From Actinomycetota bacterium (GTDB lineage: Bacteria; Actinomycetota; Actinomycetes; S36-B12): a stretch of DNA of 57,670 nt. This document shows, one piece after another, positions 1 to 57,670 of this stretch. Made by a program: the position numbers and the translations under genes. The DNA lies in assembly GCA_009699015.1 (NCBI GenBank), contig WLOY01000005.1:1-57670 (forward strand), given 5' to 3'. Numbering within the stretch: position 1 is the first letter of the stretch; the number at the start of each line of letters is the position of its first letter. The notes under the pieces were generated by a model. The model saw only the letters and a list, made by a program, of their open reading frames with translations, was not told where the DNA came from and searched no databases.

Positions 1-343
1 CGTCGACACCCCACGACTCGTCGAACATCCACTCGTTCTTCGGGTGGTTGACGCGCGCGACGACCCGGGGCACGCCGTACTCGGTCTTTGCGAGGAGGGA
101 CACGACGAGGTTGACCTTGTCGTCGCCTGTCGCCGCGACCACGACCTGGCACTCGGAGAGCCGGGCCTCCTCGAGGGCGGAGATCTCGCATGCATCGGCA
201 AGGAGCATGTCGGCACCCTCGACGACGCCCGGGCGCGCTAGCTGAACGTCACGGTCGATGAGCAGGACCTGATGGCCGTTGCCGATCAGTTCGCGAGCGA
301 TTGCCCGTCCTACCTTGCCGGCTCCTGCGATGGCGACGCGCAT
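1..343 (-). CDS. trkA: TrkA/CeoC-family potassium uptake NAD-binding protein (3' part outside window)
   Basis: Not in the ORF track. Minus strand from ATG 343 reads MRVAIAGAGKVGRAIARELIGNGHQVLLID (Rossmann GxGxxG). TGATG overlap with the upstream trkA paralog. Confidence 0.9.
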   Translation of the reverse strand, partial: MRVAIAGAGKVGRAIARELIGNGHQVLLIDRDVQLARPGVVEGADMLLADACEISALEEARLSECQVVVAATGDDKVNLVVSLLAKTEYGVPRVVARVNHPKNEWMFDESWGVD

Positions 344-1005
344 CAGATCTCCTTGGGGCCGGACTCGAACGCAGACTCCACGGCGAGCCGATCGTCGGAG
401 GAGTAGACCGCATGCACGAGGTCGCCCTCCTGGACGACGCTGTCGTCGGCGGGAAGCAGGGCCGATCCGTAGCGGGTGATGAACGCGACGCGCGCTCCCG
501 AGGCCCGCTCGAGTGCGGAGACGAGTTGGCCTATCCACGCTGGTCCAACGTGCACCTCGGCGAGCGCGATGGTGCCGCTCGGGTCTCGATACTCGTCCTG
601 GGCGCCCATCGGGAGCATCTGACGCATGATCTGTCCGGCGGTCCAGGCGACGGTCGCCACGGTTGGGATCCCTAGGCGTTCGTAGACCTCCGCACGACGC
701 TGATCGTAGATTCGGGCGACGACGCGGTCGACGCCGTATGTCTCGCGGGCGACACGGGCGGCGAGGATGTTCGTGTTGTCGCCGCTGCTCACCGCGGCGA
801 ATGCGTGGGCCCGCTCGATGCCGGCGTTCTCCAATGTCTCGCGGTCGAAGCCGACTCCGGTGACGGTGAGTCCGCTGAAATCCGCGGGGAGGCGGCGAAA
901 TGACTTGGAGTCCATGTCGACGACCGCGACCGCATGGCCGAGTGCATCCAGATCGCGGGCGAGGAGTGCACCGACGCGTCCGCACCCGAGGATCACTATG
1001 TGCAC
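343..1005 (-). CDS. trkA: TrkA/CeoB-family potassium uptake protein
   Basis: HIVILGCGRVG, AVSSGDNTN, VARIYD. Start moved to GTG 1005, which has TACGGT 6 nt upstream. Confidence 0.92.
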   Translation of the reverse strand: MHIVILGCGRVGALLARDLDALGHAVAVVDMDSKSFRRLPADFSGLTVTGVGFDRETLENAGIERAHAFAAVSSGDNTNILAARVARETYGVDRVVARIYDQRRAEVYERLGIPTVATVAWTAGQIMRQMLPMGAQDEYRDPSGTIALAEVHVGPAWIGQLVSALERASGARVAFITRYGSALLPADDSVVQEGDLVHAVYSSDDRLAVESAFESGPKEI

Positions 1006-1048
1006 GGGGTAACCGTACACGCAGGCGGGGGGCGTAGGCTCTGCAGAC

Positions 1049-2986
1049 GTGCCACTATCGGACGGCGCCAAGCGCCTGCTTGTCGGCCGAGCGCTTCGCA
1101 GCGACCGCCTCCATGACACCCTCCTGCCAAAGCGGATTGCGCTCCCGGTGTTCGCGAGCGACGCCCTGTCGTCGAATGCCTATGCGACGCAGGAGATTCT
1201 CCTCGTGCTCTCGCTCGGCGGCCTATCGCTGTATTCCTTCGGTCCGTGGGTGGCGGCTGCCGTCATCGTCATCTACTTCACCGTGGTCGCCTCCTACCGC
1301 CAGAACGTGCACGCCTACCCGAGCGGAGGCGGGGACTACGAGGTGGTCTCCAGGAACCTCGGGCCCAACTGGGGCGTGCTCGTTGCGAGCGCGCTCCTCA
1401 TCGATTACGTGCTCACCGTCGCGGTATCGATCTCCGCGGCTGTTGCGAACCTGTCATCCGCGCTTCCGTTCATCGGACTGCATGGCACTTGGTGGGCGGT
1501 CGCCATCATCATCGTCATCACGCTGCTCAATCTCCGGGGGATCAAGGAGTCGGGTGCCCTTTTCGCGGTGCCCGTCTACTTCTTCATGCTGTCGATCTTC
1601 GTGATGATCGGGGTCGCGGTCGTGAGAATGGCGATGGGCAGCGATCTGCAGGCGGAGAGCGCCAACTGGGATGTGATCCCCGAGGAGACGTTCGCAGGGC
1701 TGGCACTCGTCTTCGTCGTCGCACGAGCCTTCTCCTCGGGCACGACCGCGCTCACCGGGATCGAGGCGGTCTCGAACGGAGTTCCGGCATTTCGCCCTCC
1801 GAAGTCGAAGAACGCCGCCACCACGCTCCTGCTGCTCGGCGTGATCTCGATGGCCATGTTCACCGGGATCACCTGGCTCGCGCTCCAGACAGGCGTCCGC
1901 ATCACGGAATTCAACAGGGACCTCATCGGTCTGCCTGCGGGGCAGGAGCAGAAGACCGTGATCGTGCAAGTTGCCAACGCGGTCTTCGACAATGCGTACG
2001 CGCCGGTCATCGTCATCACCTTCGCCACCGCCCTCATCCTGGCGTTGGCTGCCAATACGGCGTTCAACGGATTCCCGGTGCTCGGCTCGATCCTCGCTCG
2101 TGATGGGTTTCTGCCCAAGCAGTTGCACACGCGCGGTGACCGCCTCGCTTTCAGCAATGGGATTCTCACCCTGTCGGGGCTCGCGATCGTCCTCGTCGTC
2201 ATCTATCAGGCGGACGTGACAGCGCTCATCCAGCTCTACATCATCGGCGTGTTCGTCTCGTTCACCCTGAGCCAGATCGGCATGGTCCGCCACTGGAACC
2301 GTCATCTCCGCTCTGAGACCGATCCGTCGGAGCGGCGCAGGATGCAGCGATCGCGGCTCATCAACTCCTTCGGCCTCGTCATGACCGGCTCGGTGCTCGT
2401 CATCGTGCTCGTCACGAAGTTCACGAAGGGAGCATGGCTCGTCGTACTCGCGATGCCGCTCATCTTCCTGCTCATGCGGGCCATCTCTCGCCACTATGCG
2501 AAAGTCCGTCAGGAGCTTGCGACGACAGATCGCGACAAGATGATCCTCCCGGCAAGGGTGCACGCGCTCGTCCTCGTCTCAAGGATCCACAAGCCGACGT
2601 TGCGGGCACTTGCGTACGCCCGCGCGACCCGCCCGACCGTGCTCGAGGCGATCATGGTGAACGTAGACGACGACGAGACGAAGGCTCTGCAGGACGAATG
2701 GGAGCGCAGGTCGATTCCGGTCCAGCTCCGGGTGCTCGACTCGCCCTACCGTGAGATCACCCGGCCCATCCTCAGCTACGTGAAGGAACTTCGCACGGAC
2801 AGCCCGAATGACCTCGTCACCGTGTACATCCCCGAGTACGTGGTGGGCCACTGGTGGGAGACCCTCCTCCACAACCAGTCGGCCCTCCGGCTCAAGAGCA
2901 GGCTGCTCTTCAGCACCGGTGTCATGGTCACGAGCGTTCCGTGGCAGCTCGAGTCCAGTGAAGCCGTTATTGACAAGGACATCTAG
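1049..2986 (+). CDS. APC-family permease (KimA-like K+ transporter)
   Basis: FASDALSSNAYA, AYPSGGG, TALTGIEAVSNG, about 12 TM segments and a cytoplasmic tail (DSPYRE, LLHNQSA). Divergent from the trkA pair, as in other actinobacteria. Confidence 0.9.
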   Translation: MPLSDGAKRLLVGRALRSDRLHDTLLPKRIALPVFASDALSSNAYATQEILLVLSLGGLSLYSFGPWVAAAVIVIYFTVVASYRQNVHAYPSGGGDYEVVSRNLGPNWGVLVASALLIDYVLTVAVSISAAVANLSSALPFIGLHGTWWAVAIIIVITLLNLRGIKESGALFAVPVYFFMLSIFVMIGVAVVRMAMGSDLQAESANWDVIPEETFAGLALVFVVARAFSSGTTALTGIEAVSNGVPAFRPPKSKNAATTLLLLGVISMAMFTGITWLALQTGVRITEFNRDLIGLPAGQEQKTVIVQVANAVFDNAYAPVIVITFATALILALAANTAFNGFPVLGSILARDGFLPKQLHTRGDRLAFSNGILTLSGLAIVLVVIYQADVTALIQLYIIGVFVSFTLSQIGMVRHWNRHLRSETDPSERRRMQRSRLINSFGLVMTGSVLVIVLVTKFTKGAWLVVLAMPLIFLLMRAISRHYAKVRQELATTDRDKMILPARVHALVLVSRIHKPTLRALAYARATRPTVLEAIMVNVDDDETKALQDEWERRSIPVQLRVLDSPYREITRPILSYVKELRTDSPNDLVTVYIPEYVVGHWWETLLHNQSALRLKSRLLFSTGVMVTSVPWQLESSEAVIDKDI

Positions 2987-4228
2987 ATGACGATTGGCTC
3001 CCGGGCAGGCTCCAGACCTGCCAAGACCCCTGTGCACGTCGGCGACGAGGCCATCGTCGACATCGGGCCGATCGCGCACGGCGGGCACTTCATCGCCCAC
3101 CTGTCAGGCCACACGGTGTTCGTTCGGCACGCATTGCCCGGCGAGCGTGCGCGAATTTCGATCACCGACGTGTCGTCGAAGATCGTCCGCGCCGATGCCG
3201 TCGAGATCCTCGAGCCATCCCCGGACCGGGTGCCTGCTCCGTGTGCCTGGGCGCGGCCGGGCGGATGCGGGGGCTGCGACTTTCAGCATGTCGAGCGCTC
3301 CGCTCAGCTGGCTCTCAAGGCGCAGGTCGTTCGCGACGCCCTCGAGCGTCATGCCGGCCTGCCCGGCATCGATGTCCGCGTCGAGGAGCTGGACGATGAT
3401 GGCAGCGGGCTGCACTGGCGCACCCGGGTGCGCTGGTCCGTCAACGGCGACGGACGGCCCGGCCTGCTGGCCTACCGCACGCACGACGTCGTGCCGGTCG
3501 ACGACTGCCTGCTTGTGAGTCCGGCGATCGCCGAGCTCGGCATCCCGCGGACCCGTCGCGCAGGTGCCGCCGAGGTGAGCACGATCGAGGGCGATGGGGG
3601 TCGGGTCAGCGTCGTCGTCGACGGACGCCTCGCATCGGGCAAGCAGCGAATCGACCAGCGGGTGCGCGATCGCGACTGGCGGGTCGACGTGGCGAGCTTC
3701 TGGCAGGTGCATCCGCGGGCAGCCGAGACCTTGGTGTCAGCCGTTCTCGAGGCGGGGCGCCCGGCGCCGGGGGAGCACTGGTGGGACCTCTACTCGGGGG
3801 TGGGGCTCTTCAGCGCCTTCCTCGCGGAGGAGGTCGGCGTGACGGGCGTCGTGCACGCCGTCGAGAGCGGGCCGAGCGCGGTGCGCGATGCCCGCCGCAG
3901 CCTTCACGACCTCGGGCAGGTGACCCTCCACCATGACAATGCGCTGCGCTGGCTTCGCGTGGCCGACGAGCGGCCGGACGGGGTCGTGCTCGACCCCCCT
4001 CGCGCCGGTGCCGGACGCGAAGTCGTGCAGGCGATCGCGCGTGCCGGGCCGAGGGTTGTCGTGTACGTCGCCTGCGATCCGGTGGCCCTGGCGAGGGATG
4101 TGGCGCTCTTCGCATCGGCCGGGTACCGACTTGCGGGACTCCGCTCGTTCGATACGTTTCCCATGACCCACCACGTCGAGACCGTCGCCGCCCTGATTCC
4201 TATCACGCCGGCGCATCCGATATCTTGA
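2987..4228 (+). CDS. TRAM-domain class I SAM RNA m5U methyltransferase (RlmD/RumA-like)
   Basis: TRAM N-terminus, C-x6-CGGC Fe-S motif, SFWQVH, DLYSGVGLF, LDPPRAG, YVACDP, FPMTHHVE. Confidence 0.9.
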   Translation: MTIGSRAGSRPAKTPVHVGDEAIVDIGPIAHGGHFIAHLSGHTVFVRHALPGERARISITDVSSKIVRADAVEILEPSPDRVPAPCAWARPGGCGGCDFQHVERSAQLALKAQVVRDALERHAGLPGIDVRVEELDDDGSGLHWRTRVRWSVNGDGRPGLLAYRTHDVVPVDDCLLVSPAIAELGIPRTRRAGAAEVSTIEGDGGRVSVVVDGRLASGKQRIDQRVRDRDWRVDVASFWQVHPRAAETLVSAVLEAGRPAPGEHWWDLYSGVGLFSAFLAEEVGVTGVVHAVESGPSAVRDARRSLHDLGQVTLHHDNALRWLRVADERPDGVVLDPPRAGAGREVVQAIARAGPRVVVYVACDPVALARDVALFASAGYRLAGLRSFDTFPMTHHVETVAALIPITPAHPIS

Positions 4229-4238
4229 CGTCGAGATA
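4221..4238. promoter_or_regulatory. 18-bp palindromic operator upstream of acnA (TamR/MarR-like site)
   Basis: TATCTTGACGTCGAGATA, palindromic except for one base pair, 25 nt before the acnA start. Confidence 0.65.
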
Positions 4239-4263
4239 CTTCGTTGCGAGAGGATGAGTCGTT

Positions 4264-6920
<2,657 letters not shown>

Positions 6921-6924
<4 letters not shown>

Positions 6925-7298
6925 CGCGCTTCGTTCCACCGGGCTGGCCGCGAGGCCTGCCGCCCGGTGGAACGCCCGAATTCGATGAGCGGGTCGTCGG
7001 ATGGCTCCTGGACCAAGGGCCCGCAGACCTGCGCACCTCAGAGCTGCGGCACCTGCCCCTTGCCCTGGCCACCTATCTCGAGCATCACATTGACGGCTGC
7101 CTCGAAGGTGCCAGGCGGGCCTACGGGCAGGCCCGAACCGACCTTGGGTCAGCCATGCCGGCAGACGAGCTCGCGCGTGCGCAGCGGGCCCTCGAGTCGG
7201 AGGGCGCGCGCCTGCTCCAGGTGCAGCGCGAGGTCCGGCTCGTGCTCGTGGCCATGCGTGTCCCCCCACCGGATACAGGGGGCCGGATGGGTCGTTGA
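6921..7298 (+). CDS. conserved actinobacterial hypothetical protein
   Basis: ATGA overlap with acnA; PPGWP...WLLDQGP...LRH motif; helical C-terminus; GC3-rich codons. Confidence 0.7.
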
Positions 7299-7314
7299 CC
7301 CGTAGAATGCGGAC

Positions 7315-9219
7315 GTGAGTCTTCTGCGAGGGATCCGCGATCCCAAGGATGTTCGCGCCTTGCCAGTCGAGCAGATCCCTGAGCTGGCGGGGGAGATTCG
7401 ATCATTCCTCGTCGAGAAGGTGTCGGCCACCGGCGGCCACCTCGGGCCAAATCTCGGCGTCGTCGAACTCACGATCGCCCTCCACCGCGTGTTCGAGTCG
7501 CCCGACGACGTCATGGTCTGGGATACCGGCCATCAGGCGTACGTCCACAAGATCCTCACCGGGCGCATCGACGACTTCGACCAGCTGCGCCAGAAGGACG
7601 GCCTGTCCGGGTATCCGAGTCGCGCCGAGAGCATCCACGATGTCGTCGAGAACTCGCACGCATCGACTTCGCTGTCCTACGCGGATGGCATCGCGAAGGC
7701 GTGGGAGCAGCGCGGACTGCTCGGCCAGCACCATGTCGTAGCGGTGATCGGCGATGGCGGCCTCACCGGCGGCATGGCATGGGAGGCGCTCAACAACATC
7801 GCGGGCTCTGACCGGCCGGTGGTGATCGTCGTGAATGACAATGCGCGGTCGTACTCGCCGACCATCGGCGGCCTTGCCCATCACCTGTCGACCCTGCGGA
7901 CCACCGGCAACTACGAGCGGTTCATGTCATGGGGCAAGCAGATCCTCAAGCGAACCCCGGTCGTGGGCGATCCGATCTACGGCACCCTCCATGGGATGAA
8001 GAAGGGGCTGAAGGACATCGTCGCCCCGCAGGGAATGTTCGAGGACCTCGGGCTGAAGTACGTCGGCCCGGTCGATGGCCATGACATCGCCGAACTCGAG
8101 CACGCGCTCGGTCGGGCGAAGGAGTTCGGCGGCCCGGTCATCGTCCATGTCATCACCGAGAAGGGTCGCGGCTACGCCCCGGCGGAGGAGGACGAGGCAG
8201 ATCGCTTCCACGGCGTCGGCATCATTGATCCCGATACCGGCAAGCCGCTCACCGAGGGCGGCCCGTCGTGGACGGGGGCGTTCGCCGATGAGCTCGTGGC
8301 GCTTGGGCATGAGCGCCGTGACATCGTGGCGATAACCGCGGCGATGCTCGGCCCGACGGGCCTAGACCGGTTTGCCGCTGCGTTCCCGTCGCGCACCTAC
8401 GACGTCGGCATCGCGGAGCAGCATGCGGTGACGAGCGCGGCGGGGCTCGCCTACGGCGGGATGCACCCGGTCGTGGCCCTGTACGCGACCTTCCTCAACC
8501 GGGCCTTCGACCAGGTGCTCATGGACTGCGCGCTCCATCGGGCCGGCGTGACCTTCGTCCTGGACCGGGCGGGCGTCACGGGCGATGACGGTGCCAGCCA
8601 CAACGGCATGTGGGACATGTCGATGCTTCAGGTGGTGCCGGGCCTGCGGATGGCCGCCCCTCGGGACGCGGTCACCTTGCGCGCGGAGCTGCGCGAGGCG
8701 GTCGCCGTCTCGGATGCCCCGACAGTCGTCCGATTCCCGAAGGGTGCCCTCGGGCCCGAGGTCCCCGCGCTGCGGACCATCGGCCCCCTCGATGTCATCG
8801 CCGAGTCGGGCGATGGCGATGTGCTCCTCGTGAGCGTCGGCGCCTTTGCGACGATTGCCCTCGAGGTGGCCGATCGGCTCAAGGCGCAGGGCATCGGCGT
8901 TCTCGTGATCGATCCACGATGGGTCAAGCCGCTGCCCGTCGAACTCCTCGAGCTCGCCTCTGCTGCGCGCCTGGTCGTTGTCCTCGAAGACGGTGTCCGG
9001 CAGGGAGGCGTGGGCTCCGCAGTAAGCCAGCTGCTCCGCGATCACGACATCGACGTGCCCCTTCGCAACCTCGGGGTTCCGGTCGCGTTCCTCGAGCAGG
9101 CCAAGCGTGCGCAGGTCCTCGCCGAGATCGGCCTCACCGCCCAGGAGATCTCCCGGTGGATTGTCGAGGCCGTGGCAAGGCATGCCGACATGTCGGACGT
9201 GCCGGCCAGCGCTCAATAA
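7315..9219 (+). CDS. dxs: 1-deoxy-D-xylulose-5-phosphate synthase
   Basis: [41 protein letters not shown]. Confidence 0.98.
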
Positions 9220-9344
9220 GCCAAGGATCTTGTCCCGGTCGCTGACGGCGGAGAAGAGCGCGAGGCGCAGAACGGCCGCGGGGACCCCTGAACAGAGGGG
9301 GCGACTGACCCGGTGAGCCTCCGCGGTCTGGCTACGCTGGCCAG

Positions 9345-9557
9345 ATGCTCACCCTGGCCGATCATCCAACAGTCCTTGGCGCGGCTGCGAGGGGAGCAGA
9401 CCCGGCGTCCTTCGCCGTTCCGGCTCAAGCGGTCGAACTGTGCGGCAGGGAGTTCTGCGCATCGACCACGAAGCACAAGGTCGGTTGCACGAAGGAGCAG
9501 CGCCCGACTATTCGCGCCCTCGACGAGAAGTTGAGTGATCGCTGGGATGTTCGGTGA
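9345..9557 (+). CDS. possible small protein or truncated gene
   Basis: TACGCT lies 6 nt before the ATG, the same geometry as the leaderless genes in this window. No domain recognised. Confidence 0.3.
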   Translation: MLTLADHPTVLGAAARGADPASFAVPAQAVELCGREFCASTTKHKVGCTKEQRPTIRALDEKLSDRWDVR

Positions 9558-10113
9558 CCGTCGCTCTGCCTTGTTCTTGGTGGCGGCGTCGGCCTTGCTC
9601 GGCGTGATGTTGGCCGGGTGCAGCGCCCCGTCCAGGTTTGCCGCGGGTTCGTGCCGACAAGCCACCGGAGCAACGCAGGTTGCGGTGAAGGTGCGGAATA
9701 ATCTGAACCTGCCGATCACCTTCCATGTCCCGCAGGGCTCCTTCGCGGCGGATGACTGGCTGTGCGGTGAGGATCCAAGTCTGTGGAATGAGGCTGAACT
9801 GCCACCAGGGCAGAGCCGGGAGTTCACGCTCACTCCAAACCCCGGGCCTCCAGCGCAGGCAACCGGGCGGCCCGGGGCGTTCCCTCTGAACCTCTCGAGT
9901 GCGGGTATGAAGATCACCTCCTTCAAGTACGCCGTTGAGGTGGTCGACCAGGTTGGTCGACAGTACATCCAACGCGCGGACAGGAGGAGGTATGACTGCT
10001 CACTGCAGGACACCTGGCAATTTGCATACAGGGGAGTCGCTATGCAGGCCCGAATCAATTGCCAGGGGGACCTGACGATGACCTTTGAATATCCGATGAA
10101 ACTGGTCCCTTGA
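9535..10113 (+). CDS. hypothetical lipoprotein
   Basis: Signal peptide with lipobox VMLAGC; beta-rich body with 4 further Cys; more A/T-ending codons than the backbone. Confidence 0.7.
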   Translation: MIAGMFGDRRSALFLVAASALLGVMLAGCSAPSRFAAGSCRQATGATQVAVKVRNNLNLPITFHVPQGSFAADDWLCGEDPSLWNEAELPPGQSREFTLTPNPGPPAQATGRPGAFPLNLSSAGMKITSFKYAVEVVDQVGRQYIQRADRRRYDCSLQDTWQFAYRGVAMQARINCQGDLTMTFEYPMKLVP

Positions 10114-10173
10114 ATTGAATCCGATCCTGAATCGAAGCCGATTCTGCGCGATGCGCTTTACCTGAGGTGGCGA

Positions 10174-10659
10174 ATGGTGCGTTCACGAACCCGCTGGGCA
10201 GTCGTTGCGGTCTGCACGGCCCTGCTGGCGGCACCCGTGGTTACCGCCTGCTCAGCGGACAGTGCGGATCGGAATGCTGCGGCAGTTCATGCTCAAGTGA
10301 TTGTTCCAGCCGATTTTGAGACGGCTGACGCCTCGAACGAGGATGAAGGGATCAATGTTGATTCCGACTCTGAGGTCATCTTCCAAAATGATCTCGGCGA
10401 GGTAGTCAGCGAGGTGGCGATCAAGGATGAGTGCTGGTCGGATGAGGAGTTCCGTCTCCTGTGCGCATCCTCGACTCCGAGTCCCGCAGACCTCGATCTC
10501 GCTACCATCTCTCGGACGGGCGACACCTTCACTGCGCAGACGACCGCGGACAGCACCTATCTTCCGGCTCACCTGATCCTTACAGTGACGAGTGCGACGA
10601 AGTCAGATCCAGGCAAGACCCGATCCCGAACGGTTCTCCTCACACTCACCTGCTGCTGA
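10174..10659 (+). CDS. hypothetical lipoprotein
   Basis: RBS GAGGTGG, lipobox VVTAC, ends in CC. Confidence 0.7.
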   Translation: MVRSRTRWAVVAVCTALLAAPVVTACSADSADRNAAAVHAQVIVPADFETADASNEDEGINVDSDSEVIFQNDLGEVVSEVAIKDECWSDEEFRLLCASSTPSPADLDLATISRTGDTFTAQTTADSTYLPAHLILTVTSATKSDPGKTRSRTVLLTLTCC

Positions 10660-10677
10660 CATGGAGGGACTTCCACG

Positions 10678-11316
10678 ATGAAGAGTGCTGGGCTGGCGTT
10701 CCTCGTCCTTGATGATCACGAGCTCGTCCTTGAGGCGATCGGCCAGCGGTTGCGTGCCGATTTCCCGGGGTGCACGATCACCTACTCTGGTGGCTCGCTC
10801 AAGGACGCGGTGAATTCAACGCGCACGATGCATTGCGACTGTGCCATCGTCGACCTTGACCTCGGTGATGGCGCAACGGTCGCTCAACTCGTGACCTCGT
10901 TCACATTGCGCGGGATCCCCGTCGTTGTCGTAAGTGCCCTCGGTCGACCGGAGGTCATCAAGGCCGCTCTCGCAGTCGAAGTCAGTGCATTCGTGACGAA
11001 GAGGTCGAGCGCGAAGTTCCTCACGACTGCGATCAAGGAAGTGCTTAGGGGCGGCACGTGGTTTCCGGCCGATATGGCAGGTGTGCTCCTTCAGGGATCT
11101 GGCAGTGTTGACCTGTCGGCTCAGGAGAGGCGAGCCTTGACCCTGTATGCCTCAGGACTCACCCTCGACATGGTCGCCAGACGAATGGATGTCAGTCCGA
11201 ACACGGCGAAGCACTACATCGACCGGGTTCGGGCGAAGTACACGGCCGCGGGTATCGCATCACGCACCAAGATGGAACTGAACACCGTGGCGAGGAATGA
11301 GGGGATGCTCCCTTAG
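10678..11316 (+). CDS. NarL/LuxR-family response regulator
   Basis: LVLDDH, IVDLDL, VVVSA, FVTK receiver residues; HTH LSAQER...VSPNTAKHYIDR. Confidence 0.9.
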   Translation: MKSAGLAFLVLDDHELVLEAIGQRLRADFPGCTITYSGGSLKDAVNSTRTMHCDCAIVDLDLGDGATVAQLVTSFTLRGIPVVVVSALGRPEVIKAALAVEVSAFVTKRSSAKFLTTAIKEVLRGGTWFPADMAGVLLQGSGSVDLSAQERRALTLYASGLTLDMVARRMDVSPNTAKHYIDRVRAKYTAAGIASRTKMELNTVARNEGMLP

Positions 11317-11382
11317 ATCGGCGGGCAGGGATGGCATCTGTCGTCAGTGGCGAGACGGTATGGGTGAGTGTTTGACGGTGAG

Positions 11383-13485
11383 CTACTCGGGCAGGGATGC
11401 GATGCCCGGTGCCAGGAAGCGCTTCCCGGTGGCCCTAGAAGACGCCCCGCTTCGATCGAGGTAGGGGGTGAGTCCGCCGAGTGCGAACGGCATCCCTGCC
11501 CCGAGGATCATGCACAGGTCGAGGTCCTGCGGCCCGGTTACGACGCCATCGTCGAGCATGATGCGTGCCTCGCGGGCGAGCGCATCTGCAACCCTCTCGA
11601 GCACCTGTGCCTCGTCGAGCGCGGTATCGCCCTGCTCGAGAAGTGCGACGACCTCGGGATCGAGCTTCGGATTGCCCTTGCCCCCGGGCACGAAGATGCC
11701 CGGCTTGCCCGCCTCGACGATGCGGCGCAGGTTGTCGGAGAGCGGGTAGCGCTCCGGGAAGGCGTCGTGCAGGACCTCCATGACGTGGAAGGCGACCGCA
11801 GGTCCGACGAGTTGCATGAGCGTGAAGGGCGACATCGGCATGCCGAGCGGCCGCAGGGCACGGTCGGCGACGGCGAGATCGGTGCCCTCGTCGACTGCGC
11901 GGAAGACCTCAGCCATGACGAGGTTGAGGAGCCGGTTGACGACGAAGCCGGGAGTGTCCTGCACCAGGACCGTGGACTTCTTGAGCGTGCGGCCCACCGC
12001 GAAGGCCGTAGCGAGCGTGGCGTCATCGGTGCTCGCGGACGGGATGATCTCGAGCAGCGGCATGACGGCCACCGGGTTGAAGAAGTGGAACCCGACCACC
12101 CGCTCCGGATGCGACATCGCGCTCGACATCTCAGACAGGGAAAGCGATGAGGTGTTCGAGGCGATGACGCACGTGTCGGAGACGATGGCTTCGAGCTCGG
12201 CGAACACCTGCTGCTTGACGGCCATGTTCTCGAAGACAGCCTCGATGACGAAGCTCGCATCGGCGAACCCGTCCTTCGAGGTGCTTGCGCTGATGAGCGC
12301 GCCGAGCCGGTTGGCCATGTCGGGCTTCATCCGGCCCTTGGCTACCTGCTGCTCAAGCTCCTCCCGGACGAACGCGAGGCCCTTGTCGATCCGGTCCTGG
12401 TCGAGGTCGGTCATGATGACGGGGACCTGGAGCCGCTTGGCGAACAGGAGCGCGAGCTGGCTGGCCATGAGTCCGGCGCCAACGACGCCCACCAAGGTGA
12501 CGGGACGGGCGAGCGAGCGATCAGGTGCGCCGACCGGCGACTTCGCCCGCTTCTGGACGAGATCGAAGGCATACAGGGAGGCGCGGAGCTCATCGCCCAT
12601 GACGAGATCGGCGAGGGACTCGTCCTCGGCAGCAAAACCCTCGTCGCGCGTTGAGGTCTTGGCCGCCGCAATGAGATCGAGCGCCGCGTACGGCGACTTG
12701 AACGCGCCGTGGGTTCGGGCATCGAGGGTTGATCGCGCGAATCCGATGACGGTGTCCCAAAGGCCGCGGTCGGGATCCTTACGGGTGATGACGATCTCGC
12801 CGGTGAGGACGCGCGCGGCCCAGGTGAGGGACTGCTCGAGGAAATCAGCCGGTTCGAACATGGCGTCGAAGATGCCGAGCTTTCGGCCCTCGGCGGGCTT
12901 GAGCTGACGATTCATGGTCATGGCGTTCGTGAGGATCACCTGCATGGCGTCGGCGGGCCCGATGAGGTTCGGCAGGAGCCAGGCGCCGCCCCAGCCGGGG
13001 ACAAGGCCGAGGAAGACCTCGGGCAGCGACAGGGCAGCGGCGCCGCTCGACACCGTGCGGTAGGTGCAGTGCAGGGGAAGTTCGAACCCGCCGCCGATGG
13101 CGGCACCGTTGACGAACGCAAAGGTCGGGACATCGAGTTCGCCGAACCGGCGGAACACGTTGTGGCCGAGTTGTGCGATCTCAATGGCCTGCTCGCGGAC
13201 CCGCACGTGCGAGATGCCAGACAGGTCTGCGCCGACTGCGAAGATGAATGGCTTGCCGGTGACGCCCACCGCGACGATTCCGGGCGTGGCGATGATCTGG
13301 TCGAGCGCCGCGTCGAGCGAGGCCAGGCCAGCCGGGCCGAAGGTCGAGGGCCGGGTGTGGTCGCGGTCGTTGTCCAAGGTGATGAGCGCCATGGACCCGG
13401 CCCCCAGGGGCAGGTCGACGAGCCGTACCCGCGCATGGGTGACGACCTCGCCGGGAAGGGCGCCTTCGGTCTGAGTCGCGGTCAT
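11383..13485 (-). CDS. fadB: fatty acid beta-oxidation multifunctional enzyme (enoyl-CoA hydratase/3-hydroxyacyl-CoA dehydrogenase)
   Basis: Crotonase motifs FAVGADL, GGGFEL, PEVFLGLVPGWGG; VVGAGLMAS, EAVFE, SNTSSL, HFFNP. ATGA overlap with the thiolase. Confidence 0.93.
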   Translation of the reverse strand: MTATQTEGALPGEVVTHARVRLVDLPLGAGSMALITLDNDRDHTRPSTFGPAGLASLDAALDQIIATPGIVAVGVTGKPFIFAVGADLSGISHVRVREQAIEIAQLGHNVFRRFGELDVPTFAFVNGAAIGGGFELPLHCTYRTVSSGAAALSLPEVFLGLVPGWGGAWLLPNLIGPADAMQVILTNAMTMNRQLKPAEGRKLGIFDAMFEPADFLEQSLTWAARVLTGEIVITRKDPDRGLWDTVIGFARSTLDARTHGAFKSPYAALDLIAAAKTSTRDEGFAAEDESLADLVMGDELRASLYAFDLVQKRAKSPVGAPDRSLARPVTLVGVVGAGLMASQLALLFAKRLQVPVIMTDLDQDRIDKGLAFVREELEQQVAKGRMKPDMANRLGALISASTSKDGFADASFVIEAVFENMAVKQQVFAELEAIVSDTCVIASNTSSLSLSEMSSAMSHPERVVGFHFFNPVAVMPLLEIIPSASTDDATLATAFAVGRTLKKSTVLVQDTPGFVVNRLLNLVMAEVFRAVDEGTDLAVADRALRPLGMPMSPFTLMQLVGPAVAFHVMEVLHDAFPERYPLSDNLRRIVEAGKPGIFVPGGKGNPKLDPEVVALLEQGDTALDEAQVLERVADALAREARIMLDDGVVTGPQDLDLCMILGAGMPFALGGLTPYLDRSGASSRATGKRFLAPGIASLPE

Positions 13486-14675
13486 GCTGCACTCCCGTTG
13501 TTGAGGTTCTCCCAGATGACGGTCCCGCCCATGCCCAGCCCGATGCACATCGTCGTGATGCCGTAGCGGGCTGATGGGTCGTGCTCGAAGTCTCGAGCGA
13601 GGTAGTTCATGAGCCGGATGCCGCTCGATGCGAGGGGATGCCCAACGGCGATCGCACCGCCCATCGGATTCACTCGCGGATCCTCGTCGTCGATCCCGAA
13701 GTGGTCGAGGAATGCGAGGACCTGCACCGCGAATGCCTCGTTGATCTCGAACAGGTCGATGTCGGTGATGGTGAGCCCGGCCCGTCGCAGGGCCTTCTCG
13801 GTGCTCGGCACCGGCCCGACGCCCATGACCTCCGGCTCGACGCCGGCGAAGGCGAACCCGACCATGCGCATCTTCGCTGTGAGGCCGAGTTCGGTGGCGA
13901 TATCGGCCCCGGCGAGCAGTGCTGCCGTGGCGCCATCGGTGAGTCCGGAGCTATTGCCAGCGGTCACCCGGCCGTGCGGGCGAAATGGTGTCTTGAGGCC
14001 GGCCAGACCTGCGAGGGTGGTGTCGGCACGAGGCACCTCGTCGACGGTGACCAGGCCCCAGCCCTGCTCGCCGTCGCGGACGGCGACGGGGACGAGATCG
14101 ACCTGGATGCGACCCTCGGAATAGGCCTTGGCCGTCTTTGACTGGGACGAGACGGCGTAGGCATCGGCCCGCTCCTTCGTGATCGAAGGGAAGCGATCGT
14201 GCAAGTTCTCGGCGGTCTTGCCCATGAGGAGTGCCTCAGGGTCGACGAGCCTCTCGGCGAGGAATCTTGGATTGGGGTCGACGCCCTCGCCCATTGGGTG
14301 CCGGGACATGTTCTCGACGCCGCCGGCGAGGGCCAGGTCAATCTGCCCGGCCATGATCGCCGATGAGACGGTCGTGACGGCGGTCATGGCACCGGCGCAC
14401 ATGCGATCGATCGCGTATCCGGGCACCGAGCTCGGCAGGCCCGCGAGGAGCGCAGCCGAGCGTCCGATGGTCATGCCCTGATCGCCGGTCTGTGTCGTGG
14501 CGGCAATGGCGACCTCGTCGATGCGCGCCGGCGGAACATTCGGGTTACGGCGAAGCAGTTCGCGCATGGCCTTGACGACGAGGTCGTCGGACCGTGTTTC
14601 GCGGTAGGCCCCTCCGGCCTTGCCGAAGGGGGTGCGAACCCCGTCGACGAACACAACATCGCGTGCCTCTGCCAT
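13482..14675 (-). CDS. fadA: acetyl-CoA C-acyltransferase (thiolase)
   Basis: RTPFGK, DRMCAG, EINEAF, GHPLASSG, MCIGLGMG. Confidence 0.95.
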   Translation of the reverse strand: MAEARDVVFVDGVRTPFGKAGGAYRETRSDDLVVKAMRELLRRNPNVPPARIDEVAIAATTQTGDQGMTIGRSAALLAGLPSSVPGYAIDRMCAGAMTAVTTVSSAIMAGQIDLALAGGVENMSRHPMGEGVDPNPRFLAERLVDPEALLMGKTAENLHDRFPSITKERADAYAVSSQSKTAKAYSEGRIQVDLVPVAVRDGEQGWGLVTVDEVPRADTTLAGLAGLKTPFRPHGRVTAGNSSGLTDGATAALLAGADIATELGLTAKMRMVGFAFAGVEPEVMGVGPVPSTEKALRRAGLTITDIDLFEINEAFAVQVLAFLDHFGIDDEDPRVNPMGGAIAVGHPLASSGIRLMNYLARDFEHDPSARYGITTMCIGLGMGGTVIWENLNNGSAA

Positions 14676-14709
14676 GACTGTCCCCTTGGGTTGCCGACTC
14701 GGTTGCCTC

Positions 14710-14728
14710 ATATTACCGGTCAGTAACA
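14710..14728 (-). promoter_or_regulatory. fadAB promoter -10 (TAATAT) overlapped by a TTAC-N6-GTAA palindrome
   Basis: Plus strand ATATTACCGGTCAGTAACA, an AT-rich dyad in the short rnd-fadA gap. Confidence 0.55.
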
Positions 14729-14735
14729 AGCGCGG

Positions 14736-15998
14736 CTACGGCGCCACCGACACGGCACCGGCAAGGGCCACCGAGGTAAGTCGCACCTGCCACTCCCGTG
14801 CGCCGCCATCCCGGAGGAAATCCTCGATCGCAGCCTGCGTGGCCGGCTCGGGCGGCTCCCAGCAGAGCCGCCGCACGAGATCGGGGGTGAGGAGGTTCTC
14901 GGCGGGCATCTCGATGCGATCGAGGATGACCGCGAGCGCCTCCTTCGCGGCCTCGAGGCGCGCGAATGCCTCGGGGTTGCGCTCGGGCCAGTTGCGCGGC
15001 GGCGGCGGGCCGGTGGGTGGCGGGCTCACTTCGGGCAGCTCGGATTCCGGCAGCGCCATCGCAGCTGAGACCGCGTTCCACCAGGCGGGCAGCCGGCGCT
15101 GCTGACCGCGGCCGCTGAACTCCTTCAGTGCACCGAGGGCATCCTTGGAGATGGGCAGCGCAGTGGCGGCCGCCACGATCGCCGCATCGGGAAGGATGCG
15201 GCCCTGGGCGATGTCGCTGCGGCGCGCCACCTCATCGCGAGCGAACCACAGCGATCGCACCACCCCGAGGGCTCGTGCCTTGCGCAGCCGGTGGATTCCC
15301 GACGTGCGCCGCCATGCGTCGTCGCCCCGCTCGCGGGGGGCGAAGTGGACGAGCGCCGCGAACTCCTCGTGCGCCCAGTCGAGCTTGCCCGAGGCCTCGA
15401 GCTCGTCGTGCATGCGGTCACGCAGTTCGACGAGCAGCTCGACGTCGAGGGCGGCATACCGCAACTGATTGGGGGTGAGCGGCCGAAGGGACCAGTCGGC
15501 GGACCCGTGGCCCTTCTCGAGTACCTCGCCGAGCTCAGCCGCGACGAGAGCGGCGAGGCCCACCTTCTCCCTGCCGAGGAGTCGGCCGGCCAGCTCGGTG
15601 TCGAACAGGACTGTCGGGCGCAGGCCGATCTCGGCGAGGCAGGCGAGGTCCTGGGTCGCTGCATGGAGGATCCATTCGACACCCGCCGTCGCTGCCTGGA
15701 TGACGGAGAGATCGGGCAGGTCGATCGGGTCGATGAGTGCTGTGCCTGCGCCCTCGCGGCGCAGTTGCACGAGGTAGGCGCGCTGGCTGTAGCGGTATCC
15801 TGATGCACGCTCGGCGTCGAGCGCGAGCGGGCCGGACCCGGCGGCGAGCCGGGAGGCGTATTCCGCGAGGGCCTCGCGGGTCGTGATGACCTCGGGGACG
15901 CCATCGCGCGGCTCCAGGGGCGCCAACTCAAGGGGCCCTGTCTCGGATGCTGTCTCGGATGCAGTCTCGTCTGGGACTGATTCCTCGGGGATCGTCAC
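14736..15998 (-). CDS. rnd: ribonuclease D (3'-5' exonuclease plus HRDC)
   Basis: ALDAERASG, LHAATQDL, FDTELA, DWSLRPL, YAALDVELL and an HRDC tail. GTG start after GAAGGA. Confidence 0.9.
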   Translation of the reverse strand: MTIPEESVPDETASETASETGPLELAPLEPRDGVPEVITTREALAEYASRLAAGSGPLALDAERASGYRYSQRAYLVQLRREGAGTALIDPIDLPDLSVIQAATAGVEWILHAATQDLACLAEIGLRPTVLFDTELAGRLLGREKVGLAALVAAELGEVLEKGHGSADWSLRPLTPNQLRYAALDVELLVELRDRMHDELEASGKLDWAHEEFAALVHFAPRERGDDAWRRTSGIHRLRKARALGVVRSLWFARDEVARRSDIAQGRILPDAAIVAAATALPISKDALGALKEFSGRGQQRRLPAWWNAVSAAMALPESELPEVSPPPTGPPPPRNWPERNPEAFARLEAAKEALAVILDRIEMPAENLLTPDLVRRLCWEPPEPATQAAIEDFLRDGGAREWQVRLTSVALAGAVSVAP

Positions 15999-16026
15999 GT
16001 CATCCTTCGTCTGAACCGGCGCATCC

Positions 16027-16635
16027 TCAGGAGTGCACCGGCGATGGGTGGATCTGGGACTGCTGGACATGCCGGACGCCTGGCGCCATGGGCACGAGCC
16101 CGGTCGCATGCCGAAGGAGCTCGATCCATGCTTCGACGTGGCGCTCCATCACATCGTAAACGGGTGTCGAGCCAACGGGGGCAGGGGTCCATGAGGCCCG
16201 TATCTCGACGAAGCCATCGCGCGGCCGATCGCTGAGCGAGCCGAATGACTGGCCGGCTGTCGCGGTCACCGTGCCGCCGAGCTGCACTGCGTGGGCTGCG
16301 GTCTCGGCGAGGGACTCGACGAGCCAACTCCAGCCGACCTCATGGAGCATGGGGTCGGCGACGAGATCCGGCTCGAGCGCTGCCCTGGCGAAGACGACCG
16401 CGCGAAAGTCCCCGTCCCACTCGTCGACGCCATCGGGATCGTGGAGGAGGACGAAGCGACCGGACACCGGGTCGCGGTCGTCGATGGCCGATTCGACGGT
16501 GAGTGCAAGGGCGAACGGCGCAAGGCGCTGCGGGGCCGGGGCCTCGTCAACCCGAAACTCCGGCCGGATCCGGGCCTCGCGCACGCGGGCCGCAGCCTGC
16601 ATGAACGACTCCGCGCCCGCTGTCACTGTCCTCAC
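16027..16635 (-). CDS. DUF3000 family protein
   Basis: PAPQRLAP, GRFVLLHDPDG, VGWSWL, EIRASWTP; canonical neighbour of rnd. Confidence 0.85.
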   Translation of the reverse strand: MRTVTAGAESFMQAAARVREARIRPEFRVDEAPAPQRLAPFALALTVESAIDDRDPVSGRFVLLHDPDGVDEWDGDFRAVVFARAALEPDLVADPMLHEVGWSWLVESLAETAAHAVQLGGTVTATAGQSFGSLSDRPRDGFVEIRASWTPAPVGSTPVYDVMERHVEAWIELLRHATGLVPMAPGVRHVQQSQIHPSPVHS

Positions 16636-16682
16636 CTCCGCAGGCTACGCGCACTTGGGTGCGGGACGGAGATCGGCGCGCC

Positions 16683-16746
16683 GGGTCCGGGGGTCGGGTC
16701 CGGGGGGCGGGTCCAGGGGTCGGGTCCGGGGGTCGGCTCGGGGGTC
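16683..16746 (+). repeat. G-rich 13-bp tandem repeat (GGGTCCGGGGGTC x~5)
   Basis: Units start at 16683, 16696, 16709, 16722 and 16735 (last is 12 bp and degenerate). Confidence 0.85.
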
Positions 16747-16794
16747 GGGCCTCGCGGTCACCGACCCCGACGCTCTCACCTACAGTCAGCAGGC

Positions 16795-17628
16795 ATGGGG
16801 GCTCTCCTGGCACTGGCGTCATCGCTCATGTGGGGTGCGGGCGACTTCGTCGGCGGGATGACGAGCCGCAGGCGCCCCGCGCTCGCCGTGTACCTCGGGT
16901 CGCAGGTCTTCGGGTTCCTCGGCCTCATCGTGGCTGCGACGGTCACCGGCGCGTGGGGCACGGCACCGGCGTACTGGCCGTGGGCGATTGCGGGCTCGAT
17001 TGCCGGGGTGATCGGCATGTACGCGTTCTATCAGGCGCTCGCGATCGGTCCGATGGGGATCGTGTCACCGCTCGTCGCACTGGCGGTGGTCATCCCCGTG
17101 ACGTTCGGGCTCATCCAGGGCGAGACTCCCTCGTCCCTCCAGGGCGTCGGGATCATCGCGGCCATCATCGGCGTCCTGCTCGCGTCGGGTCCTGAGCTCA
17201 GCGGAGCCGAGTCCGCCAAGCCCCTCGGCTATGCCGCCGTTGCCCTCGTGTTCTTCGGCGTCATGTTCATCACGATCGCCGAGGGCAGCAAGACGAGCGC
17301 GCTCATGACGATGACGGGCATGCGCACGACGTCGATGGTCCTCGTCGTCATCGCGGTTCTCGTGTTCCGCTCGAAGGGCGGCCTCACCCCCCGGGACTTG
17401 CCGGTGCTTGCGTTCGTCGGGCTCCTTGATGCTGCCGCGAACGTGACGTACGGCGTTGCGACGACCCTTGGCCTGCTGTCGACCACCGCGGTGCTGGGGT
17501 CGCTGTACCCGGTCGTGACCGCGATCCTCGCGGCGGTGGTGCTGAAGGAGCGGCTACGCCCGGTGCAGTACGCGGGAGTGTGCGTGACGATGCTCGGGGT
17601 CTTCCTAGTGAGTGCGGGCGGAGTGTAG
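16795..17628 (+). CDS. EamA/DMT-family transporter
   Basis: About 10 TM segments, WGAGDFVGG, GPMGIVSP, SLYPVVT...LKERL. Confidence 0.9.
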   Translation: MGALLALASSLMWGAGDFVGGMTSRRRPALAVYLGSQVFGFLGLIVAATVTGAWGTAPAYWPWAIAGSIAGVIGMYAFYQALAIGPMGIVSPLVALAVVIPVTFGLIQGETPSSLQGVGIIAAIIGVLLASGPELSGAESAKPLGYAAVALVFFGVMFITIAEGSKTSALMTMTGMRTTSMVLVVIAVLVFRSKGGLTPRDLPVLAFVGLLDAAANVTYGVATTLGLLSTTAVLGSLYPVVTAILAAVVLKERLRPVQYAGVCVTMLGVFLVSAGGV

Positions 17629-17640
17629 GTCCCGGCGGGC

Positions 17641-17700
17641 TGACGGACTGGCCAGCTTACGGACTGGCCAGCCGACGGACTGGCCAACCGACGGACTGAC
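17641..17700 (+). repeat. 16-bp tandem repeat (YGACGGACTGGCCAGC x~3.7)
   Basis: tgacggactggccagc/ttacggactggccagc/cgacggactggccaac/cgacggactgac, between convergent genes. Confidence 0.85.
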
Positions 17701-17719
17701 GCCGCGGCGTGCGCCGCGA

Positions 17720-18175
17720 CTACGACTCGGCAGGGGCGAGCCGGAGCGAGATGGAGTTGATGCAGTAGCGCAGGTCGGTCGGGGTGGCGTAGCCCTCGCC
17801 CTGGAACACGTGGCCCAGATGGCCGCCGCAGGCGGCGCACCGGACCTCGGTGCGCACCGATCCGAGCGATCGGTCCTCGATGGTGACGATCCGATCCTGT
17901 GCGAGGGGGGAGAAGAAACTCGGCCACCCGCAGTGCGAGTCGAATTTCGTGTCGCTGCGGAACAGTTCCTCGCCGCATGCGCGGCAGGAGTAGACGCCCT
18001 CGGTCAAGGTGTCGGTGTACTCGCCGACGAACGGCCGTTCGGTGCCAGCCTCGCGCAGGACGTGGTACTCGAGCGGGGTCAGCTCCTCCCGCCACTCGGA
18101 CTCCGGCTTCGAGACCGGGTAGGGAGTGCCGTCAGGCTGGAGGTTCTTGCTTGTCACGGGGGTGTTGTTGCTCAT
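17720..18175 (-). CDS. msrB: peptide-methionine (R)-S-oxide reductase
   Basis: GTERPF, CRACG, SHCGWPSF, GHLGHVF, RYCINS. Confidence 0.96.
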   Translation of the reverse strand: MSNNTPVTSKNLQPDGTPYPVSKPESEWREELTPLEYHVLREAGTERPFVGEYTDTLTEGVYSCRACGEELFRSDTKFDSHCGWPSFFSPLAQDRIVTIEDRSLGSVRTEVRCAACGGHLGHVFQGEGYATPTDLRYCINSISLRLAPAES

Positions 18176-18230
18176 GGGCAAACGCTAAGCCCTGTCCCGG
18201 GCCGGCGGGAAGTGCGGCCTGCATGGGAGC

Positions 18231-18776
18231 ATGGGCTCCATGAGCGACACCCTTGACACCATGACCTCGTGGCTGAGCTCGCAGGAGATGGCCACGGCAC
18301 GCGAACGGCTGCCGATCGTGTACGTCGATGCGATCCCAGTGCGCACTGACTCCCAGGGCGCGGTCACCGAGGTCGGCCTGCTGCTCCGCGCCATGCCCGA
18401 CGGCACGATCAGCCGGGCGGTGGTCTCCGGCCGGATCCTGCACGGCGAGCGCGTGCGCGATGCCCTGCTACGCCACATCGAGAAGGACCTCGGGGCAATG
18501 GCCCTGCCGCAGGTACCGCCGTCGCCCCAGCCATTCACTGTCGTCGAGTACTTCCCGGACCCGACGGTGACGGGCTTCGTCGACCCGAGACAGCATGCCG
18601 TGTCCCTTGCCTTCATCGTCCCGATTGCCGGCGACTGCGCGCCGTCGCAGGACGCCCTCGACCTCGTGTGGGTCACTCCGGAGGAGGCGTCCACCGTCGA
18701 GTTCCAGGGAGAAATGTCCGGTGGCCAGGGACGACTCGTGCGGATGGGCCTCGCACATTGCGGACTCCTCCCATAG
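18231..18776 (+). CDS. NUDIX-fold DUF4916 family protein
   Basis: LPIVYVDAIPVR, VSGRILHGE, EYFPDP, DPRQHAVSLA. Confidence 0.8.
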   Translation: MGSMSDTLDTMTSWLSSQEMATARERLPIVYVDAIPVRTDSQGAVTEVGLLLRAMPDGTISRAVVSGRILHGERVRDALLRHIEKDLGAMALPQVPPSPQPFTVVEYFPDPTVTGFVDPRQHAVSLAFIVPIAGDCAPSQDALDLVWVTPEEASTVEFQGEMSGGQGRLVRMGLAHCGLLP

Positions 18777-18845
18777 TCTGCGTGATGCTGCCCTCGTCGG
18801 GGGCACTTGGCGTGGGGTCGGGGAACTGCCCCGGGAAGGTTGAAC

Positions 18846-19103
18846 ATGAGTGAATTCGGCAAGGCGGCGACTGAGGGCAAGCGAATCTCAGCGCGCGGCG
18901 TCATCGCCATCATCATTCTCATCATCGCAGTGGTCTTCATGGCGCAGAACACCACTGACGTGACCATCAAGGTCATCGGCTACAGCTTCGAGGTTTGGCT
19001 GTGGGCACTCATCCTCGTCGTCTTCCTGCTCGGCATGTTCCTCGGTGGCGCCGTGCGCGCGGGCGTCCGCAAGCTCCGTGGCGTGGAGAAGGCCCCGAAG
19101 TAG
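18846..19103 (+). CDS. LapA/DUF1049-like small membrane protein
   Basis: TM-FMAQNT-TM-basic tail. Confidence 0.75.
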   Translation: MSEFGKAATEGKRISARGVIAIIILIIAVVFMAQNTTDVTIKVIGYSFEVWLWALILVVFLLGMFLGGAVRAGVRKLRGVEKAPK

Positions 19104-19137
19104 ATCTGTTGATGGATCGACTCGACCCGTACGGCGC

Positions 19138-19632
19138 CTAGTCGTCGTACGGGTCGACGCCGAGCAGGGTCTCGTCCTCCGGCGTCAGGTCACCCACCGG
19201 TCCGTCGAACTGGTCACGGTCGACGTCCGCTCGCTCCTGCGGAGTCTCATCGTCGAGGTAGCCGATCTCCTCCGGGCGCTGGGGATCAACGACGTGCATC
19301 GCCGCCTCCTCCGGGTTCACCCACCGCTCGGGAGTGAGACCGCCTGCGTGCATCGGGTCGTCGCTCGAATCCTCGGCGTCCTCCATCGCGAGCAGGGTCT
19401 CGGCGTCCTCGAGTGGATAGGGCCTGCCCTCGACTGAGCCGTCGACCTCGTCGCCGGTGAGACCGCGGTAGACCGCCTCGGCCTCCATGATGAGCCGCAA
19501 TCGCTCGGCCTGGTCCGCCGCGTCCCCCGGCGAGTTGAGGTCGCCGGCTGTCTCGCGGATGACGTCCTGCGGCCCTGATGGTCGCAGGCGCTCGCTGGCG
19601 AGATGCTCGCTTGATCGTGAAGTGTCGGTCAT
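19138..19632 (-). CDS. acidic hypothetical protein with DUF5709-like motif
   Basis: RBS GGAGGTGG; PEEAAMHVVD motif; very Asp/Glu-rich. Confidence 0.65.
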   Translation of the reverse strand: MTDTSRSSEHLASERLRPSGPQDVIRETAGDLNSPGDAADQAERLRLIMEAEAVYRGLTGDEVDGSVEGRPYPLEDAETLLAMEDAEDSSDDPMHAGGLTPERWVNPEEAAMHVVDPQRPEEIGYLDDETPQERADVDRDQFDGPVGDLTPEDETLLGVDPYDD

Positions 19633-19731
19633 CGTGCCCACCTCCCGGTGGCTGGTTGTCCGTTCCTTCAGGCTAGGCGCCGGAAGGCAGCGAAGCGATG
19701 TTTTGACCCGGCAGTTCATTAGAGTGTTCCC

Positions 19732-20676
19732 ATGACCGCCCTTGCTGATGACCTCACCGCCCAGCGACTGCTGATCGACCTCGAACCCGTTGTCGAGGTC
19801 GAGCTCAACCGGCACCTGTCGACTGCGAAGGAATGGTTTCCGCACGAGTACATTCCGTGGGACGAGGCCGAGAACTTCAGCGGCCCCCTCGGCGGCCGTG
19901 AGTGGACCCCGCAGGAGCGACGCTTCAGCGAGGCGGCCCGCACGAGCCTGGTCATCAACCTTCTCACCGAGGACAACCTGCCGAGCTACCACTACGAGAT
20001 CGCCACCCACATGGGTCGTGACGGTGCGTGGGGCACCTGGGTGGGCCGGTGGACCGCCGAGGAGGGCCGGCACGGCACGGCGATCCGCGACTACCTGCTC
20101 GTGACTCGGTCGGTCGACCCGATCGAGCTCGAGCGGGCACGGATGATCCACATGGAGGCGGGCTTCGCGGCCATCCATCCGGGCCTCCTTGGCGGCCTCG
20201 CCTACGTGTCATTCCAGGAGCTCGCCACCCGGGTCTCGCACCGGAACACGGGTGCCGCGACCCAGGATCCGATCGCGGAGCAGCTCCTCGCTCGCATCGC
20301 GCTCGACGAGAACCTCCACATGATCTTCTACCGCAACACCTATGCCGCAGCCCTCGACCTTGCGCCGGATCTCGCGATGCGGTCCGTGACAGACAATGTC
20401 CGGGACTTCGCGATGCCCGGCCACGGCATCGAGGGCTTCGGGCGCAAGGCGGTCGAGATCGCGGTCGCCGGGATCTACGACCTCAAGCAGCATCGCGACG
20501 AGGTCATCATGCCGGTCCTGCGCAAGTGGCAGATCTTCGAGCGCAACGACTTCGGGCCCGAGGGCGAGGCGGCGCGCGATGAGCTCGCCGCGATCCTCGC
20601 CGACATGGACGTCGCGGTCAATCGGTTCGAGGAGCGTCGCGAGGCGCTTCGGGCCCGGCTCGCCGCGCGCGACTGA
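19732..20676 (+). CDS. desA: acyl-ACP desaturase (DesA-like, di-iron)
   Basis: LLTEDNLPSYH, WTAEEGRHG, FQELAT, DENLH. Confidence 0.93.
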   Translation: MTALADDLTAQRLLIDLEPVVEVELNRHLSTAKEWFPHEYIPWDEAENFSGPLGGREWTPQERRFSEAARTSLVINLLTEDNLPSYHYEIATHMGRDGAWGTWVGRWTAEEGRHGTAIRDYLLVTRSVDPIELERARMIHMEAGFAAIHPGLLGGLAYVSFQELATRVSHRNTGAATQDPIAEQLLARIALDENLHMIFYRNTYAAALDLAPDLAMRSVTDNVRDFAMPGHGIEGFGRKAVEIAVAGIYDLKQHRDEVIMPVLRKWQIFERNDFGPEGEAARDELAAILADMDVAVNRFEERREALRARLAARD

Positions 20677-20710
20677 TCACGATCATCACTCGCTGATCGC
20701 GCGAGACCGC

Positions 20711-21160
20711 ATGGCTTTGAGTGGGGATCCGGGAGGCTTCGCCGGGGCAGGTGCCGAGCGGGCGGTCGTTGCCCTTCGGGTGCTCGCCGGACGGCTCAGT
20801 GTCTGTCGCCTGCCGGCTGAGGCTCCCTGGCCGAATCGGGTGGGTTCGTCGTCGTTGTTCTCGGTGACCAGGACCGCGCACGAGTTGTCGGTGGTGTGCG
20901 CCGCGGGCGAGGAGCCTGCGGGTGCGGTCGTCGAGCCGGGCTGGAGATCCCTGGAGGTCGCCGGGCCCCTCGATTTCGGGATGGTCGGCGTGATGGCCGG
21001 AATCACCGGTTGCCTCGCGCGGGCCGGGGTGAGCGTATTCGTCATCTCCACGTACGACACCGACTACGTCCTCGTGCGCGAGCAGGATCTCGACGCTGCG
21101 GTGATGTGGCTTGCAGGCGACGGCTACCCGGTGAGCCAGACCCCCGCGCCTGGCGACTAG
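20711..21160 (+). CDS. ACT-domain (CASTOR/ACT_7-like) protein
   Basis: FSVTRTAHELSVV, GPLDFGMVG, VISTYDTDYVLV. Start uncertain. Confidence 0.85.
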   Translation: MALSGDPGGFAGAGAERAVVALRVLAGRLSVCRLPAEAPWPNRVGSSSLFSVTRTAHELSVVCAAGEEPAGAVVEPGWRSLEVAGPLDFGMVGVMAGITGCLARAGVSVFVISTYDTDYVLVREQDLDAAVMWLAGDGYPVSQTPAPGD

Positions 21161-21963
21161 CCGATGAGCAGCGGGAACAGCGGATGGTCGAACGCAGCCC
21201 CGTCGGCGAGAGGCGGGTCGAGGTCCTCGAAGGGCGGCGAGGTGCGCCACGGCCTCAGCGCATGCCTCGCATCGTCGCCGACGAAGCGCACGGAGTACGC
21301 GCGGCGCCTGCCTAGCGACCCGGCGGAGCCGTGCAGCGTGAGCATGTGGAAGAAGAGGGCGTCACCGGGCTCGAGGGCCCACCCAAGGATCGGGAAGGAA
21401 TCGCGGTCGGCTTCGACCTCGGGGAGTTCCCCGAGGGTGCCCTCGGGGAACCATTTCGCCTGGTTGTCCTTGAAGGTCCTGGGCATGAGCCACGGCCCGC
21501 GGTGAGTGCCGGCGACGAACTCAAGGGTCGACCCGAGGGGCACCGGATCCACCGGCATCCACATCGACACGTTCTGGAGGCCGTCGATGTTGTAATAGGG
21601 CTGGTCCTGGTGCCAGGGCGTGCGCTGCCGGGTGTTCGCGGTCTTGGTGAGCATGTGATCGTGGTGGAGCCGCACCGTCGTGCTCGCCATGAGCTGCCGG
21701 GCGATCGAGGCCGCGGCCGACTCTCGGATGAACCGCTCGTACTCGTCGATCCGGGTCCAGTTGCGGAAGTCCTCGACGAACCTGCCGGGGTCATCGGGGT
21801 CGCTGGCAACGAGGGCGAGCGGGCTCGGGTCGGCGAGGTTGCGCTCGATACCGCGCTCGACGAGGGCCACCTGCTCGGGGGTAAAGGCCGATCGCACGAT
21901 GACTGCACCGTCGCGCGCGAAGTCGCTCACGGCGTCCACCTGCAGATCGAATTTAGGGATCAC
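21157..21963 (-). CDS. phytanoyl-CoA dioxygenase (PhyH) family 2OG-Fe(II) oxygenase
   Basis: TPWHQDQPY, PGDALFFHMLTLHGS, RRAYS. Confidence 0.9.
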   Translation of the reverse strand: MIPKFDLQVDAVSDFARDGAVIVRSAFTPEQVALVERGIERNLADPSPLALVASDPDDPGRFVEDFRNWTRIDEYERFIRESAAASIARQLMASTTVRLHHDHMLTKTANTRQRTPWHQDQPYYNIDGLQNVSMWMPVDPVPLGSTLEFVAGTHRGPWLMPRTFKDNQAKWFPEGTLGELPEVEADRDSFPILGWALEPGDALFFHMLTLHGSAGSLGRRRAYSVRFVGDDARHALRPWRTSPPFEDLDPPLADGAAFDHPLFPLLIG

Positions 21964-22068
21964 GGCGCCAGCCTACGACGTGACGGGCTGACCTCCGATG
22001 CGTTGCAAAAACCGATGGGCCACCGGACGATCCCGTGACATGCGCGGCGAACGTGGCAGGATTCGCGG

Positions 22069-23919
22069 GTGGTGAGCATCGAGTCGATCGGGGTCCGGCG
22101 AACGGGGCCGGAGCGGTGGTCGGCCCGCGACTTGATTGCCGGTGAATGGTCGACCTCTCCGAAGCTCTGGCTCCTCGCCTTCCCCTTCATCATCCTCGTG
22201 CAGAACGCTCGCCTCCAGGAGTACTCCGAGTGGGCGACCCCACAACTGCTCGCGTTTAGCTTTCTCGGACAGGTTGCGGCGCTCCTCGTCCTCCTCGCGG
22301 CGCGGCGCGTCGGTGTCCGCCGGCCGGATGCAGGAGCCCGCACCCTGATCGCCGTGATCGGGATCTGGGTCCTCGCAGGAGGAGCGGCGGGTGCTGTCAC
22401 CGGATGGCTCGCGGGTTTGTTCAACATCATTCAGGTGCATGCTCAGGTACCCCTGGCCCTGCTCACGATGGCCGCGACGACGGTGCTGACCTACGCACTC
22501 GTCTCCTTCACCATTGGAGTGGTTCGTGGCCACCGGGAGGAGGTCGGTCGACTCCGTGCATATCGGGATGTGCTTGTCCTTCGCAGTCAGGAGTCGGGTG
22601 CATTCGTCGAGGACCAGCAGCGACTCTTGCGCGCTGCGCTGGATGACGCAGTCCTTCCCGAATTCCGCGACCTCGTCGAGCGGGTCGAGGCCCTCAGCTA
22701 CCGACCGATGCAAGAGGAGCTCGTGCAGTTGCGGCTTCGGGTCATCATCACCTCGCAGACACTGGTTCGTCGGGTGGAGGACGGAATCGATCGTGCGGTC
22801 GATAATCAGCGAGCGAAGCGGCTGCGCCGTATCGCTCAGGGTCGGCGGACAGACGAGGGATGGCGGAGCATCGTCCTCAATACGTCGGTCCCTCCACGCA
22901 TGGGGTGCCTCATCGTGGTCGCCTTCGCCATCACAGAACGGGTTCGCGGCTGCGCGAGCATGTCGGTTGTCATGGCGGTTGGGATGGTGCTCGTCGTCCT
23001 GACTGGGGCCGCCGTACGCCGGCATACCTCCGGTGAGCCGCCGGGCACTCGCCTAGCGGTGGGCATGGCAACACTTGGAGCACTCCTTCTGGTGTTCTGG
23101 GGGGTGACTCGCCTTGAGATTGCCGGCTGCGTGTGGTCAGGATCAACCGGGCTCATCATCACCTCAGGCTGCACGCTCGTGGGCACTCTCGCATTCGCCG
23201 GGGTGTCACTTGAGACGGATCGTCAGTTGAGGATCGTGAAGGACGAGCTCCGCGACGCCAACGATGCCTCTCGCGCGGCAATCGCAGCCATGAACGAGAC
23301 AGGCCGCATGCTCCGTGATCAGGTCGCACATGTCCTGAACGGGGATCTCCAGGGAAGGCTTGCAGCGGTGGCGATAGCCCTCCAGGCCCATATCGACGAT
23401 CTCGGTCGGGGCGGGCACCCGAGCACCGTGCGACTGGTCGAGCAGGTGACTGCACTGCTGCGCCTCGCGGACCGGGATATCGCGGAGCTCGTCACTGAGC
23501 CGGTGCCGCCGCTTCGACTCGACGAGGTGCTGGGCCAACTCCGGAGCCGGTGGTCCGGACTGCTCACCGTCGGCTGGGGCATTGAACCTGCGGCACAAGT
23601 GCTGCTTGACGATGACGTGATCCTGCTCCGATGGGCGAGCGAGGTCATTGACCATTCGGTGAGCAACTCGAGCAGGCACGGGGCGGCGACAGCACTGACG
23701 GTTCACGTGAGCACCTCGGGGGTGGCGGTCGGGTGGCTCAGAATTCGGGTGCAGGACAACGGATGCGGGCCCTTGCATGACGAGGAGCTGGGTGGGTCGG
23801 GTGCTCGATCAGTCGCGGAGCGCCAAGGCTCCTGGGCTCTGCGCGGCCGAGCGGTCGGAGGAGCCGAGCTCACCGTGGACTTGCCGGGAAGGCGATGGTC
23901 GAGCGACCACTACGCCTAG
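22069..23919 (+). CDS. multi-TM histidine kinase-like protein with degenerate H-box
   Basis: Two TM bundles; VLNGDLQGRL in place of an H-box; SNSSRHG and DNGCG HATPase motifs. Confidence 0.8.
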   Translation: MVSIESIGVRRTGPERWSARDLIAGEWSTSPKLWLLAFPFIILVQNARLQEYSEWATPQLLAFSFLGQVAALLVLLAARRVGVRRPDAGARTLIAVIGIWVLAGGAAGAVTGWLAGLFNIIQVHAQVPLALLTMAATTVLTYALVSFTIGVVRGHREEVGRLRAYRDVLVLRSQESGAFVEDQQRLLRAALDDAVLPEFRDLVERVEALSYRPMQEELVQLRLRVIITSQTLVRRVEDGIDRAVDNQRAKRLRRIAQGRRTDEGWRSIVLNTSVPPRMGCLIVVAFAITERVRGCASMSVVMAVGMVLVVLTGAAVRRHTSGEPPGTRLAVGMATLGALLLVFWGVTRLEIAGCVWSGSTGLIITSGCTLVGTLAFAGVSLETDRQLRIVKDELRDANDASRAAIAAMNETGRMLRDQVAHVLNGDLQGRLAAVAIALQAHIDDLGRGGHPSTVRLVEQVTALLRLADRDIAELVTEPVPPLRLDEVLGQLRSRWSGLLTVGWGIEPAAQVLLDDDVILLRWASEVIDHSVSNSSRHGAATALTVHVSTSGVAVGWLRIRVQDNGCGPLHDEELGGSGARSVAERQGSWALRGRAVGGAELTVDLPGRRWSSDHYA

Positions 23920-23938
23920 CAAGCGACCACTACGCCTA
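23902..23938 (+). repeat. 17-bp direct repeat spanning the stop codon
   Basis: AGCGACCACTACGCCTA at 23902 and 23922. Confidence 0.85.
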
Positions 23939-24012
23939 ACAATCGGCACACTTCTCGCGGACCGATGGCCATGCGGCCGTAGGCTCTGCCGAAGGGGTAG
24001 CTGGAGGTTGCG

Positions 24013-25839
24013 GTGAAAACGGCGGTGGTCGAGTACTCCTGGCGTGATGCGCTGAGAAGTCGATGGTCGACTTCGCCGCTGATGTGGCTTGTTGCCGCTC
24101 CGGTGCAGATCTGCGGAATCGTCATCCGAAACTCCCCCCTCCATCCAGATCACGTCGCGGCACTCGTCGTGCTCGCTGTGATCGCAGAACTCGCGGTGCT
24201 GCTCCTGCTCATGCTCGTGGCCCGGCAGCGCTCGTCGCGGGCCCGGCTCCAGTCGATGACCTCCGGTGAGGTGCTCATCGTCTGGGCCGGGTGCGGGGTG
24301 CTTCTCACGCTCATCATGGAACTTGGCGTCGATCTGCTCATCGGGGGAGGGGGGCTCGGACCTGGCGCCCGACTGCTGTGGACGACAGGAAGCACGTTCG
24401 CCTTGTTCGGTGGTGCCACCATGGTTGGGGCGGGTGTCGTGGAGCGGCAGGCTGACATCGTGCGCCTGCGTCGAGCGAACGATCGAATCATGCAGCTCGG
24501 GGCTGCATCGCAACGCTTCGCTGAAGACCAGCGACTCCTCCTCGCTGATGCACTCGACGCAATGGTGATCCCCGTCCTCGAGCAACTCGCAGAGGAGGCA
24601 GAGGAACTCAATCGGGCTTCCCAAAGCGACTTGGAGCCGTTGCAGGCTCGGGTCGCCTTTTACTCCGAGACGATCGTCCGTTCCCTTAGCCGGGAGGTCT
24701 CGGGCATTACCCCCCAGTGGCCGGAGCCGATGCCGGCGAAGGAGCCGGGAATCGGCTTCACCGTTCGAGGGCTGCTGGACCTACTCATGGCGGCGAGGGT
24801 GCGGATCCTTCCGTCCGCGGCCTTCATGGGGGTCGTCCTGTGGACCCAGGTCGTGCCCTCATGCCTCCCGCGTGATGCGTTGGCTTTGGCGAGCTGCACG
24901 ATTGTGGCCGCTATCGGCCACCTGATGTGCCGATTGGTATCGACCTGCTCGCTCCGGGGGGCAGGGTTGGTCAACATCTTGGTCTATCCGGCGATCGGCG
25001 CGTCATTCGCGTGGAGCGCCCGTACGCAGATCGTTGCCTGCGAATGGGAAGGCTCAAACCCTCAATTGCTCGCGGTGGTGAGTATTGGGGTGACATGCCT
25101 GGCGCTGATCTCCATGGCGTTCGAAGTGAGCGGGCGTTCACGGGCTGACGCCTCGAAGCTTGCCTCTCGCAGTCGGGTTGGGGAGGCGATGGCGGCGGAG
25201 CTGGATCGCGCTGGTGAGAGACTGCGCGATCAGGTGTCACTCGTGCTGCACGGATCCGTTCAAAGCCGCCTGACCGCCGTGGCGCTCGCCCTGCGCGTGC
25301 ACATGGATGAGGTGAGGGCAGGGGGCCACCCCGATCAGCGACAACTGCTCATGCGCGTGACCGTGCTGCTCGAACTGGCAGTGGCCGACGTGCAGTCGGT
25401 GTTCGCCGAGGAGCCGCCTCCCGCGAGCCTTGAAACGCGAATGAAGGCCCTTCGAGGTCAGTGGCTTGGGCTTCTCGACATCACCTGGGGGGAGTCGCCG
25501 AGGGCAGCGGAGGTCCTCGGCGCCGATCCCGAATGTGCCGCCTGGGTGTTTGAGATCCTCGGTGAGGCCATCACGAATGCCAGCCGACATGGAAAGGCAG
25601 GCTCGGTCCACCTGCGAATCGACGTCGACCATGAGACGGGCACCATGCTCGTCATCAGCGCGACCGACGATGGCATCGGACCGCCGGCTGACCTCCGCGA
25701 GGGTCTGGGCACCGAACGGGTGAGGGCCCGCGGCGGATCCTGGGTGCTTGAGTCCAGAATGGAGGGCGGGTCACGCATGACCGTGACGCTCCCAATCCCC
25801 TCAGAACGAGGAGTCTCGCTGCAAGGGGATGAACGGTGA
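24013..25839 (+). CDS. multi-TM sensor histidine kinase (HisKA_3-like)
   Basis: Paralog of the previous gene; VLHGSVQSRL, EAITNASRHG, DDGIG, GLG. Confidence 0.85.
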   Translation: MKTAVVEYSWRDALRSRWSTSPLMWLVAAPVQICGIVIRNSPLHPDHVAALVVLAVIAELAVLLLLMLVARQRSSRARLQSMTSGEVLIVWAGCGVLLTLIMELGVDLLIGGGGLGPGARLLWTTGSTFALFGGATMVGAGVVERQADIVRLRRANDRIMQLGAASQRFAEDQRLLLADALDAMVIPVLEQLAEEAEELNRASQSDLEPLQARVAFYSETIVRSLSREVSGITPQWPEPMPAKEPGIGFTVRGLLDLLMAARVRILPSAAFMGVVLWTQVVPSCLPRDALALASCTIVAAIGHLMCRLVSTCSLRGAGLVNILVYPAIGASFAWSARTQIVACEWEGSNPQLLAVVSIGVTCLALISMAFEVSGRSRADASKLASRSRVGEAMAAELDRAGERLRDQVSLVLHGSVQSRLTAVALALRVHMDEVRAGGHPDQRQLLMRVTVLLELAVADVQSVFAEEPPPASLETRMKALRGQWLGLLDITWGESPRAAEVLGADPECAAWVFEILGEAITNASRHGKAGSVHLRIDVDHETGTMLVISATDDGIGPPADLREGLGTERVRARGGSWVLESRMEGGSRMTVTLPIPSERGVSLQGDER

Positions 25840-25978
25840 TGGGCCGCGGATGGATGGGCAGGTGTGCGAGATAACCGACGATGGGCGTCTTGATGCCATG
25901 CAAGGAGCGGGGAGATGCGGGATCGTCGCACGAATCCGGGGAACCAGGATCGCGAATCAGGGACAGAAAGGGGGGTGC

Positions 25979-26650
25979 ATGACAGCGAATGATGGCGTGA
26001 CGGGGTTTCGGACGAAGGTGCTCATCGTCGAGGACGAGGAGTTCACGCGCACGATCCTCGCCGACTCGCTGGCAGCCTCTGGGATGACCGTGCGGTCTGC
26101 CGTCTCGGTTGCCGAAGCCCTCGATGTCCTCCTGGATTTCGAGCCGAACGCCGTGGTGACCGATCTTCATCTGGGCCCGGGCCCTGACGGCGTAGACCTG
26201 CTCGAGCGCCTCAACCGAGACCTGCCGTGGGTTGGGCAGGTCGTGCTCACCTCGCACACGTCCGTTCAGGTCGCCCTCGGCATCAATCGGCGGATCCCAG
26301 AGCGGGCGGTCTACCTCGTGAAGTCTCGCATCACCTCGCTGGCAGATGTCGAGGAGGCGATCTTCGATTCGATCACGCGCACTACGTCCGATGACTCCGT
26401 CGCGCCGGATCCTGCCGATGGCCGGTTCGAGTTGAGCGCCTCCCAGGGCGAGATCCTGCGCCTCATGTCCGAGGGCCTGTCGAACGCGGCCATCGCAGCC
26501 CGGCGTGAGACAACCCTGCGATCGACCGAGAGCCTCGTCGCACGGACCTTCGCCACCCTTGGACTGTCGAATGACCCGAACGTGAATGCCCGGGTGCTCG
26601 CCGTTCGGATGTGGCTCCAGGGCCAGGTGGTCGTCCGCGACCGAGGCTGA
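25979..26650 (+). CDS. NarL/LuxR-family response regulator
   Basis: VLIVEDE, VVTDLHLGPGPDG, VLTSH, YLVKS; HTH GLSNAAIA. Confidence 0.9.
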   Translation: MTANDGVTGFRTKVLIVEDEEFTRTILADSLAASGMTVRSAVSVAEALDVLLDFEPNAVVTDLHLGPGPDGVDLLERLNRDLPWVGQVVLTSHTSVQVALGINRRIPERAVYLVKSRITSLADVEEAIFDSITRTTSDDSVAPDPADGRFELSASQGEILRLMSEGLSNAAIAARRETTLRSTESLVARTFATLGLSNDPNVNARVLAVRMWLQGQVVVRDRG

Positions 26651-26690
26651 GCCCTCGTATCGAGCCGCTGGCCTCGGTAGGTTGAGGGTC

Positions 26691-28004
26691 GTGCCCTCCC
26701 TTCGCGATCAGGTGCTCGACGCGTCCGCATCGCGTGACCGGGTGAGCGATGCCGTGAAGGCGCTGGCCCTCGGGCTCGTCATCCTCGGCCACGGTCTCGC
26801 GTGGACGACCACCGCGAGCGGGACTGCCGTCAATACCCTCGAGGCCGCACCGTGGCTGTTCCCGCTCACCTGGCTCCTGCAGATCCTCCCGCTCTTCTTT
26901 CTCGTCTCCGGCGACCGAATGCGGTCGGTGGCCCTTGATCCGAGCACCGACGGGGTTCCGCGCCGGGTCGCGCGACTCGTGACCCCGACCCTGCCACTGC
27001 TCCTCGTGACCATCGTCGCTGCAGCGGTGATCCCTCTCTTCGCCGACAACGCGATCGCATCGGCCGCGGGCGTCATCCCGGTGCAACTGCTGTGGTTCCT
27101 CGGGGTCTACCTCGCAGCGATCGCGCTGTGCCCCATCCTCGTCCGGATCCGCAGGCCATGGCACTTCGCCGCCATGCTCCTCGCGATCGGCGCCGTCGAC
27201 CTCGCTCGAGTTCGGCTCTGGGATTCGATCGGGTGGGTGAACCTGCTGCTGGCATGGCTCTTCTTCGTCGCCCTCGGGATGCAACTGCCGCGGCTGCGCC
27301 AGGTCGGGCGCGGCCTGCTCGCCGCGAGTGCCATCGCCGGGCTGGCCGGGGCCATCGCCCTCGTCGTGATCGGCCCCTACTCCGCGGCGCTCATCTCGAC
27401 CGATGCGCTACCCGGGATCAGCAATCTCGCGCCGCCCACCATCGTCCTCGTCCTCGTCGGGATCGCGCAGGCATCCCTCCTCCTGCTGGCCTGGCCGCTC
27501 CTAGCGAGGTCGCTCGCCCGCGACTCCCTGTGGGTGCCGGTCGCCGTGTTCTCATCGCGGGCAATGGGCATGTACCTGCTTCACATGCTCTTCCTCGCCG
27601 CCTGCATCGGTGTGGTCCTCAGCGCCGGCCTCCACCCGACCCCGCTCTCCCTCGCGTGGTGGCTCCTGCACGCGGGCGTGCTGGGCGTCGCAGCGGGTAT
27701 GGCCTGGTGGCTCGCGCCGACCCTCATCACGGCCGGGAGCCGTGTCGCTGCGACTGCGCGGCGACTCCTGCCCCGAACGTTCGTCGCGTCCGCTGGCCGG
27801 GCTCCGGCTCGAGCGTGGCTGGCACTCGCAGGCGTGGCAGGCCTGACACTCCTGCTCGTCAGTGAGTCCGGGGTCGGCTCGTCACTTGAGATCCGAGTCG
27901 TGAAGGGCCTCCCGTACCTCCCGGCAGGCGCCGTCATCCTGCTCGTCATCGTCGCCGCGCTCGCGATGCCATCGACGCGCAACGCTGGTACCGTCGCTGA
28001 ATGA
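26691..28004 (+). CDS. acyltransferase-3 family membrane protein
   Basis: RDRVSDAVKA...GH, LQILPLFF, LWFLGVY, SNLAPPT, MYLLH. Confidence 0.8.
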   Translation: MPSLRDQVLDASASRDRVSDAVKALALGLVILGHGLAWTTTASGTAVNTLEAAPWLFPLTWLLQILPLFFLVSGDRMRSVALDPSTDGVPRRVARLVTPTLPLLLVTIVAAAVIPLFADNAIASAAGVIPVQLLWFLGVYLAAIALCPILVRIRRPWHFAAMLLAIGAVDLARVRLWDSIGWVNLLLAWLFFVALGMQLPRLRQVGRGLLAASAIAGLAGAIALVVIGPYSAALISTDALPGISNLAPPTIVLVLVGIAQASLLLLAWPLLARSLARDSLWVPVAVFSSRAMGMYLLHMLFLAACIGVVLSAGLHPTPLSLAWWLLHAGVLGVAAGMAWWLAPTLITAGSRVAATARRLLPRTFVASAGRAPARAWLALAGVAGLTLLLVSESGVGSSLEIRVVKGLPYLPAGAVILLVIVAALAMPSTRNAGTVAE

Positions 28005-28462
28005 AGCCCGTCAACACCCTCCGGATCATCTCGGCCGTGATCCTCCTTCCGATCCTCCTCCCGATCCTCGTCGGGTGCTCGGTCATCGATGGCTCCGGCG
28101 GATCGGGACCCACCGGAGGTGACGGCCTCGATGGATCGTGGTCGTTCGTCGGGGCCGGGACCGCAGGCCCAAGTGGTCTCACCGATCCGTCCTCTGCTCC
28201 GGTGACCTTGGAGATCGCCGCGGCCAGTGCGTCGGGATCCGCAGGCGTCAACCGCTACATGTCGACGATCACCGCGACCGCGGAGGGCGCCTTGGCCTTC
28301 GGCCCGATCGGCTCGACGATGATGGCGGGGCCGCCGGCAGCGATGAAAGCCGAGCAGGCGTACCTCGCTGCGCTCGACACGGTCACCGGGTACCGCGTCA
28401 CCGGCGATGAACTGGCCCTGTACGCGCAGGACACCGAAATCCTGCGCTACCTCCGGCAGTAG
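28001..28462 (+). CDS. META (HslJ-like) domain lipoprotein
   Basis: Lipobox LVGC; GSAGVNRY, STMMAG...EQAYL. Confidence 0.85.
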   Translation: MKPVNTLRIISAVILLPILLPILVGCSVIDGSGGSGPTGGDGLDGSWSFVGAGTAGPSGLTDPSSAPVTLEIAAASASGSAGVNRYMSTITATAEGALAFGPIGSTMMAGPPAAMKAEQAYLAALDTVTGYRVTGDELALYAQDTEILRYLRQ

Positions 28463-28465
28463 GCC

Positions 28466-30376
28466 TCAGCCCTCCTCGATCTCCCGCCGGATGACGGCAC
28501 GCTGGACGACAGCCGGATCGGATCCGCCGGCGTGGCGCTCGAGCGACGCGAGCGCTCGGCTGATCACCCTGGCCTTGGCGTTCCATGCCTTCGTGCCGGG
28601 CCGCCCCGGTGCGATCTCGGCGTGCAGGCCCCGCTCGTGCTGGACGAGGGCGTCGGTCCGAAGGAGGAGCCCCTCGATGCTGTCGGCGTCGGAGGCGAGC
28701 CCGAGCCGGCCCTGGGCCGACAGCACCGCGAGCATTCCGGCGACCGAGGTCCTCAGCTGGGCCGCTGTCTGGTCGGCCAGCTGCGTGGCCATTGCCTCGC
28801 GAACCAGCTCGTAGCGGGGGTCCTGCGGGCTCAGCTCGACCGCGACCCCGACGCCCGTCATCACGGAGGCCGCGCCGGTGAGGGCGGTGAGCGTCGCGAT
28901 CCCCCCGACCATGCCTCCGGGGCCGAAGGTCGCGAGGGTGCTCGCGATCGCCGCGGCGCCGGCCAGGCCCGCGGGAACGGCAATGGCGAGGCCAACTCCG
29001 GTGGCGGCCAGCATTCCGATGCCGGCCGTGATGAGGACCGGACCCCAGCGGAAGCCGGATTCCTGAAGCGCTGCCTTGGCCTCCTTCACCGCCGCAATCA
29101 CGGCCTGCGCCAGATCTGGCCCGGAGTGCTCCGATGACGGGCGCCTCACCTGCTCGAACAGGGCCTCGAGTGCCTCGTGGCCATGTGAGCCGGCGATGTC
29201 GAGGTCGAAGGGGGGCAGGGCCGGGGCGAGGAGGAAGTCGACGCCTGCGACGACGAGCTGGGAGTCCGACATCTGGCCGCGCACGAGCCCGGCCGCGTGG
29301 ATGAGCAGATCGGCTTCCGTCGGAGCCCTCGACGGATTGAGCGGGCTGAGCTCGCTCACCTCACCGGCGAGGGTGTCGTGCCTTCTTCGGATGTCGTCGA
29401 CCGTCCGCCGCGCGAGGACCCGGCGCGCCGCATCCAGATTCCGGCGGAACCCCCACTTGCCCGTGTCGCAGGTGGCCCATAGCTGCTGGGTGTAGGCGAA
29501 TCGCAGGAGGAGCGGATCCCAGCGTGGGTCGAGCCGGCGGGACGGCACCCCCACCGATCGCTCCCCGGCGCGGTCGCCGAACATCTTGAAGCCCACGGCG
29601 GCAGCGACGACCGGGTGGCTCATGTAGCCGGTGAGGCTGTGCGACGCACCCGTGTTGACCGGGGCATCGAGGGCGGCCTTGAAGAAGGGGCTCGCGCCGC
29701 GCCCGATCGTGATGATGTCGCCCGGATCGTAGACATTGAGCCAGGACAGGACCCGGTCGGATGGGAAGCCTGCGGCTGTGTCGATGCCGTGATGATGTGC
29801 CCGCAACGCCTTCACTCCCATGGGCGACCCGATGGTCACGAGGAGGTCGATCTGCAGGCCCGGAGGCAGTCGCGTGAGGAGGTCGATCATGAGGATCGAC
29901 CCGAGGCTGTGGGCGACGACGGTAATCCGCCCGGTCTCGGGCAGGGCGCCGAGGACTGCCCGCCATGCGGCATGCCGGTGTCGGCTTGACCCCCGGTACG
30001 TCGCGACCGCCTCCATGGTGCCGGCAATGGCATCGGGAAGGGGGGTGTCGCTCACGAGGCCCGCGTGCAGCGGCCGCGGGTTGTTTCGCGACCGTTCGAT
30101 CGCCTCGGCGAGGGCCTCGCGCCGCACGAGGTAGTCGGCCCAGTTCGCGTGCCGGGTTCGCGGCTCGGGCTCGATCCACTCGATCGCCGGGGTGTGGCCC
30201 TCAGCGCCCTCGAGCAAGGCGACGAGATAGTCGGCCTCGATGATCCGGTCGCCGTGCGCGCCGATGACCGGATATCCCAGGGCGCTCAGGCCCGAGTTGA
30301 GCGGGCCGAGCCAGGACTGCCGCGACTCGAACCCGCCCTTGCCATGCACGAACACGATGGTCCGGCCGACGGTCAT
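28466..30376 (-). CDS. alpha/beta-hydrolase fused to a helical domain with a Gly/Ala-rich hydrophobic hairpin
   Basis: VFVHG, AHSLGS, VTIGSP, WLNVYDPGD, SHSL; C-terminal GIGMLAATGVG...GPGGMVGG. Confidence 0.8.
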   Translation of the reverse strand: MTVGRTIVFVHGKGGFESRQSWLGPLNSGLSALGYPVIGAHGDRIIEADYLVALLEGAEGHTPAIEWIEPEPRTRHANWADYLVRREALAEAIERSRNNPRPLHAGLVSDTPLPDAIAGTMEAVATYRGSSRHRHAAWRAVLGALPETGRITVVAHSLGSILMIDLLTRLPPGLQIDLLVTIGSPMGVKALRAHHHGIDTAAGFPSDRVLSWLNVYDPGDIITIGRGASPFFKAALDAPVNTGASHSLTGYMSHPVVAAAVGFKMFGDRAGERSVGVPSRRLDPRWDPLLLRFAYTQQLWATCDTGKWGFRRNLDAARRVLARRTVDDIRRRHDTLAGEVSELSPLNPSRAPTEADLLIHAAGLVRGQMSDSQLVVAGVDFLLAPALPPFDLDIAGSHGHEALEALFEQVRRPSSEHSGPDLAQAVIAAVKEAKAALQESGFRWGPVLITAGIGMLAATGVGLAIAVPAGLAGAAAIASTLATFGPGGMVGGIATLTALTGAASVMTGVGVAVELSPQDPRYELVREAMATQLADQTAAQLRTSVAGMLAVLSAQGRLGLASDADSIEGLLLRTDALVQHERGLHAEIAPGRPGTKAWNAKARVISRALASLERHAGGSDPAVVQRAVIRREIEEG

Positions 30377-30420
30377 GGCGCATCCCTTCGGTGATGCCGG
30401 CTTGATCCGCGTGCGCTTGC

Positions 30421-30454
30421 GTGCTTGATCCGCGAGTGCTTGATCCGCGAGTGC
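30421..30454 (+). repeat. 15-bp tandem repeat in a divergent promoter region
   Basis: GTGCTTGATCCGCGA x2 plus a partial copy GCTTGATCCGCG at ~30400. Confidence 0.8.
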
Positions 30455-30545
30455 GTGCCATGCTCGCGCAGCAGCCTTATGCTGGAAGCCCGCCTGCCCG
30501 GCACACCTGGGGCGGTGTTCCGACGATAGTCCCACAGGAGGAGCA

Positions 30546-31304
30546 ATGTCCCGTCGCGCCCAATCCGTTCGCCGATCGGGCGGGACGATCGCTGTTGCGG
30601 CGCTCGCCGTCGCCGTCCTGTCGTCGTGCATGAACATCAACTACTCGCTCGTGGCGAACCCTGACGCGACGGTCAGCGGAACCCTGCAGCTGCAGGTTGC
30701 CAAGGAGGCTGCCTCAATGCTCGGCATCGCCACGGCCGAGGACCTCGCCACCCAACTGCAATCGGGGGAACTCACCGACGCAGGAGACTCCAAGGTCCTC
30801 GACAACTGCGTGCCGGGGTCGTCTGAGACCTACATCGTCTTGGACTGCGGCGTCACGAACGCACCACTCACCGACATTGACGATGGCTGGAGCCTGGTCC
30901 GCGAGGGCGACACGCTCGTCATGCACGTGCGGACCGACAGCGGAGCGACGGGGGAGGAGCCCACCGTCGACCTCGGGGAGGTCACGATCACAGTGACGTT
31001 CCCCGGCGACGTCGTCAGCGTCGAGGGCAACGGGGTCACGAAGACGGCGCCCGACACCATCGTCGCGAAGGGGTCGATCGACGAGACCTTGGACTTCACC
31101 GTGACAGCGTCGGCGCTGGGCGCCGGCGCGGGTGGCATGAGCCCGATCTGGATCCTCCTCGTCGGGTTCATCGTCGTCATCGGCGCCCTCGCGCTCCTAC
31201 TGTTCCTTCGGCGCCGGAGCGCATCGCCAGCGCCGGTCCCGGCCGATGGCGAGAAGCCGGCCGACGAGGGGACGCAGGTCGACGACACGAAGCAGGTCGA
31301 CTAG
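30546..31304 (+). CDS. LppM-like lipoprotein with C-terminal TM anchor
   Basis: Lipobox LSSC, NPDATVSG, VTFPGDV, TM followed by RRRS. Confidence 0.75.
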   Translation: MSRRAQSVRRSGGTIAVAALAVAVLSSCMNINYSLVANPDATVSGTLQLQVAKEAASMLGIATAEDLATQLQSGELTDAGDSKVLDNCVPGSSETYIVLDCGVTNAPLTDIDDGWSLVREGDTLVMHVRTDSGATGEEPTVDLGEVTITVTFPGDVVSVEGNGVTKTAPDTIVAKGSIDETLDFTVTASALGAGAGGMSPIWILLVGFIVVIGALALLLFLRRRSASPAPVPADGEKPADEGTQVDDTKQVD

Positions 31305-31313
31305 CCTCACCGC

Positions 31314-31799
31314 ATGCCCATCGCCACCGGAGACCGCATCCCTTCAGTCGACATCCGCCTCATGATCGATGGGGTCCCCGCCGTTGCGTCTGCGGCAGAG
31401 GTGCTCGGCCATGGCCAGGTCGTCCTGTTCGCTGTGCCCGGGGCATTCACGCCCGGGTGCTCGACTCGCCACCTGCCCGGCTACATCGAGCGGGCGGCGG
31501 AGATCTCCGCGAGGGGCGTCGACGTGATCGCCTGCATCTCGGTGAATGACGTCTTCGTCATGGACGCGTGGGGCAAGGCGCACGGCGTCGCCGAGACGTT
31601 CACGATGCTCGCCGACCCCGATGCCGCGTTCACGAGGGCGATCGGGATGGAGATCGACGCGTCGGGCTTCGGCCTGGGCGTGCGATCGAAGCGCTACGCC
31701 ATGGTCATCAGCGAGGGCGTCGTGACGACGCTGCTCGAGGAGGAGAACGGGCTGTCGATCATGAACAGCACCGCCGAGTGCGTGCTCGAGCGGCTCTGA
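31314..31799 (+). CDS. peroxiredoxin (Prx5/type II)
   Basis: VPGAFTPGCS, SVNDVFVM, RSKRYA. Confidence 0.93.
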   Translation: MPIATGDRIPSVDIRLMIDGVPAVASAAEVLGHGQVVLFAVPGAFTPGCSTRHLPGYIERAAEISARGVDVIACISVNDVFVMDAWGKAHGVAETFTMLADPDAAFTRAIGMEIDASGFGLGVRSKRYAMVISEGVVTTLLEEENGLSIMNSTAECVLERL

Positions 31800-31820
31800 C
31801 AACCCCTCATCTCTGCCCCG

Positions 31821-32894
31821 TCAGACCATGTCCGGGTAATGCAACCGCACGACCTCCGGATAGCTGCGCACGTAGTAGTTCCACATCTGCTCGCCGAAAA
31901 CCGGTGCCGGCGTGCTCGTCGTGCCCGACCCGCCAGCGAGCAGCTCATCGCGCTTTGCCATGAAGGCGGCATCGCGGTGGCGGGGGCTCGCCTGAACAGC
32001 CTCGGCGAATCTCGGGTCGAGGGCGATGGGGTCCAGGCTCGTGCGCAGGTCGGGGCCGTGGAAGTACGCCGACGAGTAGCGCTGGGATGACGTGATGACC
32101 CGATGGGTGGTCGCGACGAGGTAGTTGCCGGTCATGGACTGCAGCATCTCGCCGAGGTTGATGACGAAGGCGCCGGGCGTGGGCGGGACATCGATCCAGT
32201 CGCCGTCGGGGTTCAGGGCCTGCAGCCCGCCGACCCCGTGCTGGAGCAGGATGGTGAGAAAGCCCGCATCGTGGTGCCCGTTGACGCCGGCCTGGCCATC
32301 TGGTGTCGGCGGGTATGAGATGAGCTTGGCGAAGGAGAGCGGCCGCTCCCCGAAGACGGTGCGAAATGCGCGGGGCTCGAGGCCCAGGCCCACGGCGAGC
32401 ACCTCCATGAGCTCATCGGCGAGGGCGCCCATTCGCTCGAGGAACTCGCTGACGATCGAGTGGAAGCCGGGGAGCACCGATTCGGGAAGCCACTGATTGG
32501 GTCCGTCGAGTCGCAGGTACGCCGGCAGTGCGTCGGGTGCGTAGGGCGAATGCTCGGTGGACAGGTCGAGCTGCTCCCGGTAGTCGACCCGGTTGTCGGT
32601 GAGCTCTGCGCCGACCTGCTCCCAGCCGCGAAAGTGCGGCGACTGGCGCTTGTCGATGAGGGCCTTGGCCGAGCCCGGCAGAGCGAAGAAGGATTCGAGG
32701 GCTGCGAAGTAGGCGGCGATGAACGAATCGTCGATGCCGTGATCGATGAGGGTGAAGAAGCCCACCTCGTGGCAGGCGCCGACGACCTGCTCGGCGAACG
32801 ACTGCCGGCCGTCGGGCCCTTGCCGCCACTCGGTGAGCGAGACGACAGGGATGTCGGTGAAAGCGGTGTCTGATGCGAGCGATGTCCCGGTCAC
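31821..32894 (-). CDS. isopenicillin N synthase-like 2OG-Fe(II) oxygenase
   Basis: VGFF...HGI, GPNQW, HHDAGFLTIL, NLGEML, ATTHRV, RYS. Confidence 0.9.
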   Translation of the reverse strand: MTGTSLASDTAFTDIPVVSLTEWRQGPDGRQSFAEQVVGACHEVGFFTLIDHGIDDSFIAAYFAALESFFALPGSAKALIDKRQSPHFRGWEQVGAELTDNRVDYREQLDLSTEHSPYAPDALPAYLRLDGPNQWLPESVLPGFHSIVSEFLERMGALADELMEVLAVGLGLEPRAFRTVFGERPLSFAKLISYPPTPDGQAGVNGHHDAGFLTILLQHGVGGLQALNPDGDWIDVPPTPGAFVINLGEMLQSMTGNYLVATTHRVITSSQRYSSAYFHGPDLRTSLDPIALDPRFAEAVQASPRHRDAAFMAKRDELLAGGSGTTSTPAPVFGEQMWNYYVRSYPEVVRLHYPDMV

Positions 32895-32903
32895 CCTTGG
32901 AAC

Positions 32904-33482
32904 CTACCCCATGGTGGCCTGGAGGCCTTCGAAGAGGAGCCAGGCTCCGAAGGCGAAGAACAGCACGGCAGCGCCGATCCGGATGACCCGCTCCGGCAGC
33001 GCCTTGCCCAGCAGGGCTCCCACGCCGATGGCGAGCGCATCGGCGGCGACCATGCCCAGTGTCGAACCGATCCAGGTGCCGAACCAGCCCTCTGTCGTGG
33101 CGAGCGTGACGGTTGCGAGCATCGTCTTGTCGCCGAGCTCGGCGAGGAAGAACGCGATCGCGACGGCGAAGAACGCCGACCGGGTGCTGCGCTGGGCCTT
33201 GGTCTCCTCCTCCTCGCTGAGCTTGTCCCCGCGAAGGGTCCACAGGCCGAAGGCGATGAAGGCGACGCCGGCAAGGATGCTGATGGGCCCTGTTGGCAGG
33301 GCGAGGCCGACGACGTTGCCGAGTGCCACCGAGAACAGGTGGACGACCGCGGTCGCTGCGGTGATGGCGCCGATGACCGTCCAGAATCGATAGCGCGTCG
33401 CGAATGTCATGGCCATGAGCTGGGACTTGTCGCCGAGCTCCGCGACGAAGATGACGACGAAGCTCAGGAGGAATGCGTTCAT
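32904..33482 (-). CDS. TMEM165/GDT1 (UPF0016) Mn2+/Ca2+ transporter
   Basis: Two ELGDK(S/T) motifs, about 6 TM segments. Confidence 0.93.
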   Translation of the reverse strand: MNAFLLSFVVIFVAELGDKSQLMAMTFATRYRFWTVIGAITAATAVVHLFSVALGNVVGLALPTGPISILAGVAFIAFGLWTLRGDKLSEEEETKAQRSTRSAFFAVAIAFFLAELGDKTMLATVTLATTEGWFGTWIGSTLGMVAADALAIGVGALLGKALPERVIRIGAAVLFFAFGAWLLFEGLQATMG

Positions 33483-33621
33483 GGGGTTCGGATTCCTCAG
33501 GTTCTGTCGCAAAGGTCGGGCAGGTGCGGACGGGACCACACGCTATCGGGCCCAGCGCCGTCACCATGGCCGCGCGCGTGAAAGCACGGTTATGACGCGT
33601 GATTGGAGGCAGAATGAGGGG

Positions 33622-34191
33622 ATGAGGGTTGACTGCGCAGGTCGGCATGGGTGGCCCATCGCGTCGCACGGAAGGGGCATCGCGCTGCAACTGATCGTGG
33701 TGCTTGCCTGCAGCGGGCTCGTGACTGCATGCTCGGGGAAGGGTCCCACCGGGGTCCCGACTGCCAGCGCGACCGCGGGCCCCGCGGTCTTTGACGACGC
33801 GGTGATCGTCTACGACTTCTATGACTCGTCCGTGCCGCCTCCCTATCACCGGAGCCTGGAGCTCACCGTCGATGAGTCCCAGTCGCGGCTCGTCATCGAC
33901 AGCTACGGCGACGTGCTCGCGGACGAGTCGCGGCCCACCCCTCCCGAGGTCTGGAGTGCCCTCATCGACGGGCTTGCACCACTGGCGGCGCTACCGATCG
34001 ACGAGGCGCAGGAGGGGTGCGTGGGCGGGACAGGGGAGCGGGTGCGCGTGTCTTCGGGTGGGCAGGTGATCGTTGACCTCGCCGTTGACGAGTGCGCCGG
34101 GAGCAATGAGCTCGTGAGCGTTGCCATCGGTGCGTGGATCAATCCGGCACGTGAGGTCTTCCCTACGACGCAGGAGCTCGCACCGCGCTGA
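33622..34191 (+). CDS. hypothetical lipoprotein
   Basis: Lipobox LVTAC; DSSVPPPYHRS and GCVGG motifs. Start uncertain. Confidence 0.7.
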   Translation: MRVDCAGRHGWPIASHGRGIALQLIVVLACSGLVTACSGKGPTGVPTASATAGPAVFDDAVIVYDFYDSSVPPPYHRSLELTVDESQSRLVIDSYGDVLADESRPTPPEVWSALIDGLAPLAALPIDEAQEGCVGGTGERVRVSSGGQVIVDLAVDECAGSNELVSVAIGAWINPAREVFPTTQELAPR

Positions 34192-34344
34192 CCGATCATG
34201 ACCGGACGCACGTGATCGCGCAAGCACGTCCGCCCTTCGCCTGACCCGTCAACGAGCGTCGGCCGAGGCTACCGTTGGACGGACGTTGATCCGGGGCCGT
34301 CGGGCGCCGGGCCTCGTGGATTCGGGACTGGGGCGGGGGCGGAC

Positions 34345-37300
34345 ATGTCAGCGGAAGCGCGCAGTTCGGGCCCTGACTACGTCGTGGGAATCGGGTCCTC
34401 CGCAGGAGGCCTCGAGGCCCTCGAGGGGCTCGTGTCCGCACTTGAGCCCGGGCACCGCGCATCGATCGTCATCGCGCAGCATCTCGCGCCGCAGCACCCG
34501 AGCTTGCTCACCGACCTCCTCGCGCGCAACACGTCGCTGAAGGTCGTCACGGCGGTTGATGACACCCCCCTGGAGGCGGGCGTGATCGCCATCGCTCCGC
34601 CCGGCCACGACATCCTCGTGACCGAAAGCACGATCAGGGTGGTCGATAACGAGTCCGAGATCGGGCCGAAACCGAACATCGATCGCTTCCTCGATTCGAT
34701 CGCCCAGACCTGGGGCGAGCGCGGGGTCGGCGTCATCCTCTCCGGCACCGGCACCGACGGCGCCTATGGCATGCGCGCCATCAAGGCGGCCGACGGCCTC
34801 ACGATCGTGCAGTCGCCGCAGACTGCGAAGTTCGAGGGCATGCCTCGGGCCTCCCTCGCGTTCGGCGTGGGAGACCTCGTGATCACGCCCTCGGAGATTG
34901 GCGAGCGGATCAGCCGTCTCGGTTCCGCCGAAGCCGACTGGGTCGGTGAGATCCTGTTGGTTCCGGGACCCGACGTCATGACAAGCATCATCGCCGAGGT
35001 CAGGAGATCGACCGGAGTCGACTTCTCTCGCTACAAGGAGTCGACGCTCCAACGGCAGATCCAGCGGCGGATGACGATCCTGCAGGTGGCCGACATCGAC
35101 GACTACCTTCCGCTGCTCCTCGCCGATCAATCCGAGTCCCTTGCACTGATGAACGGGATGCTCGTCACGGTGACCTCGTTCTTCAGGGATGCCGACGCCT
35201 TCGCCGCACTCCGGGAGCAGCTGCGCCCGCTGGTCAGCGAGTTCCCCCCAACCCAGCAGATGAGGATCTGGGTCCCGGGATGCGCGACGGGCGAGGAGGT
35301 CTACTCCATCGCGATGATCGTGAGCTCGCTGCTCGGGGATCCCATCGACCTGGCCAATCGACTGAAGATCTTTGGCACCGATCTCGATGAGGCGGCGCTC
35401 GGGGTGGCGCGCCGCGGCGCCTATCCGATTGTCTCCCTGTCGAGCGTCCCCGAGGAATTGAGGCCCCGCTACCTCATTGCTTCACAGCAGGGCGTCGAGG
35501 TCACGTCCGAGCTTCGTGATGTCGTCGTCTTCGCCCGGCACAACGTCGCCCAGGATCCCCCGTTCGCCCGGCTCGACGTCATCTCGTGCCGCAACACCCT
35601 CATCTACTTCACCGCGCCGCTCCAGCACCGGGTGCTGCAGATGTTCGCCTACGCCCTTCGACCCGGGGGCCTGCTCTTCCTCGGCGCCTCCGAGGCACTC
35701 GCCGCTGACGCGGCCGGATTCGACACGATCGACGCCGTGCATCGCATCTTCGTGCGCACGCGCGAGATGGTGACGCCGCGCAGGGCGTACCTCCCCGGCC
35801 CAGTCCCGCGGATTCGTGAGGCAGCACGGCAGCCGCTGAGGCTCACTGCGGACACCATCCTGCCCCTCGACACCCACCTTTCGGTGCTAGAGGCGCTGGC
35901 CTGGACCCGGAATGCGCCGTGCCTCGTGCTGAACGAGCGGCACGAGGTCGTGGAGGTCGTCGGCGACGTCCAGCAGTTCTGTCGGATCCCGCAGGGCAGG
36001 CCGTCTGTCGCCGTCGCATCGCTCCTGCGTCCGGAGTTCGAATCCGAGGCTCGGGCGCTCCTCCTCGTGCTTCGGTCGAAGGGCGAACGGGTGTCGAGTC
36101 GGCCCCTGCTGGTCGCCGGCGCCGAGCACGCCACGCGGATGGTCGCCGCCCCGCTCATCGTCGGGGAGCGTGTCATGACCGTGCTGGAGTTCGTCGCCGA
36201 GGACATCGAGGTCGCTCTACCTGTCCAGATAGGCGATCGTGGGCCTGAGTTCGACGCGGAGCTGGCCCGGCTCGAGCAGGAACTCGTGAAGAGCCAGGAG
36301 TCGCTCGAGGGATCGCTGTCGGATCTCGAGACGGCGCATGAGGAATTGCTCGCGTCGAATGAGGAGCTCCAGGCGTCGTCGGAGGAACTGCAATCCTCTT
36401 ACGAGGAACTCGCGACCTCGAATGAGGAGCTGCAGGCGAGCAATGAAGAGCTCTCGACTGCGAACATCGAGCTCCGCAGCCGGGCCGATGAGCTTGACCG
36501 CAGCCGCCGTCAGTCCGATGCGCAGCTCTTGGATTTCGAGCGGGTCACCGATGCACTAGAGGAGGTCGTCTGGCAGCGCGATCCCACGCTCGGCAGGCTC
36601 CTGTATGTGAGCAAGGGAGTCGAGCATCTTTTGGGGGTGACCGTCGAAAGCCTTGGAAGTGACGCGGACCGAATCGATGAATTCATCGTCGAGGAGGACC
36701 GTGATCGGGTCATGTCGGCGAGGGGGGACGGACGCCGGCCGTGGTCGGTCGAATTCCGCGTGCAGGCGACCGATGGCACGGTCCGATGGGTCACTGAGCG
36801 GGCATCGCTCGTCACCGATGTCACCGGCGGCGACCGAGTCGTCGCAACGATGGTCGACATCACCGAGCAGGTGCGCAGTATGGAGAGCGAGCACGATCAG
36901 CGCATCGTCTTCGAGGCGGTCTTCCGAGCCCCGTTCGTCGGGGTGGCCATCATCGACAGTGATGAGCGCATCCTCCTGGCCAATGATCAGCTGTGTGAGC
37001 TGCTGGGCTACGCCGCCGACTCCATCCTGGGCGTGCCCCTAGCTGCCCTCGGCTATGTCGCCGCGGAGAATGCAGTCGACGACGCTCCCTCCGTCGGTGC
37101 GGGCGCGGCGGAGAACGCGAACGGGAACGCGAACGGGAACGCGAACGGGAACGGCTGGCAGCATCAGAACGTGGGCGGGCTCCCGGCGCGCCAGCTCATC
37201 CGCCGCGACGGATCCTCGTGCTGGGCGAATGTCGAGGTTCACGTCCTCAATGGCGGAGTGGGCAAGGCCTCATCGATGTTCATCGTCCGCGACGTCACTG

Positions 37301-38631
37301 AACTGCGCGAGCAGACCGTTGAGCTTTCGCGGCGTGCGAGCACCGATGCCGGGACCGGCCTGCTCAACCGTGACCACTTCCAGCAGACCCTTGCCCGCCA
37401 CATGGCCAGGTGCGAGACCCAGGGAACATCAGTTGCACTCGTCTGGGTCGACATCGACCAGTTCAAGGACGTCAACGACCGCTACGGTCATGCCGCAGGC
37501 GATGAGGTGCTGCGCTGCAGCGCCGAGCGGATGGAATCCACGGTGCGATCCAATGACATCGTCGGCCGGCTCGGCGGGGATGAATTCGGGGTCATCCTCG
37601 CCCACTTCGAGTCGGCTTCAGAGCTCGAGGTGGTGCTCGAGCGGATGCTCATGGCCCTTCGGTTGCCGATCTCCGTCGGAGAGGCAGACGTCGTCATCTC
37701 AGGCAGCATGGGAGTGGCGGTGTACCCCGAGGACGGACTCACCCCCGAGGATCTCATGAGGTCGGCCGACGCAGCGATGTACGCCATCAAGAAGCGAACC
37801 GGCGACGGGTACGAGTACTTTCGCGCGGACCTCACCCGGGAGGCGGAGATCCGCCGTCACCTGCGCTCGGACCTCGGCGACGCGATCCGCGATGAGGCCT
37901 TCTCCCTCCACTACCAGCCCATCGTCTCGGCGGTCAGCGGCGAGGTGTGGGGCGTTGAGGCGCTCATGCGCTGGCATCGCGACGGCGAGATCGTCGCGGC
38001 AGAGGAGTTCATTGCCTTCTGCGAGTCAACCGGGCAGATCCGGGCCCTCGCACCTCTCACCTTCCGCAGGCTGCGGGAGGACCTCGAGGTATTCCGGGCG
38101 AGCGGAAGCGAGGTCGGCCGGGCCTGCGTGAACGTCTCGGTCTCGCAGCTCGAGGACAAGGACTTCACCTCCCTCATGAAATGGTGGCCGTCCCCGACAG
38201 GGCTCTCCGGGGTCGTCATGGAGATCACCGAGTCCATCTTCCTGCCGGATCACCAGCGCTCCTTCAACGCAATCGAGCTGCTCAGCAGGCTCGGAGCAGA
38301 GATCAGCGTCGACGATTTCGGTTCCGGATACTCCAATCTCATGCTCCTAGAGGCGCTGTCGCCGAAGTGCATCAAGCTCGACAAGTCGTTCCTCGGGACG
38401 CGGGCCGGTTCGCGCAACGGCAGGGAGCTGATCACCGCCGCCGTCGACATGGGGCATGCGCTCCAGTCCATTGTCATCGCAGAGGGGATCGAGACCGACG
38501 ATCAGTTGCATACGGTCCGCGAGATCGGCGCCGATCTCGTCCAGGGATACGCGATCGCCATGCCGATGCCCCGTGATGAGCTCATCGAGTGGCTTCGCGA
38601 CCGGAGCCCTGTCGCTGCCGGACCCGCGTGA
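34345..38631 (+). CDS. CheB-CheR-PAS-GGDEF-EAL fusion protein
   Basis: GSSAGG/QH/GTGTDG (CheB); WVPGCATGEE, CRNTLIYF (CheR); NEEL heptads; PAS domains; RSND...GGDEF; EALMRW, DDFGSGYS. Confidence 0.93.
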   Translation: MSAEARSSGPDYVVGIGSSAGGLEALEGLVSALEPGHRASIVIAQHLAPQHPSLLTDLLARNTSLKVVTAVDDTPLEAGVIAIAPPGHDILVTESTIRVVDNESEIGPKPNIDRFLDSIAQTWGERGVGVILSGTGTDGAYGMRAIKAADGLTIVQSPQTAKFEGMPRASLAFGVGDLVITPSEIGERISRLGSAEADWVGEILLVPGPDVMTSIIAEVRRSTGVDFSRYKESTLQRQIQRRMTILQVADIDDYLPLLLADQSESLALMNGMLVTVTSFFRDADAFAALREQLRPLVSEFPPTQQMRIWVPGCATGEEVYSIAMIVSSLLGDPIDLANRLKIFGTDLDEAALGVARRGAYPIVSLSSVPEELRPRYLIASQQGVEVTSELRDVVVFARHNVAQDPPFARLDVISCRNTLIYFTAPLQHRVLQMFAYALRPGGLLFLGASEALAADAAGFDTIDAVHRIFVRTREMVTPRRAYLPGPVPRIREAARQPLRLTADTILPLDTHLSVLEALAWTRNAPCLVLNERHEVVEVVGDVQQFCRIPQGRPSVAVASLLRPEFESEARALLLVLRSKGERVSSRPLLVAGAEHATRMVAAPLIVGERVMTVLEFVAEDIEVALPVQIGDRGPEFDAELARLEQELVKSQESLEGSLSDLETAHEELLASNEELQASSEELQSSYEELATSNEELQASNEELSTANIELRSRADELDRSRRQSDAQLLDFERVTDALEEVVWQRDPTLGRLLYVSKGVEHLLGVTVESLGSDADRIDEFIVEEDRDRVMSARGDGRRPWSVEFRVQATDGTVRWVTERASLVTDVTGGDRVVATMVDITEQVRSMESEHDQRIVFEAVFRAPFVGVAIIDSDERILLANDQLCELLGYAADSILGVPLAALGYVAAENAVDDAPSVGAGAAENANGNANGNANGNGWQHQNVGGLPARQLIRRDGSSCWANVEVHVLNGGVGKASSMFIVRDVTELREQTVELSRRASTDAGTGLLNRDHFQQTLARHMARCETQGTSVALVWVDIDQFKDVNDRYGHAAGDEVLRCSAERMESTVRSNDIVGRLGGDEFGVILAHFESASELEVVLERMLMALRLPISVGEADVVISGSMGVAVYPEDGLTPEDLMRSADAAMYAIKKRTGDGYEYFRADLTREAEIRRHLRSDLGDAIRDEAFSLHYQPIVSAVSGEVWGVEALMRWHRDGEIVAAEEFIAFCESTGQIRALAPLTFRRLREDLEVFRASGSEVGRACVNVSVSQLEDKDFTSLMKWWPSPTGLSGVVMEITESIFLPDHQRSFNAIELLSRLGAEISVDDFGSGYSNLMLLEALSPKCIKLDKSFLGTRAGSRNGRELITAAVDMGHALQSIVIAEGIETDDQLHTVREIGADLVQGYAIAMPMPRDELIEWLRDRSPVAAGPA
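37117..37152 (+). repeat. in-frame 12-bp repeat (ANGN x3)
   Basis: GCGAACGGGAAC x3. Confidence 0.9.
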
Positions 38632-38735
38632 GAGGCGACCGCATCCTCATTCACTAGCAGGTCAGTGGCCGGTCACCACCTGGTCAGCCGATACTCGTTG
38701 GGACGGCGGGCGTCTGCCGCCCCGTGGGTTGAGGA

Positions 38736-39824
38736 GTGACGATGATGCGACGCCGAAGGGTGGGCGCTACTGCGCCGGCCAGCAGGCTGGTGCTTTCCGC
38801 GGTTTCGATGGGCGTCGTGCTCCTTGCAGCCCTGCTGATTGCCGCCGTGCTGATTGCCGCCGCTCCTGGGGCGGCAGCCAGCCCTGTCGTGGCGACGGAG
38901 CCCGGCGACCGGGCGCAGGTCATCGAACGGTACCGGTCGGTGCTGGAGCCGCTCCTGCGGATCCCGACCGGATTCTCGGGCAATGTCGCGGGCTGCGACC
39001 CCGGGACCATCTCGCAGGCGAATGCCGATGCCACGCTGGCGGCGGTGAACTACGTGCGCGGCCTGGCCCAACTGCCACCCGTGGTCCTCAACCCGAGAAG
39101 GAGCGCAGAAGCCCAGGCATCCGCGCTCATCATGGCCGCGAACGGCTCGCTCACGCATGCCCCCGAGAAGGACGCAAGATGCTGGACGAAGGCCGGGTAC
39201 GACGGAGCAAGCCATGGCAATCTCTCCCTCGGCTGGTCGGATCCCCCCGCCGCGGTACCGCAGTCGACCGGACCCCGCGCTGTCCTCGGCTACATGGAGG
39301 ATCCGGGCGCCTCGAATGACTTCGCCGGCCACCGGCGCTGGCTGCTCTGGCAGGGGCTCGCGGAGATCGGCACGGGCGACACCGACGTCTCGAACACGAT
39401 CGTCGTGATCCCCGAGGACTTCGCGGCCCACCGAGGCACGGCCTGGGTGCCGTGGCCGTCAGCCGGCGCCTTCCCCCGCGAGCTCGAGCCGAGCGGGCGC
39501 TGGTCGCTCTCCTACCCGAACGCCGACTTCAGTCGTGCCCGGATCAAGATGACCGGACCTGACGGCACGTCGATCAAGGTGCGCGTGAATCCGATCCGAA
39601 GCGGCTACGCGGACAACACCATCGTGTGGGAGGCGGCGCTGCCGAGTTCCTACCGGTCGGCCCCCGACGTCGACTATCCGGTGACTGTCACGGTCTCAGG
39701 CGTGCGCCTGCCCGGCGGCAAGGTGGTGAAGCGGACGTGGACGACGACCCTCGTCCGGGCGACATCGGGCCCATCGCTGCGTGCTCGGCCCGGTGGACTC
39801 GAGGCTGTCCTCGTGCGACGGTGA
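38736..39824 (+). CDS. secreted CAP/SCP-domain protein
   Basis: Signal peptide, VNYVRGLAQL, LTH, NL, GHRRWLL. Confidence 0.85.
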   Translation: MTMMRRRRVGATAPASRLVLSAVSMGVVLLAALLIAAVLIAAAPGAAASPVVATEPGDRAQVIERYRSVLEPLLRIPTGFSGNVAGCDPGTISQANADATLAAVNYVRGLAQLPPVVLNPRRSAEAQASALIMAANGSLTHAPEKDARCWTKAGYDGASHGNLSLGWSDPPAAVPQSTGPRAVLGYMEDPGASNDFAGHRRWLLWQGLAEIGTGDTDVSNTIVVIPEDFAAHRGTAWVPWPSAGAFPRELEPSGRWSLSYPNADFSRARIKMTGPDGTSIKVRVNPIRSGYADNTIVWEAALPSSYRSAPDVDYPVTVTVSGVRLPGGKVVKRTWTTTLVRATSGPSLRARPGGLEAVLVRR

Positions 39825-39909
39825 TAGGTACCATCGAGGCCTGCACAGGGGCCCACTCCTTCACGTTCAGCACGCGCAGTCTTCGGATCAGCCAATCGAC
39901 AGGGAGCAC

Positions 39910-40401
39910 ATGATGTCCAGTCCTGAGAAGTCCAGCGAGTCGATCGCCTACCTGCCCGGCGCGAGTGCCAATGACAACGCGCCGGGATTCGCCCCCGTGC
40001 CGGCGGGCGTCGAGCCACCGGTCGCCGAGGCCCCTGCTGCAGCGGCCGAGGAGGTGCCCGAGGCAGATCCGCAGGCGCGGCTCGCCGAACTCGAGAGCAG
40101 GCTCGCCGAGATCGCCGCCGACCGGGATGACCTCCGCGCGCAGCGAGACAAGCTCCGCGATGAGGTGCTCGAACTACCGGAGGAGCTCGAGGCCATCGCG
40201 AACTCGCGGGCCTTTCGCATCATGAAGTCCGGCCCGCTCCTTGCGATGCGCCAGCCGCTCTCGACCCTGCTCGTCGTCAGCAGCATGGGCCTGCTCACGA
40301 ACCTGTGGTCGTTCACGCCGGCCGCGACATCGATCTACATCGGTGTCGGCTCCGTCGTCCTCCTCGTGTCGGCGCTCCAGTTCTGGGCCAGCCACGACTG
40401 A
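39910..40401 (+). CDS. hypothetical coiled-coil membrane protein
   Basis: RBS AGGGAG; disordered N-terminus, heptad coil, two C-terminal TM segments. Confidence 0.65.
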   Translation: MMSSPEKSSESIAYLPGASANDNAPGFAPVPAGVEPPVAEAPAAAAEEVPEADPQARLAELESRLAEIAADRDDLRAQRDKLRDEVLELPEELEAIANSRAFRIMKSGPLLAMRQPLSTLLVVSSMGLLTNLWSFTPAATSIYIGVGSVVLLVSALQFWASHD

Positions 40402-40446
40402 TCGCCCGGTCCGCGGTCGGCGCCGGCCCGACCGTTCGGGGCGTTC

Positions 40447-42078
40447 CTAGGGCTGGGCAACCGCTCCCGCGCTCTCACGCCCGTTGCGGTCGACCGCGGT
40501 CACGACGTAGGAGGAGTCCGTCGACACGGCGTCGGCCCTGCCCGGATCGGTCCAGGTCATCGCCTCGCCCGTCCGGCGCACGGTCGCGACGAGGTTGCGC
40601 GCATCGGCGAGGTCGCAGGCGCCCGGTGACGATCCGGGGATTCGGTAGATCGCGTACGAGGCCGCGGACGGGTCGGACCCCGTCCAGCGCAGCGATCCTC
40701 CGTTTCGGCTCACCGCCGTGACCTCCTGCGGCGCCGATCCCTGCGAGTCGCCGACGACGGGGAGCAGTGCGGGTCGGGTGTACCAGCGCTTGACGAGTGC
40801 GGTCGTGGTGCCGCGCCGATCGGCGAGAACGTCCTTGGCCGAGAAGTAGATGTTGCCGACGACCTCGGGAATCTGGGCCGTGACGCCAAGGTGGCGGCTC
40901 AATTCCTGGCGCTTGCGCCACTGTCGATTGGTGCTCGTGCCGGCCCGGTAGGTGGCCTCGCCGATGTAGAGGCCCACGTTGTGCCCGAGTGCGGCCGCCG
41001 ACGCGACCTCGCGCGCCCACCAGCGTGCGATCGTCCCGTACCGCGCGATCTTGAATCCCCGGGTCCAGTAGATCTGCGGCGCCACGTAGTCGATCCAGCC
41101 CTCGCGCACCCAAAGGCGGGAATCGGCGTAGAGGTCGTCGTAGGTCTCGATGCCGGCCTTCGTCTTGGATCCCTCGGCATGGGTCGAGTCGTTGCGCCAG
41201 ACCGCGAAGGGCGACACCCCGAACTGCACCCACGGCTTGACCGCGTTGATGCGGTCGTGGAGTCCCTTGATCAGGGCATCGATGTTCGCCCGCCGCCAGT
41301 CGGCCTTCGATGGGAAGGCACCGCCGTAGGCGGCGAAGGCCTTGGCGTCGCGGAAGGGCCGGCCCGACCCGGGGTACGGGTAGAAGTAGTCGTCGAAGTG
41401 GACGCCGTCGACGTCATAGCGAGTGACGGCATCCATGATCGCGTTCGTGACGAACTCGCGGACTTCCGGGATCCCCGGGTTGTAGTAGAGCTTTCCGTCC
41501 TTGCGCACGATCCAGTCCGGGTGGGCGCGCGCGGGGTGGCTCGGTGCGAGCTTCCCCAGCTTGGCGTTCATGCTCACCCGATAGGGGTTGAACCAGGCGT
41601 GCAGGTCGAGGTTTCGCTTGTGGGCCTCGTCGACGGCGAAGCGAAGCGGGTCGTAGCCCGGATCGTTGCCCTGCTTGCCGGTGAGCCAGGTGGACCAGGG
41701 CTCGAATGACGATGGCCAGATGGCGTCGGCCGCTGGCCTCACCTGAAGGACGACCGCATTGAAGTTGTTCTTGACGGCGAGGTCGAGCCAGGCGCGCAGC
41801 TCGGCCTGCTGGGTCTCGGCGGAAAGGCCCGGACGGGAGGGCCAGTCGACGTTCGCGACGCTGGCGATCCACATCGCCCGGAAGTCGTGCTTCTTGAATC
41901 GGGGGTCGACCGGGCAGGCGCCGGGTGCGGGGAGCTCGACCTGTGGCACGCGGGCGCTCGCGGGCGGGGCTGGGGCGATGCCGGTGCTGAGCGCGACGAC
42001 TGCGAGGCCGGCTGCTGCGATGAACGCGGTGACGAATCGGTATGGGCGTGCGGACGGGAATGGGTGCGGCGGATTCAT
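40447..42078 (-). CDS. YddW/DigH-like (GHL10) glycoside hydrolase, exported
   Basis: FRAMWIASVANVDWPS, LQVRP, HAWFNPYR, DGVHFDDYFYPY, PQIYW. Confidence 0.9.
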   Translation of the reverse strand: MNPPHPFPSARPYRFVTAFIAAAGLAVVALSTGIAPAPPASARVPQVELPAPGACPVDPRFKKHDFRAMWIASVANVDWPSRPGLSAETQQAELRAWLDLAVKNNFNAVVLQVRPAADAIWPSSFEPWSTWLTGKQGNDPGYDPLRFAVDEAHKRNLDLHAWFNPYRVSMNAKLGKLAPSHPARAHPDWIVRKDGKLYYNPGIPEVREFVTNAIMDAVTRYDVDGVHFDDYFYPYPGSGRPFRDAKAFAAYGGAFPSKADWRRANIDALIKGLHDRINAVKPWVQFGVSPFAVWRNDSTHAEGSKTKAGIETYDDLYADSRLWVREGWIDYVAPQIYWTRGFKIARYGTIARWWAREVASAAALGHNVGLYIGEATYRAGTSTNRQWRKRQELSRHLGVTAQIPEVVGNIYFSAKDVLADRRGTTTALVKRWYTRPALLPVVGDSQGSAPQEVTAVSRNGGSLRWTGSDPSAASYAIYRIPGSSPGACDLADARNLVATVRRTGEAMTWTDPGRADAVSTDSSYVVTAVDRNGRESAGAVAQP

Positions 42079-42119
42079 GGCGATTCGATCCTACGTCGAA
42101 ATCGCGCGAATCCCATCGC

Positions 42120-43160
42120 TCAATCGCGCGCCTTGCGGGCGACGATGATGTCGCGCTGGATCGCCTGGTCGACGCGATGACTGAAGCCCCCCTGCGGGCC
42201 GGGCTCGACCACCCGCAGGCCGGCGGACTCGAGGGCGGCCGCGGCATCGTCGCGCCTGGCCACGTGGGTATTCCAGGCGATGCCGACCGCCCCGCCCGGC
42301 CTCAGCACCCGGGCCCAGGCGGGTGCGTTGTCGGCGATGAGCTCGAGCGGGCTCCTCGAGAGCTCACGGCCCTTCGTGCGGCTGCCGTGCTGCACGCCGT
42401 ATGGCGCATCCGTCACGACGAGATCGACGGACGCCGGTCGGAAGAACTCGGGGAGCGAGGAGGTGTCGGCGTTCACGACGTCGAGCCGCTGGACGATCCC
42501 GGCCCTGTAGTCGTCCTTGCTCGCGGCGAACGAGAGCTCCAGCCGGCGTGCGACGACGCGGCGGTCGCGCCGAACGGGCCCGTACTCCACTCGGTGCTTG
42601 AGCCGCTTCTCCTTCATCCAGCGCTGGATGAACACCGCGTAGGCATCGACATCACGCTCGTCGATCTCGATGCCGTAGGCGTCCCAGCCGTACATGAGCG
42701 CCTGGTTGAGCGTCGTTCCCCTGCCGCAGAGCGGGTCGAGCACGGTGAGGCTGCGGTCGAGCATGCGGGCCGCGAAGTCGGAGGCGAGGACCGTCACGTT
42801 GAGGAGGAGCTTCGTGAACTGCTCATTCGTCTTGCCGGAATACTTCTGGATGGTGATGAGGTCGTCGTCGAGGCGGTCGAGGCCTTGCGCGGTGACCGGG
42901 CGCAGCAGGCCGTCCTCGACCGCGAACAGGGCGTACAGCGACGAGAGGTTGGCAAGGTGCGCGATATCCCGGTCGCCGAGGTCGTCGCACTCGAAGGTCA
43001 CGTAGGGCACGCCGCCGATGATCTCGGCTGCGATCGCGTCGATGCGCCCGCCGAGGACCGAATCATTGAAGGCGGCCAGCTCGGCCTGGGTCAGGGCGAT
43101 GGCGGCATCGGCGTAGACCCGGTTGGCGGAGGGGAGGATGAGGACGGCGTAACGGCTCAT
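42120..43160 (-). CDS. Trm11/UPF0020-like SAM methyltransferase
   Basis: LDPLCGRGTT, TDAPYG. Confidence 0.8.
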   Translation of the reverse strand: MSRYAVLILPSANRVYADAAIALTQAELAAFNDSVLGGRIDAIAAEIIGGVPYVTFECDDLGDRDIAHLANLSSLYALFAVEDGLLRPVTAQGLDRLDDDLITIQKYSGKTNEQFTKLLLNVTVLASDFAARMLDRSLTVLDPLCGRGTTLNQALMYGWDAYGIEIDERDVDAYAVFIQRWMKEKRLKHRVEYGPVRRDRRVVARRLELSFAASKDDYRAGIVQRLDVVNADTSSLPEFFRPASVDLVVTDAPYGVQHGSRTKGRELSRSPLELIADNAPAWARVLRPGGAVGIAWNTHVARRDDAAAALESAGLRVVEPGPQGGFSHRVDQAIQRDIIVARKARD

Positions 43161-43316
43161 CGAGCCGGGGCCGATCTGTCAGTCTTCACGGGTACATCAT
43201 CCAATGGGGCCGCCTTCGTCCGATTGGGGCACCATCCCCCGATGGGGGCGCGGCACTCCTAGGGTTGAGTCCGCTGAATCGAGCCGAACGGCCGGATCGA
43301 GCTGCAGGCAGGAGGA

Positions 43317-44312
43317 ATGGTGGGCGAGGACGACATGCTGATCAAGGCCCCGATGCGGTGCCGGCCGATGGGGCTGACGATGGTCGATGGCTTCCTCGAC
43401 GGCCCTGACGTGGACCGCGCGTACGAGGTCGTGTCGGAGTCGGACTACGCGATGATCGGCCGGGTCGAGAGCAGCAGGGAGAGCCTGCGATTCCAGATCG
43501 CCAGCCCCGATGCCGCGCAGGACGAGCACCGGCTGGTCGAGGGCGAGGACGGCGAGCCCGTCGGCGTGCTCGTGATCGAGCGCGATGCCGCAGCGAGGCT
43601 GGTGTTCGCCGATGCCTACTGCCTTCCGGGCCTGGAGGCCGATGTGCTCGCCCCGCTCGCCGCGATGGGGATCGCTGCAGGTGGCCGGCTGAGCCAGGGG
43701 GAGCCGGGCTGGCAGATGGAGGCCGGGGTGCTCGCGAAGGACGTTGCCGCGTGCGCCGTGCTCGAGGCGAGCGGCTATCGCCCGGTGCGTCGATTCTGGC
43801 AGATGGGCATCGGCCTCGCTGGTTACCCGTTGGGGGAGCCCGCGGCGCCGCCGGGGGTGACGAGGTCTGTCGCCGCGAGCGAGGGTGATCGGCGGCTGCT
43901 CCATTCGATCCATGAGTCGGCCTTCGCCGAGCATTTCGGGTCCGTTGCGCGCCCCTATGAGCAGTGGCTGGCCTGGCACAAGGACCGGCAGGACGCAGCG
44001 CCCGACCTGTGGTGGCTGGCCTGGCTCGACGGCGAGCCGGTCGCCGAGATAACGCAGGATCACTCCCGCGATGGAGTGAATGCCGCGTACGTGCGAAGCC
44101 TCGGCGTGGCCCCGAGTGCCCGGGGGCTCGGTATCGGCCGATGGCTCCTGCAGTGCGCATTCGCCGAAGCGGCCCGGCGTGGCCGCGAGCAGGCATGCCT
44201 CACGGTCGACAGCGACAACACGACCGGCGCGACTGCGCTCTACGAATCGGCCGGCATGGCCTCCGAAGTCGTCATCGACCTGCTCCGCCGGCCGGTTGGG
44301 GCGTCGGGCTGA
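43317..44312 (+). CDS. tandem GNAT acetyltransferase
   Basis: LGVAPSARGLGIG, LTVDSDNTTGATALYESAGM. Confidence 0.88.
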   Translation: MVGEDDMLIKAPMRCRPMGLTMVDGFLDGPDVDRAYEVVSESDYAMIGRVESSRESLRFQIASPDAAQDEHRLVEGEDGEPVGVLVIERDAAARLVFADAYCLPGLEADVLAPLAAMGIAAGGRLSQGEPGWQMEAGVLAKDVAACAVLEASGYRPVRRFWQMGIGLAGYPLGEPAAPPGVTRSVAASEGDRRLLHSIHESAFAEHFGSVARPYEQWLAWHKDRQDAAPDLWWLAWLDGEPVAEITQDHSRDGVNAAYVRSLGVAPSARGLGIGRWLLQCAFAEAARRGREQACLTVDSDNTTGATALYESAGMASEVVIDLLRRPVGASG

Positions 44313-44344
44313 CCTAGGCGTGCCTGCCGGGGGAGAATGCCATC

Positions 44345-44980
44345 GTGGAAGCGGCGATTCCCCTGGCATTCACGGCAGCCTGGGCAAGCGGTATGAATCC
44401 GTACCTGCTTGTCTTCCTCATGGGCATCCTCGGGAGGGTCACCGAGCTCGACGTCCCCGTCGCGTTCGAGCGGGCCGACGTCCTCCTCGTCTTCGGGGTC
44501 CTCGTCGTCATCGATGCGATCGCGGACAAGATCATGTGGCTCGACTCGGCGTGGGATGTCTTCAACACGGCAATCCGCCCGGTCGCCGGCGGCGTCGTGG
44601 CGCTGCTCATCGCCTCGCCGACCGTGGACCTGCCGAGTGCGGTGATCGCGGCGGGCGGCGGCATCGTCGCGCTCATCACCCACTTCGCGAAGGCGACGAC
44701 GCGGCTGGCGGTGAACGCCTCGCCGGAGCCTGCGAGCAATGTGGTGGTGTCCGTCGCGGAGGACGCCGCGATCGTCGGCGTCGTCATCACCGCGATCTTC
44801 AACCCGTGGATCGCGGCGGCCATCGCAGCCGCCCTGTTCACGGCGGCGGTGGTCATCGCCCTGGCCCTTGCCGGAACCGCGAGGGCAGCCCTGCGCAAGC
44901 GAAGGCAGCGCAAGGCCCAATCGACCAACCCAACCCCACCCCCCGTTTCATCCGGCCCCGAATCCGGGTCAGGTGAATGA
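44345..44980 (+). CDS. DUF4126 membrane protein
   Basis: WASGMNPY, ADKI..LDS, NASPEPASN..S..ED. Confidence 0.85.
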   Translation: MEAAIPLAFTAAWASGMNPYLLVFLMGILGRVTELDVPVAFERADVLLVFGVLVVIDAIADKIMWLDSAWDVFNTAIRPVAGGVVALLIASPTVDLPSAVIAAGGGIVALITHFAKATTRLAVNASPEPASNVVVSVAEDAAIVGVVITAIFNPWIAAAIAAALFTAAVVIALALAGTARAALRKRRQRKAQSTNPTPPPVSSGPESGSGE

Positions 44981-45154
44981 ATATCGGTCAAACGGCATCG
45001 GATTCGTGCGTCTGCCCCGGAATCCGGGTGAAATGACGTGGGTGGTGGCGCTTGGCAGATAGCTACCGCAATCGGTCGGCCGCCGACTTCGACCGGTCGT
45101 CATGCCCCGTCCGATGGGCAGGACTCAAATTGATTGCTGTGGCACCGTTGTGGA

Positions 45155-48100
45155 ATGCCGGAATCTTCCGCGCCAGCCGAGGCCACTTCGCTGATGCTTG
45201 CCGCCGCCGTGGCGGAGTCGGTCGCCGACGCCGTCATCGCCTACGAGCCGGACGGCACGATCGCCTGGGCATCGCCGTCGCTCACGCCAGTGCTCGGCTG
45301 GGACCCGGCGAAGGTCATCGGAACGCGCCTGAGAATCGCGACGGATGAGGACGCGGCTAAAGCAGCGGAGATTACTGCCGAGGCCATGTCATCCGGGGCG
45401 CAGACGGCGCGCGCTCGGCTGAGGTCACGCCGCGCCGACGGGACGATCATCTGGACTGACACCCACTCGCGGCTCGTCCGCGATCCCAGCGGGACGGTGA
45501 CCTGGATCGTCGCGTCCATCCGCGATGTGACCGCAGACGTCGAGTGGCAGCGGCAGGCGATCGAGGCGGAGCAGCACTTCATGCTGGCCATGGAGCACTC
45601 CGCCGTCGGCATCGCCACCGTCGCTCCCGAGGGAGACTTCCTCACCGTGAACGACGCCCTGTGCGAAATGCTGAAACGAGATCCCGCCACGTTGCTGTCC
45701 AGCAGATGGCAGGACTTCACCCATCCGCAGGATGTCGACGTCGATCAGGGCCTCGTGAACGAACTGCTCGCAGGCGATCGCGATTCGTACCGGCTGCGCA
45801 AGCGCTACCTGTGCCCCGACGGCTCGGTCGTTTGGGGCGACCTGTCCGTCGCCGCGGTACGCGATTCGGTCGGGAAGGTGAGCTGCTTCATCTCCCAGAT
45901 CATCGACGTCACGGAGAAGGTGACGAGCGCGGAGCGGTACCGGCTCCTCGCCGAGCATGGCACCGACGTGGTGTCGACGAGCGCCCACGACTGCATGATG
46001 GAGTGGCTGTCCCCGTCGGTCGAGCAGCTGCTGGGATGGCCGGCCGGCGACTTGATCGGCACCTCCTTCCTCGCGTACCTGCATGCGGAGGACCACCCGC
46101 TCGTGGCAGCTGCCCATGATCGGGTACTCAAGGGCGAGGCGGCGAGGTTCGAGGTGCGGATGCGGACCCGCGAGCGCGGCGATCGATGGGTGAATGTCGT
46201 GCTCACTCCGATTCTCGGGGACGGCCCAGACGTCATCGGGTGCATTGCCCGTTGGCGCGATGTTCAGAGCGAGCACGAGGCCCGCGAGGAACTCGAGGCC
46301 TCCGAGCGCCGGTTCCGCATAATGGTGGAGAACGCCAGTGATGTCGTCTACTCCGCTGGTGGTGATAGGCGCGTGACGTGGGTGGCGCCCGCCGTCACGC
46401 AGACTCTCGGCTGGTCGCCCGACGAGCTCCTCGGAGTCGATCTCATTGATCTACTGCATCCCGACGACAGGGGAGCGTCTGAGCGTGTCATCGCCCATGT
46501 GCTGGCGGGCGATGACACGCCGATCACCGAAGGCGACGTTGTCGCGCGGGTCCGAACGAGGTCGAACGAGTATCGCTGGATGTCGGTGAAGCTCACCCGA
46601 TGGGCTGGCGAACCCGGCGACCCGTTGGGCATCGTCGGCGGGCTCACCCTCGTCGACGACCTCATGGAGCAACGCCTTCGCGCCCAGGCCGATGAGGAGC
46701 GGATCCAGTCGCTGCTCGACACGATGCTCGAGCCGTTCACGCTGCTCGCCGCTGAGCGGGACGACTCAGGGACGATCGTGGACTTCGTGATCGCGGAAGC
46801 CAACCACTCCGCCCTCGACGTGTACGAAATGACGCATGACGAGCTGGTCGGGCAGCGGTTCAGCGTCCTGCACCCGGCCGCCATGACGACCGGCCTGTTC
46901 GCGATGTACGCGGCCGTCGTCGATGGGGGCGAGCCGCTCTCCCTCAATGACTTGGCGTACCCGTGGGAGCCGCGAGGGGGGCAGGTCATGCGCTTCGACG
47001 TGCGTGCCGTCAAGGCCGGAGAGGCGGTGAGCCAGACATGGCGCGACGTGAGCGAGCGCTTTGCCGTGAGCGAGCTCATCGCGCGGTCGGAGGAGCACTT
47101 CAGGCTGCTCGCCGAGAACTCGACTGACGTCGTGCTGCAGGATCTCGGGGGCATCGTTCAATGGGTGTCGCCCTCCCTGACCGCCTGCCTTGGCTGGGAT
47201 TCGTCCGACTGGATTGGTCGATCGGTCAGGGGGTTCGCTCATCCCGGCGATGCCGGGCGCTTCGATGAGATCCAACCACGTACCGAGGCGAGCGAGTCGA
47301 CGATCACGACCCTGCGCCTGCGTGGCAAGAACGGCACCTACCACTGGGTCGAGATCCATGCCGGGCGCTACGCGGACGACCAAGGGAGCAGCCATGGCTT
47401 CGTCGCATCCTTTCGAGTCGTCGACCGGGAGGTCGCCGCACGCGAGGCGCTGGCAGCGGCCGAGGAGGAGTTCCGGCTCATAGCCCAGAATTCGACCGAC
47501 GTCGTCTGGCACGCCCGCAACGGCCAGATCGCCTGGATCTCGCCATCAGTGAGCGCCGTGCTCGGCGGCGAGCCAGCGGAGTGGATCGGCGTGGACATTG
47601 CCAAGATCCTGCATCCCGACGACCTGCCCGCTCACCTCGCGAGCCTGTCCGAGGCGGCCCCGGGCTCCGCGAGCGTCGTGCGAGCCAGGCTCCGGGCGAG
47701 CGACGGCACGTACCACTGGATCGACGCGAACACGGGGTCTTTCATCAATGCGCAAGGCGAGGAGGACGGCGTGATTGCCTCCTTCCGAGTCGTCGACGAT
47801 CTCGTCGCTGCCGAGGAGGAGCTGGCCTACTACGCGTGGTTCGATGCGCTCACCGGCCTCATGAACCGCAGGGAGATCTTCCACAAATTGCGGGGCATCT
47901 CGAGCGGCAATCGCGAACCGGGCGACGTGACGGCGATGCTCTTCTGCGACATCGATCGGTTCAAGGACGTCAACGATGCCTACGGCCACGCAGCCGGCGA
48001 TGAGGTGCTGCGCAGGCTGGCGGAGCGGATCAGCGCCTCAGTGCGCAGCGATGATGCGGCCGCCCGCATCGGCGGGGATGAGTTCCTCGTCGTCCTCACG

Positions 48101-48322
48101 GGCACCCACAGTCTCGATGAGGCGGTCGCCGTCGCGGAGAAGATCCGTGACGCGGCCGCCGTATCCGTGTCCGTGGACCATACGCAGGTCGTCACGTCGC
48201 TCAGCATCGGCGTGGCGCTGGTGCGCCAGGGCGAGAGCATCGGTGACCTCATCGCCCACGCGGACAAGGCGCTGTACGCGGCGAAGCGGGCCGGGCGGAA
48301 TCAGGTCGTGGCGATTGCCTAG
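45155..48322 (+). CDS. multi-PAS diguanylate cyclase
   Basis: Seven PAS/PAC-like modules, DALTGLMNR, RSDD...GGDEF. Confidence 0.92.
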   Translation: MPESSAPAEATSLMLAAAVAESVADAVIAYEPDGTIAWASPSLTPVLGWDPAKVIGTRLRIATDEDAAKAAEITAEAMSSGAQTARARLRSRRADGTIIWTDTHSRLVRDPSGTVTWIVASIRDVTADVEWQRQAIEAEQHFMLAMEHSAVGIATVAPEGDFLTVNDALCEMLKRDPATLLSSRWQDFTHPQDVDVDQGLVNELLAGDRDSYRLRKRYLCPDGSVVWGDLSVAAVRDSVGKVSCFISQIIDVTEKVTSAERYRLLAEHGTDVVSTSAHDCMMEWLSPSVEQLLGWPAGDLIGTSFLAYLHAEDHPLVAAAHDRVLKGEAARFEVRMRTRERGDRWVNVVLTPILGDGPDVIGCIARWRDVQSEHEAREELEASERRFRIMVENASDVVYSAGGDRRVTWVAPAVTQTLGWSPDELLGVDLIDLLHPDDRGASERVIAHVLAGDDTPITEGDVVARVRTRSNEYRWMSVKLTRWAGEPGDPLGIVGGLTLVDDLMEQRLRAQADEERIQSLLDTMLEPFTLLAAERDDSGTIVDFVIAEANHSALDVYEMTHDELVGQRFSVLHPAAMTTGLFAMYAAVVDGGEPLSLNDLAYPWEPRGGQVMRFDVRAVKAGEAVSQTWRDVSERFAVSELIARSEEHFRLLAENSTDVVLQDLGGIVQWVSPSLTACLGWDSSDWIGRSVRGFAHPGDAGRFDEIQPRTEASESTITTLRLRGKNGTYHWVEIHAGRYADDQGSSHGFVASFRVVDREVAAREALAAAEEEFRLIAQNSTDVVWHARNGQIAWISPSVSAVLGGEPAEWIGVDIAKILHPDDLPAHLASLSEAAPGSASVVRARLRASDGTYHWIDANTGSFINAQGEEDGVIASFRVVDDLVAAEEELAYYAWFDALTGLMNRREIFHKLRGISSGNREPGDVTAMLFCDIDRFKDVNDAYGHAAGDEVLRRLAERISASVRSDDAAARIGGDEFLVVLTGTHSLDEAVAVAEKIRDAAAVSVSVDHTQVVTSLSIGVALVRQGESIGDLIAHADKALYAAKRAGRNQVVAIA

Positions 48323-49134
48323 CGGGGGAAAGGCGGCCGCTGCGAGGGGATGAGGAGGGCGAGGCCCGCTGCGAGGCCGAGCAGGATGACTGAGACGACG
48401 CCGTCGATGATGAAGTGGTTGCCGGTCACGATGACGACCCACAGCGTGGCGAGGGGGTACAGAAGCACGAGCCAGCGCCACGGGCTGCGGACCGCGATGA
48501 TGACAATCATGGCGACGACCGCCGCCCAGGCGATGTGGACCGATGGCATGGCCGCATACTCGTTGGCGCCCGGCACGAGCGCGTACACCGACCGGCCGTT
48601 CTCGAGCGCGGTATCGACGATTCCGAGGCTGGGCAGGAGCCTGGGGGGTGCCACGGGCTTGAGCTGGATGAGCAGGCACATCGCCATCAGGAAGGCGACT
48701 GTCGTTCGGGTGAAGGCCCAGTGATCGCGGCGCATGAGGAGCACCCAGATGAGCGTGATGACGAAGACCGGGATGTGCAGGCCGGTGTAGTAGACGTCTG
48801 CGAGGTGGATGATCGCGTCGTTGCCGAGGACCGCCTGCTGGATGGCGGCCTCGCTCGGCCAGCGCAGGGCGGCCTCGAGGTCGGCGAGCCACAGGCCGGC
48901 GGCATCGGCCTGCTCGAGGCCGCCGATCGACAGCGAACCGACGTACTGCCAAGCGGCGTAGAGGCCGAGGATGAGGGCGAGTTCCCTCAAGACGAGGATC
49001 GTTGCGTCCAGGCGGGGACGGGTCTGGGCCGAGCGCCGGCGGACAAGGCTGAGGGCGAGGGAGCAGAAGGCGACGACGGCCGCGATGACGAGCGCCTGCC
49101 GCCACGGCAGCCAGCCGAGGTCTGGAAGTTCCAT
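48319..49134 (-). CDS. PAP2 superfamily (AUR1-like) membrane phosphotransferase
   Basis: PVAPPR, AAMPSVH, TGNHFIID. Confidence 0.88.
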   Translation of the reverse strand: MELPDLGWLPWRQALVIAAVVAFCSLALSLVRRRSAQTRPRLDATILVLRELALILGLYAAWQYVGSLSIGGLEQADAAGLWLADLEAALRWPSEAAIQQAVLGNDAIIHLADVYYTGLHIPVFVITLIWVLLMRRDHWAFTRTTVAFLMAMCLLIQLKPVAPPRLLPSLGIVDTALENGRSVYALVPGANEYAAMPSVHIAWAAVVAMIVIIAVRSPWRWLVLLYPLATLWVVIVTGNHFIIDGVVSVILLGLAAGLALLIPSQRPPFPR

Positions 49135-49246
49135 GACCCCACGGTAGCGATGGTCGGTGGGTCACCCCCCGAACGAATGCCGAGGCCAGAAGTCATCATG
49201 ATGCGTCAGAGGTGATGTATTGATGTTCGCAAGCACCGCTTGGGAT

Positions 49247-49483
49247 ATGCGGACGACATTGACATTGGACGATGATCTCGCCATGGCGCTGCAGGACAAG
49301 GCCCGCACCACGGGCCGGCCCTTCAAGGAGGTCGTCAATGCCTGGCTGCGCGAGGGCATCGACCTGGCGAAGGCCCTGGACCTCGTCGCGCTGGCCCTTG
49401 AATACGGCGGGACAGTCCATTCGGCCGACTCGGATTTCGCGCGGTTCCCGGACGTCCGGTGGGTAAACCCGCTGGCCTGGTAG
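49247..49483 (+). pseudogene. vapB-vapC in-frame deletion fusion
   Basis: VapB-like RHH MRTTLTLDDDL...FKEVVN joined to a PIN C-terminus ALALEYGGTVHSADSDFARFPDVRWVNPL; palindrome CATCATGATG upstream. Confidence 0.8.
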
Positions 49484-49576
49484 CGAATTGCCACGTCGTC
49501 ACGAGATCGGTCTGCCAGAATCCGCTGAGCGACGTGGTGCGGCACTCGCGGGCCGGTTCTGGTGTAGACAGCACTC

Positions 49577-49987
49577 ATGAACGAGGAGACGTACACCCAG
49601 GTGATGCTCGTCGTCGCGCAGGTCTTCGAGGTCATTGCCGCCGGCGTTCTCTTCGCGGGCCTGCTGTGGTCATTGTGGATCTCGCTTCGGGACTACCGGC
49701 GGCGAAGGGACGGTGGCCTGGCCTACCGGGTCATGCGGCAGTCCTTCGGCGGCGCGATCCTGCTCGGCCTCGAGATCCTCGTTGCCGGCGACTTGATCCG
49801 CACGGTGGCCGTCGCGCCGACGCTCGACAATGTGCTCGTGCTCGGCATCATCGTCCTCATCCGCACGTTCCTGAGCTTCAGCCTCGAGATCGAGATGGAC
49901 GGGGTGCCACCGTGGCGCAAGGGACTCGTGAGCGGTGCGAGCGTGATGGCGAGGGCGGCGGCCTCCGCAAAGCCTGCGCCCGGCTAG
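49577..49987 (+). CDS. DUF1622 membrane protein
   Basis: GGAILLGLEILVAGDLIRT, IRTFLSFSLEIE. Confidence 0.88.
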   Translation: MNEETYTQVMLVVAQVFEVIAAGVLFAGLLWSLWISLRDYRRRRDGGLAYRVMRQSFGGAILLGLEILVAGDLIRTVAVAPTLDNVLVLGIIVLIRTFLSFSLEIEMDGVPPWRKGLVSGASVMARAAASAKPAPG

Positions 49988-50036
49988 TCAGGTCCATGCC
50001 TGCCCAGCGCCGCGGGCACACGCGGCGGTCGATAGT

Positions 50037-50480
50037 TCATGAACGGGATTGCCTGGACAGGTCAACCAGCGCCAGGCGATCCGACGCGGTGTAGTCGCCG
50101 CGGCCTGCGAGCCAGTACATGAACATCACCGAGAGCGGATCACTGCTATGGCCCAGTCCCATGACATGGCCGTACTCATGGGCCATGAGGCCGACCCTGT
50201 CTTCGAGGGTCATCCAGCGACTGCCCTTCGGTCTGCCCACCCGGACGCATCGGCGGGTGTCTCAAGCCAGGTGAGCGAAGCCTCGGCGATGACGCCGGAA
50301 GCCAGCAGGCCCGGGCGCTGGTCGCCGTTCTCGTAGGTGATGACGACATTGATGCCGGCGATTGTCGGGACGGCCCCCGGCACATCGGCGGCCTGGCCGG
50401 GTCGAACGTCCAGTTGATGGGGGTGGACAGTGGCCAGCGAGGGGACAGCGCCGCGGTCTTCTCGCCATTGATGAACAACT
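50037..50480 (-). pseudogene. fragmented matrixin/metzincin protease
   Basis: HEYGHVMGLGH plus Met-turn SVM in a short ORF; upstream coding-like pieces lie in other frames. Confidence 0.7.
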
Positions 50481-50534
50481 GGCTTGAGAGCTCCGCCCTG
50501 AGGGGCGGCAGTGGGCTACTGCGGCGGTGGGCGA

Positions 50535-51965
50535 CTACTGGGCGGTTGCGCAGTAGAGCGAGCGGTCACGCACCCCGCAACGGGCGAAACGGCTTCCGTC
50601 CGTTCCTTTCATGTCTAGCCGCCACGATCCGGCAGTCTCATTGGGTGTCGCCATCGCGTACCCGAATGTCACGTCGACCCATGCCCAGCTGGGCATGGGG
50701 TAGGTCTTGCCCTCACCGACGGTGTAGGCCGTGGTCGGCAGGGAGTAGCCGATCGTGGGATCGAGTTCGGTCCCGGCGTTGCCGAGGATGAGCTGGCCCG
50801 GCTGCCCGGGCAACTGCACCGCCTGCGCGAGGTGCTGGTGCGAGGAGAAGATCATGTCGTACGAATCGAGCAGGCCGTAGGCGGCGGCGCCCTGGTCATA
50901 CGACGACCATTGGCTGAAGGGCTGGCCCGGCGTGGCGAAGACCGTGGGCAGGATCCCGAAGATCGGTCGGTGGGTGACGAGCCACGATTCGCGTCCGGCC
51001 CGTGGCGCGGTCAGCGCGGCGGCCTTGGCGTATGCGGGGCGCTGGATGGCGGCATAGGCTTCGACGACGGCATCGTTGCCTCCGGCGGAATCGACGACGG
51101 CAAGGCGCAGGGTGCGACCAGTGGTCACCGGCAGGTCGATTGCGTAGGTGTCACTCGGCAGCGTCGGCGCGGCGGTGAGCGTGCCATTCACGTCGATGGG
51201 CGCGCACGCGCCCGAAGTGCCCTCCCGCGGATCGAGGAAGTAGAAGTAGCCGTTGCCGCCGCGGTAGCAGGCCTCGTGGTTGCCGCGAATGGCGACGAGG
51301 GGAGCGACGCTGAGCATGGGGGCCATCGGGAGGAAGGCATCCGCGAGCCAGCCGTAGGCGCTGTCGGTGAACGGCATGCCGGTCACCGGCGAGGGGCTCG
51401 ACCCGCAGAGCGCCTGGTCGGCTGCCGGGCAGGGGGCCTCGCGGTAGAAGTAGTCGCCGTTCATGATGATCGCGTCGGGACGCTCCTTGGCGATCTCGCT
51501 CGCGATCCGGGCCAGCGGCCATTCGTCGGGGTCGGCGCAGTCCTGAACCTGCCGAGCGGAGATGCGACAGCCGCTGTCGCCCATCAGCGCCAGCCGGGTC
51601 GTCCGTGCCGGCATCCGAGCGGGGATGGGGCGCCCCTCGATGGACGCGCTTACCGAGCCTCGCGGCATGACCGATGAGCACACGGTCAGGGAGTCGAATG
51701 CGGGGGAGGTGCGAGCGGGCCGTGGGCGTTCGCGCATCGTGATCGACCGGGTGGCACCGCCAACGGACGTGACGTCGAGGGTGGGGCAGTCGACGCCGGC
51801 GGCGACGATCGCGCGGGCGACGAGGCCCGACGGCGCGGTCGAAATCGGAGCCGCGATCGAGTAGGCCGCGATTGCGGACGAGGACACCGCGGCTTGCGCG
51901 GGAAGCGCGGCTGAGCCGACACCAACCGCGATGATGAGCAATGCAACTGCACCGGCGTTCTGCAT
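50535..51965 (-). CDS. secreted calcineurin-like metallophosphoesterase
   Basis: Signal peptide, GDSGCR, GDYFYRE, RGNHE, THRP, SHQH. Confidence 0.88.
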   Translation of the reverse strand: MQNAGAVALLIIAVGVGSAALPAQAAVSSSAIAAYSIAAPISTAPSGLVARAIVAAGVDCPTLDVTSVGGATRSITMRERPRPARTSPAFDSLTVCSSVMPRGSVSASIEGRPIPARMPARTTRLALMGDSGCRISARQVQDCADPDEWPLARIASEIAKERPDAIIMNGDYFYREAPCPAADQALCGSSPSPVTGMPFTDSAYGWLADAFLPMAPMLSVAPLVAIRGNHEACYRGGNGYFYFLDPREGTSGACAPIDVNGTLTAAPTLPSDTYAIDLPVTTGRTLRLAVVDSAGGNDAVVEAYAAIQRPAYAKAAALTAPRAGRESWLVTHRPIFGILPTVFATPGQPFSQWSSYDQGAAAYGLLDSYDMIFSSHQHLAQAVQLPGQPGQLILGNAGTELDPTIGYSLPTTAYTVGEGKTYPMPSWAWVDVTFGYAMATPNETAGSWRLDMKGTDGSRFARCGVRDRSLYCATAQ

Positions 51966-52213
51966 GGCCTTCACTTGCTCGTCTCCGATCCGAGGCGACC
52001 CGACTGCTTGGCTTGAAGCAGGATCGTACCTTGGCGGGCTTTGCAGTAGCCGCGGAGTCGCTGGCGCAATTGCCGGTCGCGCTTGGTCCTGACATCGCAC
52101 GCGAACCGAGGGGATCCCTTGGCGTCGAATGCTGTGGTAGCGCCAATTTCGCCGAGGGTTCGTCTCCAGCCCGTAGGCTCCGAGGCGGGCGGACGAAGGG
52201 CGGTGCGGCGAGC

Positions 52214-53812
52214 ATGCAATTGACTGAGGTGGAGGCGATCCGCCGGGGCCGCACGCGGCACCTGTTCGCCCTGCAGGGGGACCTGAGTCTGATCGATGCT
52301 GATGCGCACCTGATACCCACTGACTCCTACGGCAGCGTCGAGGACCACTGGGCGTGGGCGGTAGGTGTCGACCGCGACGGCCGGACCCGTCAACTTCGTC
52401 GGGAGGAGCGGCTCCTCGAGGCCGAAGGCCACGCCTGGGTGGACGAGGCCCCGGCCGGGCCGGTGCTCGCGGTCAACGTTGCCGGGGGCAACAGCGACAA
52501 CGATGTCCCTTCGATGATCCGCCGGCTCGGGGCTTGCTTCGAGGCTCTGGGGGAGCGGGGCCTGCCGACTCGATTCCGTTCCCGGCCTCTCGTGGCCATG
52601 CCGCTCGTCGGGGTCGGGCGAGCGGGTCTCGGCGGGCGCACCGGCGAGGTCATCGCCTCGCTCCTCGACGCAATCGGCGATCACTTCGACCGAAGTCCCG
52701 CCGGCGGCTTCGACCTCGTCATCGTCACGCGAGACTCCAGCAGCATCGCCGCCCTGCAGCATGAGCGCCGCGCGCGTTTCAGCGCGACGTCAACGGGGGT
52801 GGTCCCGGACTGGCTTGAAAAGGTGGTCGCGGCGGGCCGGGCAGGGGAGTTGGCCGTCATGTTCGGGGCGGGTGCGAGCGCGGCCCTCGGCCTGCCGATG
52901 TGGGATGAGCTGCTCAGGAAACTGGTGCAGTCACTCGATGATCCCGAGCTCAGCCGGATGGACCTTACGGGCCTGGACCCCACCGATGCGGCGACCCTGC
53001 TCATCGAGGCCGGTGGCAGCGGCTGGTTCAGCGATGCGCTCGTCCGCCTGCTGGCCACGCCACGCCATTCCCTCACGCATGGGCTCATCGCTAACTTCCG
53101 TTGCCCGCTCACCGTCACGACGAACTACGACCAAGCGTTCGAACTGGCAGCGGAATCGATCACCGGATCACCGGTTGCAGTCCTGCCGTGGGATGAGGAT
53201 TCCGGCGCCGGCACTCGGGTTCTGAAGCTCCACGGCGATCTCACGAGGGGGCAGCTGGTCTTGTCCCGCGACCAGTTCGTCGCCATGCATGCGTTCCGCC
53301 GGCCCCTGGCCGGAGTGCTGCAGTCCAGGATGCTCATCGGTCACCTGCTTGCCGTCGGCACGTCGATGAGCGATTCAACCCTCGTCCATGCGGCGGAGGA
53401 GTTCCGTGCGCTCATCGCGCAAACGCAGCAGGCGAAGACGCCGCAGGGCGAGCGGGCCGGCGAGGTGCGGGCGGGAACGGTTGTCCTCACCACGTCGGAC
53501 CCGGCGCGGGTGCGGTTGCTCGATCGGGCCTTCACGGTGGTTGAGGGAGATGCGGAACTCGGGGTGCGCGAGTCGGCGCGCGATGTTGACGTGCTGCTCG
53601 ACTGGATCGCCATGCAGGAGTCGAGCGACCTGTCATTCGCCCTCGATGCCCGCTACCGTGCGCTTCTCTCGCCGGCCGATCAGAATCTCGCCGCGCGGCT
53701 CATGTCGCTCGCGGGCGCTGAAGATCATCAGTCGCGCCTTCGGTCATCAGTGGAGGCCTACCTTTCATCGCTTGGAGCCAATGGCGTCGCCCCCTCTTCG
53801 ACGATCGGCTGA
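52214..53812 (+). CDS. macrodomain-like plus SIR2-like fusion protein
   Basis: N-terminal GDLSLIDADAHLIPTD and AMPLVGVGRAG; C-terminal FGAGAS...LPMW, TTNYD, LKLHG, VGTSMSD. Confidence 0.82.
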   Translation: MQLTEVEAIRRGRTRHLFALQGDLSLIDADAHLIPTDSYGSVEDHWAWAVGVDRDGRTRQLRREERLLEAEGHAWVDEAPAGPVLAVNVAGGNSDNDVPSMIRRLGACFEALGERGLPTRFRSRPLVAMPLVGVGRAGLGGRTGEVIASLLDAIGDHFDRSPAGGFDLVIVTRDSSSIAALQHERRARFSATSTGVVPDWLEKVVAAGRAGELAVMFGAGASAALGLPMWDELLRKLVQSLDDPELSRMDLTGLDPTDAATLLIEAGGSGWFSDALVRLLATPRHSLTHGLIANFRCPLTVTTNYDQAFELAAESITGSPVAVLPWDEDSGAGTRVLKLHGDLTRGQLVLSRDQFVAMHAFRRPLAGVLQSRMLIGHLLAVGTSMSDSTLVHAAEEFRALIAQTQQAKTPQGERAGEVRAGTVVLTTSDPARVRLLDRAFTVVEGDAELGVRESARDVDVLLDWIAMQESSDLSFALDARYRALLSPADQNLAARLMSLAGAEDHQSRLRSSVEAYLSSLGANGVAPSSTIG

Positions 53813-54084
53813 ACGAGGTCGCCGCCGGGCGGAGAATGGCCGGCGATGTAGGCCGCGAGCAGCACTGTGACATCAATCAGTGGCGCGAACGTGGTTCTTA
53901 GGCATGTGTGTCCGGCGGGCTCGCTGGCGGAGTCGGGGTGGCTGGGATCTCTGAGCTGTGCGGGGGAGCATGACGAAGCGTGATGAGATGACCGTGTTTC
54001 CACGGTAGTGCCGGGGGCCTCGACCCAATAGTCTGCAATTACTTGCACGATGATGGGACGAAGTCCCGGTGAGGCTCGGCCCTA

Positions 54085-54219
54085 ATGAGTGCACGCAGCA
54101 GTCTTTTCAGTGTTTTCGGTTCACGTTCAGCCAGCGGAAAGGCCGCTTGCGCGGTCATCGCATGCGCGGTGTTGCTCCTGACGGCCTGCGGTGGCAGTGG
54201 GGTTGGCTGCGCCTGCTAG
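54085..54219 (+). pseudogene. truncated lipoprotein remnant
   Basis: MSARSS...AVLLLTACGGSG stops a few codons after the lipobox, about 100 bp from the IS end. Confidence 0.45.
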
Positions 54220-54323
54220 CAGCGTCCCGTCTGGCGCGGGCACGACGGCAAAAGGCGTCGAGGTCCCCGAGAGTGCTCCAACTGTTCGCCTGCCCACTAT
54301 TCCCGATCCCGGTGTCCCGCTTC

Positions 54324-54858
54324 GCCTGAATCCACCGATGGGTGACGCGTTTTGGGCCTGATCGTCGTGTTGGTCCGTGTGCGGTTGGTGAGCGTGGTGG
54401 TATTGCCGCTGATGACTTTCCCGGGATGTTCAACGTGATGTTGGGTCGGGCCGGGGGTTCGGCGGCGGGTGGATGGGGGCGCAGCCCTTGAGGTCGGCGG
54501 TGACCTGCTCGATGATGGCGTGACCGCGATGTTTTTTGTCCGCGGCCACGGTGTCCATCTAGTCTGCGGGGACGGTGGCGCTGACCCGCGCCCCGCCTTT
54601 CACGGCGGCAAGGAGGGTCGGGCGGCCGTAGTGCGCGGAGTCGGCGCGCAGGAGGACCATCCCAGTCGCGCCGGTGGACCGCAGCCTGCGAACGGTTCCA
54701 AGAGCGTCGGTGGTTTCGGGTCATCAAATGCTGCACTGATCGCGGCCGGGGAAACAGATAGTTGTATCTGCGGGGTGTCCTTCGATCTTGCCGGAATGGA
54801 ACCGTCGGCAAGTTCGCTTTTCCAGCATTTGCGATGAAACCCATCGGTGCATCCAGGC
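54324..54858 (-). mobile_element. internally deleted IS1380-family element
   Basis: 20-bp terminal inverted repeats (18/20 match); transposase fragments QLSVSPAAISAAFDDP, VLLRADSAHYG, HRGHAIIEQVTADLK. Confidence 0.85.
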
Positions 54859-54869
54859 TTAATGAGTAT

Positions 54870-55577
54870 TCACTGACTCGAAACCGATTTCATTCGTCTA
54901 TTCAGAACGGCACCTGTCGCAAAGGACGCCAAGATGATGGCGAGGAACATCAGGCATCCGCCGACCGTTCCGATGCCCACGGAGGTCGCGGGGTCAGTTG
55001 GGCACATTCCCAGGCCGCAATCCGGCAGCACCCCGATGCCCAACATCGCAAGGTTCAGTGTGATCCACGTGATGATTGCGATCGTGAACAGGCGTAGCCA
55101 ACCTCGTTCTCGCAGCACCCCAGTGTCACCGGCCTCGAACTGCCCCTTGAATAGCAGCAAGATGGCACATCCGACAATACCGGTCGCGAAGGTGATGAAG
55201 GCCCACGTGTAGAGGTGAAATCCGAAGACAACGGGGCCGTGACCGGGGTCATCTGGGTTGGCAATGTGCAAAAGGATCTGGCAGACGCTGCCGGCAGCAC
55301 CCACGCACGCAGCCAGAATGCTCACTCCGTAGTGAGACGGCCTCATGCCCCACAGCAGGTTCATCATCGGGCCAACGGCAAGGCCGAACATGGCTGATCG
55401 CTGAATAAGGAAGAGCGCGCACGGCATCTCCCCCATCGCAAACTCAAACCAAAGCAAGACACCCAGAACTACCAGCAAACCAAGGAGGGCGGCCAGATTC
55501 AGCAACCGCATGATGAATACATCACGAATGTTCACGCGTGCAAAATGCCTCGTCACGCTCATATTCAATTTGCCCAC
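54870..55577 (-). CDS. DsbB-like disulfide bond formation protein, CxxC degenerate
   Basis: MPCALFLIQR, HYG, QILLHI, GFHLYTWAF, C-x3-CP; AT-richer DNA. Start uncertain. Confidence 0.75.
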   Translation of the reverse strand: MGKLNMSVTRHFARVNIRDVFIMRLLNLAALLGLLVVLGVLLWFEFAMGEMPCALFLIQRSAMFGLAVGPMMNLLWGMRPSHYGVSILAACVGAAGSVCQILLHIANPDDPGHGPVVFGFHLYTWAFITFATGIVGCAILLLFKGQFEAGDTGVLRERGWLRLFTIAIITWITLNLAMLGIGVLPDCGLGMCPTDPATSVGIGTVGGCLMFLAIILASFATGAVLNRRMKSVSSQ

Positions 55578-55586
55578 CGATATCGA

Positions 55587-55736
55587 CTAAAAGTTAAGGG
55601 GAATGGGGTTGGTCATGTGCAACTTGAGCAGCACGAGCGTCCAGACCAGGGTGAGCAAGGTGACAGGAATAACCCAGCGCTTGCGAAGGAATATTCCTAC
55701 GTAAACAACGGCCCACAGCAGGAACATCGAGAACAT
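55587..55736 (-). CDS. DUF5993-like small membrane protein
   Basis: Two TM segments ending HMTNPIPLNF; sits directly upstream of the DsbB-like gene. Confidence 0.6.
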   Translation of the reverse strand: MFSMFLLWAVVYVGIFLRKRWVIPVTLLTLVWTLVLLKLHMTNPIPLNF

Positions 55737-55821
55737 CACGGTTCGAATGTTGTCGGTTGCATGCGCAATTTGCAAATGTTGCGAGGAGATTCATGAAGAG
55801 TGCCCGCGAAATCCATTCCGC

Positions 55822-55955
55822 GCCTCACGTAGGAATGACCGCGTAACGGCGATCATTGTTGGGCATGGAGAACGGGCTGTCGATGACGTCTCGCGTCGAC
55901 GTCACTACGAGGTACGCCAAGGCGTAAGTGGAGGCTGCGAAGGGGAAAAGGGGCA
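55822..55955 (+). mobile_element. IS left-end stub with transposase N-terminus (integrase-core/ISNCY-like)
   Basis: GCCTCACGTAGGAATG end-like motif, then MENGLSMTSRVDVTTRYAKA*VEAAKG with an internal stop. Confidence 0.5.
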
Positions 55956-56187
55956 GCGCTGCAGTTACTGGAAAACCCGCCCTCCGGGGTGAAGTGGGGC
56001 CGTCTGCGCTTGGGGCTACCGGCCCCGGTGGTGGCTTGGTGTTCCACGTCTCGTTGTCACCTGTCACGAGCACCGGTTCGGCGTGCGGGACCTCGTGCTT
56101 CTAGTTGGAGCCTGTGGACCGCTCGTGGGCCGGCGGGCGGTCAGGGCCGCCGTGCGTATTCCCGAAAACGGTGGCAAAATCTTGCAG

Positions 56188-56793
56188 GTGGGAAGAAAGC
56201 TGGACCCGGATGAGGCTGCGGCGGTGATGCGCGCTGCCGGGATGGAGCCGCTCGCCCCCTATCCGGGCAGTGCCCGCCGGTGGGAATGCCGCTGCGGTCG
56301 CTGCGGGCGGGTCGTCTATCCGGAGCACAGGGCCGTCAGGAGTGGCCAGGGAGGTTGTGCCTTCTGCGGGCGAGCGGACGCTCTTGCCGCCCTGAGAGTC
56401 GACCCGGAGAGAGCGGTCCGGGTGATGCTGGGGGTCGGCCTTCGCCCGCTTGAGCCATACACGACCAGCAAGGCCACGTGGCGGTGCGAATGCCTGACGT
56501 GCGGCGAGATCGTCGTCTCGATGTACTGCTTGGGGCAGCAGGGGCGGGGCTGCCCCGACTGCGGCCGGAAGAGGGGGGCGGCTAAGCGCCGCTTCAGCCA
56601 TGAGTTCGCGGCCGAAGCCATGCGTGCCGCGGGCCTCGAGCCGCTGGAGCCGTACCCGGGAACGATGTTGAAATGGCGGTGCACCTGCGTGTCGTGCGGG
56701 GAGGAGGTTGAGACAACGCGCTCCAAGGTCATCTCGAGCGGCCTCGGTTGCCCCCGCTGTGCCTTGCCGAAGACGACGCCGGCGCAAGGCTGA
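56188..56793 (+). CDS. protein of three tandem Cys-rich zinc-ribbon repeats
   Basis: 3x [VM/AM..G.(E/R)PL.PY....W.C.C..CG...GC..C]. Confidence 0.8.
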   Translation: MGRKLDPDEAAAVMRAAGMEPLAPYPGSARRWECRCGRCGRVVYPEHRAVRSGQGGCAFCGRADALAALRVDPERAVRVMLGVGLRPLEPYTTSKATWRCECLTCGEIVVSMYCLGQQGRGCPDCGRKRGAAKRRFSHEFAAEAMRAAGLEPLEPYPGTMLKWRCTCVSCGEEVETTRSKVISSGLGCPRCALPKTTPAQG

Positions 56794-56906
56794 CCGGCGC
56801 GGCAATGGGCATGAAGCTGGTCGGCATGATCTGGACCCGCACCGTCCGCCCGGACGGGTTGACAGGTCCGTATCCGTGGCACGCGTAGTCGGGGCGTTGA
56901 GTCGTC

Positions 56907-57670
56907 TCATGCCACCGTTCTTGTGCCACCCGAGGCCGGTATCGCACTGCGAGCGGACGGATGGCTCGCACCTGCCGCGAAGCGGTTGCGGCCCCCGGAC
57001 TTCGCCGCGTACAGGGCGTGGTCAACCCTGCCTAGCCATGAATCCCGGTCATCGTCAGGCCAGAGTTCGGCGACGCCGATGCTCACGGTGACCCGCCCCA
57101 CGTCATCGAACGGCTCGTCCGCGACGAGGTCGCAGGTCTTTCGGGCGAGCGAGCGTGCCCCGGCGATGTCGCAGTGCGGGGTCACGATGATGAATTCCTC
57201 GCCGCCCCAGCGGGCGAGCGAATCCATGCCACGCAGGTTCTTGGCGAGCCGACTCGTGATGTCTATGAGCAGTTGATCGCCCGCCTCATGCCCGTAGGTG
57301 TCGTTCACCGCCTTGACATGGTCGATGTCCAGCATGAGGAGGGCCATCGGGGTCCCGTATCGGTGTGCTTCCAACAGGCTGGAGGCGAGCACCCGCTCAC
57401 CCTGCCTGCGGTTCCAGGCTCCCGTCAGCGGATCGGTGACCGACAGTTGCTCAAGCTCCTGGGTCACTTCCCTGAGCGCGGCGTACGCCGAGGCAACCTC
57501 ATCACGGGACTGCCTGAGTTGAACCTCCGCCCGCTTGCGCTCGCTGATATCGCGCGTGATGCCGAGAATCTGGTTGATGCGCCCATCCGAGTCGGCAGTC
57601 GGGATCACCTCGACCTCAGTCCAGATGGTGGAGCCGTCCTTGCAGTAGTACTCCTCCTCGCAGGTGAACC
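56907..57670 (-). CDS. PAS/PAC-GGDEF diguanylate cyclase (5' part outside window)
   Basis: PAC GITRDISERK, DPLTGAWNR, RGMD...GGEEF. Confidence 0.9.
   Translation of the reverse strand, partial: FTCEEEYYCKDGSTIWTEVEVIPTADSDGRINQILGITRDISERKRAEVQLRQSRDEVASAYAALREVTQELEQLSVTDPLTGAWNRRQGERVLASSLLEAHRYGTPMALLMLDIDHVKAVNDTYGHEAGDQLLIDITSRLAKNLRGMDSLARWGGEEFIIVTPHCDIAGARSLARKTCDLVADEPFDDVGRVTVSIGVAELWPDDDRDSWLGRVDHALYAAKSGGRNRFAAGASHPSARSAIPASGGTRTVA

Follow-up and report, generated by a model that had tools for sequence, protein, structure and literature searches.

Macro-SIR2 fusion proteins of Actinomycetota as candidate NADases gated by an ADP-ribose-type ligand

What might a protein that fuses a macro domain to a SIR2 domain do for a bacterium, and does it belong to any known defense system? 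One such gene, here called Macro-SIR2, lies in a 57,670-nucleotide stretch of actinobacterial DNA (the window). The gene, its parts, and its upstream neighbor are as follows (positions in the window).

50535-52100, minus strand: metallophosphoesterase gene, a neighbor of Macro-SIR2
52101-52213, no strand assigned: divergent intergenic region and presumed promoter, read from the sequence between the metallophosphoesterase gene and the Macro-SIR2 start
52214-53812, plus strand: Macro-SIR2 coding sequence, 532 amino acids plus stop (translation of the open reading frame, start from homolog alignment, dN/dS)
52256-52789, plus strand: predicted macro domain, macroH2A-like, residues ~15-192 (profile against PDB sequences, AlphaFold2, Foldseek)
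52796-53488, plus strand: predicted SIR2_2 catalytic domain of the ThsA/KomC/DSR2 type, residues ~195-425 (Pfam, PADLOC, profile, Foldseek, invariant columns)
53489-53788, plus strand: predicted C-terminal strand-plus-helix extension, residues ~426-525 (AlphaFold2 secondary structure and pLDDT, conserved columns)

In the list of open reading frames, the longest frame at this locus runs from 51941 to 53812 (623 amino acids); the start at 52214, which gives 532 amino acids, agrees with the N-termini of full-length homologs in the alignment. Because dN/dS is 0.15-0.19 against four orthologs, in both domains, we consider the gene to be functional and under purifying selection. With its frame intact as well, we rejected the idea that it is a decayed remnant. 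The AlphaFold2 model of the full-length protein (pLDDT 91, pTM 0.92) is a soluble body of two domains, with the macro domain packed against the SIR2 domain. The N-terminus is polar, as judged from the translation and from the model. A complex prediction with two copies of residues 15-514 scored 0.01 ("no answer"), which is neutral on self-association.

The initial annotation described the N-terminus as macro-like, and the motifs that it quoted are all present: LQGDLSLIDADAHLIPTD spans residues 20-37, and AMPLVGVG spans residues 128-135. The fold check that it proposed bore out the macro fold. Specifically, the AlphaFold model of residues 1-192 has a pLDDT of 84.8 and gave 173 Foldseek matches in the PDB at E ≤ 0.001; the top macro-domain matches were macroH2A, YmdB, PARP9/14, MacroD2, and Af1521 (TM 0.62-0.71, E from ~1e-8 to 1e-6). 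A profile of the family's N-terminal region matched macroH2A macro domains among PDB sequences (E = 1.3e-7). Model and profile together confirm a three-layer alpha/beta/alpha macro fold, as predicted from sequence. Pfam's Macro model (PF01661) did not match Macro-SIR2 at E ≤ 1, and no macro structure of ThsA was among the fold matches listed. By both profile and modeled fold, the domain is closest to the macroH2A-like class, whose members are described as non-catalytic binders (Shi et al. 2024).

Within the macro domain, the columns conserved in the family include D30, P35, W46, P130, G133, G144, D167, A180, Q182, and R185. Some of them can be compared with the ADP-ribose (ADPr) pocket of macroH2A1.1. 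D30 is conserved and aligns with the adenine-contacting aspartate of macroH2A; the second glycine-rich loop, PxxGxGxGG (P130, G133, G135, G138), is also conserved and aligned to macroH2A. The first loop, which is GGxxG in macroH2A1.1, aligns to V42-A47, where W46 is invariant and there is no conserved pair of glycines. The stretch around this tryptophan thus stands in place of the first loop of classical ADPr-binding macro domains, so that the ligand is perhaps something other than plain ADPr, whose binding is not assured. A role as a sensor is a reasonable one to predict for this domain.

The initial annotation was also accurate in reporting an intact SIR2 domain that lacks zinc-binding CxxC pairs. 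The motifs FGAGAS (residues 217-222, with GAGAS at 218-222), TTNYD (302-306), and KLHGD (338-342, with KLHG at 338-341) are all intact, and N304 (codon at 53123-53125), H340 (codon at 53231-53233), and G218/G220 are invariant across the 53 sequences of the family alignment. The 532 residues contain just two cysteines, C108 and C296, which rules out a CxxC pair. Pfam's SIR2_2 (PF13289) matched residues 300-403 with 55.8 bits, as compared to a cutoff of 24.5 (E = 6.9e-15); SIR2 (PF02146) did not match. The family profile matched ThsA (E = 1.1e-31), KomC (6.8e-28), and DSR2 (2.4e-22), which are established experimentally as NADases and are the closest relatives of this domain, consistent with the initial annotation's comparison to NAD-depleting effectors. 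The top Foldseek matches for the SIR2 part agree with the profile and are NADase effectors, including DSR2 and KomC. The motifs around N304 and H340 align with the same motifs of ThsA in HMMER alignments; in ThsA, the asparagine of TTNYD and the histidine of KLHG are the catalytic residues. By these similarities, the domain is predicted to be of the NAD+ glycohydrolase type; it has no zinc module. PADLOC's models for ThsA matched the SIR2 part (E = 1.8e-12), with residues 201-406 aligned to positions 10-216 of the 478 in the model, but no PADLOC model matched along the full length of the protein, and NCBIfam's SIR2_antiphage (NF042942) scored 12.6 bits, below its cutoff of 500. The C-terminal extension lies outside the Pfam match; it is kept throughout the family (G421/T422, L462/D463, and LLDxRY), and profile alignments to KomC extend to profile position 423-445. 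It possibly has a role in assembly or regulation.

The domain assignments bear on an alternative that we consider unlikely, namely that the SIR2 domain transfers ADP-ribose to macromolecules, that the macro domain joined to it recognizes or erases the mark in cis, as in SirTM/macro or DarT/DarG pairs, and that linked ARG (ADP-ribosylglycohydrolase), phosphatase, and Nudix genes process the same mark. Protein-ADP-ribosylating pairs of sirtuins and macro domains are described as established (PMC9503650, PMC12700824), and 8rsn, the structure of a fungal macro-fused SirTM, was among the fold matches for the macro domain. However, the SIR2_2 domain is nearest to hydrolytic NADases, while canonical and SirTM-type sirtuins matched the family profile only at E ~0.1, over ~30 residues. 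Similarly, the macro domain is nearest to a non-catalytic class, and the positions that align to the catalytic loop of MacroD-type enzymes are not conserved across the family.

Within the window, Macro-SIR2 stands alone, without a TIR or other signal-making partner. There is no ADPr-related gene adjacent to it, and the ARG-centric operon of this genome is on another contig (C231), unlinked to Macro-SIR2. As the initial annotation had noted, there is no TIR nearby, and a search of the 92.6%-complete genome with PF13676 (TIR_2) and PF08937 (ThsB_TIR) gave no match. The annotation's view of the surroundings as debris of toxin-antitoxin (TA) systems and insertion sequences is plausible, by eye, for the former; it could not be confirmed for the latter, with no match to a transposase among the 10 neighboring open reading frames that were scanned. 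The putative TA remnant is an open reading frame at 49220-49483, in which an antitoxin N-terminus seems to be joined to a PIN C-terminus and which has no Pfam match. There are no tRNA genes around Macro-SIR2 and no long repeats, only short ones at chance level, and positions 51800-54400 contain no consensus for a sigma-70-like promoter or an intrinsic terminator. Relative to close kin, the locus is rich in insertions and deletions, and synteny with the kin ends at the 3' end of the gene.

These results make it very unlikely that Macro-SIR2 is a Thoeris-like effector that answers an ADPR-derived signal from a TIR protein encoded elsewhere in the genome, as the initial annotation had suggested. 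The similarity of the SIR2 domain to ThsA, more than to any other protein, would fit such a role, as would the macro domains of type II Thoeris, which are described as receiving a TIR-made signal. But besides the absence of TIR matches in this genome, the 25 commonest Pfam families in a set of 150 neighbors of family members (described below) include no TIR family, the STALD/SLOG domain of Pfam did not match Macro-SIR2 at E ≤ 1, and no transmembrane (TM) segment is apparent. With no sign of SLOG or a TM segment and no TIR match in the 92.6%-complete genome, the protein was ruled out as a member of Thoeris.

Nor is the protein a rare chimera, as it had first seemed. At E ≤ 1e-30, the family comprises 374 representatives; nearly all of them come from Actinomycetota, and they are named solely "SIR2 family protein." An Atlas cluster named "Macro/SIR2-like domain-containing protein" holds this architecture, and in a neighboring Atlas cluster of Macro/SIR2-like proteins, 99% of members have PF01661. 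The combination of macro and SIR2 is also mentioned in an Extended Data legend of PMC12700824. Among the literature matches listed, no title or abstract indicated a study devoted to the fusion, and supplementary tables may list it. Macro-SIR2 thus represents a large actinobacterial family whose architecture is catalogued but uncharacterized.

The distribution of the family is uneven. We found Macro-SIR2 in at least 9 of 301 genomes from the class and at least 54 of 101 genomes of Geodermatophilaceae; none of 5 genomes from the window's own family had it among the candidates scored. These counts are lower bounds because the scoring covered a subset of the first-look candidates (34 per genome for Geodermatophilaceae and 11 per genome for the class). 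In the largest clade (27 rows), synteny with DUF1206, P450, and UvrD-like helicase genes is conserved and GC3 is native, so this clade looks vertically inherited rather than island-borne. At most of the 45 loci outside Geodermatophilaceae, the neighbors are unique to the locus. Overall, the family has no universal partner gene and is mostly stand-alone and patchy. Members from Myxococcota and other non-actinobacterial groups are nested within the family tree, which is from a quick LG+G4 search, has several long branches, and includes only the 81 rows of 420 amino acids or more. In Rhodococcus, Gordonia, and some Nocardioidaceae loci, Macro-SIR2 has a lower GC3 than any other gene of its locus. 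We did not find a foreign codon signature that was consistent over the loci: the median GC3 difference to neighbors, which were themselves pre-selected through a GC3 threshold, is +0.006, and it is negative at 33 of 76 loci. A search of 50,697 phage records gave no copy, and 72,556 plasmid records contained no full-length copy, only partial matches to the SIR2 domain.

The initial annotation had proposed to look near homologs for TIR, ART (ADP-ribosyltransferase), and restriction-modification genes, and for enrichment near defense or mobile genes. Defense-type genes are present, including NERD-UvrD, Zorya, ABC-ATPase/HTH, and HNH genes, but each of the classical ones was seen at just one locus among the 150 neighbors, so enrichment is weak, and the largest clade has housekeeping-like synteny. 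The neighbor scans omitted 31 synteny-sharing Geodermatophilaceae loci, four close kin of the window (L002-L005), open reading frames of ≥800 or ≤80 amino acids, and the two shortest of the 152 that remained. Genes at these loci were called by a crude GC3-based choice of open reading frames, which at first pass missed the SIR2 gene at 13 of 80 loci; the SIR2 gene itself was placed by tblastn. Separately, we observed that the ortholog at locus L001 has a TGA inside its frame.

What the initial annotation had not foreseen was that the recurrent association, by both neighborhood and fusion, would be with ADP-ribose-processing operons of NrtR, ARG, and ARPP genes. Two subclades of Macro-SIR2 flank NrtR/ARG-phosphatase/ARPP-1 operons. 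NrtR and/or ARG-phosphatase lies within 10 kb of Macro-SIR2 at 8 of 80 loci, which are spread over several families; at locus L061, an NrtR gene with the same orientation is located 19 bp upstream. Of the 14 ARPP-1-positive genomes, 6 have a separate Geodermatophilaceae paralog at a distance of 3.7-5.1 kb from ARPP-1, and genome G386 is a further case of linkage to ARG-type genes. In addition, there are longer members of the family that carry REase-ARP/PDDEXK, TY-Chap2, HD_4, OGG-like, or DUF6946 domains as fusions. The ARG-centric components are described as a conflict system that is predicted to counter ADP-ribosylation (Iyer, Burroughs, Anantharaman, Aravind 2022, Viruses 14:1977; PMC9503650); the defensive role of these systems is itself a prediction. 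The same source describes them as defined by the lack of a coupled sirtuin or ART. Obligatory coupling to Macro-SIR2 was ruled out. In the class sample, ARPP-1 is present in 9 of 301 genomes and overlaps with the Macro-SIR2 carriers (at least 9 of 301) only in genome G000, which is no genome-wide co-occurrence, and ARG-phosphatase is in just one of five carriers. For the transferase alternative above, the adjacency and fusion to ADPr-removing and ADPr-processing genes would complete a set of writer, reader, and eraser, but ARG-phosphatase and ARPP-1 are missing from most carriers.

We also considered whether Macro-SIR2 might regulate NAD+/ADP-ribose homeostasis in housekeeping or under stress, with no antiviral role: NAD+ would be trimmed under feedback from ADPr, in co-regulation with NrtR regulons. 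This seems improbable to us, even with the purifying selection, the conserved gene order and native codon usage that we see in Geodermatophilaceae, where more than half of the genomes carry it, and the lack of phage and full-length plasmid copies in the records searched all pointing toward it. NrtR-type regulators are described as sensing ADPr and, classically, as regulating NAD metabolism (PMC9503650), which gives the NrtR gene at L061 some weight here. On the other hand, the family is very patchy outside of that one family of bacteria, GC3 looks foreign in several lineages, non-actinobacterial members are nested in the tree, some members are fused to nucleases (REase-ARP/PDDEXK) or lie beside the defense-type genes named above, and the characterized close SIR2_2 relatives are all immune NADases.

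To us, the best explanation, although a tentative one with a little less than an even chance of being correct, is that Macro-SIR2 is an autonomous NADase that is gated by an ADP-ribose-type ligand and acts within an ADP-ribose conflict network. The macro domain would be a non-catalytic sensor, and its ligand would be free ADPr, a derivative of ADPr, or an ADP-ribosylated macromolecule, arising when an invader consumes NAD+ or ADP-ribosylates host targets. Binding would free or assemble the SIR2 domain, much as SLOG does in ThsA, and the activated domain would convert NAD+ to ADPr and nicotinamide. Loss of NAD+ would starve the invader, including its ADP-ribosyltransferases, and force the cell to arrest. 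In genomes with an NrtR/ARG/phosphatase operon, such as the one on contig C231 here, the NrtR repressor, which senses ADPr, could be a further target of the ADPr released. Both the NADase activity and the ligand binding are ascribed by analogy to relatives. The patchy distribution, the low GC3 in several lineages, the break in synteny at the 3' end of the gene, and the links to the ADPr network all favor this explanation; the stable synteny of the largest clade and the lack of phage or full-length plasmid copies in the records searched go against a role in defense.

A more specific version, which strikes us as quite unlikely, is that Macro-SIR2 is the NAD+-consuming "alarm generator" thought to be missing from the ARG-centric systems. 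Here the macro domain would read host macromolecules modified by an invader's ART, or their breakdown products, and the SIR2 domain would turn the NAD+ pool into ADPr, thereby starving the transferase and lifting the repression by NrtR of the ARG/phosphatase/chaperone/nuclease operon. If so, free ADPr would be a bacterial immune second messenger that requires neither a TIR nor a cyclase.

SIR2 NADases are among the most common bacterial immune effectors, and each one studied senses infection in its own way, whether through a signal made by a TIR, the tail protein of a phage, Argonaute bound to its guide, or dITP. If the macro domain is the sensor, then ADP-ribose chemistry itself would be a new class of input. 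Many phages ADP-ribosylate host proteins, and Macro-SIR2 could explain how cells detect this. Through the linkage and fusions to NrtR/ARG/ARPP genes, systems that are so far pure predictions would also gain an enzymatic partner that can be tested. The family is abundant in a phylum whose defense systems are under-explored, and the human SIR2_2 relatives FAM118A/B widen the interest of any regulatory principle.

How does Macro-SIR2 compare to known systems? ThsA from type I Thoeris (SIR2-SLOG) is its best SIR2 relative by sequence and fold, with the same TTNYD asparagine and KLHG histidine, and likewise has a nucleotide-binding sensor fused to a SIR2 NADase. However, the sensor of ThsA is a C-terminal SLOG domain, whereas the predicted sensor of Macro-SIR2 is an N-terminal macro domain, and ThsA has a ThsB/TIR partner, which Macro-SIR2 lacks both beside the gene and in its (92.6% complete) genome. 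In type II Thoeris, ThsA (TM-macro) is described as having a non-catalytic macro domain that receives a TIR-made, ADPR-type signal (PMC11204291; bioRxiv 10.64898/2025.12.03.692087). Although Macro-SIR2 would share the use of a macro domain to receive a ligand, that ThsA has a membrane-spanning segment and a TIR partner instead of a soluble SIR2 domain with no TIR found, and the macro domain of Macro-SIR2 is nearest to macroH2A among the fold matches listed.

DSR2 and KomC (Kongming) share the SIR2_2 catalytic clade with Macro-SIR2, but both are without a macro domain. DSR2, too, consists of a single gene and brings its own sensor: it senses a phage tail-tube protein via a C-terminal domain of ~700 amino acids. 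At ~1000 amino acids with that large sensor, DSR2 differs from the 532-residue Macro-SIR2, and the alignment is limited to the SIR2 part (profile positions 184-396). According to the titles of structure entries, KomC, a bare SIR2 domain, was solved with dITP and KomB.

In the macrodomain-linked sirtuins (SirTM) and the fused Mfs1, a sirtuin-fold enzyme is also paired or fused with a macro domain, but SirTMs are described as ADP-ribosyltransferases that act on proteins and belong to another sirtuin class (PMC12700824): they are class-M sirtuins of the canonical type, to which the SIR2_2 domain of Macro-SIR2 is barely similar (E ~0.1). Finally, although most carriers of Macro-SIR2 lack the ARPP-1 and ARG-phosphatase of the ARG-centric systems, and the window has no neighborhood of ARG with Nudix/WYL genes, two subclades of the family do flank operons of NrtR, ARG-rhodanese-phosphatase, ARPP-1, TY-Chap, vWA, and HD genes.

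The longest open frame containing Macro-SIR2 starts at 51941 (623 amino acids) and in that form would overlap the divergent gene at 50535-52100. Full-length homologues begin where the ATG at 52214 falls, which gives a protein of 532 amino acids (52214-53812, plus strand). Every motif quoted in the initial annotation is found in its translation, which contains two cysteines and, as had been stated, no zinc-binding CxxC pair. Macro-SIR2 is an autonomous gene, and it is under purifying selection: among orthologues that are 72-92% identical, dN/dS is 0.15-0.19 in both domains. One orthologue, from a related MAG of Nanopelagicales (L001:10001-11608), contains an internal TGA; it has probably been frameshifted or otherwise broken.

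The C-terminal half has a SIR2 fold with intact catalytic residues. Its Pfam match is SIR2_2 (PF13289; residues 300-403, E = 6.9e-15, 55.8 bits versus a cutoff of 24.5), and no other family reaches E ≤ 1 in the 532-residue protein. An AlphaFold2 model, built with 53 homologues as input, has a pLDDT of 91.0 and a pTM of 0.92, and its top Foldseek matches in the PDB are exclusively SIR2 NADase effectors (KomC, ThsA, and DSR2; E = 5e-9 to 1e-7). When a family profile was compared to PDB sequences, the SIR2 matches were ThsA (E = 1.1e-31), KomC (6.8e-28), DSR2 (2.4e-22), FAM118B (1.6e-6), and canonical sirtuins (about 0.1); its N terminus matched macroH2A1.1 (1.3e-5). In the 53-sequence alignment, the invariant columns of this half are G218, G220, T302-D306 (including N304), K338, H340, and G341. 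The NCBIfam model SIR2_antiphage gives 12.6 bits, short of its cutoff of 500.

One alternative is that Macro-SIR2 is a Thoeris-type effector that answers a distant TIR protein. The best PADLOC matches are indeed two ThsA models (1.8e-12 and 1.6e-10), both of which align model positions 10-216 (of 478) with residues 201-406 and so cover the SIR2 half alone. The initial annotation noted no TIR gene nearby, and this extends to the entire genome assembly (280 contigs, 92.6% complete), which has no match to TIR_2 or ThsB_TIR. We consider this alternative very improbable. The same genome encodes a second SIR2_2 protein, which lacks a macro domain (contig C222, L086:7419-8726, 435 amino acids, E = 2.5e-23); its gene lies about 0.8 kb downstream of a cytidine-deaminase-like gene.

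The N-terminal half, proposed from its motifs to be a macro domain, is confirmed to have a macro fold, which the Pfam Macro model misses (that model has no match anywhere in the 92.6% complete genome). A profile from a separate alignment of 40 N-terminal domains matches the macro domains of macroH2A (1.3e-7 and 5.7e-6) and, at 0.024, the macro-like TTHA0132. Folded separately (pLDDT 84.8), the domain resembles macroH2A1.1/1.2/2, YmdB, the macro domains of PARP9 and PARP14, MacroD2, and Af1521 (TM 0.62-0.71), and 173 PDB chains match it at E ≤ 0.001.

The invariant columns of the macro half (53-sequence alignment) are W46, P130, G133, G144, D167, A180, and R185. D30 is nearly invariant and aligns, according to HMMER, with the macroH2A aspartate that contacts adenine in the structure of macroH2A1.1 with ADP-ribose (ADPr). 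In the HMMER alignments, the PxxGxGxGG loop corresponds to the second Gly-rich loop of macroH2A, whereas in place of the first there is another stretch, which ends in an invariant Trp. Thus, the ligand pocket is only partly classical. The positions aligned with the catalytic loop of MacroD are not conserved in the family (53-sequence alignment), and the nearest class, macroH2A, consists of binders according to Shi et al. (2024); the macro domain is therefore probably noncatalytic. The macro domain of the fungal macro-fused SirTM is likewise among the fold matches (TM 0.62-0.71), which would suit an ADP-ribosyltransferase that acts as writer and eraser in cis; given the unconserved MacroD loop, we think this unlikely. 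Our preferred reading, which falls a little short of an even chance, is that the macro domain would bind an ADPr-type ligand and that binding would, by analogy with SLOG in ThsA, switch on the predicted SIR2 NADase.

Macro-SIR2 belongs to a large family. A word-indexed search identified 104 relatives, about 500-560 amino acids long, that cover the whole length and come from Modestobacter, Actinomycetospora, Oerskovia, and Rhodococcus; they are named solely "hypothetical" or "SIR2 family protein." An exhaustive search of representative proteins gave 1,714 at E ≤ 1e-3 and 374 at E ≤ 1e-30, and 126 of the 150 matches listed include the macro half (alignment from query residue 31 or earlier). The ESM Atlas contains the family too, and a neighboring cluster, automatically named "Macro/SIR2-like domain-containing protein," has 85 members (PF13289 in 100%, PF01661 in 99%). 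A genome scan yielded at least 600 stretches, at least 286 of which encode relatives; the 80 loci that we kept are nearly all from Actinomycetota, with a few labeled Myxococcota or otherwise. With a macro-domain profile, and scoring part of the first-look candidates, carriers are at least 54 of 101 genomes of Geodermatophilaceae and at least 9 of 301 genomes sampled across the class (including the window's genome, two partial matches, and one match with a stop); none of the five genomes from the window's own family had a match. Phage records had no match, and the 207 plasmid records with a match aligned to the SIR2 domain alone, with none covering 80% of the query.

In a quick tree of 81 rows, with several long branches, the window's protein belongs to a small clade that sits on a long branch. 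The other three groups are a Geodermatophilaceae clade (27 members), a second Geodermatophilaceae clade (6), and a mixed clade (30) of Nocardioidaceae, Cellulomonadaceae, Promicromonosporaceae, Gordoniaceae, and others. Sequences from Myxococcota are nested within the actinobacterial ones. GC3 is native in Geodermatophilaceae and is the lowest of the locus at several Rhodococcus, Gordonia, and Nocardioidaceae loci; in the window it is 0.78, versus 0.85-0.92 in the genes to the left. No consistent shift was found across all loci.

In the window, Macro-SIR2 is preceded, in order, by PAS-GGDEF, PAP2, a vapBC-like remnant, DUF1622, a matrixin fragment, and a metallophosphoesterase, and is followed by a low-GC block with a DsbB-like gene, a Zn-ribbon protein, and a second PAS-GGDEF gene.

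Features around Macro-SIR2 in the window
45134-48322, plus strand: PAS-GGDEF diguanylate-cyclase gene, absent in kin L004 and L001
49220-49483, plus strand: 87 amino acids; reads like a vapBC deletion remnant, with a ribbon-helix-helix antitoxin N terminus joined directly to a PIN C-terminal end; no Pfam match at E ≤ 0.01
50037-50240, minus strand: matrixin-type Zn-metalloprotease fragment, 67 amino acids (Peptidase_M10, 4.7e-7)
50535-52100, minus strand: metallophosphoesterase, 521 amino acids, signal-peptide-like N terminus
About 53836-56568: low-GC block (GC 0.565-0.62 versus about 0.68)
54324-54343 and 54839-54858: 20-nt inverted repeat, in the low-GC block
54870-55577, minus strand: DsbB-like membrane protein, in the low-GC block
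55587-55775, minus strand: small transmembrane ORF, in the low-GC block
56083-56793, plus strand: repeated CxxC zinc-ribbon protein, 236 amino acids; weak match to the CapR homology domain (E = 1.1e-5, 26 bits versus a cutoff of 24.2)
56907-57668, minus strand: PAS-GGDEF diguanylate-cyclase gene

The DUF1622-Macro-SIR2 pair is conserved in close kin. The blocks 45019-49174 and 49959-52194 are absent from L001, and the latter is absent from all of L001-L003, where DUF1622 abuts Macro-SIR2. Synteny of L001 with the window stops at the 3' end of Macro-SIR2. In L003, the sequence after the SIR2 gene resumes at window position 56568, so the low-GC block (about 53836-56568) looks inserted. No tRNA genes or long repeats were found around Macro-SIR2, and the insertion sequence debris described there was not borne out, as none of 10 neighboring ORFs matched a transposase. 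The two PAS-GGDEF genes flank the region, and their GGDEF ends form a 50-nt inverted match (70%). Three of the kin (L002, L003, and L005) are titled as Bifidobacterium breve MAGs, a label that looks wrong (62-65% GC); they carry orthologues that are 71-84% identical, with the DUF1622 neighbor.

Neighbors of homologues were called with a crude GC3-based script and then clustered. In the 27-member clade, a single gene order is conserved (two DUF1206 genes, Macro-SIR2, P450, and then a UvrD-like helicase on the opposite strand), which looks like vertical inheritance. Such stable inheritance would fit a housekeeping NAD+/ADPr regulator, an explanation that seems improbable to us. Outside that clade, the majority of neighbors were seen at one locus each, so Macro-SIR2 has no universal partner. 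At 45 other loci, a Pfam scan of 150 ORFs lying no more than two genes away from SIR2 most often gave NrtR_WHD (5), DUF3558 (3), and WYL (3), followed by ARPP-1, ADP_ribosyl_GH, TY-Chap1/3, and NUDIX (2 each). Neither TIR nor restriction-modification genes, which had been envisaged as neighbors, were among the top 25 families. PADLOC identified WYL (3) and UvrD/GajB-like helicases in this set, along with matches at single loci to ZacA/ZacB, PDC-S11, PsyrA, ShosA, PD-T4-3, a methyl-directed REase, and DRT-like helicases. At L006:1853-3897, in the lineage sister to the window's clade, a pair of WYL regulator genes (WYL+WCX, PafBC-like) comes after Macro-SIR2; genes of these two clusters recur at the ARG-linked loci L019 and L068 of Nocardioides.

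Macro-SIR2 is recurrently linked and fused to ADPr-processing conflict genes. NrtR and/or a fusion of ADP-ribosylglycohydrolase (ARG) with a DSPc phosphatase lies within 10 kb at 8 of the 80 loci (from Friedmanniella, Nocardioides, Marmoricola, Knoellia, Actinotalea, and two MAGs). These loci also contain vWA (six), TY-Chap (three), or ARPP-1 (two), in differing gene orders. All of these are parts of the "ARG-centric" systems, which Iyer et al. (2022) predicted to counter viral ADP-ribosylation. ARPP-1 in Geodermatophilaceae is a second, independent linkage to ARG-type genes: it is present in 14 of 101 genomes, 11 of which also have Macro-SIR2, and in 6 of the 14 (G030, G071, G065, G046, G039, and G011) ARPP-1 has a divergent paralogue of Macro-SIR2 3.7-5.1 kb away. 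The fetched loci begin with NrtR, then ARPP-1 and the ARG-phosphatase, and continue with HD_4, HNH, DUF4268, or unknown small genes before a convergent Macro-SIR2. The six paralogues form their own clade in the 81-row tree; three of them are near-identical, so they represent about four independent lineages. Fused genes point the same way: in a scan of 10 members of the family that are longer, the partners are HD_4 phosphatase (two) and, once each, a C-terminal PDDEXK_13/REase-ARP nuclease, an N-terminal TY-Chap2, an OGG-like domain, DUF6946, and a tandem SIR2_2.

In the window's genome, NrtR, ARPP-1, and ARG-DSPc are together on another contig (C231). That operon (L085:2835-11780) adjoins a MazG-like gene and a gene for a 1,087-amino-acid HIT-PLD-ResIII helicase; beyond NrtR the contig continues for just about 0.6 kb, so further components may be unassembled. 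Across the class sample, Macro-SIR2 (at least 9 of 301) and ARPP-1 (9 of 301) overlap solely in the window's genome, and one of five carriers tested has ARG-phosphatase, so the coupling is facultative. In one sampled genome (G386), ARG-phosphatase is 5 kb from Macro-SIR2. Most family members, including the window's, must function alone. The boldest reading, which we regard as quite doubtful, is that Macro-SIR2 would make free ADPr that would both starve a viral ADP-ribosyltransferase and induce NrtR-repressed ARG operons.

We found no study of the macro-SIR2 fusion in the literature, by name or by broader terms (supplementary tables were outside the scope of the search); the sole mention that we found is a figure legend according to which a Macro domain occurs in some SIR2_2 members (PMC12700824). 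Iyer et al. (2022, section 3.8) define ARG-centric systems by their lack of a coupled sirtuin or ART. Judging from its sequence, Macro-SIR2 is a candidate SIR2 NADase effector in which both the putative sensor domain and the genomic association are new.
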